Source: a bacterium (GTDB lineage Bacteria > UBA8248). From it: DNA of 64,000 nt. The DNA lies in contig CBDBEV010000001.1 of assembly GCA_965204535.1 (NCBI GenBank), positions 1,344,001 to 1,408,000 on the forward strand. The letters are read 5' to 3'. This document shows positions 1 through 64,000 of the stretch, one piece after another (the first letter of the stretch is position 1; each line of letters opens with the position of its first letter). Position numbers and translations under genes: made by a program. Under the pieces are notes generated by a model that searched no databases, was not told the origin of the DNA, and was given only the letters and a program-made list of their open reading frames with translations.

Positions 1-504
1 GTGCGGGAAGCGGCGGGGCGCGTCCGGGGCTGGCTCATGGAGCGTGAAACCGCCCTTTACGCCAGTTCGCTCACCCGCTCCGTGAAAACGGCGGAGATTC
101 TTTCCGGCGCGATGGGGTTGGGCCTCAAGCCCGTGATCGTTCCCGATATCGCCGAGCTTCACCTGGGCGATTGGGAGGGGGAGACGTATGCCAGCCTCAA
201 CGAAAAAGAACCCGAGCGGCTGGACGAGCATTACAGGAATTTCGTCCACTCCAAACCGCCGGGCGGCGGGGAGTGCGTGGCGGAACTCGCCGCGCGTGTC
301 TTGCCCGCGTTTCGCGAAATCTGCGCCCGGGAGAAGGACAAAAACGTCATCGTCTGCGCCCATGCGGCGGTGAACCGGGTGATCCTGTGCGATGCGCTGG
401 GCGCCCCGCTCGAGAGCTTTTTTCGGCTGGAGCAGGATTTTGCTGCCCTGAACGTGATTGATCTGCGCGAGAATGCGCCCCTCGTCCGCGCAATGAACGT
501 CTAA
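1..504 (+). CDS. Histidine phosphatase family protein (CobC/phosphoglycerate mutase-like), 5'-truncated by the window edge
   Basis: Motifs YASSLTRSVKTA, ELHLGDWEG, PPGGGE and VCAHAAVNR are typical of the His-phosphatase superfamily; the RHG N-terminus lies outside the window. Confidence 0.85.
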   Translation: MREAAGRVRGWLMERETALYASSLTRSVKTAEILSGAMGLGLKPVIVPDIAELHLGDWEGETYASLNEKEPERLDEHYRNFVHSKPPGGGECVAELAARVLPAFREICAREKDKNVIVCAHAAVNRVILCDALGAPLESFFRLEQDFAALNVIDLRENAPLVRAMNV

Positions 505-573
505 CGCGCCGCGCGCCTCGGGTGTGGGGCCTCGAAAGAGACGCTTCTAACGACGCTTACCCAGAAAAATCGC

Positions 574-996
574 TCAGGTATTTTCTTCTCTGGCCGCTTC
601 GTCCATGGCCGATAAGATGTCCGTCTGGGAGAAGTCATCCCCCTTGAACAGGAGCGGCGCATCCAGATACTTGGCCAGGGCGTAGGAAAAGCAGTCGCCA
701 TAGTTCAGGGCGGCGCTATGGCCGGTACCTTTACCAAAACGCCTGTAAGCGTCAAAAGCAATATCGGCGATTCGAGGCGACACTTCCATGACTGTCGTGC
801 CGCTCTTTTGGAAAAAAGCGTCCAATGCCAAGGTGGCGCTGTCATTGAATCGGGCAAATAAAATGATGCGGGTTTCGAGCAGGTTTGCGGCGCTGATGCA
901 AGTGACCGCCGCCTTTTCAATCAGTTCATTGAAGGCGCGTCTTTCGGGCTCATTGCCCATGATGGCGATGAGCGCCGATGTGTCGACGACAATCAC
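574..996 (-). CDS. vapC: VapC PIN-domain toxin
   Basis: IVVDTSALIAI start and GKGTGHSAALNYGDCFSYALAK...LLFKGDDF; overlaps the upstream antitoxin by 4 nt. Confidence 0.93.
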   Translation of the reverse strand: MIVVDTSALIAIMGNEPERRAFNELIEKAAVTCISAANLLETRIILFARFNDSATLALDAFFQKSGTTVMEVSPRIADIAFDAYRRFGKGTGHSAALNYGDCFSYALAKYLDAPLLFKGDDFSQTDILSAMDEAAREENT

Positions 997-1247
997 GCGG
1001 GCAAACCGCTTTCGTCATACCCGATGATCTCATCGTTGCTTCGCCCGTCACGCCTTGGCAGACTGGCGCAATACAGGGCGATGCGGTCCAGTTCATCGGC
1101 AAGCGGTGTCCCGCCTTGGCTCTTCTCCACCTGCGCCAGCTTCTCCTGTATGGCGCGCTTGACGGCCTTGGCGATGGATTCTCCGGTCAGGCTCGCGAGC
1201 CTCTTCGCCAGCGCATGGGTGTCGTCATCTTTGATGTTCAGTGGCAT
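993..1247 (-). CDS. vapB: VapB antitoxin (Rv0623-like)
   Basis: 84 aa, LNIKDDDTHALAKRLASLTGES and C-terminal IIGYDESGLP; coupled to vapC. Confidence 0.9.
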   Translation of the reverse strand: MPLNIKDDDTHALAKRLASLTGESIAKAVKRAIQEKLAQVEKSQGGTPLADELDRIALYCASLPRRDGRSNDEIIGYDESGLPA

Positions 1248-1358
1248 GGCTTATTCCTCCATAAAGTAATTATAGGAGGAATGGAGGAAAACGTCAATTC
1301 TGATTCACAATTTATGTTGAGAGCCAAGTCCTCTCATTGAGGGGAAGCTCTCGAAACC

Positions 1359-2327
1359 TTACTTCCCCCTGAAGGCTTTGATGATCGCCGCCCCCTCGGC
1401 GCCTGCGGCCTTGGTCCATTCGGCGGACATGGTTTCGCCGATTTTGGCCAGATCGGCGGCGAGTTGCTCACCCGGCTTCTCCACGCTCATGCCGCCCGCG
1501 GCGAGTTGTTCGAGATAAAAGCCGGTCAACTCGCGCGCCCGCGCCGTTCCCGCCGCTTCGGCCAGCAGCGCCGAGGAGCGCAGGCAGTTTCGGGCGTGTG
1601 CGTCGAGCGCATCGAAGACGCGCTTGCCCGCGAACACGTAGTTGCGCGGCAGCCAGGCGCGCAAATCGTAGAAATGGCTCATGCGCTTCCAGAGCTTGTG
1701 GTAATAACCGGTCGCGCTCGAAGTGATGAAGGCCTCCACCTTCCCGCTTGCGAGCGCCCGGTCGAGTTCGGCGAGTTCGATGTGCACCGAGGGCATTCCG
1801 GCGAGAGCAGCGAAACGCGCCGTCGCGGCGTTGTAGGCGCGGAACTTGATCCCGCGCATGTCGGCGACGCCGCCGATGGCGCGCTTGAAATACATTCCTT
1901 GCGGCGGCCAGGGCACGGAGTAGAGCAGCACGAGGTTCTGCGCGGCGAGAATCTTCGTCAACCGGCCCTTTGCCGCACGCCAGAGCTTCTCGGATGCCTC
2001 GAAGGACGTGGCCAGCAGCGGCACGGAGTCGAAGCCGAAGACGGCGTTTTCGTTCTGGTGCGCGCTCAGCAGCCGCTCGCCGATGGGCGCTTTGCCGTCC
2101 TGTACGGCGCGCTTGATCCCGCCGCCCTTGATGAGGGAACCGCCGGGATGCACGGCGATATCGAGCTTCCCGCCGGTGCATACGCCCACCGCCTCGGCGA
2201 AGAGTCTGGCGTTTTGCGTGTGGTAGTTGGCGTCTCCATACGCTGTCGGCATGTTCCATTTTTCCGCCGCATGGGCCGCGCTCGCCCAGAGGAGCAGGCC
2301 CGCGGCCAGTCCCGTCAACCATTTCAT
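1359..2327 (-). CDS. TRAP transporter substrate-binding protein (DctP family)
   Basis: Signal peptide ending AAHA, WNMPTAYGDANYHT, HPGGSL, KFRAYN; no DctQ/DctM adjacent. Confidence 0.9.
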   Translation of the reverse strand: MKWLTGLAAGLLLWASAAHAAEKWNMPTAYGDANYHTQNARLFAEAVGVCTGGKLDIAVHPGGSLIKGGGIKRAVQDGKAPIGERLLSAHQNENAVFGFDSVPLLATSFEASEKLWRAAKGRLTKILAAQNLVLLYSVPWPPQGMYFKRAIGGVADMRGIKFRAYNAATARFAALAGMPSVHIELAELDRALASGKVEAFITSSATGYYHKLWKRMSHFYDLRAWLPRNYVFAGKRVFDALDAHARNCLRSSALLAEAAGTARARELTGFYLEQLAAGGMSVEKPGEQLAADLAKIGETMSAEWTKAAGAEGAAIIKAFRGK

Positions 2328-2512
2328 GCTCGATTCTCCCGTTGTCCAAACGCCGTGATGGTCGTCGATTGAAGCAGACGATGTGCAGAAATGCTTCTCG
2401 TTGTTTTATACTGATGAGCCGCCGGAAGACTGTCAATCGGCGTGGCGGGCGACTCGTCGGCACGTCGGTGGTCTAACGGATATATATTTGTTGACCTGCT
2501 GTTCGATCCTTT

Positions 2513-3394
2513 TCAATTTCTCAAGCCGAGGGCGCGCAACCAGGTATCGACCTGCCCAAAGGCGTCTTGCTGCCATTGATCGGGTGTCCGTTCTTGTAGA
2601 ATTCGGGTCTCTTCAACGAAGCGACGCACGGATGTCGGGCCGAAACTTTCGACGGTCTCGAACTTCGCATTGATATGTTCGTAACCGGCGACGGCGTCTT
2701 GGTACTCGATCAGTGGACGGCAGGCTTCGGCCAATGCGCCGTGGCCACCCGGAAAATTGCGAACGCAATAGTAGACATCGTAGGCATCTTTTTGTTTGTA
2801 GCGTCCCTCGAGCGCGAAACCCTTCATCGCGAGTAACGCGGGGATTGACGCGACGGCGATGCGGACGCGATTGTGGCCACCTCCGGGCATCAAACCCTCG
2901 ATCTGGATCATTTCGTAAAATCTCAGGGCGAGTTCAGCACCGTCGGCGCGGATGACGGCGAATTTGTCGATGATCGCTGGCCGGTTTTTCACGATTTTGG
3001 CATTCCGCGGCATCAGAAAATCAACGAAGATGGGAATCGGTGGTCCGTCATCTGTTGCTGATACTTGCCGCACAAGCTGAAATTTCTGCTGATTATCGCC
3101 TTGGGCGTAGCCGTGCCGGAGCAGAGCTTCGACGAGGTGAGCGTATTCACCATCGCCTAGGGCCTCGGCGTCGAGGCCGAGGTCGACATCAAACGTGCCC
3201 GCATGACGCATTGCTTCATTGTCGAGAAGAAGCCAAGGAACAGCGCCTCCGACGACGGTGAATCTGCCTTTGAAACTGCCGAGGATTTGTCCGATTTCAA
3301 TGAGAACGGATTTTACCGCTTGGGTTGTTTCGTTCGCGTAGTCGGACGCCGATTGCGGTTCGTTTTTATCGGGTCCCGCGTCGCTCAGCGCCAT
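2513..3394 (-). CDS. AbiEii-like nucleotidyltransferase (type IV TA toxin)
   Basis: VVGG...HAGTFDVDL polymerase-beta NTase motif and KQKDAYD; ATG at 3394 overlaps the end of the upstream antitoxin. Confidence 0.8.
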   Translation of the reverse strand: MALSDAGPDKNEPQSASDYANETTQAVKSVLIEIGQILGSFKGRFTVVGGAVPWLLLDNEAMRHAGTFDVDLGLDAEALGDGEYAHLVEALLRHGYAQGDNQQKFQLVRQVSATDDGPPIPIFVDFLMPRNAKIVKNRPAIIDKFAVIRADGAELALRFYEMIQIEGLMPGGGHNRVRIAVASIPALLAMKGFALEGRYKQKDAYDVYYCVRNFPGGHGALAEACRPLIEYQDAVAGYEHINAKFETVESFGPTSVRRFVEETRILQERTPDQWQQDAFGQVDTWLRALGLRN

Positions 3395-4467
3395 GTCAGA
3401 GTCTCTCGCCTTAGATGATCGGCTGATTCCGTCCCCCGCTCTCCTGATATTGTGAGGTCGAGGTAGGTCTGTACCGGACTCGTGCATATCACGCCGGATG
3501 AGGGTTCGATCGTGTCTTCCAGGATGTTCCTGTCTTTCAAAATGAGGACTTCGACGTTCTCGCCCTTCTCAACGCTCGATGTCCTCAACGCATCTGCTAT
3601 TCGCGCCATGCCTTTTTCGTCGGCGTAGAAGTATTCGGTGCCTGTCCTGAGATAAGGCGCAAGCCGACGCGCCGCCGAAAATGACGCGAAAACCGCAGAC
3701 TGTTCAGACGATTGCAATGAAAAAACATTTTTAGCGGCATTATCGAATGCCGGACCGTGGAGGCTGGTGTAGAATTTTATTATGTCACCGGCCGGGCGAC
3801 GATATACATCGCGCCAGGAATCCATCAGTGCGTCAGGGTCGGCAAGAGCCACGCCATTTTCCCGTTTTTGCGCCCATTCTCGGTTCAGCAATACTTTACG
3901 AATCCTGCTTACATGACCAATACTTGCATTGGCGGCATCGGCGAGTTCCGTGATGCGCCACGCACGCTTTGGGTTGCGCAGCATAACGCGCAGAACGTGT
4001 GCCGCCTTCGGACGGAACAACGATCTCAAATCTCGCCGTTCCGGGGGAGGTCGGTCCGCGACGCTTGTATCGATTAAGATGCCGGGTGCCTGGAAGAGCG
4101 CATTGCCGTAGAGATCGAGATAGCCGACTCCATGCTCGACACAGATCGCGCGTGATTTTTCCGATAGAAAGGGCGCGATGAGGATTGGTTTCGCGGCGGA
4201 ATTTATGCGATTCACGTAATCACGGAGTTGCAGCGCGGCGAAGCGTACGTGGCGGGGTTGCCCGTCGCTCTTTACTTCGCAAACGAGCTTGTATGGACGG
4301 CCGAATATGCTGACCGATACAAGAAAATCCATTCCTCGGTCGGGAGCTATCCAGGCTTCAGACTCGACCTCCCCGATTTCAATTTCGGGACTGCGGTCGA
4401 ACAGTCTCTGCAAGGCTTCGATAGCGCGAGTTTGCAATTCTTTTTCCGAATAATGTGATTTCATCAT
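3385..4467 (-). CDS. AbiEi-like antitoxin/transcriptional regulator (type IV TA)
   Basis: N-terminal D...EVK endonuclease-like segment, central HTH (WRITELADAANASIGHVSRIRKVL), C-terminal SPVQTYLDL...GERG; paired with the NTase. Confidence 0.8.
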   Translation of the reverse strand: MMKSHYSEKELQTRAIEALQRLFDRSPEIEIGEVESEAWIAPDRGMDFLVSVSIFGRPYKLVCEVKSDGQPRHVRFAALQLRDYVNRINSAAKPILIAPFLSEKSRAICVEHGVGYLDLYGNALFQAPGILIDTSVADRPPPERRDLRSLFRPKAAHVLRVMLRNPKRAWRITELADAANASIGHVSRIRKVLLNREWAQKRENGVALADPDALMDSWRDVYRRPAGDIIKFYTSLHGPAFDNAAKNVFSLQSSEQSAVFASFSAARRLAPYLRTGTEYFYADEKGMARIADALRTSSVEKGENVEVLILKDRNILEDTIEPSSGVICTSPVQTYLDLTISGERGTESADHLRRETLTWR

Positions 4468-4469
4468 CT

Positions 4470-4558
4470 GGTGAAGATACTATTTTTAGTGAAATTTGTC
4501 AAATTTTCACTAAAATATATAATTTTATCTTTCGGTGAAAATACTTTTTTAATGAAAT
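4470..4558. promoter_or_regulatory. AT-rich promoter/operator of the AbiE pair
   Basis: Inverted repeat TTTTAGTGAAA (4484-4494)/TTTCACTAAAA (4505-4515); imperfect direct repeat GGTGAA.ATACT.TTTT..TGAAAT at 4470-4495 and 4534-4558. Confidence 0.6.
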
Positions 4559-4854
4559 ATATAAATAGCTCCCATTCAGAAGCCCTTCGTGTTGAAAATC
4601 CAAAGCTCGGCTACATGGACGGGAAGAGAGCTGTCGAATTTCTGGAACCCTGAGAGTCGCCTTCGAAAATTATCTGGTTTCTTCTATCCAGACCGAGCTT
4701 TAATAAAAAGAAAAATCCGGTTATTCTTCCACTTGAAAAGTGAAGGTTTTGTGAACTTTTCTTTGCCGTTTCTGCAAGAAAAGGATTCGGCGAACCACGA
4801 GTCGTGGAACGCTTGTTCTCAGAGGACCCTCATATCTTCCTTTTGGAGGGTCCC

Positions 4855-6153
4855 ATGCGTCTCATCGAAAAAATCCAAAAGAAACAGGTTCGCGCATGCG
4901 TGATGGGTTTGGGGTACGTCGGTCTCCCGCTCGCACTGGAGTTCGTGCGCGCAGGCTACCGGGTCGTCGGGCTGGATTCAGACCCCCGCCGCGTTCGCGA
5001 TCTACGAGAGGCGAAGAGCCACATCCTGGACGTTCCCTCTCAAAGCCTGGCGGAAGGGCTGGGGACGGGTCGGCTCGAGTTCACCTGCGATCAGCGAGTG
5101 CTTGCGGAAGTGGATACCGTCAGCATTTGCGTTCCCACGCCGTTGGGCAAGACGGGAGACCCGGATTTGTCTTTCGTGCAATCGGCGGTCGAGAGCATCA
5201 GGCGACATCGACGAAGGGGACAGCTCTACGTGCTCGAAAGCACCACCTATCCGGGGGCGACCGAGGAGATCGTTCTGCCCGTTTTGTCCGGAGATGGCTG
5301 GAAGGTGGGCGAAGATTTCCACCTCGTTTTCTCGCCCGAGCGCGTGGACCCCGGCAACGAGCGATATGCCGCGAGAAACATACCGAAAGTGGTGGGCGGC
5401 GTAACGCCGAAATGCGCCGAATGCGCCTGTGCCTTGTATGAGCGCGCCGTCGCGCAAATCGTGCGGGTCGCCTCGCCGCGGGTCGCGGAGATGGTGAAAC
5501 TGCTCGAAAATACGTTTCGCAGCGTCAACATCGCCCTTGTGAACGAGGTGGCGAAGATGTGCCACCTCCTCGAGGTGGATGTATGGGAGGTGATTGAGGC
5601 GGCGAAAACGAAGCCTTTCGGCTTCATGCCCTTTTACCCCGGGCCGGGTCTCGGCGGGCACTGCATTCCCGTGGACCCGGTTTATTTGTCCTGGAAGGCG
5701 CGGCAGGCGGGATTCGAGGCGAGGTTCATCGAACTGGCCGATGAGGTGAATAACTCGATGCCGCGGTTCGTCGTGGAACTCACGTCCAAGGCGCTGCGCA
5801 AGACGGGCAAGGCGATCGAGGGAGCGAGGATCCTGCTCGCGGGGGTGACGTACAAGGCGGACGTGTCCGACATCAGGGAGAGCCCCGCCCTCGACGTCTG
5901 GGTCGGTCTGGAGCACCTCGGAGCGGTCGTTTCCTATTCGGACCCTTATGTGCCGGCAATCGACGCTCCCCCGATAAGGGCGCATTCGCGGCCCGTCAGC
6001 GCCGATTCGTTGCGTGAATACGATTGCGTGGTTGTGCTCGCGAACCACAAATCACTGGATAGAGAGTGTATCCACGCCCATGCAAACTGCATCGTGGATA
6101 CACGCAACGCCTTTGCGGATTTCCGTCAAAACGGCCGTTTGTTCAAACTTTGA
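4855..6153 (+). CDS. Nucleotide-sugar dehydrogenase (UDP-GlcNAc/ManNAc 6-dehydrogenase, WbpA/WecC-like)
   Basis: GLGYVGLP Rossmann motif, ICVPTP, ESTTYPG, SPERVDPGN, GGHCIPVDP; RBS GGAGG before ATG 4855. Confidence 0.92.
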   Translation: MRLIEKIQKKQVRACVMGLGYVGLPLALEFVRAGYRVVGLDSDPRRVRDLREAKSHILDVPSQSLAEGLGTGRLEFTCDQRVLAEVDTVSICVPTPLGKTGDPDLSFVQSAVESIRRHRRRGQLYVLESTTYPGATEEIVLPVLSGDGWKVGEDFHLVFSPERVDPGNERYAARNIPKVVGGVTPKCAECACALYERAVAQIVRVASPRVAEMVKLLENTFRSVNIALVNEVAKMCHLLEVDVWEVIEAAKTKPFGFMPFYPGPGLGGHCIPVDPVYLSWKARQAGFEARFIELADEVNNSMPRFVVELTSKALRKTGKAIEGARILLAGVTYKADVSDIRESPALDVWVGLEHLGAVVSYSDPYVPAIDAPPIRAHSRPVSADSLREYDCVVVLANHKSLDRECIHAHANCIVDTRNAFADFRQNGRLFKL

Positions 6154-6354
6154 TGCGCTCTCTTTGTGGCGATGATTTCGCATCGACGGGGTCTTTAGGC
6201 TTAGGCTGTTCAAAAACAATTGGATGCGCAGTTTGTCGTCCGCATTGAAAATTCCGCCCGAGGCGGTTGACATCGCCCGGCCATCTGGGGTTTATATACT
6301 CCTTCGTCTTCTCCAGAGAAGATTATTTGTGAGCAAAACAAGAGAAGAGAACCA

Positions 6355-6804
6355 ATGAGAATGTACCAGAAGACAGCGAGCCTCACGAAAGAGCAGGCCA
6401 ACGCCCAGCGCGGCTGGGTGCTGGTGGATGCGAAGGATCAGACCCTGGGGCGTCTCTGCACGCGAGTGGCGACGCTGCTGCGCGGGAAGCACAAGCCCGA
6501 CTGGACGCCCCATGTCGACAATGGCGAGTATGTGGTCGTCATCAATGCGGAGCGCATCGTGCTCACGGGCCGCAAACTTTCGGACAAGAAGTATTACCGC
6601 CACTCCGGCTACCCGGGGCATCTCAAGGAAATAAGCGCGGGGCGCATGCTGGAAACGCACCCCGAGCGCGTGATAGAACGCGCCGTGCGGGGCATGTTGC
6701 CCAAAAACAAGCTGGGGCGTTCCTTGCTGCAAAAGCTCAAGGTATATGCGGGTGACAAGCATCCGCATGAGGCGCAGCAGCCCGAAGCGATTCAGTTGGA
6801 CTGA
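6355..6804 (+). CDS. rplM: 50S ribosomal protein L13
   Basis: [43 protein letters not shown]. Confidence 0.98.
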
Positions 6805-6829
6805 ATTCCAAGAGGTTGATGAAGCAGAC

Positions 6830-7225
6830 ATGGCCACGATACCGAAGCACTACGCCACGGGAAAACGCAAAACGGCCGTCGCGCGCGTCTGGATAGAGCC
6901 CGGCGACGGCAGGATCCTGGTAAACAACACGCCTGCGGACGAGTATTTCCTCCGCGACACCTCGCTCATGGTGATCAAGCAGCCCTTCGAGTTGACTGAA
7001 ACCTGGGGCAGCTACGACGTGCGGGCAACCGTGAAGGGCGGGGGACTCACCGGTCAGGCGGGCGCCGTTCGTCACGGGATTTCAAAAGCCCTGCTGAGCG
7101 TGGACCCCGCATTTCGGACGATTCTCAAGAAAGCGGGTCTCATCACGCGCGATTCCCGTGTCAAAGAGCGTAAAAAATATGGTTTGAAAGGCGCGCGCAA
7201 GAGCTTCCAGTTCTCCAAGCGCTAA
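6830..7225 (+). CDS. rpsI: 30S ribosomal protein S9
   Basis: [44 protein letters not shown]. Confidence 0.98.
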
Positions 7226-7244
7226 CCACTGCGGTGGTCGATTC

Positions 7245-7273
7245 GGGGGCTGGCTTTGCCGGCCCCTTTTTTT
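7245..7273 (+). terminator. Intrinsic terminator after rpsI
   Basis: GGGGCTGGC-TTT-GCCGGCCCC hairpin followed by a T-run. Confidence 0.8.
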
Positions 7274-7355
7274 GTGCGAAAAAATGAATTGTGGTGGATA
7301 CTTGCTCTGATGAGGGTTGGACGCGAAGAGCTTAAGGATTCTGGAGGATAAGGAG

Positions 7356-8393
7356 ATGCCGAAAATCGCCGTGGTGGGCGCCACGGGATATACGGGTTTC
7401 GAGTTGTTGAGGCTCCTCGGATCGCACGGGGGCGTGGAGGTGATGGCTCTCACGTCCGAAACCTATGCCGGTCAGGGGGTGGATGAGGTGTTTCCCGCGC
7501 TCTCTTCCGTTCATGGCGGTACGCTCGTGAAGTTCGAACTCGCCGTCTGCGAGGGAGCCGACGTCGTATTCTGCTGCCTGCCCCACCGGGTGGCGATGAA
7601 CACCGTGCCTTCCCTGCTGGAGGCCGGTCATCGGGTGGTGGATTTTTCCGCCGATTACCGCCTGCGGGATTTCGGCGTTTATGAAGCCTGGTACAAGACG
7701 GAGCACACTTCGCCTGAGAGGATAGCGGATGCCGTATACGGGGTGCCCGAACTATACCGTGAGGAGATCAAAAAAGCGCGCCTCGTCGCGAACCCGGGTT
7801 GCTACCCCACGGGAGCGATTCTGGCCCTGGCCCCGCTGTTGAGGGCGAGACTCATCAGGCCCGACTCCATCATCGTGGATGCAAAATCAGGCGTTTCGGG
7901 AGCAGGAAGAAAAGCCGATTTGAGCCTTCAGTTCGGCGAGGTGAACGAGGGCTTCAAGGCCTATGGGGTGGGAAACCATCGCCATACGCCCGAGATCGAG
8001 CAGGAGTTGTCCGTCGCTCTCGGGGAGGCCGTGCAGGTTTCCTTCACGCCGCATCTGGCGCCCATGACACGGGGGATTCTCTCGACTATTTACGCCGAGG
8101 GCGAGGGCGGCGCGGACGCCTCGGCGGTTCGGGCGGCGCTGCGCGACGCCTATGCGGATGAGCCGTTCATCCGCCTGATGCCCGAGGGCGCGTTTCCCAA
8201 CGTGACGCAGGTAGCCGGCTCGAACTATGTGGACATCGGCCTGGCGCACGATGAACGTACCTCGCGCTTCATCATTGTCGCGGCGATAGACAACTTGGTG
8301 AAGGGAGCATCGGGGGCGGCGGTGCAGAACATGAATCTGATGCTGGGGCTTCCCGAGACGCAAGGTCTCCTGCATCCGGGATTTTGGATGTAA
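7356..8393 (+). CDS. argC: N-acetyl-gamma-glutamyl-phosphate reductase
   Basis: GATGYTG, ANPGCYPT, SGVSGAGR, HRHTPEI, IDNLVKGASG; RBS GGAGG/AAGGAG upstream. Confidence 0.97.
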   Translation: MPKIAVVGATGYTGFELLRLLGSHGGVEVMALTSETYAGQGVDEVFPALSSVHGGTLVKFELAVCEGADVVFCCLPHRVAMNTVPSLLEAGHRVVDFSADYRLRDFGVYEAWYKTEHTSPERIADAVYGVPELYREEIKKARLVANPGCYPTGAILALAPLLRARLIRPDSIIVDAKSGVSGAGRKADLSLQFGEVNEGFKAYGVGNHRHTPEIEQELSVALGEAVQVSFTPHLAPMTRGILSTIYAEGEGGADASAVRAALRDAYADEPFIRLMPEGAFPNVTQVAGSNYVDIGLAHDERTSRFIIVAAIDNLVKGASGAAVQNMNLMLGLPETQGLLHPGFWM

Positions 8394-8416
8394 GCGAAAA
8401 AGAAGGGGTCTTGGTT

Positions 8417-9631
8417 GTGAGTGAAAAAGACTACATTCAGGCGATTGAGGGCGGTGTTTGCGCGGCCGAGGGAGTCCGCGCCGCCTCGGTGACGGCGGGC
8501 ATCAAGCCCTCGGGCAATCCGGATATGGTGCTGCTCGCTTTCGACCCCCCGGCCGCCGCCGCGGGCGTCTACACCCGGAACAAAATGTGCGCCGCTCCCG
8601 TCACCCTGTGCAGGGAGCGGGTCGGAAAGTCGCCTTTGCGGGCGTTTCTCGTCAACAGCGGCAACGCGAACGCCTGTACGGGCGAGCGGGGCTATCGAGA
8701 CGCCGTGAGCCTTTGCGGCGAAGTGGCGGATGCGCTCGACTGCCCGGAAGCGCAGGTCGCCATGTCCTCCACCGGACTCATCGGCGCTCCGCTCCCGGTG
8801 GAACTCATGAAGTCCCAAATTGCCAACCTGGTGTCCGGTCTTTCGGTGGAGGGCGGACACGATGCGGCGGTGGGCATCATGACGACCGACACGCGGCCCA
8901 AGGAGTACGCCGTTCGGGTGAACGCAGAAGAAGGCGTTTTCCACGTCGGCGGCATCACCAAGGGGGCCGGCATGATCGCCCCCGACATGGCGACCATGCT
9001 CGCATACGTCGCCACCGACGCCGTGGTTGCGCAAGGCGACCTCCAGGCCATCCTGCGGGCCGTCGTGCGCAAGACGTTCAACTGCGTGACGATCGACGGC
9101 GACACCTCGACAAACGACACGGCGATTCTGGCCGCCACGGGCGCATCCGGCGTGGCGCTTGAATCGGAGGAAGCCCTGACGCGGTTCGAAGCGGGGCTTT
9201 ACCGGGTATGCAAGGAATTGGCCCTGGCCATCGTTCGCGACGGCGAGGGAGTGAACAAGGTGGTGGAGGTGAAAATCACGGGCGCGGCCAGCGAGGAGCA
9301 GGCGCATCTGGCCGCGAAGTCGGTTTCCGAGAGCCTGTTGGTGAAGACGGCCATTCATGGCGAGATGCCCAACTGGGGCCGGATGTTCGCGGCGGCCGGC
9401 TACAGCGGCGCGGATGTGGCGCCCGAGAAGATGTCGTTGAAATTCGAGGAGGTGGAAGTCATGCGCGACGGCGCGCCCGTTCCGGGCTGGGCCGATTCCC
9501 TGGCGCCTCTGCTCAAACGGCCCGAATACGGCCTCGAACTGGGTCTGGGAGTCGGTGATGCGGAGGCCGTTTTCTGGACGACGGATCTGAGTGCGGATTA
9601 CGTGCGCTTCAACGCGGACTACAAGACGTGA
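8417..9631 (+). CDS. argJ: Ornithine acetyltransferase ArgJ
   Basis: NSGNANACTG, IMTTDT, KGAGMIAPDMAT, DGDTSTND, DGEG, NWGR; exact start uncertain. Confidence 0.96.
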   Translation: MSEKDYIQAIEGGVCAAEGVRAASVTAGIKPSGNPDMVLLAFDPPAAAAGVYTRNKMCAAPVTLCRERVGKSPLRAFLVNSGNANACTGERGYRDAVSLCGEVADALDCPEAQVAMSSTGLIGAPLPVELMKSQIANLVSGLSVEGGHDAAVGIMTTDTRPKEYAVRVNAEEGVFHVGGITKGAGMIAPDMATMLAYVATDAVVAQGDLQAILRAVVRKTFNCVTIDGDTSTNDTAILAATGASGVALESEEALTRFEAGLYRVCKELALAIVRDGEGVNKVVEVKITGAASEEQAHLAAKSVSESLLVKTAIHGEMPNWGRMFAAAGYSGADVAPEKMSLKFEEVEVMRDGAPVPGWADSLAPLLKRPEYGLELGLGVGDAEAVFWTTDLSADYVRFNADYKT

Positions 9632-9827
9632 ACGCTTTTGATTCGGCGACTTGAATCGTCCGGGTTCTTGTGAGACATTCCATCCGCCGAACGATGGCGG
9701 ACGCCGTGGCGGTGGAGCCGGTCGGCGAATTACTCGAATAAAATCAATTGCTTGAAAATTCGGCCTCATCCGCCATGAGGCCGGCAGGGCCCCCCTCGAT
9801 GAAAGGCGGGGCAAAAGGAGTCTTGTC

Positions 9828-10622
9828 GTGAACCCGATTACATTGCGAGAGTTGCTGGAAGCCGGCGCCCACTTCGGGCACCAGACCATCCGGTGGAACC
9901 CCAAGATGCGCCCTTATATTTTCGGCGCGCGAAACGGGATTTACATCATCGATCTTCAGAAAACCCTCAAGTTGTTCAACGCGGCCCGGGAGGTGATTCG
10001 GGACATCGCGGCCAAGGGCGGCAAGGTGCTTTTTGTAGGAACGAAGCAACAGGCTCAGGAAATCGTGATGGAAGAGGCCCGGAACGTAGGGATGCCCTTC
10101 GTCACCCAGCGCTGGCTCGGCGGGACGCTCACGAATTTCCAGACGATTAAAAACTCCATCGCGCGCCTTCTCGATCTGGAATCAATGAAGAATGACGGCA
10201 CCTTCGAGCTCTTGGCGAAAAAAGAGGCCGTCAGGCGCGAGAAGGACATGGCGCGGCTCGAGAAGTTTCTCGGCGGCATCAAGCATATGGACAAGCTGCC
10301 GCAGGCCATGTTCGTCATCGATACGGGTCATGAGTACAACGCCATTCGCGAAGCCAAAAAACTGGGTATTCCCGTTATCGCCGTAGTGGACACGAATTGC
10401 GACCCCGATGGGGTGGACCACATCTTGCCGGGCAATGACGACGCTTTGCGCTCGATTCGCTTCTTCGTGTCGCGGGTGGCGGAGGCTATCGCCGAAGGAG
10501 TCACCTTGCGCAAGGAGACGGGGGCCGAGGACGTCGAAGCCGTCGTCGCCTCGGGCGACGCGGTAGCGGCCGAAATGATGGCGGCGGCTGCAAGCGAAGC
10601 GGAAACGAAAGCGGAAGGATAA
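9828..10622 (+). CDS. rpsB: 30S ribosomal protein S2
   Basis: [10 protein letters not shown]...[19 protein letters not shown]; GTG start after AAGGAG. Confidence 0.98.
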
Positions 10623-10668
10623 CCATTACTTTTTCGACAGCCGGATTTCATGAGGAGAGATTCAGGGC

Positions 10669-11538
10669 ATGGAAGTAACCGCTCAGATGGTCAAGGAATT
10701 GAGGACCCGCACCGGTGCGGGCATCATGGATTGCAAGGAAGCCCTCAAGGAGAATGAGGGAAATTTTGAAGAGGCGGTCCGCTATTTGCGGGAAAAAGGG
10801 CTTTCCAGCGCCGCCAAGAAGGCGGGGCGTGCGGCGAGCGAGGGCCAGGTATACGCTTCTCTCGGAGAAGGCGGACGCATGGGCGTCATCGTCGAGGTGA
10901 ATTGCGAGACCGATTTCGTGGCGCGGACGGAGGATTTTCAGGCGTTTCTCGACACCGTCGCGAGCCACGTGAAAGACAATGGGGAGGGCAATCTCGCCGA
11001 AGCGCTCAAAGAGGTGACGACGGAGGCAATCGCCAAGCTGGGCGAGAACATCGTCGTTGCTCGCGGAGAGCGCATCGCTTTGGGAGATAACGACTCGGGC
11101 AAGGTGGTTTCCTATATCCACCCGGGGGGGCGGATCGGTGTCTTGCTTGAGGTGGGCTGTGAAACGTCCGAGAGGGCGGACGATGCCGCATTCGGCGAAA
11201 CGGCGCGCGATCTGGCGATGCACATTGCGGCGAGCAGCCCCCAGTTCCTCTCCGAAGATCGGATACCGGAGGTGGTTCTTCAAAGCGAGCGTGAGATTCT
11301 TCTGGCCCAGCAGAAGGATTCCGGAAAGCCCGAGAACATTTTGGAGAAAATCGTCGAAGGACGCATCAACAAATACAAAAAAGAGATTTGCCTGCTCGAT
11401 CAACCGTTCGTCAAGGACACCGACAAGACGGTTCAGGCGTATCTCAAGGACAAGAGCGCGGAGTTGGGCGAGGAAATCCGGGTTTCTTCCTGGTCTCGCT
11501 TCCAACTCGGCGAGCTTTCCGCGTCGGAGGAAAGGTAA
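10669..11538 (+). CDS. tsf: Elongation factor Ts
   Basis: [25 protein letters not shown]. Confidence 0.98.
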
Positions 11539-11600
11539 GCCCCTCCAACGCATCAATTGCGCCGCCCGCTGTCATTGGCTTGAATATTCTGGGGATGTCC

Positions 11601-12329
11601 ATGTGCGGCGACCTTCGATTCAAGAGAATCCTGCTTAAACTCTCGGGAGAGGCCCTGGGGGGAGAACTCAAGTACGGGATCGACCACAACGTCGTTGACG
11701 ACATAGCGCAGGAAATCAAAGAAATCCACCGGATGGGAGTCGAAGTCACCATCGTCGTGGGTGGAGGGAACATCTTTCGGGGGGCCGCCGCCGCCGCCGC
11801 CGGAATGGAACGCACCAACGCAGACTACATGGGCATGCTCGGCACGGTCATCAACGCCCTGGCTCTTCAACACGCGCTCGAAAAGGCGGACCTCGCCACA
11901 CGCGTCCAAAGCGCCATTCACATGGCCGAATTGTGCGAGCCCTACATCAGAAGGCGTGCGATACGCCACATGGAAAAAGGACGGGTCGTCATCTTCGCCG
12001 GCGGCACCGGAAACCCCTACTTCACGACGGATACCACCGCCAGCCTCAGAGCCATAGAGGTGGGCGCCGAATGCATTCTCAAGGCCACGAACGTGGATGG
12101 CGTTTTCTCCGCCGATCCCCATCAGGACGATACGGCCGAGTTCATCGGCCAGTTGACGTATATCGAGGTGCTCAATCGCCAGCTCGCCGTCATGGACACC
12201 ACCGCCGTGAGCTTGTGCATGGATAACAATTTGCCCATTATTGTCTTTAACCTGCTCAAGCCCGGCAACATTCGCCGTGTCGTGGAAGGAGAGCAGGTAG
12301 GGACTTTGGTGAGGGCCGCTGAAGGTTGA
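11601..12329 (+). CDS. pyrH: UMP kinase
   Basis: [28 protein letters not shown]. Confidence 0.97.
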
Positions 12330-12401
12330 TGCGACGCGAATGAGACTTCGGCGAAGGGTGTATAATGATCATGTTGAGCTTCCAGCAGGGAGAGATGGTC
12401 G

Positions 12402-12956
12402 ATGGATGAGGTTCTAGCTGCGCTAAGGAAGAGAATGCAGTCCACGGTGGAATCATACAAGTCAGAAATCGCCCGCGTGCGAACCGGCCGCGCTTCCACG
12501 AATCTCATCAGTGGCGTGATGGTCGACTACTATGGAGCGCCCACGCCGCTGAATCAACTCGCCACCCTGAACGTACCCGAGCCCCAACTCATCATCGTTC
12601 AGCCTTTCGACATCAACTCGTTGGGCGACATTGAAAAGGCGATTCAATCGGCGGAGTTGGGCCTGAACCCATCGAACGACGGCAAAATCATCCGCGTGCC
12701 GGTGCCGGCGCTCACGGAGGAGCGCCGCAAGGAAATGGTGAAACTGCTCAAGAAGATGACCGAAGAGCATAAGGTCGCGCTTCGCAACATCCGACGCGAT
12801 GGCAACGATGACATGAAGAATCTCGAGAAAAACAAAGAGATTACCGAGGACGACCTCAGGAAAGGGCAGGGAGATGTCCAGAAGCTGACGGATCGGTTCG
12901 TCTCGGATTTGGATGATTTGCTTTCAGCCAAAGAGAAAGAGATTCTGGAGGTCTAG
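12402..12956 (+). CDS. frr: Ribosome recycling factor
   Basis: RTGRAS, LTEERRKE, RNIRRD. Confidence 0.97.
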   Translation: MDEVLAALRKRMQSTVESYKSEIARVRTGRASTNLISGVMVDYYGAPTPLNQLATLNVPEPQLIIVQPFDINSLGDIEKAIQSAELGLNPSNDGKIIRVPVPALTEERRKEMVKLLKKMTEEHKVALRNIRRDGNDDMKNLEKNKEITEDDLRKGQGDVQKLTDRFVSDLDDLLSAKEKEILEV

Positions 12957-12974
12957 TTTTTCAACGGAGCGCCT

Positions 12975-13733
12975 ATGGAACCCCGCATCGACCCACACAT
13001 CGATCTTGAGCGGCTCCCCCACCATATCGGCATTATCATGGATGGCAACGGCCGTTGGGCTCAGAAACGGTTTCTCCCCCGGGTCGCCGGCCACCGTGAG
13101 GGCGTGAAGTCGGTCGACAAGGTCGTGGCGCATGCGCGCCGCATCGGCATCAAAGCCCTTACTCTCTACAGCTTCTCTCTGGAAAACTGGAACAGACCCA
13201 AAGACGAAGTCGAAGCGCTCATGGACATTCTGGCGGATTACCTCGGGCGCGAGCTTCAAAGGATGCTCAGGGAGGGTATCCGTTTCAATACAATCGGGCA
13301 CGAAGAGGATTTGCCCCTGTTTGCGCAGGAGATTGTTCGTCGTGTAAGGGAGCAAACGGCTGATCAGGACGGAATGGTTCTGACGCTGGCGCTTAGCTAC
13401 GGCGCGCGGCGCGAAATCACCGACGCGGCGAGGGCCGTATCCAAAGAAGTTCAAAAGGGAATTCTGCAGCCCGAGGAAATCGATGAGAGTGACATCGAGC
13501 GCCATTTGTATACGGCGGATTTGCCCACACTCGACCTCTTGATTCGAACCAGCGGCGAACTGAGGCTCTCGAACTATCTGCTCTGGCAGGCGGCGTATGC
13601 GGAGCTTTATTTCACCGATATCAAATGGCCGGAATTCGGAGAGCGCGATCTCGAAGACGCCATTCTCGCCTATCAGTCCCGGGTGCGGAAATTCGGCCTC
13701 ACCGAGGAGCAGTTCACGACTCGGAGAAACTAG
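12975..13733 (+). CDS. uppS: Undecaprenyl diphosphate synthase
   Basis: HIGIIMDGNGRWA, FSLENWNRP, IRTSGELRLSNYLLWQ. Confidence 0.97.
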   Translation: MEPRIDPHIDLERLPHHIGIIMDGNGRWAQKRFLPRVAGHREGVKSVDKVVAHARRIGIKALTLYSFSLENWNRPKDEVEALMDILADYLGRELQRMLREGIRFNTIGHEEDLPLFAQEIVRRVREQTADQDGMVLTLALSYGARREITDAARAVSKEVQKGILQPEEIDESDIERHLYTADLPTLDLLIRTSGELRLSNYLLWQAAYAELYFTDIKWPEFGERDLEDAILAYQSRVRKFGLTEEQFTTRRN

Positions 13734-13736
13734 GTT

Positions 13737-14528
13737 TTGACCCGCCTCCTGAGCGCCCTGGTGCTTGCGGCGCCCATCCTCGCCGTTTTGTTTTTCGCTT
13801 CCTCTGCGGTATTTCTCTGCGTGGTGGTTCTGCTCGTTTTTCGCGCAGGCTGGGAATTCCAGACCCTTATCAGCCTTTGCGGGTGGCGCGTGAGAGCATG
13901 GGAAGGAGCGCTGGATGCCGGTGCTTTTGTGCTCGCCGTGTGGGTGGGCGGCGTTTTGCCGGTGTTGGTCCTCTTGGTGATTCTGTTTCGTGTTTTCCTC
14001 AAGGCGTTTTCGAGAGAGACTTTTCGGGAAAGCCTCGCCATGACGAGTGTGTCGCTTCTCGGTGTGATTTGGGTGGGTGGCGCCGGTGGCTTGATCGCGC
14101 TTGTCAGAACTTTCCCGGGTGGTGTAGAGGCCATCTTCTTTTTGTTCGTCGTCGTCTGGGCGAATGATATCGCGGCGATGTTCACCGGCAAGACGTTGGG
14201 AAAAAGAAAGTTGGCGCCTAAAATCAGCCCCGGAAAGACGGTGGAAGGGGCAATCGGAGGAATCGTCGCCGGTACCCTCGTGGGTGTCCTCACGACGTTC
14301 TATATGGATGTTCCCGGGATTGACCCGTGGCTCGCGATTCCTGTTTCGGTATGTATCGGGCTGTTCGCCCTGACAGGGGATTTGGGTGAATCGATCTTGA
14401 AGCGCGCGGCCGGAGAGAAAAACGCGTCCGACATCATCCCCGGCCATGGGGGTCTGCTCGATAGAATTGATGGTTTGCTCGTGGCGGGTCCTGCGTTTTA
14501 CTGTTACTTGTACTGGGTACGGTTCTAA
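13737..14528 (+). CDS. cdsA: Phosphatidate cytidylyltransferase
   Basis: Hydrophobic protein with ISPGKTVEG, GDLGESILKR and IPGHGGLLDRID; TTG start. Confidence 0.95.
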   Translation: MTRLLSALVLAAPILAVLFFASSAVFLCVVVLLVFRAGWEFQTLISLCGWRVRAWEGALDAGAFVLAVWVGGVLPVLVLLVILFRVFLKAFSRETFRESLAMTSVSLLGVIWVGGAGGLIALVRTFPGGVEAIFFLFVVVWANDIAAMFTGKTLGKRKLAPKISPGKTVEGAIGGIVAGTLVGVLTTFYMDVPGIDPWLAIPVSVCIGLFALTGDLGESILKRAAGEKNASDIIPGHGGLLDRIDGLLVAGPAFYCYLYWVRF

Positions 14529-14545
14529 GTCACCGCGAATCGGGA

Positions 14546-15727
14546 GTGAGCCGGAAAATGGCGCCGCGAAAAATGGCCATACTGGGTTCTACAGGCAGCA
14601 TCGGGGCAAACGCCCTTGATGTCGTGGCGCAATTTCCCGAAAGAATCGATGTGGTGGCGCTTGCCGCCGGCAGAAATTGGAAGCGGCTCGTGGAGCAGGC
14701 GAGGCAGTTTCGGCCCGAGGTTGTATCCGTGGCCGAAGATGCGGACGCGGCGCGTATTCAGGATGCGCTCCCTCCCGAAACCAGGTTGCTTTCGGGGGAG
14801 GAGGGTTTGCGGGAGGTGGCAGCGGGCGCGGGCGCAAGCCTGGTGGTTTCCGCGTTGGTGGGCGCAGCAGGACTCCCGCCGACGCTGGCCGCCATCGACG
14901 TGGGCGCCTCGATTGCGCTGGCGAACAAGGAAGTGCTCGTCATGGCGGGAGAGCTGGTGACGTCGCGCGTTTCGGATCGGGAAGTCGAACTGCTCCCCGT
15001 AGACAGCGAGCATGCGGGGGTGGCGCAAGCGCTGGCCGACAGGCCGCATTCCCAGGTGGAGCGGATCGTGCTTACGGCATCGGGCGGTCCTTTTCGGAAC
15101 CATTCGATAGAGGCGATGAAGAACGTATCCCTGGAAGAGGCGTTGAACCATCCGAACTGGAAGATGGGCCCCAAGATTACGATTGATTCCGCATCCATGA
15201 TGAACAAGGGCCTTGAGATCATCGAGGCGCGCTGGCTCTTCGGGCTGGAGCCGGAACAGGTGGACGTGCTGGTTCACCCGCAGAGCATCGTGCATGCCAT
15301 GGTGGAGTTCGTCGACGGGAGTTTCGTGGCGCAAATGAGTATGCCCGACATGCGGATTCCCATCGCGCAGGCCATTTTCTCTCCGGATAGGTTGGCCATC
15401 GAGGCGCCGAAGCTTGATTTGGCGCAAGTCGGCTCCCTGACTTTCGAAGCGCCGGACCCGGAGCGTTTTCCCTGCCTCACTCATGCGAAAGACGCGATGC
15501 GCGAAGGGGGCACGGCGCCCGCCGTTCTCAATGCGGCGAACGAGGTGGCCGTCGCCTCGTTTTTGTCGGGCGCGTCGCAATTCATGGATATTCCCGATGT
15601 CGTGGGGGCTGCGCTGGAGGCGCACGAAAACATGGATGCGGATGATTTGGGGGCGATCCTGGAAGCGGATCGGTGGGCGAGAGAGTACGCCTCCTCGCGT
15701 CTGAACGGAACCGCCGCAAGCCACTAG
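14546..15727 (+). CDS. dxr: 1-deoxy-D-xylulose 5-phosphate reductoisomerase
   Basis: LGSTGSIG, LANKE, PVDSEH, HPNWKMGPKITIDSASMMNKGLE. Confidence 0.97.
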   Translation: MSRKMAPRKMAILGSTGSIGANALDVVAQFPERIDVVALAAGRNWKRLVEQARQFRPEVVSVAEDADAARIQDALPPETRLLSGEEGLREVAAGAGASLVVSALVGAAGLPPTLAAIDVGASIALANKEVLVMAGELVTSRVSDREVELLPVDSEHAGVAQALADRPHSQVERIVLTASGGPFRNHSIEAMKNVSLEEALNHPNWKMGPKITIDSASMMNKGLEIIEARWLFGLEPEQVDVLVHPQSIVHAMVEFVDGSFVAQMSMPDMRIPIAQAIFSPDRLAIEAPKLDLAQVGSLTFEAPDPERFPCLTHAKDAMREGGTAPAVLNAANEVAVASFLSGASQFMDIPDVVGAALEAHENMDADDLGAILEADRWAREYASSRLNGTAASH

Positions 15728-15732
15728 AATCC

Positions 15733-16203
15733 ATGAACCGTCAAGACGAGTGCGAGGCCTTGCCCCGGCTTGTCGCTACGTTGGGTGGTCTTGGGCTGGT
15801 TCCCCTGGCCCCGGGTACGGTCGCTTCTCTCATCGCCGTTGTTGCGTATTTTCTGCTCTATCAGATCAACGCCTATGTTCCCCTCTGGTTTTTGATTTTC
15901 CTGATACCCGTCGCCATATGGGGCGCCGGCAAATATGAAGCGAGCGTGAACCGGCAAGACCCGCCGGAAATCGTCGTGGATGAATGGGTGGGCCAGTTCA
16001 TCTGCTTCATCGGGATCGAACCGAGCCCAGGCGCTCTGGTAGCGGGCTTTTTCCTTTTTCGTATTTTTGACATTATCAAGCTGCCGCCGGTCCGGCGTCT
16101 GGAAAGGCTCCCGGGCGGCGTGGGCGTCGTGGCGGACGACGTTGCCGCGGGAATTATCGGCTGGGCCATCTTGTTCGTTCTGTCGCAATGGGGAGTCGTC
16201 TGA
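15733..16203 (+). CDS. pgpA: Phosphatidylglycerophosphatase A
   Basis: APGTVAS, DPPEIVVDEWVG, FRIFDIIK, GVVADDVAAG. Confidence 0.93.
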   Translation: MNRQDECEALPRLVATLGGLGLVPLAPGTVASLIAVVAYFLLYQINAYVPLWFLIFLIPVAIWGAGKYEASVNRQDPPEIVVDEWVGQFICFIGIEPSPGALVAGFFLFRIFDIIKLPPVRRLERLPGGVGVVADDVAAGIIGWAILFVLSQWGVV

Positions 16204-16223
16204 TTTCTGGGGAGTACAGGAAA

Positions 16224-16715
16224 ATGGCGGAATCCGTAGAAGAGTGGCTCGGGGCGTATCTGAGTGATAAAGGCTGGCGCATCGCCACGGCGGAGAGCTG
16301 CACGGGCGGCCTCATCGCCAGCCGCATCACGGATGTTTCCGGCAGTTCCGCTTATTTCGAGCAGGGTTTCGTCACCTACAGCAACGAGGCGAAAATGGCG
16401 CTTCTGGGCGTATCGAAAGATATTGTGGCGACCGAGGGCGGGCCGGGGGCGGTGAGCGAGGACTGCGCGCGCGCGATGGCGGAAGGCGTTCGCGCGTCGA
16501 CGGGGAGCGAAGTCGGGCTGTCCGTCACGGGCATCGCCGGACCCACGGGCGGAACGCCCGAGAAGCCGGTGGGCACGGTGTATATGGCCATCGCCACGCC
16601 TTCGGGCGCCGTCTGCCGGCATCACCTGTTCGAAGGCTCCCGCCTGGAGGTGAAGGCCCAGACGGCGGAAGCCGCCCTCGAGATGACGCGCGATGCCCTG
16701 GAAAGGTTGGGCTGA
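16224..16715 (+). CDS. cinA: CinA C-terminal domain / NMN deamidase PncC-like
   Basis: AESCTGG, GSSAYF, VTYSNEAK, TGIAGPTGG...KPVGTV. Confidence 0.92.
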   Translation: MAESVEEWLGAYLSDKGWRIATAESCTGGLIASRITDVSGSSAYFEQGFVTYSNEAKMALLGVSKDIVATEGGPGAVSEDCARAMAEGVRASTGSEVGLSVTGIAGPTGGTPEKPVGTVYMAIATPSGAVCRHHLFEGSRLEVKAQTAEAALEMTRDALERLG

Positions 16716-16804
16716 CGAACCGGTGCATGAAAGCGCTTGGACCTGGATGAACGGGTGTTATTCTGTTCCGGGAGATGTGGCCGGCCCTGTGAAGGAGGTT
16801 CTCC

Positions 16805-17380
16805 ATGCGCGCGTTTTTGGCGATTCCGTTCAACGCGGATGAGCACGAAAAGCTGGAATCGCTTCAAAAATCGCTTGCCACCATGCCGGCTCTTGATGAT
16901 TTCCGCTGGATGAGGCCGCAGAACATCCATATCACGCTGCGTTTTCTGGGCGACATTGAGGATGCGCGGGCCGGGGCCGCCGCAGAGGCGCTGCGCCGCG
17001 CGGGTGAGGGTGCCTCTGCTTTCGATATTCCGATCGATCGTTTCGGCGTTTTCCCGCATCTCAAGCGTCCGGGCGTGCTCTGGGCGGGGCCCTCGGAATT
17101 GCCGGAACCACTGGCGGAACTCGAGGCGAATCTTTCTCGTTATCTAACCGAAGCGGGGTTCCCCCTCGGCGAAGGACAATTCCGCCCGCATCTGACGATC
17201 GCCCGCCGCCGGTCCCGTGACCGCCCACCCGCGGGGCTTGAAGGAGAGCTCGAGATCGCCGAGCAGCGGTGGCTGACGCCCCCTCTCGTCTGCCGCGCGC
17301 GCGAGGCGGTTTTATTCAGAAGCGAACTCAATCCCTCGGGCGCCATTCACACCGTGCTGGAAAAAGTGACTTTTCACTAG
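16805..17380 (+). CDS. thpR: RNA 2',3'-cyclic phosphodiesterase (2H family)
   Basis: Two HxT motifs (HITLRFLG, PHLTIAR); conserved cinA-thpR-recA order. Confidence 0.93.
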   Translation: MRAFLAIPFNADEHEKLESLQKSLATMPALDDFRWMRPQNIHITLRFLGDIEDARAGAAAEALRRAGEGASAFDIPIDRFGVFPHLKRPGVLWAGPSELPEPLAELEANLSRYLTEAGFPLGEGQFRPHLTIARRRSRDRPPAGLEGELEIAEQRWLTPPLVCRAREAVLFRSELNPSGAIHTVLEKVTFH

Positions 17381-17605
17381 GCGCGGCCGGCGGTTCACCT
17401 GCTTCGTGGCGTCTCATACCACCCGGAACTACAAGCGCTGAAAATCCGGCAACTTGTATGGAAAATTCTTTCTCGATGAGGAGATGGGTCAGCCTTGACG
17501 ATGTGTGGAACCCACGAAAGAATTGTATTTTGCTCATAAACACCCCATTCTCGCCCGCAATTTGAGGGGAAAATAGCTTTCCGTGAGAATTTTCGCTTTT
17601 TATAC

Positions 17606-17634
17606 TTGATCCCAAAGGTCGTTTCACGTATATT
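17606..17634 (+). promoter_or_regulatory. Putative sigma70 promoter of recA
   Basis: TTGATC-17 nt-TATATT in an AT-rich patch about 190 nt upstream of the recA ATG. Confidence 0.55.
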
Positions 17635-17823
17635 TAGCGAAAATTAACTACCGCCGCTGTTGGGAACCATGGACGGGCAAGGGGATGGGGCCTGCTCCTT
17701 ACGAGCCGGCATAAAAGTAAAGGCACATGCCGTATTGCAGAAAACGGGTCGATCCCCTACATTCATTCTATGTCCGCCATCGCCCGAACCGGTGCGCATT
17801 CCTCCATCCAAGGGAGTTTTCCG

Positions 17824-18924
17824 ATGAACCTCAAAAACGGGTCACCCTCCGAGAAATCCGAGAACCCGCAAGGGCGTGAGCGCCGCGAAAAGGCGCTGGA
17901 CATGGCTTTCAACCAGATCAACCGCCAGTTCGGCAAAGGCTCCATCATGCGCCTGGGCGAAGGGCCGGGCGTGGAGGCGATTCCGGCCATTTCGACGGGT
18001 TCGGTATCGCTCGACGCCGCCTTGGGCTGCGGCGGCGTGCCGCGGGGGCGAATCGTCGAGATATTCGGGCCCGAGTCCTCGGGCAAGACGACCATCGCAT
18101 TGCAAATCATCGCGCAGGTGCAGCGGGGCGGCGGGATGGCCGCCTTCGTGGATGCGGAGCACGCGCTGGACCCGACCTACGCCAAGGCGCTCGGGGTGCA
18201 GACGGACAACCTCATCGTCTCCCAACCCGATACGGGCGAGCAGGCCCTGGAGATCGCCGAGATTCTGACGAGCAGCGGTTCGCTCGACGTGGTCGTCATC
18301 GACTCCGTGGCCGCTTTGGTGCCCAAGGCGGAACTCGAAGGAGACATGGGAGACCACCACGTCGGCCTCCAGGCGCGGCTCATGAGCCAGGCGCTCCGCA
18401 AGCTCACGGGCGTGGTGCACCGCAGCAACACGTGCTTCATCTTCATCAACCAGATCCGCATGAAGATCGGCGTGATGTTCGGCAACCCGGAAACGACTTC
18501 GGGCGGGAACGCGCTCAAATTCTACTCCTCCGTGCGCCTGGACATCCGCCGCATCGCCTCCATCAAGGAAGGCGAGAACAACGTGGGCAACCGGACGCGG
18601 GTGCGCGTGGTGAAGAACAAGCTCGCCCCCCCGTTCCGCACGGCGGAGTTCGACATCATGTTCGGGCGCGGCGTATCGCGGGAGGGCGACGTGCTCGATC
18701 TGGCCGTCGAAAAAGGCATCGTCGCCAAGACGGGGGCGTGGTATTCCTACGGCGAGGAGCGCATCGGCCAGGGGCGCGAGAACGTGAAGCGGTTCTTGAG
18801 CGAGAACGCGGATCTTTTCTCGGAAATCGACTCCCAGGTGCGTGCCGCCGTCGGAATCGGCGCAGGCGGGCCGAATGTGGCGGCGGAGGAGAAAGAAGCC
18901 CCGCGGGCGGCGGCGCCCAAATAA
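17824..18924 (+). CDS. recA: Recombinase A
   Basis: [36 protein letters not shown]; RBS AGGGAG; no intein. Confidence 0.99.
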
Positions 18925-19480
18925 GGGCCTGAAACGGCGTAACCTCATAAAATTCAACAGGATAAATTGCCGGGAATTTACCGGAAAACCCCGTGAATTT
19001 ATCGATATTTACCGTATTTTTTGGAAATTCGAGACGGGGGTTTTCCCCGGTCGACGGGAGTGTCCGTGGCCGCCCGTTTGCGCGATGATCACCGCGCTGG
19101 AGACGGTCATTGGCATGGTGCGCCGTATTCGGTCGGAGCGGCGCATTCCTGATGATCATAGCCCCGCGTCCGAACGTACCCGGGATGTTCCATCGTTTCC
19201 AGGTCTTTGTCCTCGCTTCACTTTTCCTGCGTCCAAGAGAACGCCTCCTCGCGGCGGATTCTGCCGCATTCCGGCTGAAACGCGGTGACGGCAAATGCGG
19301 GGAGATGCGCATCGCTCCGGGAGATGAGCGTTCAGGTGAGAGAAGCCCACGAGCGCGCTAGCAAAGCGCCCCGGCTCTCTTTTTGTTCTGCGAACCTGCA
19401 ATTTCCTTTTTCCCTCTGTATGCAATTCCTCCGGCAGGAAGAATCATCCCCTGATTACCCAGGGCGAACCCCCTCTCCCC

Positions 19481-19732
19481 GGGGTTGTTGAAGAAGCCGA
19501 GGAGAGAGGAATCACTCCCCCCTTGAGGGGGAGTCGATGAAGCCGAGCGGTTTGTGCGAAGGCTGAATCGGTGGGGGGTAAAATGCGTTTTATCGCCAGT
19601 CCGAATTATACCCCCCACCGAATCGCTTTCGGGCTTACGCCCTCAGCTCTTCGACTCCCCCTCAAGGGGGGAGTGAACTTCAATAGCGTGCGCTCAACCA
19701 AAATCGCTCCACGGGGGTTTTTCAACAAGCCC
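19481..19732. mobile_element. Non-autonomous MITE-like element with terminal inverted repeats and internal palindromes
   Basis: Ends GGGGTTGTTGAAGAA / TTTTTCAACAAGCCC; internal inverted pair 19513-19537 and 19651-19675; near-identical reverse-complement copy at 55893-56134. Confidence 0.8.
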
Positions 19733-19847
19733 CCCTGAATCGAGATTGACCTCCAGAATTTGATTCCGCACTCCGGATGGGTTACATGATGAAAAACCGC
19801 CCCGGCGGGCGTGACCCCGGCGCGTCGATTTCACCGGAGAACCCCTG

Positions 19848-20357
19848 ATGGCCGTTCTGGAAATCCTCAAATATCCGGCCCCGGCCCTTCGCCGGAAATG
19901 CTCCCCCGTCGAGCGCGTCACGGAGCAGACGGCCGAACTCGCGCGCGCGATGCTCGACACCATGCACGATGCGCCCGGCGTCGGCCTCGCCGCCCCCCAG
20001 GTGGGGGAGAACGTCCGGCTCATCGTGGTCGACGTCTCGGTCGGGAAAGACCCCAAGCAGGTCCATTTTCTCGTCAATCCCGAGATCGAAAGCGCCTCCG
20101 GCGAGCGAATCGTGGAGGAGGCCTGCCTCTCGCTTCCGGGGGTCACCGAGAAAATCCGCCGCCGCGAATCGGTGCGCGTGCGCGCGCTGAACTTAAACGG
20201 CGAGGAAGTCGTTCTCGACGCGCGCGAGGTTCTCGCCTTCGTCTTACAGCACGAGATCGATCATCTCGACGGCAAACTCATCCTGGATCACCTCAACAAG
20301 ACGAAGCGCGACCTCGTGAAGCGCCGCCTCAAGAAACAGGCCAGGGCCGCCTCTTAG
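19848..20357 (+). CDS. def: Peptide deformylase
   Basis: GVGLAAPQ, EACLS, QHEIDHLDG. Confidence 0.96.
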   Translation: MAVLEILKYPAPALRRKCSPVERVTEQTAELARAMLDTMHDAPGVGLAAPQVGENVRLIVVDVSVGKDPKQVHFLVNPEIESASGERIVEEACLSLPGVTEKIRRRESVRVRALNLNGEEVVLDAREVLAFVLQHEIDHLDGKLILDHLNKTKRDLVKRRLKKQARAAS

Positions 20358-20441
20358 AAAATCCCGTTTCGCTCGTGCTATATTTTTTGCGTTGATGCAC
20401 GCGCGGCTTCATCGGCGCGCGGTTTTTATCGGGAGGAATCC

Positions 20442-21389
20442 ATGCGGGCGGTCTTTTTCGGCACATCCGAGTTCGCCGTGCCCACGCTTCGCGCGCTGCT
20501 GGCCTCACCCGTCGAGGTGGCGGCCGTCTTCACGCAGCCGGACAGGCCCGCGGGCAGGGGCCGCAGGCTGGCGCCGCCGCCTGTGAAGACGCCCGGGTTG
20601 GAAGCGGGATTGCCCGTCCTCCAGCCCGAGAAGATCCGCTCGACGGACGTCGCGGAATTCCGGCCCGACGTAGGCGTGGTGGCGGCCTACGGACAGATTC
20701 TGAGCAGAAAACTCTTGAACGTTCCCCGGTTGGGGCTGTTGAACCTGCACCCCTCGCTTCTTCCGCGCTGGCGGGGCGCCGCGCCGATCCAGCGCGCCCT
20801 TTTAGAAGGGGACGCCGAGACCGGGGTCTGCGTGATGCGGGTCGCGCCCGAACTCGACGCGGGTGCGGTGCTCTCGCGCCGCTCGCTGGCCATCGGGCCG
20901 AGAGATACTTCGGGCGCGCTGCACGACAAACTGGCCGCCATAGGTGCCGAGCAGATGGTGGCGACCCTGCTCGCGCTCGAAAAAGGCGAGGTCACTGAAG
21001 TTCCCCAGGATGAATCCCTGGTCACCTATGCGGAAAAACTCCAGAAAGATGAGGCGAAACTCGATTGGCGCCTGCCCGCGAGCCGCATCGACAGGCTGAT
21101 CCGGGGACTCAACCCCTGGCCCGTGGCGCAGACCGCGTGGCCGGAGATAGAGAACGGCCCGGTGCGGATATGGCGGGCCTGGCCGATCTCCGGGGGGTCC
21201 GGCGGAGCCGCCGGTGAGGTTCTGGGACTCGGTGATTCGCCCGAGGGTGCGGGAATCCGCGTGGCGACGGGTGAGGGGGATTTGGTGATCCTGGAAATCC
21301 AGCCGCCGGGCAAGAAGAAGATGGACGCGGAGGCATTCGCCAGGGGATACCCGTGCCGGCCCGGTTTCGTTCTCGGAGGCGGCGCGTGA
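20442..21389 (+). CDS. fmt: Methionyl-tRNA formyltransferase
   Basis: TQPDRPAGRG, NLHPSLLPRWRGAAPIQR. Confidence 0.97.
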   Translation: MRAVFFGTSEFAVPTLRALLASPVEVAAVFTQPDRPAGRGRRLAPPPVKTPGLEAGLPVLQPEKIRSTDVAEFRPDVGVVAAYGQILSRKLLNVPRLGLLNLHPSLLPRWRGAAPIQRALLEGDAETGVCVMRVAPELDAGAVLSRRSLAIGPRDTSGALHDKLAAIGAEQMVATLLALEKGEVTEVPQDESLVTYAEKLQKDEAKLDWRLPASRIDRLIRGLNPWPVAQTAWPEIENGPVRIWRAWPISGGSGGAAGEVLGLGDSPEGAGIRVATGEGDLVILEIQPPGKKKMDAEAFARGYPCRPGFVLGGGA

Positions 21390-22756
21390 GCCGGAACCTC
21401 GCGGTCGGCGGGAAAAGCGCGCGTTCCGCCGACCTCGTTCGCCGGGCGGCGCACGCCGCTCTGCTTTCTTTCGAAAAGACACCCCTCGCGGCCGACCTGC
21501 TGGTCGAGCGGTTCACGTCGGCGGATTTCGACGCGCGCGACCGCGCCTTCTTGCGCGAGTTGGTCTACGGCGTCCTGCGGTGGCGGGGGCGTCTCGATTT
21601 CGTTTTTGGCCATTTCCTCGAAAAACCGAAACTTGCCCCTCCCGTGCGCGAAGCCTTGCGGCTGGGGACTTATCAGCTCTTGTTCATGGACCGCGTGCCC
21701 GCGCACAGCGCGGTGGACGGCGCGGTTTCCCTGCTGAATCGCCCGAACCTGGGCTGGGCGAGAGGGCTGGTGAACGCGGTGTTGCGCAAGGTGGCGGCGC
21801 ATGAGGTCGCACCGCCCGAAAATCCGGAAGACTACCTCACGATCTGGGAGTCCCACCCGCGCTGGCTGGTGAGGCGCTGGATGCGCACGCTCGGCGAAGA
21901 GGAGGCGCGAAGAAGATGCCGGGCGGACAACGAGGAGGCCCCGGTCGTCTTTCGCGTAAATCCGCTGGCGTCGAACGCCCGGAGTCTGATGGCCGAATTA
22001 AGAAGCGAAGGCGTCGCGACGCGGCCCGGATGCGTAGATCCGGATTGTCTGGTATTTCTGCCGGATGAGGGTGCGCCGGGCGTGCGCTTCAGCGATTCGG
22101 CGGCCTGGCGGGAGGGCAGGTTCGTCGTCATGGATGAGAGTTCGAGCCTGGTGTCGCGTTTCGCAGGCGCCGCCCCCGGAGAGCGGGTTCTCGATGCCTG
22201 CGCGGCCCCCGGCGGGAAAACGGCTTGCCTCGCCTGGGCGGCAGGAGAGAACGGGCGCGTCGTGGCCGGGGATGAGGCGTCTCGCCGCCTCGCTCTTCTC
22301 GAGCGCAATTGTGTTAGGATTCGGGCGGATGTGCGGCTCTTGCGGATGGACGCGGCGAGGCCGCCTTTTCACCAAAAATTCGACCTCGTTCTCGTGGATG
22401 CGCCGTGCAGCGGACTGGGGGTTTTCAGGCGTCATCCCGATGCGAGGTGGCGGCTTGAGGAAGAAGACCTGGTCGCGCAGGCTGGGCGGCAGCGGGCGAT
22501 TTTACGGGGTGCTGCCCGCGCGGTGCGCCCCGGCGGCAGGCTGGTGTATTCGGTTTGTACGAACGAGCCGGAGGAAACGGAAGAGGTGGCGGCTTCGTTT
22601 CGAGAGCCCGGCTTCGTCCCCATATGCGGTGGAGGCGCTCTCCCCGAAGGCGCGAAAAGGTATCTGAAGGCGGACGGGAGCTTGAGGATAACGCCGGGAG
22701 ACGGACTTGACGGTTTTTTCGCCGTGAGTTGGCGCAAAGAGGGCGGGAATTGCTGA
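21386..22756 (+). CDS. rsmB: 16S rRNA m5C967 methyltransferase RsmB
   Basis: NusB-like N-terminus, DACAAPGGKT, DAPCSG, YSVCT; follows fmt. Confidence 0.92.
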   Translation: MSRNLAVGGKSARSADLVRRAAHAALLSFEKTPLAADLLVERFTSADFDARDRAFLRELVYGVLRWRGRLDFVFGHFLEKPKLAPPVREALRLGTYQLLFMDRVPAHSAVDGAVSLLNRPNLGWARGLVNAVLRKVAAHEVAPPENPEDYLTIWESHPRWLVRRWMRTLGEEEARRRCRADNEEAPVVFRVNPLASNARSLMAELRSEGVATRPGCVDPDCLVFLPDEGAPGVRFSDSAAWREGRFVVMDESSSLVSRFAGAAPGERVLDACAAPGGKTACLAWAAGENGRVVAGDEASRRLALLERNCVRIRADVRLLRMDAARPPFHQKFDLVLVDAPCSGLGVFRRHPDARWRLEEEDLVAQAGRQRAILRGAARAVRPGGRLVYSVCTNEPEETEEVAASFREPGFVPICGGGALPEGAKRYLKADGSLRITPGDGLDGFFAVSWRKEGGNC

Positions 22757-23688
22757 AAGGGATACTGAAGGGCATTTTCTGGTTCGTGTTCCTGGTCGCC
22801 TTGGGCGGCGCCGGCGGCGCTGCGGGCCTCTACGTCTTCCGGGGGGGAGAGGGTGTCTTCCTGCCCCGGGTCACGGGCCTCGACGTGGTTCGCGCGCTGG
22901 AACTGCTGGGCGAGAAGGGGATTCCCATGCAGGTCACCGGGCGCGCCTTCAGCGATTCGGTGTCCATGAACCACGTCGTGCGCCAGAACCCACCCGGTGG
23001 GCGACGCATCCGAAAGGGAAGAATCGTATCGCTGATTCTCAGCAAGGGCCGGCGGGACGTGACGGTGCCGGCGGTGGTGGGGGAGAACCTGGTTCGCGCG
23101 GAGACTCTCATCCGCCTGGAAGGCCTTCGCGTCCGGCTGGTGGAGCGGTTGTACGATCCCGGGAAACCCATCGATCAGGTTCTGGGCGTCTGGCCGAACG
23201 AGGGTGAAAACATCCGGCGCGGCGAGGGCGTGGTGCTCGTCGTGAGCCAAGGTCCCCGTGAGCGCGCCTACGTCATGCCTGCCCTGATCGGGGAGCCCGT
23301 CAACAACGCCCTCGACAAGGTCCGCGCGCTCGGCCTGAACGTCGGGCGCGTGCGCTACGTGGACCGCCCGGGATCGCTCAGGGGTTCCATCGTCTCGCAG
23401 ATTCCGCCGCACGGGCGGCGCGTTCTGGCGGGCCACCGGGTGCACGTGGACGTGGCGCGCGGGGCGGACCAAATGGCGGGGAATTTCATCGTCCTGCGCT
23501 ACCGCGTGCCGCACGGGAAACCCAGGCGCGCGCTTCGCGTGGAACTCGAATCGAACGGCGAGAAGCGCGAGGCGCTCTCGCGCGAGGTAAGCGCGGGCGA
23601 GGAGATTCACCTGCTCGTGCGGGTGAAGGGCGCGGCGCGAGCGCGCATATTCCTGGACGGCCGTCTGGTCGAAGAACAAACGCATTAG
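22750..23688 (+). CDS. Membrane-anchored PASTA-domain protein (about 3 PASTA repeats, no kinase domain)
   Basis: N-terminal TM segment, then repeats LPRVTG.../VPAVVG.../MPALIG... each with a Q.P..G-type motif and V.L.VS.G end. Confidence 0.85.
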   Translation: MLKGILKGIFWFVFLVALGGAGGAAGLYVFRGGEGVFLPRVTGLDVVRALELLGEKGIPMQVTGRAFSDSVSMNHVVRQNPPGGRRIRKGRIVSLILSKGRRDVTVPAVVGENLVRAETLIRLEGLRVRLVERLYDPGKPIDQVLGVWPNEGENIRRGEGVVLVVSQGPRERAYVMPALIGEPVNNALDKVRALGLNVGRVRYVDRPGSLRGSIVSQIPPHGRRVLAGHRVHVDVARGADQMAGNFIVLRYRVPHGKPRRALRVELESNGEKREALSREVSAGEEIHLLVRVKGAARARIFLDGRLVEEQTH

Positions 23689-23701
23689 GGAAGGAATCGA
23701 C

Positions 23702-24379
23702 ATGGCGAAGCCCGATATGGCGCCCGGCGAAATCCGGGTCGCGCCCTCTCTGCTCTCGTGCGCTTTCGAGCGGATGGGCGAGGAGATAGCGGCGGTGCGC
23801 GAAGCCGGGGCCGACTGGCTGCATTTCGACGTGATGGACGGCCGTTTCGTGCCGAACATCTCCGTGGGGCCGCTGGGCGTCGAGGCGGCCAGAAGAGCCG
23901 CGCCAGACATGGTGCTCGACGTGCATTTGATGATCGCGGATCCGGATCGCTACATCGAAGCCTTCGCGGATGCGGGCGCGGACATCCTGACGGTTCACGT
24001 GGAGGCGCCGAGGCACGTCCACCGCACCCTGCAGCGCATTCGCGCGCGCGGCCTGGGCGTCGGGCTGACGCTGAACCCCGGAACGCCGCTTTCGGCGGTG
24101 GAGGGTCTGCTCCCGGAGGTGGACATGGTCCTCGTCATGAGCGTCAACCCGGGTTTCGGCGGCCAGAAATTCATCCCGGCTTCGCTGGAGCGGATTCGCC
24201 GCCTGAGAGGGATGATCGAGGCGGGAGGCCTGTCGGTGCTGATAGAGGTCGACGGCGGCGTGACGCCGGAGAATGCGGCGGAAATACGCGCGGCGGGCGC
24301 GGAAGTGCTGGTGGCCGGCTCCGCCGTATTCGGGGCGGAAGACTACGCCGAGGCCATACGCGGCATCCGGGGCGGGTGA
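23702..24379 (+). CDS. rpe: Ribulose-phosphate 3-epimerase
   Basis: HFDVMDGRFVPNI, DVHLMI, MSVNPGFGGQ, VDGG. Confidence 0.97.
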   Translation: MAKPDMAPGEIRVAPSLLSCAFERMGEEIAAVREAGADWLHFDVMDGRFVPNISVGPLGVEAARRAAPDMVLDVHLMIADPDRYIEAFADAGADILTVHVEAPRHVHRTLQRIRARGLGVGLTLNPGTPLSAVEGLLPEVDMVLVMSVNPGFGGQKFIPASLERIRRLRGMIEAGGLSVLIEVDGGVTPENAAEIRAAGAEVLVAGSAVFGAEDYAEAIRGIRGG

Positions 24380-24429
24380 AAAGGCCTGATGAATGAGAGT
24401 CTCACGCGATTAGGGAGGGGACGGTTTTT

Positions 24430-24552
24430 GTAGGGGCCGCATATATGCGGCCCGTGTCGTGGGTAAAAAACTAGGGTCGCATATATGCGACCCCTACACA
24501 TAAACAAATTTTCCCTCTCCGGCTTTTCAACAACCCCTTCAAAGGGGAGTGA
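24430..24552. repeat. GTAG-type REP doublet plus MITE right end
   Basis: GTAGGGGCCGCATATATGCGGCCC (24430-24453) and inverted GGGTCGCATATATGCGACCCCTAC (24474-24497), then TTTTCAACAACCCC. Confidence 0.75.
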
Positions 24553-24597
24553 GAAAAACCCGAGCGGGAGAGAGTGGCCACCCCCATCCACACGCGG

Positions 24598-24627
24598 TTG
24601 ACACTCGCCGCATAAAATCCTTATAAG
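24598..24627 (+). promoter_or_regulatory. Putative sigma70 promoter of the ffh operon
   Basis: TTGACA-17/18 nt-TTATAAG. Confidence 0.6.
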
Positions 24628-24699
24628 TTGGGTTTCCGCACCCGGCCTGGCGGGTGGAAAATCGAAAACATATTGAATATCAACCAGTTGGGGTGTTCG

Positions 24700-26034
24700 A
24701 TGTTCGACGGCTTGAAAGAGCGCCTGGGCGGGGTCTTCAAGGACCTGAGAAGCCGGGGCGTTTTGGGAGAAAAAGAGGTCGATTCCGCGCTTCGCGAGAT
24801 TCGCCTGGCGCTTCTCGAAGCCGACGTGAACTTCCGGGTCGCGAAGGATCTGGTGGCGAAAATCCGCGAGGATCTCCTCGGCGCCGAGCGCGTCGCGCAC
24901 CTGGACCCCTCCCAGCAGGTCATCAAGGCGGTCCAGGGGCGTCTCACCGAACTCATGGGGGCGAAGAGCGCGCCGCTCGAGCGCGCCGCGAGCGGCGTCA
25001 CCACGGTGATGCTCGTCGGTCTCCAGGGTTCGGGGAAAACGACGACGGCCGGCAAGATCGCCCTCAGGCTTAAAAGTAAGGGAATGCGCGTACTGCTCGT
25101 CCCTGCGGACGTCGCGCGCCCTGCTGCCATCGCCCAGCTCAAGCGGCTGGCCGAGCAGACGGGCGCCGACGCGTTCGATTCGGAAGGTATGCCGGACCCC
25201 GTGGAGATCGTCCGGCGCGCCACGGAACGCGCCCGGCTCGAGCATTTCGATTACTGCATCGTGGACAGCGCGGGCCGGCTGCACGTCGATGACGCCTTGA
25301 TGGACGAGTTGAAGCGGATGAAAGAGGCGGCGCGGCCCGATGAGGTGCTCCTGGTCGCGGACGCCATGACGGGCCAGGAAGCGGTGAATCTGGGAGAAGC
25401 CTTCTCCGAGCAAATCGGCATCACGGGCGTCGTGCTGACGAAGCTCGACGGCGACGCCAGGGGCGGCGGCGCGCTCTCGCTTCGCTCGGTGACGGGCGTG
25501 CCCGTCAAGATGGCCGGGGTGGGCGAAAAGCTCGACGCGCTCGAGGATTTTCATCCCGAGAGAATGGCCTCGCGTATTCTGGGGATGGGGGACGTCATGT
25601 CCCTCATCGAGAAGGCCGAAGCCGCCATCTCCCCCGATGACGCGCAATCCATGGTGGAATCCCTCGGCAAGGGGAATTTCACCCTCGTGAGCATGAAAGA
25701 GCAGATCCTCCAGATGCGGAAGATGGGCTCGATGGGTGATGTCCTGTCCATGATACCGGGGCTGGGAAACAGGATGTCCGACGTGGATATCGACGAGAAA
25801 GAACTCACGCGCACGGTGGCCATCATCGATTCGATGACGCCCGCCGAGCGGGTGAAGCCCGAGATCATCAAGGGCAGCCGCAGAAAGCGCATCGCCGCCG
25901 GGAGCGGAACCCGGGTGCAGGACGTGAACCGGCTGCTCAAGCAATTCGCGCAGACACAGAAGCTGATGAAACAATTTTCCAGGGGCGGCAAGAAAAAACA
26001 GATGCAGAGAATGCGTCAAATGCTTAATTTCTAG
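24700..26034 (+). CDS. ffh: Signal recognition particle protein
   Basis: [33 protein letters not shown], Met-rich M domain. Confidence 0.98.
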
Positions 26035-26045
26035 GGAGAGAGACT

Positions 26046-26291
26046 TTGGCCGTAAAAATCAGACTTGCCCGCGGGGGTATGAAAAAAGCGCCGCGCTACC
26101 GCGTCGTCGTCCAGGACGAGCGCATGCCGCGCGATGGCCGTTTCATCGAGAGCATCGGCCGCTACGACCCGTCGGAAGACCCCGCATTCGTTCATATCGA
26201 TCTCGAGAAGGCGAAGGCCTGGATGGAAAAGGGCGCCATCCCGACGCGGACGGTCAGGAACCTTCTCGACAGGGCGGGCATCGACGATTAG
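26046..26291 (+). CDS. rpsP: 30S ribosomal protein S16
   Basis: [17 protein letters not shown]...PRDGRFIE; TTG start. Confidence 0.97.
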
Positions 26292-26300
26292 GAAGGCTCC

Positions 26301-26807
26301 GTGAGCGGCAGGGTGGCCGTGGGCGTCGCGCTCAGGCCGCACGGCATCAAGGGCGCCGTTCGGGTGGAGCCCTGGCTCGACGACGCAGGCGTCTACGGGC
26401 GAATCGAAGAAGTGTTCTCCCGAGACGAACCTGCGCGGAGGTTCGAGGTGGCGTCCTGGCACCAGGGCGGCAAGGGAGCCATCGTCTGGAAACTCACGGG
26501 AATCGACACCCCCGAAGACGCCGAGGCGTTGCGGGGGACGATTTTTTTGGCGGACAGGAAATTCCTCGACGGCCCCGATGAGGGCGTTCTCTATTTCGAG
26601 GATTTCGAGGGCTGCGAGATCATCGACGAGGCGGGAAGCCCTCTCGGGCGCGTGGTGGACATGTTCGGTGCCGGCGGCAACGACGTCATCGTCATCCGTA
26701 CGCCGGGTGGCGAGGAGTTGCTCGCGCCCGCGACGCGCGAAGTCGTGTTGCGGCGCGATGGGGATCGCTGGGTTTTCCGACTGCCGAAATTCGACCACGA
26801 GGATTGA
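26301..26807 (+). CDS. rimM: Ribosome maturation factor RimM
   Basis: PHGIKGAVRV, AEALRG, GAGGNDV; lies between rpsP and trmD. Confidence 0.92.
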   Translation: MSGRVAVGVALRPHGIKGAVRVEPWLDDAGVYGRIEEVFSRDEPARRFEVASWHQGGKGAIVWKLTGIDTPEDAEALRGTIFLADRKFLDGPDEGVLYFEDFEGCEIIDEAGSPLGRVVDMFGAGGNDVIVIRTPGGEELLAPATREVVLRRDGDRWVFRLPKFDHED

Positions 26808-26813
26808 GGAGGC

Positions 26814-27545
26814 GTGATGCGCATCGACGTTCTTTCCGTGCTGCCCCGCATGGTGGAAGAGGCGTTCCGGGAGGGCGTCGTGGGACGCGCGGTCGAGGGG
26901 GGCCTTCTGGAGTTCAAGGTCTGGAACCTGCGCGATTTCGCCGAGGGGAAATATCAACAGGTCGACGATGCTCCCTTCGGCGGGGGGGCGGGCATGGTGA
27001 TGAAGCCCGAACCCATCGTGAAGGGCGTCCGGGCGGTTCGCGAAGACGCCGATGCCGAGCCGCTCAAGGTGCTGCTCACCCCGCAGGGGCGGCTGTTCGA
27101 TCAGGAAACGGCCGTGAGGTTCTCGGAAGCCCCCCGGCTGCTCCTCATCTGCGGGCGATACGAGGGCGTGGACGAGCGGGTGAGCGAGTTGTGCGTGGAT
27201 GAGGAGATATCGGTCGGCGATTACGTGCTCTCGGGCGGAGAGATACCGGCCATGGCTGTTATCGACGCGGTCGGCAGGCTCATCCCCGGCGTCCTGGGCA
27301 ACGATGCTTCCGCCGCGCAGGACAGCTTCACCGACGGCCTTCTCGATCATCCCCACTATACGCGGCCGGCGGAGTTCGAGGGGGTTCGCGCGCCGGACGT
27401 GCTCCTCTCCGGCGATCACGAGGCGGTTCGTCTCTGGAGGAGGCGGCAGGCGCTCGAGAGAACGCGGGAGAGGCGCAAGGACCTCTTCGAGCGGGCCGAA
27501 TTGAGCGATGAGGATTTGCGCCTGCTCGAATCTTCCCGGCCCTGA
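26814..27545 (+). CDS. trmD: tRNA (guanine37-N1)-methyltransferase
   Basis: DDAPFGGGAGMVM, CGRYEGVDER, SVGDYVLSGGE, PHYTRP. Confidence 0.98.
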   Translation: MMRIDVLSVLPRMVEEAFREGVVGRAVEGGLLEFKVWNLRDFAEGKYQQVDDAPFGGGAGMVMKPEPIVKGVRAVREDADAEPLKVLLTPQGRLFDQETAVRFSEAPRLLLICGRYEGVDERVSELCVDEEISVGDYVLSGGEIPAMAVIDAVGRLIPGVLGNDASAAQDSFTDGLLDHPHYTRPAEFEGVRAPDVLLSGDHEAVRLWRRRQALERTRERRKDLFERAELSDEDLRLLESSRP

Positions 27546-27560
27546 AGGGAGCACGGGATA

Positions 27561-28133
27561 GTGGGGGAGGTCTATCTCGCGCTGATTCACCATCCGGTGC
27601 TCAATCGTGCGGGCGGCGTGGTGACTTCTTCCGTTACCAGCCTCGATTTGCACGATCTCGCCCGCGTGGGCCGCACCTATGGCGTCTCGGGCGTATTTGT
27701 GGTACATCCTTCGGCTCCGCAGCGGGCGTTCGTCGAGCGGGTGATCGGGCATTTCACGCAAGGACCGGGCCGCGCGCTGCACCCCCAAAGGGGAGAAACA
27801 CTCGAATTCCTCGAAGTTCTGCCGTCCCTGGACGCGCTCATCGAGGATGTGGAACGCAAGGAATCGAAAAGGCCGCGCCTCGCCGCCACGACGGCGAGGC
27901 GGACGCCCGGCGCCGTGGGGTATGGAGCGTTCCGCGAGGCAGTGAGGGAGACGGACGCCCCGTACGTCATCCTGTTCGGCACGAGCTGGGGCCTTGTGGA
28001 TGAGGTTCTGGAGATGTCCGACGTGGTTTTGCTGCCCGTGGAGGCGCAGGCCGATACGGGATTCAACCATCTCTCGGTTCGCGGTGCTGCGGCGATAGTG
28101 ATGGATCGCATTTTCGGAAAAAGAGATGTATAG
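27561..28133 (+). CDS. SPOUT-family RNA methyltransferase (trmD-associated)
   Basis: YLALIHHPV, LDLHDLARVGRTYG, LFGTSWGL, FNHLSVRGAAAIVMDR. Confidence 0.88.
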   Translation: MGEVYLALIHHPVLNRAGGVVTSSVTSLDLHDLARVGRTYGVSGVFVVHPSAPQRAFVERVIGHFTQGPGRALHPQRGETLEFLEVLPSLDALIEDVERKESKRPRLAATTARRTPGAVGYGAFREAVRETDAPYVILFGTSWGLVDEVLEMSDVVLLPVEAQADTGFNHLSVRGAAAIVMDRIFGKRDV

Positions 28134-28163
28134 TGCCGTTTTTTCAGGACAAGGAGCAGGCAG

Positions 28164-28511
28164 GTGAACATTATCGACAAAATCGAGCGCGAGGGCATGC
28201 GCAAGGACGTTCCCGATTTCGAGCCGGGAGATACGGTGCGCGTTCACGTGAAAATCGTCGAGGGCGACAAGGAGCGCATCCAGGTCTTCGAGGGCACCGT
28301 CATCGGCAGGCAGGGCGGCGGGCTTCGTGAGCGGTTCCGCGTTCGAAAGCTCTCCTACGGCGTCGGGGTGGAGCGCATCTTCCCGGTGCATTCCCCGCGA
28401 GTCGACAGGATAGAAGTGACCCGGAAAGGCCGCGTGCGCCGCGCGAAGCTCTACTACCTGAGAGACCGCAAGGGCAAGGCCGCCCAGGTGAAAGAGCGTC
28501 GCTGGAGGTAG
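28164..28511 (+). CDS. rplS: 50S ribosomal protein L19
   Basis: [29 protein letters not shown]. Confidence 0.98.
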
Positions 28512-28669
28512 ATAGAAGCGGAACTTTCCGGTTTCGCGCCTCGATACTTTTTCTGGTCTATCTTTTTTGGTTCCGCTATACTTTCTTTTTGGCATACACC
28601 AATCCACGGATCAGCCTCATCGAAAATCAGGCTGTCCCCCATGCGTATGATACAAAGAAGGAGGGAGAA

Positions 28670-29509
28670 ATGGGACGAATTCCGGCGATTCTCCTAACGA
28701 CGATTCTTCTTTTCGGGTGTGGCGGCGACGACAACGGCGGCTCTCACCCTCCCATGAACGGGCCGAATCAAGACAAACTTACCTATTTGGACGATGACGC
28801 TTTGCTACTCTTGAGCGACATCAGTTATTCCGTCTCGGCCTTGGGAGGAAGAGCAAGATTCATAGCGAACAGCGACTGCGACATGGATGGTTGTACCGTA
28901 AGCAATGACCGCTTGGGTGTTTCGGAGCGATTCACCATCGAAGAGTTTGTGTCTGAGGGAGAGTCGATTGAAGAAGGTCTGGCGTTGGTTGGCGCAGGAA
29001 GCAGAAACGGCATCGACCTTTACAGAGTCTCCCAGCGCATTCCCTATCAAGATCAGGAAATCGACGTAAAGGGGTTCGGCGGGTGGATGAGGCACAGTGT
29101 TTTCGCCGCATGGGAGGGAGCCGTCACGTCTCAAGGCGTTTCCGTAGAATCTGGATTTGGGTTGTCGATAGGCAACAGGGCGGGCGGTTTTCCGGCCGTC
29201 TCGGCCGCCTATAACGGCGTCATGCTGGGAATCGACATCAGACCGGCGCAACACGGGAATCAGGTGCGCGGGGACGCGAGAATCGATTTCACGCTTTCAC
29301 AACCTGGCGATCCCAGGGTGAGCGTATCGTTCACCAACATCACCGGGGCTTCGACCGACGAGATGAATTGGCCGGATCTCCTTGTGAGCCGGGATGGAAC
29401 TGTTTTCCGCGAAGAGATCAACGTCTCTTTCTACGGGCCGAATCACGAAGAAGTGGGTGGAACGTTCAACGCTTACGAGGTAGTCGGCGCTTTCGGCGCG
29501 AGCAGGTAG
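28670..29509 (+). CDS. Lipoprotein with TbpB/HupA-like C-terminal beta-barrel
   Basis: Lipobox LFGC followed by GG; C-terminus FYGPNHEEVGGTF...GAFGASR; RBS AAGGAGG. Confidence 0.75.
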   Translation: MGRIPAILLTTILLFGCGGDDNGGSHPPMNGPNQDKLTYLDDDALLLLSDISYSVSALGGRARFIANSDCDMDGCTVSNDRLGVSERFTIEEFVSEGESIEEGLALVGAGSRNGIDLYRVSQRIPYQDQEIDVKGFGGWMRHSVFAAWEGAVTSQGVSVESGFGLSIGNRAGGFPAVSAAYNGVMLGIDIRPAQHGNQVRGDARIDFTLSQPGDPRVSVSFTNITGASTDEMNWPDLLVSRDGTVFREEINVSFYGPNHEEVGGTFNAYEVVGAFGASR

Positions 29510-29529
29510 ATCGTTCTTCCGATCCAGAC

Positions 29530-29558
29530 GACCCGGGGGTTCGCCCCGGGTCTTTTTT
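29530..29558 (+). terminator. Intrinsic terminator after the lipoprotein gene
   Basis: GACCCGGGG-GTTCG-CCCCGGGTC followed by TTTTTT. Confidence 0.85.
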
Positions 29559-29577
29559 GTCGCCGGTTTCTCTCGCC

Positions 29578-30567
29578 TCAACCCTCCAGGAAATTCTGCA
29601 CCTCGCTGAACAGCGCCTCGCGGCACCATTCGTACTGGGCGAAATGCGTGGCGTCTCCCAGCGTGACCGAGCGCTTCCCCCGGCTGTTCACGAGCGCGCG
29701 GTAGACGGCGGCGAAGACGGGGTCGGTCGAGCTTCTGTCGTGATCGCCCCGGATGGTGAGGACGGGGCAGGTGATTCTGCCCGCGTCATAGAGCGGTTTG
29801 TTGCGCGCGCGGTCGTAGCTGTCCGCCATCGCGCCGTTGGGCACGCGGACGGCGGGGACTCTTCGCTTCGCACCCTCGGTGTCGAATTTCTGCTGTTCGC
29901 TCCAGAATCGCTTTATCGCCGTCTCCGTCCGCCACTTCGCGTGTTGCCCCCTGGGGATGCTCCCGTCCCAGCGCTCGCGCTGGTAGCTTTCCGTCACCCA
30001 GCGCCAAGCGCCCTTTCTAGGGTCCCAGCGTCCGGGGCGCGCGGGGTCTTCCCAGAGCGCCGCCGCCTGTGGGTTGTCGTATGCGTAAAAGGGCGCGTAG
30101 AGCGCGAGGCGGCGGACCCTCGCCTGTTTCCCGGCGGTGAAGGCGGCCGTGGTGGTCGTGCCCCACGACCAGCCGAGGAGGTTCAGCTTCCCGACTCCGT
30201 TTTGCCCGCAGATGAACCTCACGGCGGCGTCGATGTCGCGCACGGCGGTGATTCCCCGCACGGCGGGGGGCTGGCCGGCCGGGCTTCTCCGCATCTCCGG
30301 CGGCCGCGTGGAGGGCCCGTAGCCCCGGATGCACAGCGCGTAGACATGAAAGCCGCGCGCGGCGGCGAAGTCCATCCACGAGTAGCCGGGCAGCGGCAGG
30401 TCGAAGGCGACGGGGGCGGGCGTGCTTTGCCCGTGCACCATGAGGAGCGTATTGGCTGCTTCGCTCTTCTTCATGCCGCGCGGTTTTTTCTCCCTTAAGT
30501 GCAGCTTGACGCCGTCGTCGTGCGAGTCGATGAGGTGGTCTTTTCGGAACAGCTTGGGCTTGGCCAA
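29578..30567 (-). CDS. Alpha/beta hydrolase
   Basis: LMVHG, RGYGPS, GWSWG nucleophile elbow, RGDHD, ATHF; TTG start with GGAG RBS. The ORF-track N-terminal extension is antisense to rnhB. Confidence 0.88.
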   Translation of the reverse strand: MAKPKLFRKDHLIDSHDDGVKLHLREKKPRGMKKSEAANTLLMVHGQSTPAPVAFDLPLPGYSWMDFAAARGFHVYALCIRGYGPSTRPPEMRRSPAGQPPAVRGITAVRDIDAAVRFICGQNGVGKLNLLGWSWGTTTTAAFTAGKQARVRRLALYAPFYAYDNPQAAALWEDPARPGRWDPRKGAWRWVTESYQRERWDGSIPRGQHAKWRTETAIKRFWSEQQKFDTEGAKRRVPAVRVPNGAMADSYDRARNKPLYDAGRITCPVLTIRGDHDRSSTDPVFAAVYRALVNSRGKRSVTLGDATHFAQYEWCREALFSEVQNFLEG

Positions 30568-30717
30568 CGTAGGTTCTCCAGTCAGGATATTCAGGTTCAA
30601 GGATGTCCGCATATTCTCAGATTTTGAGGCTTTGCCCAAGAGGGGCGGCGGGTTTGCCTTGAGAACTCTTGGGAGCGGCGATATATTGGAGAAATCCACC
30701 GCCCTTATTGGTCTTTC

Positions 30718-31320
30718 ATGTATTCCGTAGAACGCGAACTCGCGCGAGAAGGCGCCTCGCCCGTCGCTGGCGTGGACGAGGCCGGACGCGGCCCCCTGGC
30801 GGGGCCGGTGGTGGCCGCCGCCGTGGTGCTGGATCCGGAGAATCCGGTCGCCGGCCTTGCCGACAGCAAGAAACTCTCCCCGCGCCAAAGGGAGGTGCTG
30901 CTCACAGAAATTCTGGCGAAAGCGCGCGCCGTCGCCCTGGCGGCGGCGGGGCCGCGCGAGATCGAGAGAATCAACATCCTGCAAGCCTCCCTTCGCGCCA
31001 TGGCGACCGCCGCGGAAGGGCTTGGGCTCGCGCCCGCCCACGTTCTCGTCGACGGGAACAGGAAGATTCCCACCGCACTTCCGCAGACGCCCCTCGTAAA
31101 GGGCGATTCGCGCTGCGCCTGCATCGCCGCGGCGAGCGTGGTCGCCAAGGTCTACCGCGACCGGGTGATGGCCCGGATGGACGGGCGTTTTCCGGGCTAT
31201 GGTTTCGGCAGGCACAAGGGGTATCCCACGCGGGATCATCTGGCCGCTCTCGCGCGGCATGGCCCCTGCCGGATTCATCGGCGCACGTTCCGGGGCGTGC
31301 CTGCCGTAGCAGGAGCATGA
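30718..31320 (+). CDS. rnhB: Ribonuclease HII
   Basis: GVDEAGRGPLAGPV, DSKKL, KGD...IAAASVVAKVYRD, HKGYPT. Confidence 0.97.
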   Translation: MYSVERELAREGASPVAGVDEAGRGPLAGPVVAAAVVLDPENPVAGLADSKKLSPRQREVLLTEILAKARAVALAAAGPREIERINILQASLRAMATAAEGLGLAPAHVLVDGNRKIPTALPQTPLVKGDSRCACIAAASVVAKVYRDRVMARMDGRFPGYGFGRHKGYPTRDHLAALARHGPCRIHRRTFRGVPAVAGA

Positions 31321-31327
31321 GGACGCC

Positions 31328-31687
31328 ATGAGCCGTGAGAGCGGGAAAATCGGAGAGGACGCCGCCGTGAGATTCCTGCGCCGCCAAGGCTATGAGATCA
31401 TCGAGCGAAACTACCGGGGTACCCGCTACGAGGTGGACATCATCGCGCGCGAAGGCGGGGTGTTGTCGTTCATCGAGGTGAAGACCCGCGCGCCGGGGAA
31501 GTCCTTGAGCGGGGCGGAGTCCGTGGGTCGCGAGAAACAGCGCAGAATCGCGCAGGCCGCGCAGCACTACCTCATGACGCATCCGGAGGAGCGCTCATCC
31601 GTCTGCCGATTCGACGTGGTGCTGCTCGAAGCGGATGCGGGGAGAAAGCCCAGGGCGAAGGAATTGATTCGGAATGCGTTTCAGTAG
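31328..31687 (+). CDS. yraN: YraN family (UPF0102) protein
   Basis: GEDAAVRFL...ERNYR...EVDIIA...FIEVKTR...RFDV. Confidence 0.93.
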   Translation: MSRESGKIGEDAAVRFLRRQGYEIIERNYRGTRYEVDIIAREGGVLSFIEVKTRAPGKSLSGAESVGREKQRRIAQAAQHYLMTHPEERSSVCRFDVVLLEADAGRKPRAKELIRNAFQ

Positions 31688-31761
31688 CGCCTCTTTGCGG
31701 CCTGCTCCTTCGGGGCCGTTGGGAAAGCCTCCGCCGGGGGTAAAGGAGATGCCCTCCCGTA

Positions 31762-31998
31762 GGGGCTGTTGAAAAAGGCCACATTTCAGGGGTAGAGGAG
31801 AAGCTCCTCTCGGATAGAAAGGCAACCCCCCCTACCCCCCTTGTCAGGGGGGTATAAAAAGGCGATGCGCTCCCGCCGGGTTGAGGGGGTTTTGCTTTTT
31901 CTTGCCCCCCTGACAAGGGGGGTAGGGGGGGTTGCTTTATGGGGTTTCCCTTTCAAGGGGGTTGCTATTACCCTCTCAGGGGCTTTTTCAACAATCTC
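31762..31998. mobile_element. MITE-like element with the same TIR family but different palindromic cargo
   Basis: GGGGCTGTTGAAAAAGGCC ... GGCTTTTTCAACAATCTC enclosing inverted pair 31824-31852 / 31905-31933 (CCCCCCTTGTCAGGGGGG type). Confidence 0.72.
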
Positions 31999-31999
31999 C

Positions 32000-32253
32000 G
32001 TAGAGCCGGTTCGCGAACCGCCCCTACAGTTGGAGTGCCTCTTGAAGCGTAGGCGCGAATACCTACGTAATTTTGCTCGTCATTTCTGAGCGAGGAAGGC
32101 TTTTTCAACACCCCCCCTTCAACGAGCTGTTGAACAAGTCTCTCGGTCGGTGTTCTCGTTGTCCTTTTTCAGGATGGTTCGAGTCAGGACAGGCACGGAG
32201 GCCTCTCCCTACGGGGCGTCCCTCGATACGGCCCCCTTCGGTAGGCTCAGGGG
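32000..32253. repeat. Cluster of REP-like palindromes and MITE-end fragments
   Basis: GTAGAGCCGGTTCGCGAACCGCCCCTAC (32000-32027), TTTTTCAACACCCC (about 32101), GGACAGGCACGGAGGCCTCTCCCTAC (32187-32212, similar to 63605-63630), CCCTTCGGTAGGCTCAGGG. Confidence 0.65.
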
Positions 32254-33026
32254 TTTCGCTCGGCGATAAGGCGCAGGCCCAGGAGGGTCAAATCGGGGTT
32301 GATCAGGTCGAAAATTCCGTCTTCTTCGTTTAATGCCAGGCTGTGGCCGCCCGTGGCGACGACTTTCGCGCCGCTCCCGAGTTCCGCTTTCATGCGCTCG
32401 ACGATCTCCTTTACGAGGCCCCGGTAGCCGTAGGCGATGCCTGCCTGGATGCTGTGCACCGTGTTCTTCCCGATGACGGTGGGGGGTACTGCGGTCTCGA
32501 CCCGGGGGAGTCGGGCCGTTTTGTCGATGAGCGCTTCCAAGGCGATTCCCAGGCCGGGCGATATGGCGCCGCCCAGGTATTCGCCCCCGGCGGATATCGC
32601 GTCGAAGGTGATGGCCGTTCCGAAATCGACGATGATCAAGGGCCCGCCGTAGAGGTGGTGCCCGGCGACGGCGTTGACGATTCTGTCCGCCCCCACCTCG
32701 CGGGGGTTGTCGTACTTGATGGAGATGCCCGTCCGTATGCCCGGACCGACGACCAGCGGCTTTACGCCGAAGTAGCGCTTCGCCATCTCCTCCAGACTCG
32801 GCCCCAGGGGAGGGACGACGCTCGCGATCACCACGCGGCCCACGTCCGACATCTCGTGACGCCCGAGCCGGAACAAGCCTTCCATGAGAATGGCCAGCTC
32901 ATCCGTCGTGCGGCGGGCCACGGAGCCGAGCCGCCAGCTCGAAGCGAGTTCTTCGCCGTCGAAAAGCCCCACGACGGTCTGCGTGTTGCCCACGTCGATG
33001 GCCAGCAGATAGGAGCCCTGGTTCAT
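32247..33026 (-). CDS. coaX: Type III pantothenate kinase
   Basis: IDVGNT, SVVP, GADRIVN, VDFGTAITFD, GGAISPG, ATGG. Confidence 0.96.
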   Translation of the reverse strand: MNQGSYLLAIDVGNTQTVVGLFDGEELASSWRLGSVARRTTDELAILMEGLFRLGRHEMSDVGRVVIASVVPPLGPSLEEMAKRYFGVKPLVVGPGIRTGISIKYDNPREVGADRIVNAVAGHHLYGGPLIIVDFGTAITFDAISAGGEYLGGAISPGLGIALEALIDKTARLPRVETAVPPTVIGKNTVHSIQAGIAYGYRGLVKEIVERMKAELGSGAKVVATGGHSLALNEEDGIFDLINPDLTLLGLRLIAERNP

Positions 33027-33790
33027 GGGAGTTCCACCTCGCCGGAGGTTATTCTCTCGATGGAACCGCCCGGTTTTTCGAGGAGCAGGCGGCCCGCCTC
33101 GTCAATCCCGTTGTTTTTTCCAACCAAAATCTCATCCGCGGCGCGGACGGATATCGTCCCGCCCAGATTGTCGCATAAGCCGAGCCAGCGGTCGCGGACG
33201 GGGCCGAAACCGCTCGATTCATATTCCTTGTACCAGAAAGCGACCCGCGCCAGAAGGAGATCGAGGAGACCCTCCGCGTCGGGAACCCGCCCTCCCGAGA
33301 GAAGAACCGAGGATGCCGACTCGCGTAGTTCGGGAGGGAAGTCGGCTTCGCGCGTCGTGAGGTTCACGCCCAATCCTGCGACGACGGCAGGGGGCTGGTT
33401 CGGAGGGCTCAAGTATTCGCACAGGATTCCGCCGATTTTTTTGCCGTTCACCCTTAAGTCGTTCGGCCATTTGAGCCCGACCCGGAGGCCCGTCGCCTCC
33501 ATGAGTCCTTCTGCGGCGGCGACGCCGAGCAGGAGCGTCAGGAGGGGTGAATTTTCAGCTTCGCCACCTGCGCGAAACAGGATGGAGAAATAGAGTCCGC
33601 TCCCGGGTGGTGAGAACCAGGAGCGCCCTCTTCTGCCGCGTCCTGTTGTTTGGGAAATCGCGCGTATCACGAGGCCGCCCGGCTCGCCCGCGCGTGCGCG
33701 GGTGGAGACCAGATCGTTGGTGGAGCTTGTCTCGTCAATCGTTTCTACGCGCCAGGCGAGCGTCTTTTCGCTGGCGCGGGTGGGGTCCAT
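33023..33790 (-). CDS. birA: Biotin-protein ligase (no N-terminal HTH)
   Basis: SSTN, QTTGRGRRGRSW, KWPND, KIGGIL. Confidence 0.95.
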   Translation of the reverse strand: MDPTRASEKTLAWRVETIDETSSTNDLVSTRARAGEPGGLVIRAISQTTGRGRRGRSWFSPPGSGLYFSILFRAGGEAENSPLLTLLLGVAAAEGLMEATGLRVGLKWPNDLRVNGKKIGGILCEYLSPPNQPPAVVAGLGVNLTTREADFPPELRESASSVLLSGGRVPDAEGLLDLLLARVAFWYKEYESSGFGPVRDRWLGLCDNLGGTISVRAADEILVGKNNGIDEAGRLLLEKPGGSIERITSGEVELP

Positions 33791-36412
33791 CTAGTCCTGA
33801 AACTCTGCGATGCGCTCTGCGCTCTCGCGGAGTTTTTCCGCGCGCTCTTGCGTTTCGCGCAGGCGGTTCTTGTCCTTCTCCACGATCTCGGCGGGCGCGC
33901 GTTCGATGAAGGCGGGGTTGGCGAGTTTTTTCTCGAGGCCCGATATCGCATCGTCCGCGTCGGCGATTTGCTTGTGGAGGCGCTTCAACTCCTCTTCGAC
34001 GTCGATGAGTCCGCCGATGGGGACGAACGCCTGCCCGTAGCCGAAAACGGTGTGGGCTGACGCCTTGGGACGCTCCACGTCGGGGCCGACCTTCCAGTCG
34101 GGCGCAATTTTGGCCAGTCGCCGAATCCACTCGGATTCGCGCATGATGACGTCGATTTTCTCGGGGTTCTGCACCTGAATGTGCGCGGGCATCTCCTTGT
34201 TGGGGGAAATGTTGAGTTCGCCCCGTATGTTCCTGATGCCGCCGATCATCTCCGTCAGGGCCTCGAACTCCGCTTCCGCTTGCGGGTCGTCCCACCCGTC
34301 CTGCGGCTTCGGCCACTCGGCCACCATGATGCTCTCGCCCGTGCGGTTCGGAAGTTTCTGCCATATCTCCTCGGTGATGAAGGGGATGATCGGGTGCAGC
34401 AGCCGCAGCGTGCGTTCGAGCGCCTCGGCGAGCACGGCGCGGCTGGCGTCGCCCCGCTCCCCGGAGGTGAGGGCGGGTTTGATGACCTCCAGGTACCAGT
34501 CGCAGAGCTCATGCCAGGTGAAGTGGTAAAGCGCGAGGGCGGCGTCGTTGAAGCGGTATTCTTCGAGCGCTTCGTCCACCTGGCGCGTCACGCCGTTCAG
34601 GCGGCTCAGTATCCATCTGTCCCCGAGGGAGAGTTCTTCTCTGGGCGGCATGGGCGGAGCGCTCTCGCCCAGGTTCATGAGCGTGAAGCGGGCCGCGTTC
34701 CAGATTTTGTTGCAGAAATTCCGGTACCCGGCGATTCGCTCGGTGGACAGGCGTATGTCGCGCCCCTGGGCGGCCATGGCGGTGAGGGTGAAGCGGAGTG
34801 AATCCGTTCCGAATTCCTCGATGATCTCCAGCGGGTCGATGATGTTCCCGCGCGTCTTGCTCATCTTGTGTCCCTGCTCGTCCCGCACCAGGGCGTGGAT
34901 GTAGACGTCGCGGAAGGGGACGTCGTCCATGAACTTGAGACCCGTCATGATCATCCTCGCCACCCAGAAGAAGATGATGTCGAAGCCTGTGACGAGGACG
35001 GACGTGGGGTAGAAGTATTTCAGATCTTCATTGTCGTCCGGCCATCCGAACGTCGAGAAGGGCCAGAGAGCCGAGCTGAACCAGGTGTCGAGCACGTCGG
35101 TTTCGCGTCTTAAGTTCGGGTCGTCCGGATCTTCGCGCGAGACGACCACCTCTCCGGTGTCGTCGTTGTACCAGGCGGGTATCTGGTGGCCCCACCATAT
35201 CTGGCGGCTGATGCACCAGTCCCGGATGTTATGCATCCACTCGAAATAGGTGGACTCCCACTGTTTGGGGATGATTTTGATTCGCCCGTCCTCGACGGCG
35301 CGTATCGATTCCTCCGCCAGCGGCTTCGCGCGCACGAACCATTGTTTCGAGAGGTAAGGCTCCACCACCGTGCCGCAGCGGTAGCATCCGCCGATGGCGT
35401 GACGATGGGCCTCCACCCCGCGCATCAACCCCTGCGCTTCCATGTCGGCGACGACGCGCTCGCGCGCCACGAAGCGGTCCAGCCCCTCGTAGGGGCCTCC
35501 GTTTTCGTTGATCTTCGCGTCCGGCGTGAGGATGTTGACTTGCGGCAGGTCGTTTCTGAGGCCCGCCTCGAAATCGTTCGGGTCGTGCGCGGGCGTGACC
35601 TTCACGGCGCCCGAGCCGAACCCGGCGTCCACGAAAGAATCCGCGATGACGGGGATTTTCCTGTCCAGTAGCGGCAGGCGCAGATGCTCGCCCACGAGGT
35701 TCTTGTATCTCTCGTCGTCGGGATGGACGGCCACGGCCGTATCGCCGAGCATGGTCTCGGGGCGCGTCGTCGCGATGGTGACGCCGTCCCCGCCGTTCCA
35801 GAGCGGGTAGTGGAAATTCCACAGGTGGCCGTCGTGTTCTTCGTGTTCGACTTCCAGGTCGGAAACAGCCGTCCCGCACCTCGGGCACCAGTTCACCAGA
35901 TAGTTGTCGCGGTAGATCAGCCCCTCTTCATAGAGCCTCACGAAGGCTTCGCGCACGGCGCGGGAGAGCCCCTCGTCCATCGTGAACCGCTCGCGCTCCC
36001 AGTCGCACGAAGCGCCCAGGCGGTGAAGCTGGTGGATGATGGTTCCGCCGCTCTCGGCCTTCCATTTCCAGACGCGCTCGATGAATTTCTCACGCCCCAG
36101 GGATTCGCGCGATTGATTCTCCTCGGCGAGTTGGCGCTCCACCACGTTCTGGGTGGCGATGCCCGCGTGGTCGGTGCCGGGCATCCAGCAGACGCGCAGG
36201 CCGCTCATGCGTTTCCAGCGGACGAGGATGTCCTGCAGGGTGTTGTTCAGGGCGTGGCCCATGTGGAGCGAGCCTGTCACGTTCGGGGGCGGGATGACGA
36301 TGGAGTAAGGCTCGTGGCTCTCGCTGGGCGCGCCGTGAAAATATCCGCGCTTCAGCCATTCGGCATACCAGCGATCTTCGGCCCCTTTCGGGTCGTAGCG
36401 GGGTTCCAGCAA
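33791..36412 (-). CDS. valS: Valine-tRNA ligase
   Basis: PPPNVTGSLHMGH, DWCISRQIWWGH, DTWFSS, KMSKT, C-terminal coiled coil; TTG start. Confidence 0.98.
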   Translation of the reverse strand: MLEPRYDPKGAEDRWYAEWLKRGYFHGAPSESHEPYSIVIPPPNVTGSLHMGHALNNTLQDILVRWKRMSGLRVCWMPGTDHAGIATQNVVERQLAEENQSRESLGREKFIERVWKWKAESGGTIIHQLHRLGASCDWERERFTMDEGLSRAVREAFVRLYEEGLIYRDNYLVNWCPRCGTAVSDLEVEHEEHDGHLWNFHYPLWNGGDGVTIATTRPETMLGDTAVAVHPDDERYKNLVGEHLRLPLLDRKIPVIADSFVDAGFGSGAVKVTPAHDPNDFEAGLRNDLPQVNILTPDAKINENGGPYEGLDRFVARERVVADMEAQGLMRGVEAHRHAIGGCYRCGTVVEPYLSKQWFVRAKPLAEESIRAVEDGRIKIIPKQWESTYFEWMHNIRDWCISRQIWWGHQIPAWYNDDTGEVVVSREDPDDPNLRRETDVLDTWFSSALWPFSTFGWPDDNEDLKYFYPTSVLVTGFDIIFFWVARMIMTGLKFMDDVPFRDVYIHALVRDEQGHKMSKTRGNIIDPLEIIEEFGTDSLRFTLTAMAAQGRDIRLSTERIAGYRNFCNKIWNAARFTLMNLGESAPPMPPREELSLGDRWILSRLNGVTRQVDEALEEYRFNDAALALYHFTWHELCDWYLEVIKPALTSGERGDASRAVLAEALERTLRLLHPIIPFITEEIWQKLPNRTGESIMVAEWPKPQDGWDDPQAEAEFEALTEMIGGIRNIRGELNISPNKEMPAHIQVQNPEKIDVIMRESEWIRRLAKIAPDWKVGPDVERPKASAHTVFGYGQAFVPIGGLIDVEEELKRLHKQIADADDAISGLEKKLANPAFIERAPAEIVEKDKNRLRETQERAEKLRESAERIAEFQD

Positions 36413-36415
36413 AAC

Positions 36416-37126
36416 TTATTCTCCGCGTTTGATTTTATCGATTTCTCGAATGACGATTTTCTCTACGATATAGGGGAGCTGTTTTACCACGGCGTCTTCG
36501 ATGTGGCTGAGCAACGTGGGGGCGATCTTTTCTGCCGCTTCTTCCAGATGTTTGGCGATTATGGGAGCGAGTGTTTCGCTGTCGAGGGCGAGCGGGGCGT
36601 CGGAGGGGGCGACTTGCTCCTCACCGCTGGCAGATTCCGCGCCTTCCGCTTCGGCGGAAGGCGTTTCAACGGATTCCCCTGTGGCGTCTCCTGAAGAGGA
36701 GGGCGATTCCTCCATCCCGGTTTCCGGGGAATCGGGCTCCGGTGTCGATGTGCTATGTCCATGACCGATGATGCGCTCCACTTCGTCCGTGAAAACCACC
36801 GGTTTGAACGGTTTCTCGATGTTCGCCACCGCGCCCACTTCCTGGATTTCCTCATCGCTGACGCTGTTGCGCGTGCTCGTTAAAACGAGGAGAGGGACCT
36901 GGGAGAGTTCCGGTTTTTCGCGCAGGCGACGGCAAAAGGCCAAGCCGTCGGAACCCTCCATGTCCAGGCTCGCGACGACGACGTCCGGCGCCGCATTCTC
37001 CGCCATTTCAAGCGCTTCGTCTGCATTCTCCGCTATCTGGACGTCGACTCCCTTATCCCTGTAGGCCAATTCCACGACGCGTTGCACCAGGAGGCTTTCA
37101 TCGAGGAGAAGTAATTTGGTCGTCAT
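36416..37126 (-). CDS. Atypical receiver-domain protein with acidic linker and RomR/PopZ-like C-terminal helices
   Basis: Receiver fold (LLLLDE...PDVVVASLDM...DG...KPF), Ser/Glu/Pro-rich linker, C-terminus LPYIVEKIVIREIDKIKRG. Confidence 0.8.
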   Translation of the reverse strand: MTTKLLLLDESLLVQRVVELAYRDKGVDVQIAENADEALEMAENAAPDVVVASLDMEGSDGLAFCRRLREKPELSQVPLLVLTSTRNSVSDEEIQEVGAVANIEKPFKPVVFTDEVERIIGHGHSTSTPEPDSPETGMEESPSSSGDATGESVETPSAEAEGAESASGEEQVAPSDAPLALDSETLAPIIAKHLEEAAEKIAPTLLSHIEDAVVKQLPYIVEKIVIREIDKIKRGE

Positions 37127-37282
37127 ATGATCGGTCCTCGTCCGGTCGTTCGCTGGATGAGCCGAAAGGACGATAAGAGCCAGCAGTCTACGCTCAAATA
37201 TCTTTGTAACTCTTGAGCCTTCTTGCGCCGGGCAACTGGCTGATAATCATGCCACCACCGCAATTCCGGGGTCAACCAGTTT

Positions 37283-38350
37283 CTATTTGCGCTGGTACCG
37301 GTTCACGGCGCGGCGGTGTTCTCGGTACGTGCGGGAAAATCGATGGCCGCCTTCCTTGGTGGCCACGAAATACAGGTATTTCACCTGGGCGGGATTCAAG
37401 GCCGATTTGATGGATTCCAGCCCCGGGCTGGCGATGGGGCCCGGGGGAAGTCCCCGGTGGAGGTAGGTGTTATAGGGTGAATCGTACCGCAAATCTTTTT
37501 TGGTGATGTTTCCGTCGAAACGGGGAAGCCCGTATATGACGGTGGGGTCGCTCTGGAGGCGCATTCTTCGTTTGAGCCGGTTGATGAACACGGCGGCGAT
37601 GAGTGGCCGTTCGCTGCCGAGAGATGTTTCTTTTTCGATAATGGAGGCCAGGGTGAGCGCCTGATGCATGGTGAATCCCATCGTTTTCGCCTGCTCTCTG
37701 AGAGCGGGCGAGAATTTCCTCCGCATCGTGCGAACCATGAAACCCAGGATTTTCTTCGACGAGGCGCCCACCGGGAATTGATACGTGTCGGGGAATAGAT
37801 ATCCCTCGATGGAGGCCGCGGAAATCTTGAGTTCCCGAAGGAAAGAAGGATCGCGGGCGAGTCTGAGAATTTCCTCTTCGTCTGCGAGTTTCGCGCGCTG
37901 AATCGTCCGGGCGATTTCCCGGACGTTGTAACCCTCGGGAATGGTGAACGTGCGCCGGGCGACTCTGCCCTCCGACAGATGCCGGTATATCTCTCGCGGC
38001 GACATGGATGCTTTGAGCGCATAGACGCCGGCCTGAATGTTTGTTGCGCCGCCTCTGAGTCTGGCCTGGAGATGGAACAACCCGGGGTTTTGAATCAGGC
38101 GGTTTTTCTCCAGCAATTCGAGTATTTGGGCGAAGGACATGCCCGGGCGGATGTGGACGTGTTTCGTTTCATTCGCCTTGGGGTTCGCGGGGCGACGGAA
38201 TTCATCGTCGAGATATTGATAGCCGATGAAAGCGGCCAGGACGATGGAGGAGAAAAGGGCGACGAGGATTTTCCCGAGCCGCCTCTTTTTGGCGGGAGGC
38301 GATATTTCCGGCGCATCGGATTCTTCGGGGGGATTTTCTTGTTCACTCAT
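37283..38350 (-). CDS. mltG: Endolytic transglycosylase MltG
   Basis: TM anchor, TIPEG, EGYLFPDTY, ASIIEKE, LQSDPT, SPYNTY...GLPPGPI. Confidence 0.96.
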   Translation of the reverse strand: MSEQENPPEESDAPEISPPAKKRRLGKILVALFSSIVLAAFIGYQYLDDEFRRPANPKANETKHVHIRPGMSFAQILELLEKNRLIQNPGLFHLQARLRGGATNIQAGVYALKASMSPREIYRHLSEGRVARRTFTIPEGYNVREIARTIQRAKLADEEEILRLARDPSFLRELKISAASIEGYLFPDTYQFPVGASSKKILGFMVRTMRRKFSPALREQAKTMGFTMHQALTLASIIEKETSLGSERPLIAAVFINRLKRRMRLQSDPTVIYGLPRFDGNITKKDLRYDSPYNTYLHRGLPPGPIASPGLESIKSALNPAQVKYLYFVATKEGGHRFSRTYREHRRAVNRYQRK

Positions 38351-38786
38351 GGGAAATCGCGCGTTCCATCCTCTGATGATCCAGGTACGCCTGTAGTATG
38401 AGTTGCGCCGCGATGATGTCGCGCTTTTTCATCTTTTTGCTCGGCCTGGTTTCCGTTTCATTCAAAACCCGGTCCGCCTGCGTCGTGCTGAGCCGCTCGT
38501 CCCATTTCTCGACGGGGACCGCTAAATTGTTCCGCAAAAATTTCACGAGCCTTCTGGTGCGCTTCGCCCTGGACGTATCGCGGTTCGAGAGTCCGACGGG
38601 GTGCCCCACGACCAGCAGATGAACATCATGCTCACGGATGATGTTGCTTACCTCGTCGAGCAGTTGCGCATCACTTCGCCTTTCGATGAGGCCGAGTGGC
38701 TGGGATGTCAGACCGAGCGAGTCGCTGATGGCGAGACCCACGCGTTTTTCGCCGAAGTCCATTCCCAGGATTCGGGGATGACTCAT
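38343..38786 (-). CDS. ruvX: YqgF/RuvX family nuclease
   Basis: ILGMDFGEKRVGLAISD, WDERLST, DIIAAQLILQAYLD. Confidence 0.94.
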   Translation of the reverse strand: MSHPRILGMDFGEKRVGLAISDSLGLTSQPLGLIERRSDAQLLDEVSNIIREHDVHLLVVGHPVGLSNRDTSRAKRTRRLVKFLRNNLAVPVEKWDERLSTTQADRVLNETETRPSKKMKKRDIIAAQLILQAYLDHQRMERAISHE

Positions 38787-40402
38787 TTTTTTCCGGTTTT
38801 CGTCTTCGTCTCGCCGGGATAGAACATTTCGATCTGGAATCGTTCGAGCGTGGAATGGGTCGCCCTGTCCAATGAGGCGAGAGATTTGTGGTAGTCGATG
38901 AGCGCCCGGGTTTCTTCCGTCAGTGCGTTGGCCAGCCTTTCCTGGTCTTCGAGAATGTTTCTGCTCGTCGAGAGGCCGACCTTGAATTTCTTCTCCTGGG
39001 CGTCGAGGCGCTCTTCCGCCAGCCTTCTGGCGACGCGCGTCGCCTCGATTCTTTTTACGTTTACGCGAACCCGGCGCGCGTTGCGTCGGACTTCCTCCAT
39101 GATGGCCTGTTGCGTTTGATGGTAGGAGGCCACCGTTTTGGCGTGCTGGAGTTGCGCCTGGCGGTAGTCCGCGTTCGCTCCCCTGTTTCCGATGGGGATG
39201 CGGAACGAGACCCCGCCGGAGAAGGTGTAGTTTTCGTTCTTGAATTGTTCTTCAAAAGCTCTTCCTTCGGTTTCCGCAAGAGAGTTGTTGGATGCCGATG
39301 CGTTCAAATTGACTTCGGGAAGCAGGTTTTGTTCCGCTACTTTCATGTCGATTTTTCTTTTGTCGATTTCGATGCGGGCGTTCTCCAGCGCCGCGTGCTT
39401 GCGCAAGGCGCCGAGCGTGAGTTTCATCTCGTCTACCTGAACCACCTGAAACTCGGGCTTGTCCTTCGGCAGAATGCTGATGTCCCAGGAAGAGGGTTTC
39501 TCCGCTACGTTCAGCAGCATTTTCAGGGTGTCTTCCCGGTCCTTGACTTCGCGCTCCGCTACGAGAAGGGCTTCTTCCCGGGAGGCGACGGTGGCTTCCG
39601 CCTCCGTTATCTCTATCGGAGCGAGCGTGCCGACCTCGACCTGAATCTTGTTCCGGCGCAAGAGGTCCTTCGCGAGATCGAGGGATTTTCGCCTGAACTG
39701 GAGATTTTCGATGGAGAAGACGAGGTTCCAGTAAGCCTGTTGAACGGCGTCCACCGTCTGGATGACCCTGCTTCGATACGCATGGAACGTTTGTTCTTTC
39801 GTGGCCATGGCCACCTTGATCCTGGCCCGGTTGAGATTGATGCCGAAATTCTTGAGCAAGGGCTGTTCGATGGTGAAAGTGAGACTGGTTTGGTAGCTCG
39901 GGTCGAAACGGTTCTGTGGAGAGTTCGTCGATTCTCTGATGTTTCGCAGGATGAGTGAATACTCGGCGCCCGTGATGATTCTTTGGCGGATGCCGGCCGC
40001 GATACCCAAGCTGTCGGTTTCCCGTATTCCCCCGGTCGCGTTGAATGCGCTGTTCGCAGAGCCGAGCTTGGATTTGCTGGCACTCGTGTCCACAAAGGCC
40101 TGGGGGTCGAAGGCGGAGCGTTCCCTGGTGACGTTGCTTTCCGCGATGTCGGGGTCGAACCCGGCGATGGTGATGTCGAAATTGCGCGCGAGGGCGATGC
40201 TCACGGCTTCTCGTATGGACAGCGCGATGCGAGGGCCACTTATGCTCGGCGGCGCCACGTTGCTGCGTGGACGTTCGAAAGAAGTTTCCGCAGACATGCC
40301 GGATGTTGCGGCGGGGGCTGCATCCGCGAGAAGGAGTGAGGGTAAAGAGATGAGAATCGAAAGCGCAATAGACCGGAAAGACAATAATTTGGGCGGTCTC
40401 AT
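38783..40402 (-). CDS. TolC family outer membrane efflux protein
   Basis: Signal peptide, two OEP repeats (LSIREAVSIALARN, AYWNL, LLPEVNL, KFKVGLST). Confidence 0.9.
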   Translation of the reverse strand: MRPPKLLSFRSIALSILISLPSLLLADAAPAATSGMSAETSFERPRSNVAPPSISGPRIALSIREAVSIALARNFDITIAGFDPDIAESNVTRERSAFDPQAFVDTSASKSKLGSANSAFNATGGIRETDSLGIAAGIRQRIITGAEYSLILRNIRESTNSPQNRFDPSYQTSLTFTIEQPLLKNFGINLNRARIKVAMATKEQTFHAYRSRVIQTVDAVQQAYWNLVFSIENLQFRRKSLDLAKDLLRRNKIQVEVGTLAPIEITEAEATVASREEALLVAEREVKDREDTLKMLLNVAEKPSSWDISILPKDKPEFQVVQVDEMKLTLGALRKHAALENARIEIDKRKIDMKVAEQNLLPEVNLNASASNNSLAETEGRAFEEQFKNENYTFSGGVSFRIPIGNRGANADYRQAQLQHAKTVASYHQTQQAIMEEVRRNARRVRVNVKRIEATRVARRLAEERLDAQEKKFKVGLSTSRNILEDQERLANALTEETRALIDYHKSLASLDRATHSTLERFQIEMFYPGETKTKTGKK

Positions 40403-40701
40403 ATAAGATATCGCTCCACGTTACCGGCGGCGTAGACCATGAATCGCTTTTGCCGTGAATCTACCCGTCATTCCCGCGCTCGAGTTCTCCGGCTTCTTGT
40501 GGACATATTACTCATATCGGGACGAAAAGGGAAATGAGTTTTTGTTTTTCCATCGGTTACTCTTTGTAAATGCGGGAGATAGAGCGTTGCCCCTTCTTTT
40601 CTTGCGCAAGTGCGCGACGCTCTGCTAGAAAGATTTTCGGGAGAAACCTATGGTTCGCAGCTGTATTTCGTGAGCAGCGATTTTTTTGAGGTGAGCGAGC
40701 G

Positions 40702-41634
40702 GTGGAAGTTTTTGAGGGAGTAGACGCCTATGATCCTGAGGAATCTCCTTCGGTATTGAGCATCGGGAATTTTGACGGCGTTCATCTCGCTCATAGAGAG
40801 ATTTGCCGGTTCATCAGGGAAGAGGCCGCCCGGCGCGGCGGCCGGAGCGTCATACTGACGTTCGAGCCGCACCCGCTCTCCGTGGTCGCCCCCGAAAGAC
40901 GCCCCCCCCTGATGACGACCTTGGAAGAAAAGCTGGCCCGCCTGGAAGCCCGGAACGTCGACGCCGTGGTGGTCGAGAAATTCACGCCTTTCCTGGCGCA
41001 AACCGAAGCGGGGGATTTCGTGCGGCGCATTATCGGCGAGGGCCTCAAAGCCGCGTTGGTGGTGATCGGCTTCAATTTCCGGTTCGGAAAAGGACGCGCG
41101 GGAAACGTCGAACTGCTGCAGGAAGCGGGGGCCGACGCCGGGTTCGAAACGCACGTGCTGGAGCCTTATATGTTCGAGGGAAGGCGGGTCAGCAGCACGG
41201 AGATACGAAAGCTGTTGCTGGGCGGAGCGGTGGAGGAGGCCGCGCGCCTGCTGGGGCAGCACCATATGATAGAAGGACGGGTGGTCCGGGGCGACGGGCG
41301 GGGCCGCCAGATCGGCATACCGACCGCCAACGTGGACTATCCGCCCATCCTGATTCCCGAAAACGGGGTGTACGCCTGCCGGGTGCAGATAGACGGCAGG
41401 GAGGGCCCCCGGTATCCCGCCGTGACGAACATCGGCAATCGCCCCACGTTCGATAAGAAGGGAGTGACTCTCGAAACCCATCTGCTCGATTGGGAAGGGG
41501 ACCTTTACGAAAAATCCATTCGGGTGGAGTTCGTCTCCCGCCTGCGCGAGGAGAAGAAGTTTTCAGGACCCGATGAGCTCGTCCGGCAAATTCACGTCGA
41601 TATCGAAAACGGTCGGAAAAAATTGAGCGCCTAG
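40702..41634 (+). CDS. ribF: Bifunctional riboflavin kinase/FAD synthetase
   Basis: IGNFDGVHLAH, TFEPHP, SSTEIR, GRQIGIPTAN, NIGNRPT. Confidence 0.97.
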   Translation: MEVFEGVDAYDPEESPSVLSIGNFDGVHLAHREICRFIREEAARRGGRSVILTFEPHPLSVVAPERRPPLMTTLEEKLARLEARNVDAVVVEKFTPFLAQTEAGDFVRRIIGEGLKAALVVIGFNFRFGKGRAGNVELLQEAGADAGFETHVLEPYMFEGRRVSSTEIRKLLLGGAVEEAARLLGQHHMIEGRVVRGDGRGRQIGIPTANVDYPPILIPENGVYACRVQIDGREGPRYPAVTNIGNRPTFDKKGVTLETHLLDWEGDLYEKSIRVEFVSRLREEKKFSGPDELVRQIHVDIENGRKKLSA

Positions 41635-42257
41635 GCCAGAAGGGCCGCCACGCCGTCATAGATGAAGAAAAGCCCGAATCCGAGCATCACCCACGCGCAG
41701 CCCTGCTCGATTCTCATCCACCCGGTTTCACTGATCATGCGGCTCCCCTGGTTCGACGACCATGTGACGAAGACGGCCCACACCCCGTCCGCCAGCAGGT
41801 GAACGACGGTCATGCCCGCCAGACCGGTCAACCACCCGAATTCGATCGTCCGGGCGATGAGGCTGGCGCCGATCGTGAGCCACCATAAAATCCAGTAGGG
41901 ATTCAGAAGCGTGAGCAAGACGCCGCCGGTGAGAGAATTCCACTCCAGAACGCTTCTTTGCTCTGGCGCGGCGGGCCGGAAACTCCGGAACACGCCGCTT
42001 CCGAGGTAGATGAGGACGCCGCCGCCCAGCAGGGAAACGCCCTCTCGTATCCCCTGGATTTCAAAAAATGGCTGAAGCCCGGCGTAAAGGGCGATGATGA
42101 GCGGGACTTCGGCCAGAGCGTGGCCGAGCGTGACCCGGATTCCCGCCCAGGGGCTTTGCCTGCCGCGCGCGATGAGGAATGCGGTGAGAGGACCCGGCGA
42201 CATGACGCCGCTCAGCGAGATGACGGTGATGAATCCGTAGAATGCGAGCAGGTTCAT
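41631..42257 (-). CDS. LysE family translocator
   Basis: SGVMSPGPL, GHALAE, TLLNPYWILWW; hydrophobic, 208 aa. Confidence 0.88.
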   Translation of the reverse strand: MNLLAFYGFITVISLSGVMSPGPLTAFLIARGRQSPWAGIRVTLGHALAEVPLIIALYAGLQPFFEIQGIREGVSLLGGGVLIYLGSGVFRSFRPAAPEQRSVLEWNSLTGGVLLTLLNPYWILWWLTIGASLIARTIEFGWLTGLAGMTVVHLLADGVWAVFVTWSSNQGSRMISETGWMRIEQGCAWVMLGFGLFFIYDGVAALLA

Positions 42258-42499
42258 GCCTTCGGGTCTGTCTCATCGAGCAGGCGGCGCAATCGCTTGA
42301 TGTCCATATGATATTTGAAGACCTTCGTCTCGCCCAGGTAGCCGACGGGCACCTCCTCGCCGTAGAGGCGGATTAGCTCGGGATCCGTATCTACGTCGAT
42401 CTCTTCGATCGCAAGGTCCGGGAAGTGGCGCATCATCGCCGTTTTCGCCTCGTCGCACAGATGACACTCGTTTCGCGTATAGAGCGTAATTTTGCGCAT
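42254..42499 (-). CDS. Glutaredoxin-like protein (DUF836 type)
   Basis: LYTRNECHLCDEA (CxxC), IDVD, YGEEVPV. Confidence 0.88.
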   Translation of the reverse strand: MRKITLYTRNECHLCDEAKTAMMRHFPDLAIEEIDVDTDPELIRLYGEEVPVGYLGETKVFKYHMDIKRLRRLLDETDPKA

Positions 42500-42596
42500 A
42501 TCTTCCTACATCCTGGCCGGATTCGGATTCGAGGTTGTCCTGCCTTCCCCGAACTATACCAAATGACGAGATGGTTTGATTCATCGACTCGAATCC

Positions 42597-42625
42597 TTGA
42601 CAACGCATTCGCCCCCCGATATAGG
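42597..42625 (+). promoter_or_regulatory. Putative tRNA promoter
   Basis: TTGACA-17 nt-TATAGG just upstream of the tRNA. Confidence 0.55.
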
Positions 42626-42645
42626 GAATGACTACCAATCTTCTC

Positions 42646-42732
42646 GCCGGAGTGGCGGAACTGGTAGACGCGCTAGATTCAGGTTCTAGTGGGCTTCGGC
42701 CCGTGGAGGTTCAAGTCCTCTCTCCGGCACCA
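42646..42732 (+). tRNA. tRNA-Leu (anticodon CAG)
   Basis: GCCGGAG/CTCCGGC acceptor stem, anticodon arm CTAGA-TTCAGGT-TCTAG, long variable arm GGGCTTCGGCCC, GTTCAAGTC T-loop, encoded CCA. Confidence 0.97.
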
Positions 42733-42786
42733 ATAAAATCATAACGGTTCCTGCACAGGTTCGCGCTTTTCGATTCGGGAGACTAC

Positions 42787-44040
42787 ATGAAGATCGTCGA
42801 GGACAAGCTTTCCAACGGGGTTCGCGTGGTGACGGCGGAACGCGCGGAATCGGCGGCCGTGGCGTTCCATATCTATTTCGGCTGCGGCGGCCGGCACGAG
42901 CGCGACGAGGTGGTGGGCGTTTCCCATGCGCTGGAGCACATGGTCTTCAAGGGCACTCCCTCGAGAACGACGCTCGACATCGCGCGCGAGATGGAAGGCA
43001 ACGGCGCGTCCATCAACGCCAACACGGCGCCCGAGCGCACTTGTTATCACTTCACGGCGCCGGCCGATGCGTTCGCCACCGTGCTGGAAGTCTATGCGGA
43101 CGCGGTGAACAACTGCCTGCTGGATAAAGACGAGTGGGACCGGGAGCGCATGGTCATCCTGGAAGAGTTGAAGATGTATGAGGACATGCCTCGGGTATGG
43201 GTGTCGGACATGCTCGAGACCACCGTCTACAACCTGCAGATGGGCGTCATCGGGGACCGCGATACCATCAACGCGATAGAGCCCGAGCACATGCGCGAGC
43301 TGATAGAGAAATGGTACACCCCCGGCAATACGGTGGTCTCCGTGGCGGGCGGCGTGAAGCATGAAGAAGTGATGGCGCTCTCCGAGCAGCATTTCGGGGG
43401 TCGGGCCGGCAGCGAAGAGAAGCCGCTTTCCCCCGGCTTGCCCGAAGAGAGCAAGGCCAAAATCGTGGATCAGGCCCGCCAGACGGATCAGGTGAATCTC
43501 GCGATCGGGTTTCGCGCCTTTGGCCTCAATCACGAGGACGCCGCCCCGCTTCGGGTGATGTGCAACATCCTGGGCGGCAAGATGAGCAGCAGGTTATTCA
43601 CCGAAGTGCGCGAGAAGCGGGGGCTCGCCTACAGCGTGGGCGCAGCACCGCACCGTTACACCGATACCGGCATGGTGGAACTGAAGGCGGGCGTGGCTCT
43701 CGAGAAGGCGGTGGAGGCGACCGAGGTGATGCTCTCCGAAACGGGCAGGTTCAAGAGCGAACCCGTGACGAGAGAGGAACTGGCGGAAGCGAAGCGCTAC
43801 ATCAAGGGAAATCTCCAGATACACGAGAGTTCGCAATACCATGCGGGCCGAAACGGCTCGAACCTCATGCTCAAAGGCAAGGTGTATCCCGTGGAGGAAG
43901 AGTTGGCGGATATCGACTCCGTGAATGAGGAAGATATCCAGCGGGTGGCGGGCGGGGTCTTTCAGGAAGAGAGACTTACGGCCGCCGTGATCGCGGAGCG
44001 AGAACTCGGCTCCGAAATCGAGGCGGTCCTCAAAATCTAG
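42787..44040 (+). CDS. M16 family zinc metallopeptidase
   Basis: HALEH (HxxEH), INANT, SSRLFTEVREKRGLAYSV. Confidence 0.95.
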   Translation: MKIVEDKLSNGVRVVTAERAESAAVAFHIYFGCGGRHERDEVVGVSHALEHMVFKGTPSRTTLDIAREMEGNGASINANTAPERTCYHFTAPADAFATVLEVYADAVNNCLLDKDEWDRERMVILEELKMYEDMPRVWVSDMLETTVYNLQMGVIGDRDTINAIEPEHMRELIEKWYTPGNTVVSVAGGVKHEEVMALSEQHFGGRAGSEEKPLSPGLPEESKAKIVDQARQTDQVNLAIGFRAFGLNHEDAAPLRVMCNILGGKMSSRLFTEVREKRGLAYSVGAAPHRYTDTGMVELKAGVALEKAVEATEVMLSETGRFKSEPVTREELAEAKRYIKGNLQIHESSQYHAGRNGSNLMLKGKVYPVEEELADIDSVNEEDIQRVAGGVFQEERLTAAVIAERELGSEIEAVLKI

Positions 44041-44060
44041 CCATCAATCCCCGGAAAATG

Positions 44061-46631
44061 CTAGCGAGCCGCTTCTTCTACCGTTACCCGAGGGCTGCTG
44101 AGAAGTATTTCCGTTCGACGATTTTTGGCGCGGCCCTCTTCGGTGTCGTTTTTCGCCACCGGGCGGTAAAATGAGTAGCCGGTCGCCGACATGCGTTCAG
44201 GCGATATGTTTTTCGATTCCAGGAACTTGACGATGGCGATAGCGCGCGCGAACGATAGTTCCCAATTCGAAGGATAGCGTCTGAGCAGATTGCCTCTGAT
44301 GGGCCGATTATCCGTATGTCCTTCTACCTGTATTATTTTGTCTTTTTGTTTTCCGAGAAATTCCGCAATCTTAGAGAGCGCCTCGCTTCCCTTTTCCCTG
44401 ATCCTGGCGCTTCCCAGATCAAACAAAAGATTGTTCACGAAGGTCACGCGGAGCAAGTCTTCAGTTCTTCGCAGCGTGATGGATTGTTCCTGTAGCTTGC
44501 TGTCCATCTTCTTCAGGTCTGATTCCAGTTGCTTGGCCCGTTCGGCTTCTTCGCGTGCCCTTTTCTCCAGAACTTTAGAGCGTGCGATTGCCAGCGTGTG
44601 TTTTTTGATCGTTTCCGCCAGGCTCAGGTTTGTCTGATCCAGCTTGTTCCTGATGAGGTCGGCCACGGAGGTTTTCTCCGCGATGAGTTGGCTCATCTCT
44701 TGAACCTGCGCCCGGAGGAGTTCCCTGGCTTTTCCGAGACGGTTTGCCTCTTCGGCCCGCTTTCTTGCGAGTTCGGCGTTTCGGGTCTTTGCTTTTTCCG
44801 CCTCCGTGCGCGTCTTGCGTTCAGTATCGAGAGTTTTCCGGGTTTCTTCGAGCGCGAGTTCGAGGTTCTGGGTTTTGGTTCTTCCCTTTTCGATGGTGGC
44901 GTTTTTCTCCGAGATGAGTCGGCTCATCGCCTGAACCTGGGTATTGAGGATTTCCCTGGTTTTCTCGAGGCGCTTCATCTCCGCGGCCCGGTTTTGCGCG
45001 AGTTCGGTTTTTTGCGCGGTTGATTTCTCGGCCTTAGCCGGCGCCTTGCGCTGACTGGCGACGCTGCGTTTTTTCGCCCTTGCCTGCTCGTCCTTGATGA
45101 GTTGCCCCATCTTTCGGGCCTGGGTCTCGAGAATCTTTCTGACTTGTTCGAGGCGCTTTATCTCTGCGGCCCGTTTTTGGGCGAGTTCGGTGGTATCTTT
45201 ATTTGATTTCTCAACCTTCACCCTTATCTTGCGCTCGGTTTCGAGGGCCGCCTGGATTTGCTTGAGCGCGCGCTCGAGACTTTGGGTTTTTGATTTTTCC
45301 TGTTCGATGTCGGCGCTCTTCTTCGCGATGAGTTGACGCATGATTCCAACCTGGGTCTCGAGGCGCTCTCTGGCTTTTTCGAGACGCTTTATCTCCACGG
45401 CCCGTTCGCTGGCGAGTTTGATGTTCTGCTGACTTGCTTTTTCGGCCTTGGCGCGCATCTTGCGCTCGGCATCGAGGGCCGCCTGGATTTGCTTGAGCTC
45501 GAGTTCGAGTTTTTGAGTTTTTGCTTTTTCCTGCTCGATGTCCGCGCTTTTCATCGCGATGAGTTGGCGCATCCTGCGGACTTGCGTCTGGAGAAGCTCC
45601 CTGACTTTTTCGAGACGCTTCATCTCCCGGGCGCGGGTGCTGGCGAGTTGGACGTTTTGCCGATTTGATTTTTCCATCTCGACCCGCATCTTGCGCTCGT
45701 TCTCGAGCGTGGTCTGGATTTGCCTGAGCGTGCGCTCGAGTTTTTGGGCCTTCGCTTTTTCCTGTTCGATGTCGGCGCTTTTCTCCGCGACGAGCTTGCT
45801 CATCTTTTGAGCCTGTGCCTCGAGTCCTTTTATCTCCTCGGCCCGCGCCTTACGCTCGTTTTCGAGAGTTGCCTCGATTTGCTTGAGCGTACGCTCGATA
45901 TTTTGATTCTTCACCGCCCCTTTCTCGATGTCGGCGCTTTTCTCGGCGATGAGTCGGCTCATCTTTTCAGCCTGGGTCACCAGGCGCTTTACCTCTTCGG
46001 CCCGATTCCCGGCGAGTTGTATGTTTTGTTGATTCGCTTGTTCTGCGTCGGCGCGCATCCTGCGCTCGTTATCGAGGGAGCCATGGATGATGTCGAGCGT
46101 GACTTTGAGGCTTCGGATTTGGGCTTTTCGCTGCTTGATGTCGGCGTTTTTCTCGGTGATGAGCCGGCTCATCTCTTTCGCTTGGGTCTCAAGGCGTTCT
46201 ATGTCTCCCGCCCTCTTGGCGGCGAGCTCGAGATTTTGCTGGTTTGATTTTTCCGTCTCGGCGCGCGTCTTGCGCTCGCTTTCGAGGGCGGTCTGGTTTT
46301 CCTGGAGCGCGGACTCAAGGCCTTGGATTTTCGCTTGGCCTTGCTCGATAGCGGCGTTTTTCTCGGTGACGCGCCTGTCCAGCTCTTCCATTTGTGTCTT
46401 GGCGGAGGCGACCTCTTTTGCGAGCCGGGATCCCAGACTCTTCATCTTCTGGTCTATGTCTTTGAAGCCCTGGATGTCGCTCTTGAGCTTGGCGGAATTC
46501 TCTTTTTCTTTTGAGAGTTCAGCTTCTCTTTGCTGCAGCAGCTCTTTTGTCGATTGGGATTGCTGGGCGAAATATCCTGTCCCGCCGAGCAGAACGGCGA
46601 TAATCGCCCCTATGGAGATGCGAAGCCCCAC
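44061..46631 (-). CDS. Membrane-anchored long coiled-coil repeat protein with C-terminal OmpA/MotB peptidoglycan-binding domain
   Basis: N-terminal TM segment, about 700 aa of K/E/Q/R-rich repeats, C-terminal LFDLGSA...EGHTDN...NWELSFARA...GRAKNRR. Confidence 0.88.
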   Translation of the reverse strand: MGLRISIGAIIAVLLGGTGYFAQQSQSTKELLQQREAELSKEKENSAKLKSDIQGFKDIDQKMKSLGSRLAKEVASAKTQMEELDRRVTEKNAAIEQGQAKIQGLESALQENQTALESERKTRAETEKSNQQNLELAAKRAGDIERLETQAKEMSRLITEKNADIKQRKAQIRSLKVTLDIIHGSLDNERRMRADAEQANQQNIQLAGNRAEEVKRLVTQAEKMSRLIAEKSADIEKGAVKNQNIERTLKQIEATLENERKARAEEIKGLEAQAQKMSKLVAEKSADIEQEKAKAQKLERTLRQIQTTLENERKMRVEMEKSNRQNVQLASTRAREMKRLEKVRELLQTQVRRMRQLIAMKSADIEQEKAKTQKLELELKQIQAALDAERKMRAKAEKASQQNIKLASERAVEIKRLEKARERLETQVGIMRQLIAKKSADIEQEKSKTQSLERALKQIQAALETERKIRVKVEKSNKDTTELAQKRAAEIKRLEQVRKILETQARKMGQLIKDEQARAKKRSVASQRKAPAKAEKSTAQKTELAQNRAAEMKRLEKTREILNTQVQAMSRLISEKNATIEKGRTKTQNLELALEETRKTLDTERKTRTEAEKAKTRNAELARKRAEEANRLGKARELLRAQVQEMSQLIAEKTSVADLIRNKLDQTNLSLAETIKKHTLAIARSKVLEKRAREEAERAKQLESDLKKMDSKLQEQSITLRRTEDLLRVTFVNNLLFDLGSARIREKGSEALSKIAEFLGKQKDKIIQVEGHTDNRPIRGNLLRRYPSNWELSFARAIAIVKFLESKNISPERMSATGYSFYRPVAKNDTEEGRAKNRRTEILLSSPRVTVEEAAR

Positions 46632-46793
46632 GGTTATTCTCCTGCAAGGGCGATGGTAGGTGTTACGTCTTTCATAATTCTAATTATATCACTCATTGTC
46701 GGGAAATTGGAAGAGACAAACCATAGTTGCGGTGTTATGAAAGCGAAGCCGGGGCCGAAGCCCCGGCTTTGTGGATGGATAAGGTTGCCTTGC

Positions 46794-47504
46794 TCATTCG
46801 CGTGAAGCGCCCAGAAGCTGCGTGAGATAAATGAACATCATGATGAAATCGAGGTAGAGTTCGAGCGCCGCCATGATGGAGGCGCGCCTGCCCGTTTCGT
46901 TGTCCGTGTCCTGGGTGTAGGCGTATTCCTTCATCTTCTGGGTGTCATAGGCCGTCAGTCCCGCAAAGATGAGAACGCCCAGAACGCTGATGGCGAAATG
47001 AACGGCGGAACTGCCCACGAAGATGTTGACGACGCTGGCGAGGATGATGCCGATGAGCCCCACCATGCAGAAATTGCCCACGCCGGACAAGTCTTTTTTG
47101 GTCACGAAGGCGAAGAGGGTCAATCCGCCGAACGCGCCGCCGGTCACGAAAAACGCCTGGGCCACGGAAGTGAGCGTGTAGCGCAGGAGCAGGGTGGAGA
47201 CGGTGACGCCCAGCGTCGCGCTGTAGAGCAGGAACAGCACCGCGCCCGCCTGCCAGCCTTTGCTGCGCATCACCGGCCGGATGGAGAAAACCAGGGCGAG
47301 TTGAACGCCGATGACCAGAAATACCGAGATGGAGCTTCCAAAGATGAATTGGATGGCGGCGGGGCTGGATGCGACGTAGAACGCGCTGAAGCCCGTGACG
47401 AAGAGCCCCAGCGTCATCCAACCGTAGACGCGCTGCATGAACGCGGCGGCGTCTTGTGCGATGACGCGTTGCCCGGTCGAGCGAGTGAAGTCTTGAGAGC
47501 GCAT
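46794..47504 (-). CDS. Bax inhibitor-1/YccA family membrane protein
   Basis: FMQRVYGWM, TKKDLS, FAGLTAYDTQK, ALELYLDFI; RBS AGGAGG before ATG 47504. Confidence 0.93.
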   Translation of the reverse strand: MRSQDFTRSTGQRVIAQDAAAFMQRVYGWMTLGLFVTGFSAFYVASSPAAIQFIFGSSISVFLVIGVQLALVFSIRPVMRSKGWQAGAVLFLLYSATLGVTVSTLLLRYTLTSVAQAFFVTGGAFGGLTLFAFVTKKDLSGVGNFCMVGLIGIILASVVNIFVGSSAVHFAISVLGVLIFAGLTAYDTQKMKEYAYTQDTDNETGRRASIMAALELYLDFIMMFIYLTQLLGASRE

Positions 47505-47721
47505 TGAAGTGTTCCTCCTGGGTTGTCCAATCTTTTCGTATCTTAGGCGAAGCGGCCAGAGTTTATTCAAGCTTCCGTGAATTCATATCCCCTGAATTCA
47601 GGAATATCACCGTACACCCGCTAATATATCCCATTTGGTGAATGTTTCAAGACTTGAAATTGTGCTTTCTTGCTACGGCGCCGCATTCAGTCCTGAAGAA
47701 ACGTCCGTGCGGAAGCACTGT

Positions 47722-47750
47722 TTGACTTGGATTGTAAGGCCCCATACAAT
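47722..47750 (+). promoter_or_regulatory. marR promoter with overlapping palindromic operator
   Basis: TTGACT-17 nt-TACAAT; palindrome ATTGTA-N8-TACAAT (47731-47750). Confidence 0.68.
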
Positions 47751-47785
47751 TAGGCTCCATAGCATTTCATTTTCGGAGCAATTCC

Positions 47786-48328
47786 ATGTTCTATATGAAA
47801 GAACTGCCGAACGAGGAAGATTTCAGGCCACTCGTGCCGGAGTATTCCTCTCTGGATACTTCCTCGGTCATGTTGTTTTATCTTTTCCTGCAGGTCGGCA
47901 GTGATATGCTCACCGCCTTTGAAACGTATCTGGCCAATCACGGCGTATCGCAGGGTAGATTCATCGTTCTGTTGCTGCTGCTGCGTTCGCAAATGAGAAA
48001 CAACGGTTCGGGCTTAAGCCCCTCGGAGTTGGCCGGGCAAGCCGGCGTGACGCGCGCGACGATGACCGGCTTGATGAAGGGGCTTCAGCGCGACGGGCTT
48101 ATCGAGCGTTTCAGCCACGATGGCGACAGGAGGAAAGTCATCGTGCGCCTGACGCCCAAGGGAAAAGAGAGCCTGCACGCTATTTTCCCGGACTATTACT
48201 CCCGCATAGCGGACCTCATGAATGATCTGGAGGACGATGAAAGAGAGAAATTTTCCATGCTCCTCCATAAAGTGAAGAACAAAATGTATTCATCGAAACA
48301 GGCGCCGGCCGCCGGCGCTCGAGGATGA
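47786..48328 (+). CDS. MarR family transcriptional regulator
   Basis: SPSELA...VTRATMTGLMKGL..DGLIER...DRRKVIVRLTPKG. Confidence 0.94.
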   Translation: MFYMKELPNEEDFRPLVPEYSSLDTSSVMLFYLFLQVGSDMLTAFETYLANHGVSQGRFIVLLLLLRSQMRNNGSGLSPSELAGQAGVTRATMTGLMKGLQRDGLIERFSHDGDRRKVIVRLTPKGKESLHAIFPDYYSRIADLMNDLEDDEREKFSMLLHKVKNKMYSSKQAPAAGARG

Positions 48329-48361
48329 AGAAAACCTCTGTCGAGGAAGGAGAATAAGGCG

Positions 48362-49606
48362 ATGCCGAAACCCAAAGTGATTATCCAGCTGTATCCCATG
48401 CTGCCGACGGAAAACCGGGAGGAGCGCGAGCAGAAACGTCCCCTGGCCAGGGACAAGGACTTGTACCATCACGTGCTTCACGAATGGACGGACATCGTGA
48501 AGGCCGCCGATGAGATGGGTGTCTGGGGCATCAGCACCATCGAGCACCACCTGCATTCGGAGGGTTATGAGGTTGGGCCGAACCCGGGCGTTCTCAACGC
48601 TTGGTGGGCGAATCATGTCAAGAATGCGCGGGTGGGCGCGCTCGGTTACGTCATGGCGACTCAGGATCCGATTCGCGTGGCCGAGGAGACGGCCATCCTC
48701 GATCACATCACCAAGGGGAAGTTCTTCTGCGGCCTGGCGCGCGGATATCAGTCCAGATGGTCGAACGTCCTGGGGCAGTTCAGCGACACCCGGGCCACCG
48801 TCTCCGACGCCCTCGGCGGGGCCGACGACGTGAAGAACCGGGACATCTTCGAAGAGCGCGTCGAGATGCTCCTGAAATTCTGGCAGGAAGATTCGGTGGA
48901 AGTGAAGGGGAATTACTACGAGATTCCCTACCCGTATGAAGAGGGCATCGATTACCCGGCCTGGAAGAGCGCCCGGGACGCCGGCGCAATCGGCGAGATC
49001 GGCGACGACAATCGGGTGCGAAGGGTGAGCGTCGTGCCCAAACCCTATCAGGAGCCTTATCCGCCCGTGTTCCAGGCCGTGAGCGCGAGCCCCGATTCCA
49101 TCAAATTCGCCGCAAGAAACGGTTTCCGGCCCGTGTATTTCACCAAACTGGAAAAGATGGAAGAATTCTCCCACCTCTACGTGGAAGAAGCAGCCAAGGC
49201 GGGCCACAACTTCGCACATGGCGAGCGGCAGTGCGTCTGCCGTTGGATTCATGTGACGGACACCGAAGAAGAGTACGACGAGAAGCTCAAGAACTACGAT
49301 CAGGATATCTACCAGAACTTCTACGTGCCCTTCTTCCCGCAGTTCCCCGACGACACGGAGAGCATCGACTGGATCCAGAACATCAAGGAAAGCGGCATCT
49401 TCCTGGGTGGTCCGGTGGACAAGCTCAAGCAAGAATGGGAGGAAACGTACGAGAAAGTGCCTTCCGAGTTCATTACTCTCATCTGGCACTACGCGCAGTG
49501 CCCCAAGGAAGAGGTTATTTATGAGCTTGAGACGTTTATGACGAAAGTCTGGCCCGACCTCGAGTGTCCGGTGTCGAATGGCGTCACGGTCGGCGGCGTC
49601 GCCTGA
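48362..49606 (+). CDS. LLM-class (luciferase-like) flavin-dependent oxidoreductase
   Basis: EHHLH, DPIRVAEETAILDH, GLARGYQ, PKPYQEPYPP. Confidence 0.92.
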   Translation: MPKPKVIIQLYPMLPTENREEREQKRPLARDKDLYHHVLHEWTDIVKAADEMGVWGISTIEHHLHSEGYEVGPNPGVLNAWWANHVKNARVGALGYVMATQDPIRVAEETAILDHITKGKFFCGLARGYQSRWSNVLGQFSDTRATVSDALGGADDVKNRDIFEERVEMLLKFWQEDSVEVKGNYYEIPYPYEEGIDYPAWKSARDAGAIGEIGDDNRVRRVSVVPKPYQEPYPPVFQAVSASPDSIKFAARNGFRPVYFTKLEKMEEFSHLYVEEAAKAGHNFAHGERQCVCRWIHVTDTEEEYDEKLKNYDQDIYQNFYVPFFPQFPDDTESIDWIQNIKESGIFLGGPVDKLKQEWEETYEKVPSEFITLIWHYAQCPKEEVIYELETFMTKVWPDLECPVSNGVTVGGVA

Positions 49607-49621
49607 TTTTTGTTGACGATG

Positions 49622-49650
49622 AAGCCCCCGCATTCACGTGCGGGGGTTTT
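49622..49650 (+). terminator. Hairpin/terminator between the LLM and cyclase genes
   Basis: AAGCCCCCGCA-TTCACG-TGCGGGGGTTTT. Confidence 0.65.
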
Positions 49651-49675
49651 GCATAACGTTTTTGAGGAGACGAGC

Positions 49676-50389
49676 ATGTATGAAATCATCGATCTGAGCC
49701 AGGAGATCTACACCGGCGCGCCCAGGTTTCCCGGGCACCCGGCGACGGAAATCGAATACGTCGCCCGGCACGAAGACGCAGCCAATGCGCCGATCAAGCC
49801 GAAGGACATCACATACGCCGCCATGATGCTTCACATGTGCGATCACGGCCCGACGCATACCGATTCGGTCAGCCACATCGATGAGCGTGAAACGGCGCCC
49901 AATATCGATCAGGCGCCGCTCGAATGGTTCATCACACGGGCGATTGCGCTCGATTTCACGGGCAAGGTGGGGCCGATGGAAGAAATTTCCCTGCAATTGT
50001 TACAGGACGAGCTTTCGGCGGCGAACCTCGCACCCCCCAAAGACGGCACGTTCCTCTTCACGGGGGGGCATTTCAAGCGCACCTATCCGACGGATGATTA
50101 CCTCACAACGTACCCGGGTCTGGGTTACGACGCCGCGAATTTTCTGTATCGCGAATGCGGCGTGGTGAACATCGGCCAGGATGCGCCGAGCATCGATGCC
50201 GGCGTGAACACCACGGAGATGACGTTCCCCTGCCATGTGCTTTGCCGGGAACTTCAGCGCCACAACACGGAAAATCTCGCGAATGTGGAAGCGGTGGGGG
50301 GGAAGGAATTTCTCTATGTGGGGCTTCCGCTCAAGATTCGCGCGGGCACCGGCTCTCCCATACGGGCCGTCGCCGTCATGAACCTTTAA
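49676..50389 (+). CDS. Cyclase family metal-dependent hydrolase (kynurenine formamidase-like)
   Basis: IIDLSQ, DHGPTHTD metal motif, GQDAPSID, ENLANV, PLKIRAGTGSPIRAVA; RBS GAGGAG. Confidence 0.9.
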   Translation: MYEIIDLSQEIYTGAPRFPGHPATEIEYVARHEDAANAPIKPKDITYAAMMLHMCDHGPTHTDSVSHIDERETAPNIDQAPLEWFITRAIALDFTGKVGPMEEISLQLLQDELSAANLAPPKDGTFLFTGGHFKRTYPTDDYLTTYPGLGYDAANFLYRECGVVNIGQDAPSIDAGVNTTEMTFPCHVLCRELQRHNTENLANVEAVGGKEFLYVGLPLKIRAGTGSPIRAVAVMNL

Positions 50390-50512
50390 TAAAGCGGGGA
50401 AATCTTCGTCTTTGCCATGCGTTAGTCGGAGGCGGGCATTCCCCGAATCGCTTTGCCGCCGTCATGGTTTTTGAGCGAGAGGGTTTCTCGGTTTGTGAGG
50501 AGATTTCAAGAC

Positions 50513-50863
50513 ATGCCCAAGACAGTGGATTGGTACTACCATCGCTCCGGCTGAAAGACCTGCGCCAAAACGCAAGCGTTTCTTGCGGAAAATGGAATCG
50601 AGGTATCCGAGCAGGCCAGTTCCAGAAAAGACGTGGTGGATGAGAACAACGTCGATTCGCTTCTGGACGGCGTGACGGACGTCTATTCGACCAGGAGCAG
50701 GAAGGTCATTCACCTGGATATCAAAAAAGCGAACCCTGCGCGCGAAGACGTGCTGGCGCTTTTGATGGGCCGCTCGGGCACGCTCAGGGCGCCGGTCATC
50801 AAACATCGCAGCGCCCTCATCGTCGGCTTCGACGCGGAAACGTATTCACAGGTTTTGACGTAA
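50513..50863 (+). CDS. ArsC/Spx-like thioredoxin-fold selenoprotein (UxxC; in-frame TGA at 50552-50554)
   Basis: RBS GAGGAG, then MPKTVDWYYHRSG-TGA-KTCAKTQAFL... reading in frame into the ORF-track peptide 50633-50863 with GRSGTLRAP...LIVGF; hairpin downstream of the TGA. Confidence 0.85.
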
Positions 50864-50879
50864 ATCTTCTCTGGGTGTC

Positions 50880-52334
50880 TCAGAGGGCCAACTGGCCCTC
50901 GGTGGGTTCCGCTCAGCAGAACCACGATTCGGTCAAACGGGGCGGGCGGATTCGGTCGGGCGCGAAGGCGGCCTTTGGCTGCTCTTGATCGGGGCGTTCG
51001 AGAACCTCGGCCGCCAATTCGCGAATCCTCGCAAAAGTCACGGCGGCGTCCTCTTGGCGAGTGGCAGCGTCCTCCACGAGAGTGAGCGCCTCCTGGTGCA
51101 GCTTGTCCATTCGCGCGTCGGGATGCGCCCAGCGGTAGATGAAATTCTCGGCGTCGAGTTCGGTGATGTATCTCTTCATGTGGGGGGAGTCGAGTAAATG
51201 GGAACCCGGCGGCACCAGTAGCCGGATGGCCATCTGAATCGGGTCGACCTCGTCGATCAAGGCGTTTTCTTCAATGAAATCAAGCAAGTCGAAATAATCC
51301 TGCGCGCTTGTCCACGGCGTGAATGCGACCAGAGACGGCCTGATGGAAACGCGCGCCTCCCGGGCGGCTTTCACGACGCGGAAGACGTCCTCCCTGTTGT
51401 GCCCTTTTACCAGATGACCAAGGACGAGGTCGCTCAGAGACTCCACCGCGGTAATGATAAACGCGCATCCGTTATCTCTAAACTCCGGCAGAAGCTCCTC
51501 GTGCTTGATGAGGTGCTCGACCTTGGCCGTGAAGTCGAAGGTGAGCGAGGGAAACCGCTCGTGCATGGCGCGGGCGACCCGGAGCGCATGAGCGGGGCCG
51601 TTCAGGAAATCCGGGTCCGCAAAGGTGATGTGGCGCGCGCCTTGCGCCGCCAGGTCTTCGATGTCTTCCAGAACTTTGTCCTGCGGCACGACGAAGAAAC
51701 GGCCCTCATACACCGGCGGAATGGGGCAATGGAGGCACAAGTGCTTGCAGCCTCGGCTCGCTTCGACGGCGCCCGCAGGATAATGCTGCCCCTCCTTCAC
51801 GAGATGGGCGTATGCCTGAAGCGCGGGCAATCCTTCCCGGTCAGGTTTGAGCAGGGGGATTTTTTCGAGATACGGGCCGGATGTTCGCTCTCTCGTGGCC
51901 GCGCCGGCTACTTCAATGTTCCCCGAGGCTTGGGACAGTTCTTGAACGAGCCTCACGAGCGGAAGCTCGAACTCACCGCCGATCGCCGAATCCCCGCCGT
52001 TCTCAAGCAGATAGCCCTTGTTGAGCAGGCCGTATAGGCCATAGAAACAGATGTGGCACCCCGGGTTCGCCTCGCGTACTTTCGCCGCGACTTCCACGCC
52101 GAGCCTGAGCGCGGTGTGCATCGGTACGCTGATGCCGACGAATTTGGCATTTTCGATTTTTTGTGGGGAGAAGTCCTCCGCCGCAACGTCCATCGCCCGG
52201 GGACGAAAGCCCGCTTTGCGCAAAAAAGCCAGGGGCGAGGCGACGGCCAGGGGCTGGTGACCCAACTCGTAACACGAGACGAGGACGACGGCGCCGGGCG
52301 CTCGCCACTCCGAAGCCTTATCGGTTCGGTTCAC
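50880..52334 (-). CDS. CUAEP-tail B12-binding radical SAM selenoprotein (in-frame TGA at 50915-50913)
   Basis: N-terminal cobalamin-binding-like domain, CKHLCLHC (CxxxCxxC); C-terminus PRLTESWFC-TGA-AEPTEGQLAL-stop; hairpin 12 nt after the TGA. GTG start inferred. Confidence 0.85.
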
Positions 52335-52356
52335 GGCGAAATCTCTCGTTCGGCAC

Positions 52357-52388
52357 AAAAAAAGCCCCGGGCGCATGATGCCCGGGGC
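52357..52388 (-). terminator. Intrinsic terminator after iscA
   Basis: Minus strand GCCCCGGGC-ATCATGC-GCCCGGGGC followed by a T-run. Confidence 0.8.
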
Positions 52389-52406
52389 ACATAAAGCATT
52401 GTTTTA

Positions 52407-52790
52407 TCACGTAGTGAACGATTTTCCGCAGCCGCACATGCCCATGGCGTTGGGGTTGTTGATCTTGAAGCCCGAGCCCTGGAGGCTGTCGATGAAGTCG
52501 ATTTCCGTGCCCGCGATGACGGGATAACTCTGGGGGTCCACGAACACGTCGAAGCCATCGGCGGAGAACACTTTATCCTCGGGGTTGGCGGATTCCTCGA
52601 AATACAGGCCATAGTTGTAACCCGAGCAACCGCCGGCGGTGACGGCCAGCCTGAGGCCGTGGCCGCTCTTGCCTTCCGCCTCGAGAATCTCGGCGACCTT
52701 CTTGTTGGCGAGCGGCGTAACCGTAATGCCTTCAAGGGCTTGGGGTTTCTTTTGGGACTGATCGAACAGCGTGACCGTTCCATCCGACAT
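52407..52790 (-). CDS. A-type Fe-S cluster carrier (IscA/ErpA/HesB)
   Basis: GGCSGYNY, GFKINNPN, CGCGKSF. Confidence 0.95.
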   Translation of the reverse strand: MSDGTVTLFDQSQKKPQALEGITVTPLANKKVAEILEAEGKSGHGLRLAVTAGGCSGYNYGLYFEESANPEDKVFSADGFDVFVDPQSYPVIAGTEIDFIDSLQGSGFKINNPNAMGMCGCGKSFTT

Positions 52791-53015
52791 CGGTTGTTTC
52801 TCCTTGACCTTGATAAGGGCTGTTGTGATTTATCGATTTATCGTTATGACCACATACCAAATATACCTCATTTCGCCTTTTTTGCAAAGGCTTGTTCCCG
52901 ATATATCCTTGAAATACAGGCTTGTTCAAGGATGAAGGCGCTTAGTCTTTCCAGAGTGGGCAGGGGAACCCCCTGGGGCATATCGAAAAATTATACATGA
53001 CATACCTTATAAAAC

Positions 53016-53044
53016 TTGACAATAAAAGACTAAGATATTATATT
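53016..53044 (+). promoter_or_regulatory. Putative sigma70 promoter of clpB
   Basis: TTGACA-17 nt-TATATT in an AT-rich divergent intergenic region. Confidence 0.7.
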
Positions 53045-53193
53045 TTTCTTGCGTCATAAAGCCTTGGCCGCCTCCAATATAACGGAATTGACGGGGTTTC
53101 AGGCGCCGGGAAATTTATCGAAATACGGTGGAAATTTATCGATATTTATCGAAATTTTCATCAATTCCACCGGGAAATTCGGAGCACACCCTC

Positions 53194-55824
53194 ATGAATT
53201 TTGAGCAATTCACCCACAAGACGCAAGAGGCCCTCCAGCATGCCCAGGAGTCGGCCCAGACGAGAGGCCACCAGGGCGTCACGCCCGCGCACGTAATCCT
53301 CGCGCTTCTGAGTCAGCCAGAAGGCGTGCTGGCCCCTCTGCTCGAAAAGGCGGGGCTGAAAGTCCACGTCTTAAGCCGCGAACTCGAAGCCTCGCTCGAG
53401 AAGCTCCCGAAAGTCGCCGCAAACGGCGGGCCCATTTATGTCACGCAGGAGTTGGCGACGCTCTTCCAGGCGGCCCAGCGCGAGGCGAAGGCCATGACGG
53501 ATGAATACGTGAGCGGCGAGCACCTCCTTCTCGCCGCGCTTGAGAACGGCGGCGCGGATGTCGTGAACATCCTGCGCGCCGCGGGTCTCGACCGCGAGAC
53601 CGCCCTCACGGCGCTCAAGGAGGTCCGCGGAAGCCAGCGCATCACCGATCAGAACGCGGAGAGCCGCTACCAGGCGCTCGAGCGTTTCGCCGTCGACCTC
53701 ACCGCGCAGGCCCGCTCCGGCAAGCTCGACCCCGTCGTGGGCCGCGAGGAGGAGATAAGGCGCGTCATGCAGGTGCTCTCCCGGCGCACGAAGAACAACC
53801 CGGTGCTCATCGGAGACCCCGGCGTGGGCAAGACCGCCATCGTCGAGGGACTCGCCCAGCGCATCGTGAACGGCGACGTGCCCGAGGGCCTGAAACGCAA
53901 GCGCCTGCTCAGTCTCGACATGGGTTCGCTCGTCGCGGGTTCGAAGTTCCGGGGCGAGTTCGAGGACAGGCTCAAGGCCGTGCTCAAGGAAGTGAGCGAA
54001 TCGGCCGGCGAGATCGTCTTGTTCATCGACGAGCTTCACACCGTCGTGGGCGCGGGCGCAGCGGAGGGGGCGGTGGACGCCTCGAACCTCCTGAAGCCTG
54101 CGCTCGCCCGTGGAGAGCTTCACTGCGTGGGCGCCACCACGCTGGATGAATACCGGAAACACATCGAGAAGGACGCGGCGCTCGAGCGGCGCTTTCAGCC
54201 GGTGGTGGTGGACGAACCCGGCATGGAGGACGCCGTCTCCATCCTGCGGGGTCTCAAGGAGAGATACGAGATTCACCACGGCGTCCGCATTCTGGACAAT
54301 GCCCTCGTCGCCGCCGTCGCGCTCTCGCATCGCTACATCAGCGACCGCCATCTGCCGGACAAGGCCATCGACCTGATAGACGAGGCCGCGAGCGGCCTGC
54401 GGCTCGAACTGGACAGCCTGCCCAAGGACATCGACCGGCAGGAGCGCGAGCTTCTCAGGCTCCGAATCGAGGAGCGCGCTCTCGAAGGCGAACAGGACGA
54501 GGGCAGCCGGGAGCGTCTTTCGCAGATACGCGAGCAGATATCCACTCTCGATGAGCAGAGCAGCGCCCGGAGAAGCAAATGGGCGGAAGAGAAAGAGGAG
54601 ATATCGCGGGTCCGCGAACTCAAGGAGCGCGTCGAGGCGATGAAGGCCGAGGCCCAGCGCGCCGAGCGCGAGGGAGATCTGGGCCGGGCGGCGGAGCTTC
54701 GCTACGGCGGGATTATCGCGGCCGAGAAGGAATTGGCCGAGGCGGAGGAAGAACTCGAAAAAAGGACCAACGGCCGCATGTTGAAAGAAGAGATCACCGA
54801 GGACGACGTGGCCGCCGTCGTGAGCCGCTGGACGGGGGTCAACGTAAGCAGGCTCCTGGAGACGGAGCGGGAGAAGCTCCTGCGCATGGAGGAGAACATC
54901 CACAAGCGCGTCGTGGGCCAGGACCGGGCGGTGGAGGCCCTCTCCGAAGCCGTGCGCCGCGCCCGCGCGGGCATCATGGACGAGAACCGGCCCATCGGCT
55001 CGTTCATCTTCCTGGGCCCCACCGGCGTGGGCAAGACCGAACTCGCCCGCGCGCTCGCGGAATTCCTGTTCGACGACGAGTCGGCGATGGTTCGCGTGGA
55101 CATGAGCGAATACATGGAAAAACACGCCGCCGCCAGACTCATCGGCGCGCCGCCCGGCTACGTCGGCTACGAGGAGGGGGGGCAGCTTACCGAAGCCGTC
55201 CGCAGGAAACCCTACTCGGTGGTGCTTCTGGACGAGATTGAAAAGGCGCACCCCGAGACCTTCCACCTGCTCCTCCAACTGCTCGATGACGGGAGGCTCA
55301 CGGACGGGCACGGCCGCACGGTCGATTTCCGAAACGCCGTCATCATCATGACGAGCAACGTCGGCACCGATGAGCTTTCGCGGAACGAGATCGGCTTCGT
55401 CGGAGGCGGTATACAGGAAATTGACCAGTCCAACGGATTGCTCGCGTCGCTTGGCAGGGTGTTCCGCCCCGAGTTCCTGAACCGCGTCGATGAGATCATC
55501 GTCTTCCGCGCGCTCACGAAAGAGCAGATCGCAGATATCGTGGAACTCCAGTTGCGGGATTTGGAAAAACGCCTGGAAGCCCAGAAGATCAGGCTGCGCT
55601 TGACGGACGCCGCCAGGAGCTTCCTGGCCGAGCGCGGCTACGACCCGGTCTACGGGGCGCGGCCGCTGAAGCGGGCGATTCAGACTTATCTGATGAACCC
55701 GCTCAGCAAGAAGCTCCTCGCCGGGGAATTCGAAACCGGAGAAACCGTGGAGGCGGACCACCCGGAGGGAGCGGATGCGCTCGCCTTCGCCGTCCTCATG
55801 GAAGCCGAAGCGGTGAAGACTTGA
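53194..55824 (+). CDS. clpB: ATP-dependent chaperone ClpB
   Basis: Two AAA modules ([16 protein letters not shown]), middle coiled coil with [15 protein letters not shown]. Confidence 0.97.
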
Positions 55825-55838
55825 ATGCTCCCGGATGC

Positions 55839-56134
55839 GGGGTTGTAGAAAAACCCGCGGAAGGAGAATTCGGTTTTGTAGGGGCCGCATATGGGGTTGT
55901 TGAAAAAGTCCCGTGGAGCGATTTTGGTTGAGCGCACGCTTTTGAAGTTCACTCCCCCCTTGAGGGGGAGTCGAAGAGCTAAGGGCGTAAGCCCGCAAGC
56001 GATTCGGTGGGGGGTATAATTCGGAATGGCGATAAAACGCATTTTACCCCCCACCGATTCAGCCTTCGCATAGAACGCTCGGCTTCTGTCGGGCTTTCCC
56101 CTCGGGAAGCCCGACCCCCTCAAGGGGGGAGTGA
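55839..56134. mobile_element. Nested MITE/REP composite
   Basis: TIR-like GGGGTTGTAGAAAAA, half REP GTAGGGGCCGCATAT interrupted at 55893 by a reverse-complement copy of the 19.5 kb element. Confidence 0.75.
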
Positions 56135-56241
56135 AAAAACCAGGCACGGGAGAGTAGTTTTGCAGAGGGAGTTATGAATTGATCGGCAGGGAAGTCATCA
56201 ACTCTAATATATACTTCGCGTTTGGATAAGGAGAAAGTTTG

Positions 56242-58161
56242 ATGTCGAAGGTAATCGGAATTGATTTGGGCACCACCAACTCGGTCGTCTCCGTCATGGA
56301 GGGTGGGCAGCCTACGGTCATCGCCAACCAGGAGGGCAACCGCACGACGCCCAGCGTCGTGGCGTTCACCGACGACGGGGAGAAGCTCGTCGGCCTCGTG
56401 GCCAAGCGCCAGGCGGTGACCAACCCGACCAAGACCATCTATTCCGCAAAACGCTTCATGGGCAGGCGTTTCGCCGAGGTGCCCGAAGAGGTCACCATCG
56501 TGCCCTATGAGGTCGTGAAGTCGGACAGCGGCGACGCGCGCATCCGGATCGACGGCAAGGAGCACGCCCCGCCCGAGATATCGGCGAGCGTGCTGCAAAA
56601 GCTCAAACAGGCCGCGGAGGACTACCTGGGCGAGCAGGTGACCGAGGCGGTCGTCACGGTGCCCGCGTATTTCAACGACAGCCAGCGCCAGGCGACGAAG
56701 GACGCCGGAAAAATCGCAGGCCTCAACGTCCAGCGCATTATCAACGAACCGACGGCCGCCGCCCTCGCCTACGGACTCGACAAGAAGGCGGATCAGACCA
56801 TCGCGGTCTATGACTTCGGCGGGGGCACGTTCGACATCTCCATCCTCGAGGTGGGGGACAACGTGGTCGAGGTGAAGGCCACGAACGGCGACACGCACCT
56901 GGGCGGCGACAACATCGACCACCGGATCATCGAGTGGATGGCCGAGGAGTTCAAGAAGGATCAGGGAATCGACATCTCCGGCGACCCCATGGCGCTTCAG
57001 CGCCTGCGCGAGGAATCCGAGAAGGCGAAGATCGAGCTTTCGAGTTCGATGGAGACGACCATCAACCTGCCGTTCATCACGGCGGACGCCTCGGGCCCCA
57101 AGCACCTGAACCTGAAGCTCACGCGCGCGAAACTCGAGCAGCTGACCGGCGATCTGGTCGAGAAGACGCTGGGTCCCTGCCGGCGCGCGCTCGATGACGC
57201 CAAGGTCCAGCCCGGCGACATCGACGAGGTCGTGCTGGTGGGCGGCTCCACGCGGATGCCGCTGGTGCAGGAGACGGTGGAGAAATTCTTCGGAAAAGAG
57301 CCCCACAAGGGTGTGAATCCCGACGAGGTCGTGGCGGTCGGCGCGGGTGTTCAGGGCGGCGTGCTCGCCGGAGACGTGAAGGACGTGCTGTTGCTGGACG
57401 TCACCCCGCTCTCCTTGGGCATCGAGACGCTCGGCGGCGTGTCCACCAGGCTCATCGAGCGCAACACGACGATTCCCGTCAAGAAGAGCGAGACCTTCTC
57501 GACCGCGGCGGACAACCAGCCCTCCGTCGAGGTGCACGTCTTACAGGGCGAGCGCGAGATGGCCTCGGGCAACCGCTCGCTGGGCAAGTTCCATCTCGTC
57601 GGCATTCCCGCCGCGCCCCGGGGCGTTCCCCAGATCGAGGTGACGTTCGACATCGACGCCAACGGCATCGTGAACGTCTCCGCCAAGGATCTGGGCACCG
57701 GCAAGGAGCAGGCGATCACCATCACGAGTTCGAGCGGCCTCTCCGAGGATGAGATCAACAACATGGTGGCCGATGCGGACGAGCACGCCGAGGAGGACAA
57801 GAAACGCCGCGAGGCCGTCGAGGCGAGGAACATGGCCGACAGCATGGCGTACAGCACGGAGAAGATGCTCAAGGAGAACGAGGAGAAGGTGTCGGCCGAA
57901 GACAAGAAAGAGATAGAAGACGCCATCGCCGCGCTCCGGGCGGTTCTCGCGAAAGAGGACGCGACGGTGGAGGAGATCAAGGAAGCGCAGGAAAAACTGG
58001 AGGCGGCCTCGCACAAGCTCGCGCAGGCGATGTACGAACAGGCGAGTCAGGCCGGCGACGGCCCCGCCGAGACGCCTGAGTCCGGCGGCGGTGAGAACGG
58101 CGCGCCCGCGGGCGACGTCGTGGATGCGGAGTTCGAGGAGGTGGACAAGGACAAGTCCTGA
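56242..58161 (+). CDS. dnaK: Chaperone DnaK
   Basis: [34 protein letters not shown]. Confidence 0.99.
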
Positions 58162-58185
58162 TAGTCCTGCCCGGATGAGGACGGT

Positions 58186-59139
58186 ATGCCTAAGCGTGAT
58201 TATTACGAGGTGCTGGGAATCGACCGGAGCGCCTCGGAAGCGGAACTGAAGCGCGCCTTCAAGAAGCTGGCGCGGACGTATCACCCCGACGTGAACCCGG
58301 GGGATGCGAAGGCCGAGGAGCGCTTCAAGGAGATCAGCGAGGCCTACGCCGTCATCTCGGACCCCGAGAAGCGCAGAAAATACGACGCCATGGGACACGC
58401 CGCCTTCGGCGGGGGCAGTCCCTGGGGCGAGGGCGCCCCGCCGGGCATGGAGGACATCCTGCGCGAATTCGGCCTGGGCGATATTTTCGGCGGGATTTTC
58501 GGCGGCGCGCGCGGCGGTGCGGCGCGCGGCGGTTTCCACGCGCAGCCTCAGGCCCCCCGGAAGGGTCAGGACGTGAACTACTCGATGGAGATCGGTTTCG
58601 ACGATTCCCTGAAGGGGCTCAACACCACCATCACCGTGCCCAAGACCACGAACGAGAACGGGAAAATACAGCACACCACCGAGCGCATTCAGGTGAAGAT
58701 ACCGCCCGGCGTCTCGAACGGCTCGCGCATCCGCCTGGCGGGCAAGGGGGAAACCTCGCTGAACGGGGGACCGCAGGGGGACCTCTTCATCGTCACAAAG
58801 GTGCGCGAACACCCCTTCTTCGAGCGCAAGGGGGATAATCTGTATCTCGAACTTCCCGTCAGCCTCGGCGAGGCGCTGCTGGGCGCGCGCGTGGAGATCA
58901 ACACCTTCGAGGGGGTGACGAAGATGACGATTCCCCCTTCGACCCAGAACGGCCAGGTTTTCAGGCTTTCGGGAAAGGGCGCTCCGAAACTCAAGGGCTC
59001 GGGCAAGGGCGATTTGTTCATCAGGGTCCAGGTCTTGTTGCCCGATCAGATGGATGAGGAGAGCAGGGAGATCGTCCGCGAACTCGAACGGCGCAACCCC
59101 ACGTCGCCGCGTGCGAACATGACGGGCGTGAGCATGTAG
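58186..59139 (+). CDS. Type II J-domain chaperone without zinc finger (CbpA-like)
   Basis: HPD J-domain, G/F region, DnaJ C-terminal domains; no CxxCxGxG. Confidence 0.9.
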   Translation: MPKRDYYEVLGIDRSASEAELKRAFKKLARTYHPDVNPGDAKAEERFKEISEAYAVISDPEKRRKYDAMGHAAFGGGSPWGEGAPPGMEDILREFGLGDIFGGIFGGARGGAARGGFHAQPQAPRKGQDVNYSMEIGFDDSLKGLNTTITVPKTTNENGKIQHTTERIQVKIPPGVSNGSRIRLAGKGETSLNGGPQGDLFIVTKVREHPFFERKGDNLYLELPVSLGEALLGARVEINTFEGVTKMTIPPSTQNGQVFRLSGKGAPKLKGSGKGDLFIRVQVLLPDQMDEESREIVRELERRNPTSPRANMTGVSM

Positions 59140-59194
59140 TCATGGGCGGATGCCGGCGTGGGCAGACATATGACGAGAGGCTCAGGAGAGGATA

Positions 59195-59602
59195 ATGGCG
59201 CGTAGAGGCGTGAGGGACGGGCGCTACACCATCAGCGCGGTGGCCGAGATGTTCGAGATACACCAGCAGACGCTCAGGATGTATGAGCGCCAGGGTCTCA
59301 TCGAACCGGGCCGCAGCGAGGGCGGGACGCGCTATTACTCCGAGGAAGATATCGATCAACTCGAAGTCATCATGGCGCTCACGCGGGACATGGGCGTGAA
59401 CCTGGCGGGCGTGCAGGTCATCATCGAGCTTCGCGATAAGCTGATGAGCGCGCTCGAGCGCCTGGGCGAACTCGAGGAACTGATCGAGAGCCGGGCGTTC
59501 GAGGAATTCCGTGAGCAGATGAACAACGCGACCCCAGAGATGCAGGCCATGATACCTTCGGTCGCCGCCAAACTCGTGCGTGTCAGGAGGAGGCGGTTGT
59601 GA
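59195..59602 (+). CDS. hspR: MerR-family heat-shock repressor HspR
   Basis: [47 protein letters not shown]; follows the cbpA-like gene in the dnaK operon. Confidence 0.88.
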
Positions 59603-60459
59603 GCACGAATTCCATAAAATCCTTTTTGCTGCTCGGTCTGTTGACGGGGCTGATCCTGCTCATCGGGAATCTCCTCGGCGGGACGACCGGGCTGGTCATC
59701 GCCCTGGTGCTCGCGGTGGGCATCAACGGCTACAGCTACTGGTATTCGGACAAAATCGTTCTCGCCAGCACGGGCGCGAACGAGGTGCTTCCCGAACATG
59801 CGCCCGAACTCTACGGCATGGTGGCGGACCTCGCGCGGCGCGCGAACCTGCCCATGCCGCGCGTCTACGTCATTCCCGAGGATGCGCCGAACGCGTTCGC
59901 CACGGGCAGGAACCCCGAGAACGCCGCCGTCGCCTTCACCGAGGGAATTTTGCACGATCTCAATCGTGAGGAACTCGAAGGCGTGGCCGCGCACGAACTC
60001 GCCCACATCAAGAACCGCGACATTCTTCTGAGCACCATCGCCGCCTCCCTGGCGGGCGCCATTATGTATCTCGCGCAGATGGCGCAGTTCGCCGCGTTCT
60101 TCGGCGCCTACGGCAGGGACGACGACGAGGAGGGCGGAGGGGGCGGCCTGCTGGGCATCATCGTCGCCGCCATCGTGGCGCCCATTGCGGCGACGCTGCT
60201 CCAGATGGCGGTGAGCCGCTCGCGCGAGTATCTCGCCGACGCCACGGGCGCGCAAATCGCGGGCACGCCGGTGGGTCTTGCGAACGCCCTGCATCGACTG
60301 GACGAGGCCGCCCACCGCGAGGAACTCCACTGCGCGAGCGAGGCGACCGCCCACATGTATATCGTCAACCCGCTTGCGGGAGGCGGCCTGGCGAATCTGT
60401 TCAGCACGCACCCGCCGATGGAGGAGCGGATTCGGCGGCTGATGGAAATGAGATATTAG
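59599..60459 (+). CDS. htpX: Zinc metalloprotease HtpX
   Basis: [30 protein letters not shown]. Confidence 0.96.
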
Positions 60460-60480
60460 GATCCGGGAGGAAGTCGTTTC

Positions 60481-61188
60481 ATGAAAGCCAAGGACGTAAA
60501 GGTCGAAACGGATAACGGCGATGGCGCGAAGGCGGAAGCCGAAGCCGCGGAGTCGGTGGACGCGGAGGAAGAAGCCAAGGAAAAGCCGCGCGTCGTGGAC
60601 AGGCGGCGCGTCCGCGAAGACGGCGAGGTGACCGAGGAGAGCGAAGCGGAGGCCGAGGAAACCCCGCGCGTGCCCGCCTACGTGGAGCAACTCCAGGCGA
60701 AGGTCGCCGCCGCCGAGGAGAAGTTTAGGGAATATGTCGAGAAAATCGACAAGGATACGGCCGATTTCCGGGCGCGCCAGGAACGCGAGATGGAGCGGAG
60801 GACCCAGGAGGTGAAAAAACAGGCGGTCTCCGGTTTCCTGGGCATCGCCGACGATCTGGCGCGCGCCACGGCGGCCGTCGATAGCGAAACCTCTCAGGGG
60901 GAAAAAAGCGGTGCGCTGGATACCCTGGTGCAGGGCGTCCGGATGATTCAGGGCCGGTTTTTTCAGGAACTCTCGAATCTGGGGGTGGAGCCTCTATCGG
61001 CGATGGGCGCCGCTTTCAATCCCGAGGAACACGAGGCGGTGCGCATGGTCGAGGTGAGTGATGAGGCGCAGGACGGCCTTGTGGTCGAGGAGTTGGCTTG
61101 CGGCTACAGGCTGGGCGATGCGGTATTGAGGCCCGCGCGCGTCTCGGTGGGCAAGTACGCCGGCCCGCAGCCGGACGCGCGCCCTTGA
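60481..61188 (+). CDS. grpE: Nucleotide exchange factor GrpE
   Basis: ADF.., DDLARA, FNPEEHEAV, GYRLGDAVLRPARVSV. Confidence 0.92.
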   Translation: MKAKDVKVETDNGDGAKAEAEAAESVDAEEEAKEKPRVVDRRRVREDGEVTEESEAEAEETPRVPAYVEQLQAKVAAAEEKFREYVEKIDKDTADFRARQEREMERRTQEVKKQAVSGFLGIADDLARATAAVDSETSQGEKSGALDTLVQGVRMIQGRFFQELSNLGVEPLSAMGAAFNPEEHEAVRMVEVSDEAQDGLVVEELACGYRLGDAVLRPARVSVGKYAGPQPDARP

Positions 61189-61247
61189 ACCGGATGCGCG
61201 CGCATAGTATGTTCGCGTGTTTTCGATTTTAGGTACGAAGGGAAAAC

Positions 61248-62396
61248 ATGAGCAAGCGTGACTACTACGAAGTGCTGGGTGTAGACCGCAACGCGAGCGA
61301 CGCCGAGATCAAAAAGGCGTATCGCACGCTGGCGATGAAGCATCATCCCGATCGCAACTCCGGCGATGCGAAGGCGGAGGAGTTGTTCAAGGAAGCCTCC
61401 GAGGCCTACCAGGTGTTGAGCGAGCCCGAGAAGCGGAGCGCATATGACCGTTTCGGCCATGACGGGCTTCGGGGAATGGGGCATCAGGGTTTTTCGAGTT
61501 TCGACGATATCTTCTCCTCGTTCGGGGATATTTTCGGCGATCTGTTCGGCGGCGCATTCGCAGGCGGACGCTCCCGCCGAGACGGGCCGCGCCAGGGCCG
61601 GGACCTCGCCTATGAACTGGAGATGACGTTCGAGGAGGCGGCTTCGGGCATCGAGCGTGAAATCGAATTCGAGCGGCCCGTGGAATGCGTCTATTGCGGC
61701 GGAAGCGGGGCGAAGTCGCCCGATGCGATTCGCGAGTGTCCATCGTGCGGCGGAAGCGGGCAGATGTCCTACCGCCAGGGTTTCATGACCTTTTCCACCA
61801 CCTGCTCGGACTGCGGCGGCACGGGCAGGCGAATCACCGAACACTGCCCGGAATGCGGCGGTACCGGACGCCGCCTGGAGCAGCGGAAGATGAAGGTGAA
61901 GATTCCCCCCGGCGTGGACGAGGGCGCCAGGCTGCGCCTTCGCGAAGAGGGGGAAGGGGGCGCCAAGGGCGGGCCGGCGGGCGATTTGTTCGTCGTCGTC
62001 TCCATGCTCGCGCACGAGGAATTCGAGCGCAACGGGTCGGACGTGGCAAGCCAGGTATTCGTTTCGTTCTCCCAGGCCGCGCTCGGCGATACGGTGAAGG
62101 TGAGGACGCTTTACGGAGAATCCGAACTCGAGATACCCAAGGGGGTGCAGTCCTCGGACGTGCTCCGGCTCAGGGGCGAGGGATTCCAGCGCCTGGGGAG
62201 GAGAGGACGCGGCGATCACATGTTTTTGGTGCACGTCCGGACGCCGACGAGATTGACGCCGGACGAGGAAAAGCTGTTTGGCGAATTGTCGGAGATCGAA
62301 CGTGAGAAGGCGGGGAAAAACGGGACGGGCGGCGTCGCGGAAAACGGCGCCGGAAAAAAGGGCATTCTCGATAAATTGAGTTCTCTTTGGGGATAA
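61248..62396 (+). CDS. dnaJ: Chaperone DnaJ (type I)
   Basis: HPD J-domain, G/F region, four CxxCxGxG motifs. Confidence 0.96.
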
Positions 62397-62464
62397 GCGC
62401 GCATTCAGGCAAATGAGAAGAGGCGGCGTCCGGTACCCCGGGGTCGGACGCCGGAGGGCAAGCG

Positions 62465-62983
62465 ATGGAAGAGGAAAACGTAGAAGATAAAGGGTTCAAG
62501 ATTTCCGACCGGAGATTCTCCGTGAGGGGATATGAGGATGAGGAATCGCCTGCTTCCGGAGGTGAAGGGCAGTTGTTCCCCCCGGATGCGGCGGATGAAG
62601 AGATGAATCCGCCAACCGGCGCGTTCGCGCCAGGTCCCGAGGCGATGGAGCCGGAACCGGCCCCACCCCCGGAGGTTCCGCAACCCCAAGCCGAAGAAAG
62701 GGAGCAGCCTCCGGCCGAAGACGCGGATGAGGAGGAAGACAAGAGTTTCGAGATGCTCATCGCCATCGTGCAGCAAAACGCTCTGGCGGCGATGGGCATT
62801 CATCCGCAAACCGGAGAGCGCATCGGGGCGGCGGACCCGCGAAGTTCGAAAATTTTCGTCGACTTGTTCGCCGCCCTCAAGGAGAAGACGGAAGGCAACC
62901 TTACCCAGGAGGAGGAGCACCTTCTGAATCAGGTTCACTCCGATCTGCAAATGATATATGTTCGGGAGGTTGGGTTCGGTTAA
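62465..62983 (+). CDS. DUF1844 domain protein
   Basis: GFKISDRR N-terminus, acidic/Pro linker, LKEKTEGNLT.EE..LL....DLQM.YV. Confidence 0.8.
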   Translation: MEEENVEDKGFKISDRRFSVRGYEDEESPASGGEGQLFPPDAADEEMNPPTGAFAPGPEAMEPEPAPPPEVPQPQAEEREQPPAEDADEEEDKSFEMLIAIVQQNALAAMGIHPQTGERIGAADPRSSKIFVDLFAALKEKTEGNLTQEEEHLLNQVHSDLQMIYVREVGFG

Positions 62984-63063
62984 GTCCGAAGGATCGGCGA
63001 GGCGCCGATTCGATGCGCGTCATCCCCAACAGTCCTTTTTGTTTACCTCATGCGGGAGATTAC

Positions 63064-63339
63064 ATGACCGTGTCCACGTCTTATGACGAGATGTTCGAAG
63101 AAGCGCTCGGTGTCGTCAAGAATCGCTTTCTGCTTTCGGTGCTGCTCGCCAAGCGGGTGGCCCAGCTCAGGCGGGGTGCGGAGCCTCTGGTTCCCTCACA
63201 GTCCCACGAGACGCCCGAGGAGATCGTGTTCCGCGAGATTATCGAGGAAAAACTGGAGTGGCGAAAGACCGCGTCGGCCCTTGATTTGACCGACATTGAC
63301 CAGGGCTTCATGGATGTCGGGTTCGACGACGAGGCGTAG
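63064..63339 (+). CDS. rpoZ: RNA polymerase omega subunit
   Basis: NRFLLSVLLAKRVAQLRRGAEPLV...FREI. Confidence 0.85.
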   Translation: MTVSTSYDEMFEEALGVVKNRFLLSVLLAKRVAQLRRGAEPLVPSQSHETPEEIVFREIIEEKLEWRKTASALDLTDIDQGFMDVGFDDEA

Positions 63340-63499
63340 TTTCGCCTGAAAGCGCACGCCGGCCGCTGCCCGGGGAACCGGGCGGCGGTTTTTGTTGGGA
63401 ATGAAATCTTTCAGTTGACGACCCCTTTTTGCCTGTCGATTCATCACCCTTTCTTCAAAACCGATTTTTCCTGCATAGGTTTTCCCGCTCTCGCGTTGA

Positions 63500-64000
63500 G
63501 GGGTTGTTGAAAAAGCTCCTGATTTCGTGATTCGGCGTATGTAGCCAACCGGGGAGGGGGGTAGGGACAACCCCCTGTGGTTGTCCCTTGCAGAACAGGG
63601 CATCGGACAGGCACGCGGGCCTGTCCCTACAGCCCTTGCGACTTTGTTCGTCATTCCGGCGAAAGCCGGAATCCATTTTCGCCTTTGCTTTTTCGCCTCC
63701 TCGTTCGGACGTTTTTACTCCCAGGCAGGGAGGATCGGGATCGAACACAAAAAGGAAAGGCGGATTCCCTGAATTTCGAATCTGGACGCCGCGCGACAAC
63801 AAGGTCGTGGCCGCCCCGCCCGGTAAAAAGTCAAAATGGATTCCGGCTTTCGCCGGAATGACGGCGGGAGGATTTACGGTTTTCGTAGGGGTCAGACATA
63901 TATGTCTGACCTATACTTGTGCCGCTGATGGGATCGCCTATGCGCAATCGGGCTCTGTCCCGCCCCGCTCACCCTGAAAACCAACCCCCCCTACCCCCCC
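63500..64000. repeat. Composite MITE/REP array (runs off the window end)
   Basis: TIR GGGGTTGTTGAAAAAG (63500-63515); GTAG doublet 63561-63630; CGTC doublet 63649-63675 / 63837-63863; GTAG palindrome 63885-63911; start of the 31824-type repeat at 63983. Confidence 0.75.

Follow-up and report, generated by a model that had tools for sequence, protein, structure and literature searches.

A radical SAM protein with a predicted C-terminal Cys-Sec tail, encoded beside genes for an Fe-S cluster carrier and an ArsC-like selenoprotein

The window, a stretch of 64,000 nt from a bacterial genome (GTDB lineage Bacteria; UBA8248; contig CBDBEV010000001.1, positions 1,344,001 to 1,408,000 of the forward strand), carries a radical SAM gene with an in-frame TGA shortly before its end. 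The following features were assigned at this locus, with positions counted from the first letter of the window.

50880..52334, minus strand: predicted CUAEP-tail radical SAM selenoprotein gene, from GTG 52334-52332 (probable start) to the stop TGA 50882-50880
50913..50915, minus strand: in-frame UGA, predicted Sec codon of the Cys-Sec pair, with TGA or a Cys codon in aligned relatives
50883..50912, minus strand: predicted translated tail, the ten codons that follow Sec (AEPTEGQLAL), from conservation and codon-position variation
50880..50882, minus strand: predicted true stop TGA of the radical SAM gene, abutting the 3' side of the hairpin
50883..50900, minus strand: predicted bacterial SECIS hairpin, GAGGGCC-AGTT-GGCCCTC, a perfect 7-bp stem with loop AGUU, from the pairing comparison
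52364..52388, minus strand: terminator-like hairpin of 9 G-C pairs followed by T7, from the terminator scan, between the A-type carrier and radical SAM genes
52407..52790, minus strand: A-type Fe-S cluster carrier (ErpA/IscA/SufA-like, 127 aa), TIGR00049 120.4 bits with a cut-off of 58.8
50513..50863, plus strand: ArsC/Spx-fold selenoprotein of 116 aa with U14-K-T-C17, from NF041106
50552-50554, plus strand: predicted Sec codon TGA of the ArsC-like gene, in a U-x-x-C motif
50571-50587, plus strand: hairpin of the ArsC-like gene, CGCAAG-CGUUU-CUUGCG, from TGA and hairpin in relatives

The minus-strand frame ends in TGG TTC TGC TGA GCG GAA CCC ACC GAG GGC CAG TTG GCC CTC TGA, translated as W-F-C-U-A-E-P-T-E-G-Q-L-A-L-stop, with ESWFCUAEPTEGQLAL as the tail in full. 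A first-pass annotation had proposed this read-through to C-U-AEPTEGQLAL, and the frame is as it claimed, with TGA codons at 50915-50913 and 50882-50880. The predicted product has 484 aa with Sec as residue 474 (U488 when counted from ATG 52376). Standard gene calling gives a 487-aa ORF instead, which opens at ATG 52376 and ends at the first TGA. The real start is probably GTG 52334, because ATG 52376 falls within the loop of the terminator-like hairpin at 52364..52388, which is kept together with its T-run in close relatives. Among the 22 closest relatives whose upstream sequence can be read, 21 have a start codon at the column of GTG 52334 and many have stop codons upstream of it. Ordinary gene calling cuts the protein at the Sec codon, losing the family-defining residues and probably the active tail, and also opens the ORF 14 codons too early.

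The read-through protein matches the NCBIfam family NF040546, "CUAEP/CCAEP-tail radical SAM (seleno)protein", with 668.3 bits (cut-off 500), as the first-pass annotation had anticipated in naming the CUAEP/CCAEP family. Residues 30-497 align with model positions 1-467 of 468, so the tail is included in the match, and a six-frame search of the whole genome recovered the family at 662 bits with '1 TGA' in the match. Judged by these scores, the gene is a new member of an already catalogued, uncharacterised family. In the full-text literature on CUAEP and CCAEP, the family was found only in a preprint by Haft & Gwadz (bioRxiv 10.1101/2022.07.06.499078), where the passage concerned mentions it as uncharacterised. 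No paper on the function of the family turned up in the literature that joins radical SAM and 3-amino-3-carboxypropyl with ATP-grasp and selenocysteine.

The Pfam Radical_SAM domain was identified with 51.6 bits, and the CxxxCxxC cluster motif reads CKHLCLHC, with C180, C184 and C187 being invariant in an alignment (A2) of 37 sequences. Beyond this motif and the tail, C80 of the same alignment is the sole other invariant cysteine. An auxiliary Fe-S site built from the N-domain cysteines C5, C77 and C80 was considered and dropped, since C5 and C77 each show a substitution in one homolog. For a possible B12-binding-like domain at the N-terminus, PF02310 gives 22.3 bits and so falls short of its gathering score (32.1). 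Weak matches to solved B12-type radical SAM enzymes were found for 9ccb_A (E = 8.2e-11) and OxsB (E = 3.6e-8), which are the closest solved folds as judged from sequence alone. The AlphaFold2 model has a mean pLDDT of 91.7. From residue U onward the pLDDT lies below 50, which suggests that the C-terminal Cys-Sec tail is flexible; the model leaves the tail unplaced, and contact between the tail and the active site is not visible in it.

The assignment of the first TGA can be judged from the relatives. Of the 39 with a visible tail, 36 have TGA and a hairpin, and three have a Cys codon, lack the hairpin and read straight on into CAEPT. In 40 aligned sequences, the Sec column holds TGA in 37 cases, TGT in two and TGC in one, most of the 37 Sec-form sequences being close kin and hence not independent. 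Past this column, the motif [A/T]EP[T/N]xxQ continues in frame in all 39 visible homolog tails and in 40/40 aligned sequences. An alignment of homologous C-termini had been suggested in the first-pass annotation with CCAEP or CUAEP as the expected outcome, and the visible tails agree with it, having U in 36 and C in three. Variation in the codons after the TGA is almost confined to third positions, with minor-allele counts of 2, 1 and 29 at codon positions 1, 2 and 3 of the four codons following U. The genome also encodes a complete Sec machinery, with SelA (573 bits), SelB (389 bits), SelD (331 bits) and tRNA-Sec (75.9 bits) all scoring above their cut-offs, and SelA is present in all three Sec-form genomes tested and in neither of the two Cys-form genomes. 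Based on the conserved TGA and hairpin, the Cys forms without a hairpin, the third-position variation and the Sec machinery, it is very probable that the first TGA is read as Sec and that the hairpin is a bacterial SECIS.

Were the TGA a genuine stop, the protein would end in ...ESWFC, the tail would be untranslated and the hairpin would be a terminator common to the two convergent genes. The ORF from standard gene calling, closing at TGA 50915-50913, and the location of the hairpin in the 3' region of both genes fit this reading, which is nevertheless highly improbable. The in-frame tail is kept across several phyla with third-position variation only, the frame of the three Cys-codon homologs continues through the Sec column, and the NF040546 family model itself includes the tail. 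Moreover, the hairpin lacks a U-tract on either strand, persists where there is no convergent gene and is lost where the codon is Cys. A variant genetic code in which TGA has a sense meaning was also rejected, since the gene ends at TGA, table-11 ORFs are intact throughout, and tRNA-Sec, SelA and SelB are present. In one RNA run (X23, kept as contigs), the A-type carrier gene of a relative is covered, and pieces of 35-45 nt at 50886-50930 are parts of longer contigs from other organisms; neither expression nor 3' ends of the window's own gene were seen among these contigs.

The hairpin begins 12 nt past the UGA, with its apical loop 19 nt past, and lies within the codons for E-G-Q-L-A-L. The perfect 7-bp stem that the first-pass annotation had placed at this distance is indeed found at 50900-50883. 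Its folding energy is -15.6 kcal/mol (z = -1.86), with 8/200 shuffles folding equally well, so by energy alone it is modestly more stable than shuffled sequences. What marks it as more than chance is the comparison of relatives described above, with TGA and hairpin in 36/39 and no hairpin in the three with a Cys codon. The 37 Sec-form sequences contain 14 distinct versions of the hairpin, with 91.8% of the cells paired in a recount by script that used the best-pairing loop length (4 or 5) for each sequence, a choice favouring structure. Sliding the 3' arm lowers the pairing to 26-60%, and the observed level was reached by 0/2000 shuffles. Two-sided changes occur at four of the seven pairs (G-C/C-G, A-U/G-C, G-C/A-U and C-G/U-A), so covariation, which had likewise been proposed as a check, is present. 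The loop starts with AGUU in every Sec-form version, with conserved loop G and U. A covariance-model alignment gives a weaker pair count (82.5% paired; covariation score matched by 8/500 shuffles), but these figures undercount because the 3' arms of eight sequences with 5-nt loops are put out of place.

A scan of 50400-51000 against Rfam returned no SECIS family and only two chance-level matches (a snoRNA and a CRISPR repeat). Likewise, no terminator-like site was listed at 50883-50900 in a terminator scan of both strands from 50300 to 53100. The hairpin is flanked by GGTGGGTTCC on the plus strand and TGAGACACCC on the minus strand. An action of the hairpin on the convergent transcript, raised in the first-pass annotation, thus finds no backing in the flanks or the terminator scan, nor in the relatives that keep the hairpin without the convergent gene. 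The SECIS of E. coli fdhF, like others in bacteria, has its hairpin just 3' of the UGA, inside the coding sequence. The hairpin here resembles this type in being directly downstream of the UGA, within the coding sequence and with a conserved loop G and U. It differs in its short stem (6-7 bp) without a bulged U and in its location at the extreme end of the gene, where the 3' arm touches the true stop codon.

From its family match, the convergent gene is itself a UxxC selenoprotein gene, which the first-pass annotation had missed. Its product matches NF041106, "ArsC family (seleno)protein", with 119.7 bits (cut-off 85) and has the motif G-U-K-T-C, with TGA and hairpin in 24/24 sequences. Its TAA (50861-50863) lies 19 nt before the SECIS hairpin on the plus strand and 16 nt from the radical SAM gene, so the first-pass annotation was right to place this hairpin just past the convergent stop. 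The convergent arrangement is found in 24 of the 40 related loci and in none of the 15 loci outside the close clade. Within the phylum, the ArsC-like gene occurs in 35/51 genomes. At least 14 genomes with the radical SAM gene lack it, and G008 has it without the radical SAM gene. Where present, it often lies on a different contig from the radical SAM gene. From this distribution, the radical SAM system probably does not require the ArsC-like gene. A role as dedicated partner was rejected, its phylogenetic profile being unlike that of the radical SAM gene.

NF040546 matches were obtained in 49 of the 51 phylum genomes. Exactly one in-frame TGA is present in 48 of these matches, and the 49th is truncated at the edge of its contig. 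Almost all genomes of the phylum have the family, and always in the Sec form. The radical SAM gene is a single-copy core gene that lies beside chaperone and Fe-S genes. The A-type carrier gene, whose product has the cysteines Cys55...Cys119-Gly-Cys121, is directly upstream on the same strand and has a homolog at the same position in 27/40 related loci. Nfu is encoded directly downstream in nine of the 40, from four other lineages, and altogether Fe-S carrier genes directly adjoin the radical SAM gene in 35/40 loci. In one locus (L059), the gene stands within a complete suf operon (SufBD, SufS, SufU-like, SufT-like, SufA-like, radical SAM gene, Nfu), and in three Acidobacteriota loci SelD is encoded 2-3 kb away. 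The carrier genes have housekeeping roles, and cluster supply may be all that this adjacency means. An ortholog of an ATP-grasp amino-acid ligase was found in 46/51 phylum genomes, and it is absent from the same two near-complete genomes as the radical SAM gene. The ligase gene adjoins the radical SAM gene in five genomes of a sister family and in 8/40 loci from other lineages.

The second-best match of the protein is the ArsL family NF040542, with 316.7 bits over residues 31-438, below the cut-off of 450, and ArsL is by this ranking its closest characterised relative. Two preprints (bioRxiv 10.1101/2024.02.01.577332, 10.64898/2026.04.29.721666) describe ArsL as the C-As bond-forming enzyme of arsinothricin biosynthesis, which cleaves SAM so that a 3-amino-3-carboxypropyl radical arises, and joins this radical to As(III) held on the cysteines of its C-terminal tail. 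As described there, the tail is required for C-As bond formation and dispensable for SAM cleavage. The two proteins share one architecture, in which a core with the canonical CxxxCxxC motif is followed by a short C-terminal tail rich in Cys, with CC as the vicinal pair in ArsL and CU here. However, the ArsL tail is described as RCCLKC with three As(III)-binding cysteines, whereas WFC-U-AEPT here offers two chalcogen ligands. Unlike ArsL, the radical SAM gene has no arsM, arsQ or other ars neighbours and is a core gene, not a member of an operon for resistance or an antibiotic; neither its neighbours in the window nor 91 neighbour ORFs at 17 distant loci matched an ars-type family. What ties an ArsL-based mechanism to this protein is homology, with a score under the ArsL cut-off, a different tail motif and no ars genes near. 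The metal(loid) capture that the first-pass annotation suggested for the tail accordingly stands as an analogy to ArsL, and a near-universal core gene with no arsenic genes alongside does not bear it out.

Vicinal Cys-Sec pairs occur in other proteins too. In mammalian thioredoxin reductase, the C-terminal Gly-Cys-Sec-Gly (GCUG) tail is a mobile redox arm. For selenoproteins with a CU motif, namely the SAO-locus proteins and variants of HgcA and MerT, an interaction with heavy metals is proposed in the relevant part of Haft & Gwadz (bioRxiv 10.1101/2022.07.06.499078). The radical SAM protein shares the vicinal pair with all of these, but their folds are unrelated to its own and none of them is a radical SAM protein.

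Taken as a whole, the locus is explained best, and with moderate probability, by Sec recoding combined with ArsL-like chemistry, the atom or substrate being held on a mobile Cys-Sec tail of the enzyme. The hairpin (50900-50883) would act as a SECIS and direct Sec to the TGA at 50915-50913, with translation going ten codons on to the TGA at 50882-50880. The product would be a 484-aa NF040546 radical SAM enzyme with a C-terminal Cys-Sec pair. By analogy with ArsL, this tail would likely swing into the [4Fe-4S]/SAM site, bearing a soft atom or a substrate to which the SAM-derived radical would be added, and Sec may bind more tightly or more reactively than Cys would. The atom is probably one other than arsenic. 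The product of the radical SAM step might be handed to the co-occurring ATP-grasp amino-acid ligase, and the flanking A-type and Nfu carriers may supply or repair the Fe-S cluster.

The Cys-Sec pair might instead be a redox-active selenenylsulfide or a hydrogen-atom donor, the tail quenching or resolving a radical intermediate or shuttling electrons like the arm of thioredoxin reductase, with re-reduction by a thioredoxin-fold partner such as the ArsC-like UxxC selenoprotein. A vicinal Cys-Sec pair on a tail modelled as disordered suits such a role, as does the natural replacement of Sec by Cys, which is typical of redox selenoproteins, and a gene for a UxxC thioredoxin-fold selenoprotein converges at 16 nt in 24/40 related loci. 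This is unlikely, however, as the ArsC-like gene is no obligate partner (35/51 genomes, with G008 having it without the radical SAM gene) and does not occur at any of the 15 loci that fall outside the close clade, and as the tail of ArsL, the closest characterised relative, is described as a substrate-binding site.

A function on sulfur, selenium or Fe-S clusters themselves, with the Fe-S carriers being mechanistic partners and not mere suppliers, is quite unlikely. In this case, a persulfide or selenosulfide would be borne on the tail, or the tail would ligate a cluster handed over by the A-type and Nfu carriers, and the radical chemistry would insert a chalcogen into a product or else build or repair a cluster. 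The carrier genes at the locus are what speaks for this: the A-type gene directly upstream in the window and in 27/40 loci, Nfu directly downstream in nine loci of four other lineages, and the suf operon of L059 around the radical SAM gene, together with the nearby SelD of the Acidobacteriota. Yet all Fe-S enzymes use Fe-S carriers, which makes adjacency weak evidence, and the SelD link is confined to three related loci. In the window, the carrier and radical SAM genes have the terminator-like hairpin between them, and a single further invariant cysteine (C80 of A2) argues against a conserved auxiliary cluster site.

Within the preferred reading of Sec recoding and a substrate-holding tail, we tentatively suggest, while considering it doubtful, that NF040546 enzymes catalyse an undescribed reaction, in which the tail would hold a chalcogen or metal atom and an ArsL-type aminocarboxypropyl radical would be added to this atom. 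With the ligase and the Fe-S carriers, such an enzyme would build an amino-acid-derived molecule or cofactor of core metabolism. If this is true, the product belongs to the core metabolism of a whole phylum and of several others and is not an antibiotic or resistance trait. Based on the C-As chemistry of ArsL, the occurrence in 49/51 genomes, the Sec form, the co-occurrence with the ligase and the adjacency to Fe-S carrier genes across distant lineages, the NF040546 enzyme is a concrete candidate: it may form carbon-heteroatom bonds by a new chemistry and belong to a core pathway that depends on selenium.

The Sec tail with its SECIS, a reading that we consider correct, is in itself already known for the family. 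New here are the probable GTG start, the ArsC-like selenoprotein as a neighbour, a hairpin without terminator features, the phylum-wide Sec form, the ATP-grasp co-occurrence and the adjacency of Fe-S carriers. Compared with NF040546 at large, the lineage studied here has the ArsC-like gene converging on the 3' end of the radical SAM gene, and in the window's genome the genes for the ATP-grasp ligase and an NfuA-like protein are neighbours at a distance of 1.2 Mb from it.

The radical SAM gene was initially delimited as a 487-aa ORF (52376..50913, minus strand) with the C-terminus P-R-L-T-E-S-W-F-C followed by a TGA. Past this TGA, the frame continues as GCG GAA CCC ACC GAG GGC CAG TTG GCC CTC TGA, encoding the in-frame extension AEPTEGQLAL already recognized in the first-pass annotation. 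The read-through protein matches NCBIfam family NF040546 with 668.3 bits (cut-off 500) over model positions 1-467 of 468, confirming the proposed membership of the CUAEP/CCAEP-tail radical SAM family. The second family, ArsL (NF040542), scores 316.7 bits, under its cut-off of 450. Pfam gives Radical_SAM (51.6 bits) and, below its threshold of 32.1 bits, a B12-binding domain (22.3 bits), and the CxxxCxxC motif reads CKHLCLHC. NCBIfam already lists the family together with its Sec tail, and one preprint mentions NF040546 as uncharacterised (bioRxiv 10.1101/2022.07.06.499078). Full-text literature searches (CUAEP; CCAEP; radical SAM/3-amino-3-carboxypropyl/ATP-grasp/selenocysteine) returned nothing on the function of the family, of which the window gene is a well-supported instance: known, but unexplained. 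The features discussed are:

52790..52407, minus strand: A-type Fe-S carrier gene (TIGR00049, 120.4 bits), directly upstream of the radical SAM gene
52364-52388, minus strand: terminator-like hairpin with nine G-C pairs and a T7 run after it, between the A-type carrier and radical SAM genes
52334..50880, minus strand: radical SAM gene, likely start GTG 52334; first TGA, then stop codon at 50882-50880
50900-50883, minus strand: hairpin GAGGGCC-AGTT-GGCCCTC, 12 nt past the first TGA of the radical SAM gene
50513-50863, plus strand: convergent ArsC/Spx-fold selenoprotein gene, 116 aa (NF041106, 119.7 bits, cut-off 85)
50571-50587, plus strand: the convergent gene's own hairpin CGCAAG-CGUUU-CUUGCG, 16 nt past its UGA

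Of the 22 nearest relatives whose upstream region can be read, just one shares ATG 52376, and many carry in-frame stop codons upstream, at the region of this ATG. The column of GTG 52334 holds GTG, ATG or TTG in 21 of the 22 and is preceded by a conserved GAGAG. Since ATG 52376 lies inside the loop of the terminator-like hairpin and is absent from all but one of these relatives, while the 52334 column is conserved, the gene most likely encodes 484 aa from GTG 52334, with Sec at residue 474.

One genome per prokaryotic species was scanned, and 104 pattern matches yielded 40 related loci. According to the record titles, the close relatives are Nitrospinota and 'Tectomicrobia', and the distant ones Rokubacteria, Acidobacteriota, Planctomycetota, Nitrospirota and Ignavibacteriales. 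As one locus (L052) meets a contig end before the C-terminus, 39 tails are visible. The alignment of C-termini bears out the expected CUAEP/CCAEP pattern, with TGA at the aligned column in 36 tails, Cys codons in three (TGT in L055 and L059, TGC in L057) and the in-frame continuation [A/T]-E-P-[T/N]-x-x-Q in all 39. Aligning 37 of the sequences shows little or no variation at the columns R..RPPR..E.WFC[U/C].EP...Q, and each Sec form has a single in-frame TGA and is otherwise stop-free over ~468 residues. Minor-allele counts in the four codons after the UGA are 2/1/29 at codon positions 1/2/3 (40 sequences), a third-position bias that is the pattern expected of translated sequence.

The hairpin and its 12-nt spacer are exactly as the first-pass annotation described them. 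Folded alone, the 42-nt stretch reaches -15.6 kcal/mol (z = -1.86, matched by 8 of 200 shuffles), which by itself is only suggestive. The 37 Sec-form sequences (36 loci and the window, mostly close relatives) contain 14 distinct hairpins. At least five contiguous pairs counted from the loop are found in 36 of the 37 sequences, with a mismatch in L058, and every loop starts with AGUU; each sequence was given a loop of 4 or 5 nt, whichever pairs best. Counted across the different hairpins, 91.8% of cells are paired, a value reached by none of 2000 column shuffles; shifting the 3' arm by 1-3 nt lowers it to 26.5-60.2%. Four of the seven pairs show changes on both sides (G-C/C-G, A-U/G-C, G-C/A-U, C-G/U-A), providing the covariation proposed as a check. 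A covariance-model alignment, which misplaces the 3' arm in eight sequences with 5-nt loops, gives a weaker result, with 82.5% paired and 8 of 500 shuffles matching the covariation score. In the three Cys forms, the tail position holds no hairpin (MFE -7.2, -6.1 and -0.3 kcal/mol) and the covariance model finds no match in any of them; Rfam has no family that fits the hairpin region.

An action of this hairpin on the convergent transcript, whose stop codon is 16 nt from that of the radical SAM gene, had also been suggested. This idea fared poorly: on neither strand is the hairpin followed by a U-tract, the terminator scan did not pick it up, and it persists in loci without the convergent gene and is missing from those with a Cys codon. 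Nothing in these sequences favours a terminator role.

The own genome encodes SelB (389 bits), SelA (573 bits), SelD (331.5 bits; G000:C2:846402-847364, locus L011) and tRNA-Sec (75.9 bits), all over cut-off. SelD is probably a selenoprotein too, because its match contains one in-frame TGA. SelA was found in all three Sec-form genomes tested (G051, G053, G054) and in neither of two Cys-form genomes (G052, G055; MAGs of unknown completeness). Taken together, tail conservation, hairpin and Sec machinery make it very likely that the UGA encodes Sec and that the hairpin acts as a bacterial SECIS; the conserved tail and the hairpin also argue against the rival reading in which the TGA ending the 487-aa ORF is a true stop codon. 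As a separate observation, contigs of other organisms in two runs labelled sponge metagenome or metatranscriptome (X23 and X4) match only a 35-45-nt tail/SECIS piece (window 50886-50930) and diverge on either side. At the sequence level, this shows strong nucleotide conservation of the piece.

The convergent ArsC-like protein reads MPKTVDWYYHRSG-U-KTC (U14-x-x-C17, TGA 50552-50554), and table-11 ORF lists show just its 76-aa C-terminal part (50633-50863). All 24 sequences compared retain its TGA and hairpin; the energy z-score of the window copy is only -0.66. The gene adjoins the radical SAM gene in only 24 of the 40 loci, all of the close clade. An A-type carrier gene lies directly upstream of the radical SAM gene in 27 of the 40 and an Nfu-type carrier directly downstream in nine; 35 loci have at least one of the two, and three of the remaining five are truncated at a contig end. 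L059 has the radical SAM gene embedded in a complete suf operon. Eight loci contain an ATP-grasp L-amino-acid-ligase-type gene, and three have SelD nearby. In these three, L051, L052 and L064 (Acidobacteriota records), 2-3 kb separate SelD and the radical SAM gene, and the genes run SelD, ATP-grasp, radical SAM, Nfu, then DnaJ and DnaK; dnaK/dnaJ are also nearby in the window's clade, and in the window clpB, dnaK and dnaJ lie beyond the A-type carrier gene on the opposite strand.

The own-genome ATP-grasp ortholog shares 51% identity with the Acidobacteriota neighbour (E = 1.3e-122) and is found at a distance of 1.2 Mb, where the rest of the usual module is encoded (locus L065, G000:C2:2590526-2594749; locus coordinates below):

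888-1436, plus strand: NfuA-like gene
1492-2745, minus strand: ATP-grasp L-amino-acid-ligase-type gene, convergent with the NfuA-like gene
2735-3514, minus strand: short-chain dehydrogenase gene

Across 51 genomes of the window's phylum, the radical SAM gene was found in 49 (one in-frame TGA in 48 matches, the other cut by a contig end) and the ATP-grasp ortholog in 46. The latter is missing from three incomplete or fragmented assemblies and from G008 and G009 (99% and 92% complete), the two genomes in which the radical SAM gene is likewise absent. The two genes adjoin in five genomes of a sister family of the same phylum; in the sister-family loci L068 and L069, the ATP-grasp gene comes immediately after the radical SAM gene, with small ORFs without a Pfam match and a TENA/THI-4/PQQC-family gene downstream. 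The ArsC-like selenoprotein (NF041106) is present in 35 of the 51, frequently on another contig, including G008, and absent from at least 14 genomes carrying the radical SAM gene. Based on the 40 neighbourhoods and this profile, the ATP-grasp ligase is probably a functional partner and the Fe-S carrier genes are regular neighbours; the ArsC-like selenoprotein looks like a lineage-specific neighbour.

An AlphaFold2 model (37-sequence alignment) is confident overall, with a mean pLDDT of 91.7 and a pTM of 0.90, dropping to pLDDT <50 from the Sec position to the end of the protein, consistent with a flexible tail. The nearest solved structures by sequence are remote (9ccb_A, E = 8.2e-11; OxsB, E = 3.6e-8). 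As described in two preprints, ArsL splits SAM into MTA and a 3-amino-3-carboxypropyl radical that is added to As(III), which is bound by three cysteines of a C-terminal RCCLKC motif; without this motif, product formation is abolished and SAM cleavage kept (bioRxiv 10.1101/2024.02.01.577332, 10.64898/2026.04.29.721666). Because the window protein combines the same core with a vicinal chalcogen pair on its tail, we favour the Cys-Sec tail as a swinging arm that would hold the substrate. Sec might raise affinity or reactivity, and the product could pass to the ATP-grasp ligase. Less probably, the tail might act in redox chemistry or as a hydrogen-atom donor, or be part of a chalcogen or Fe-S relay involving the neighbouring Fe-S carriers. 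Arsenic itself is an unlikely substrate, since no ars genes were found among the neighbours in the window or in distant loci and the radical SAM gene is a core gene of the phylum, with a single copy per genome.

Two long ORFs at window 56059-58812 (minus strand) match Pfam PF10712 (NAD-GH), a family that has been reported from ORFs on the strand opposite dnaK. Both lie antisense to the plus-strand ORF 56239-58161, taken as dnaK from its position before dnaJ (58186-59139), and are probably not genes.
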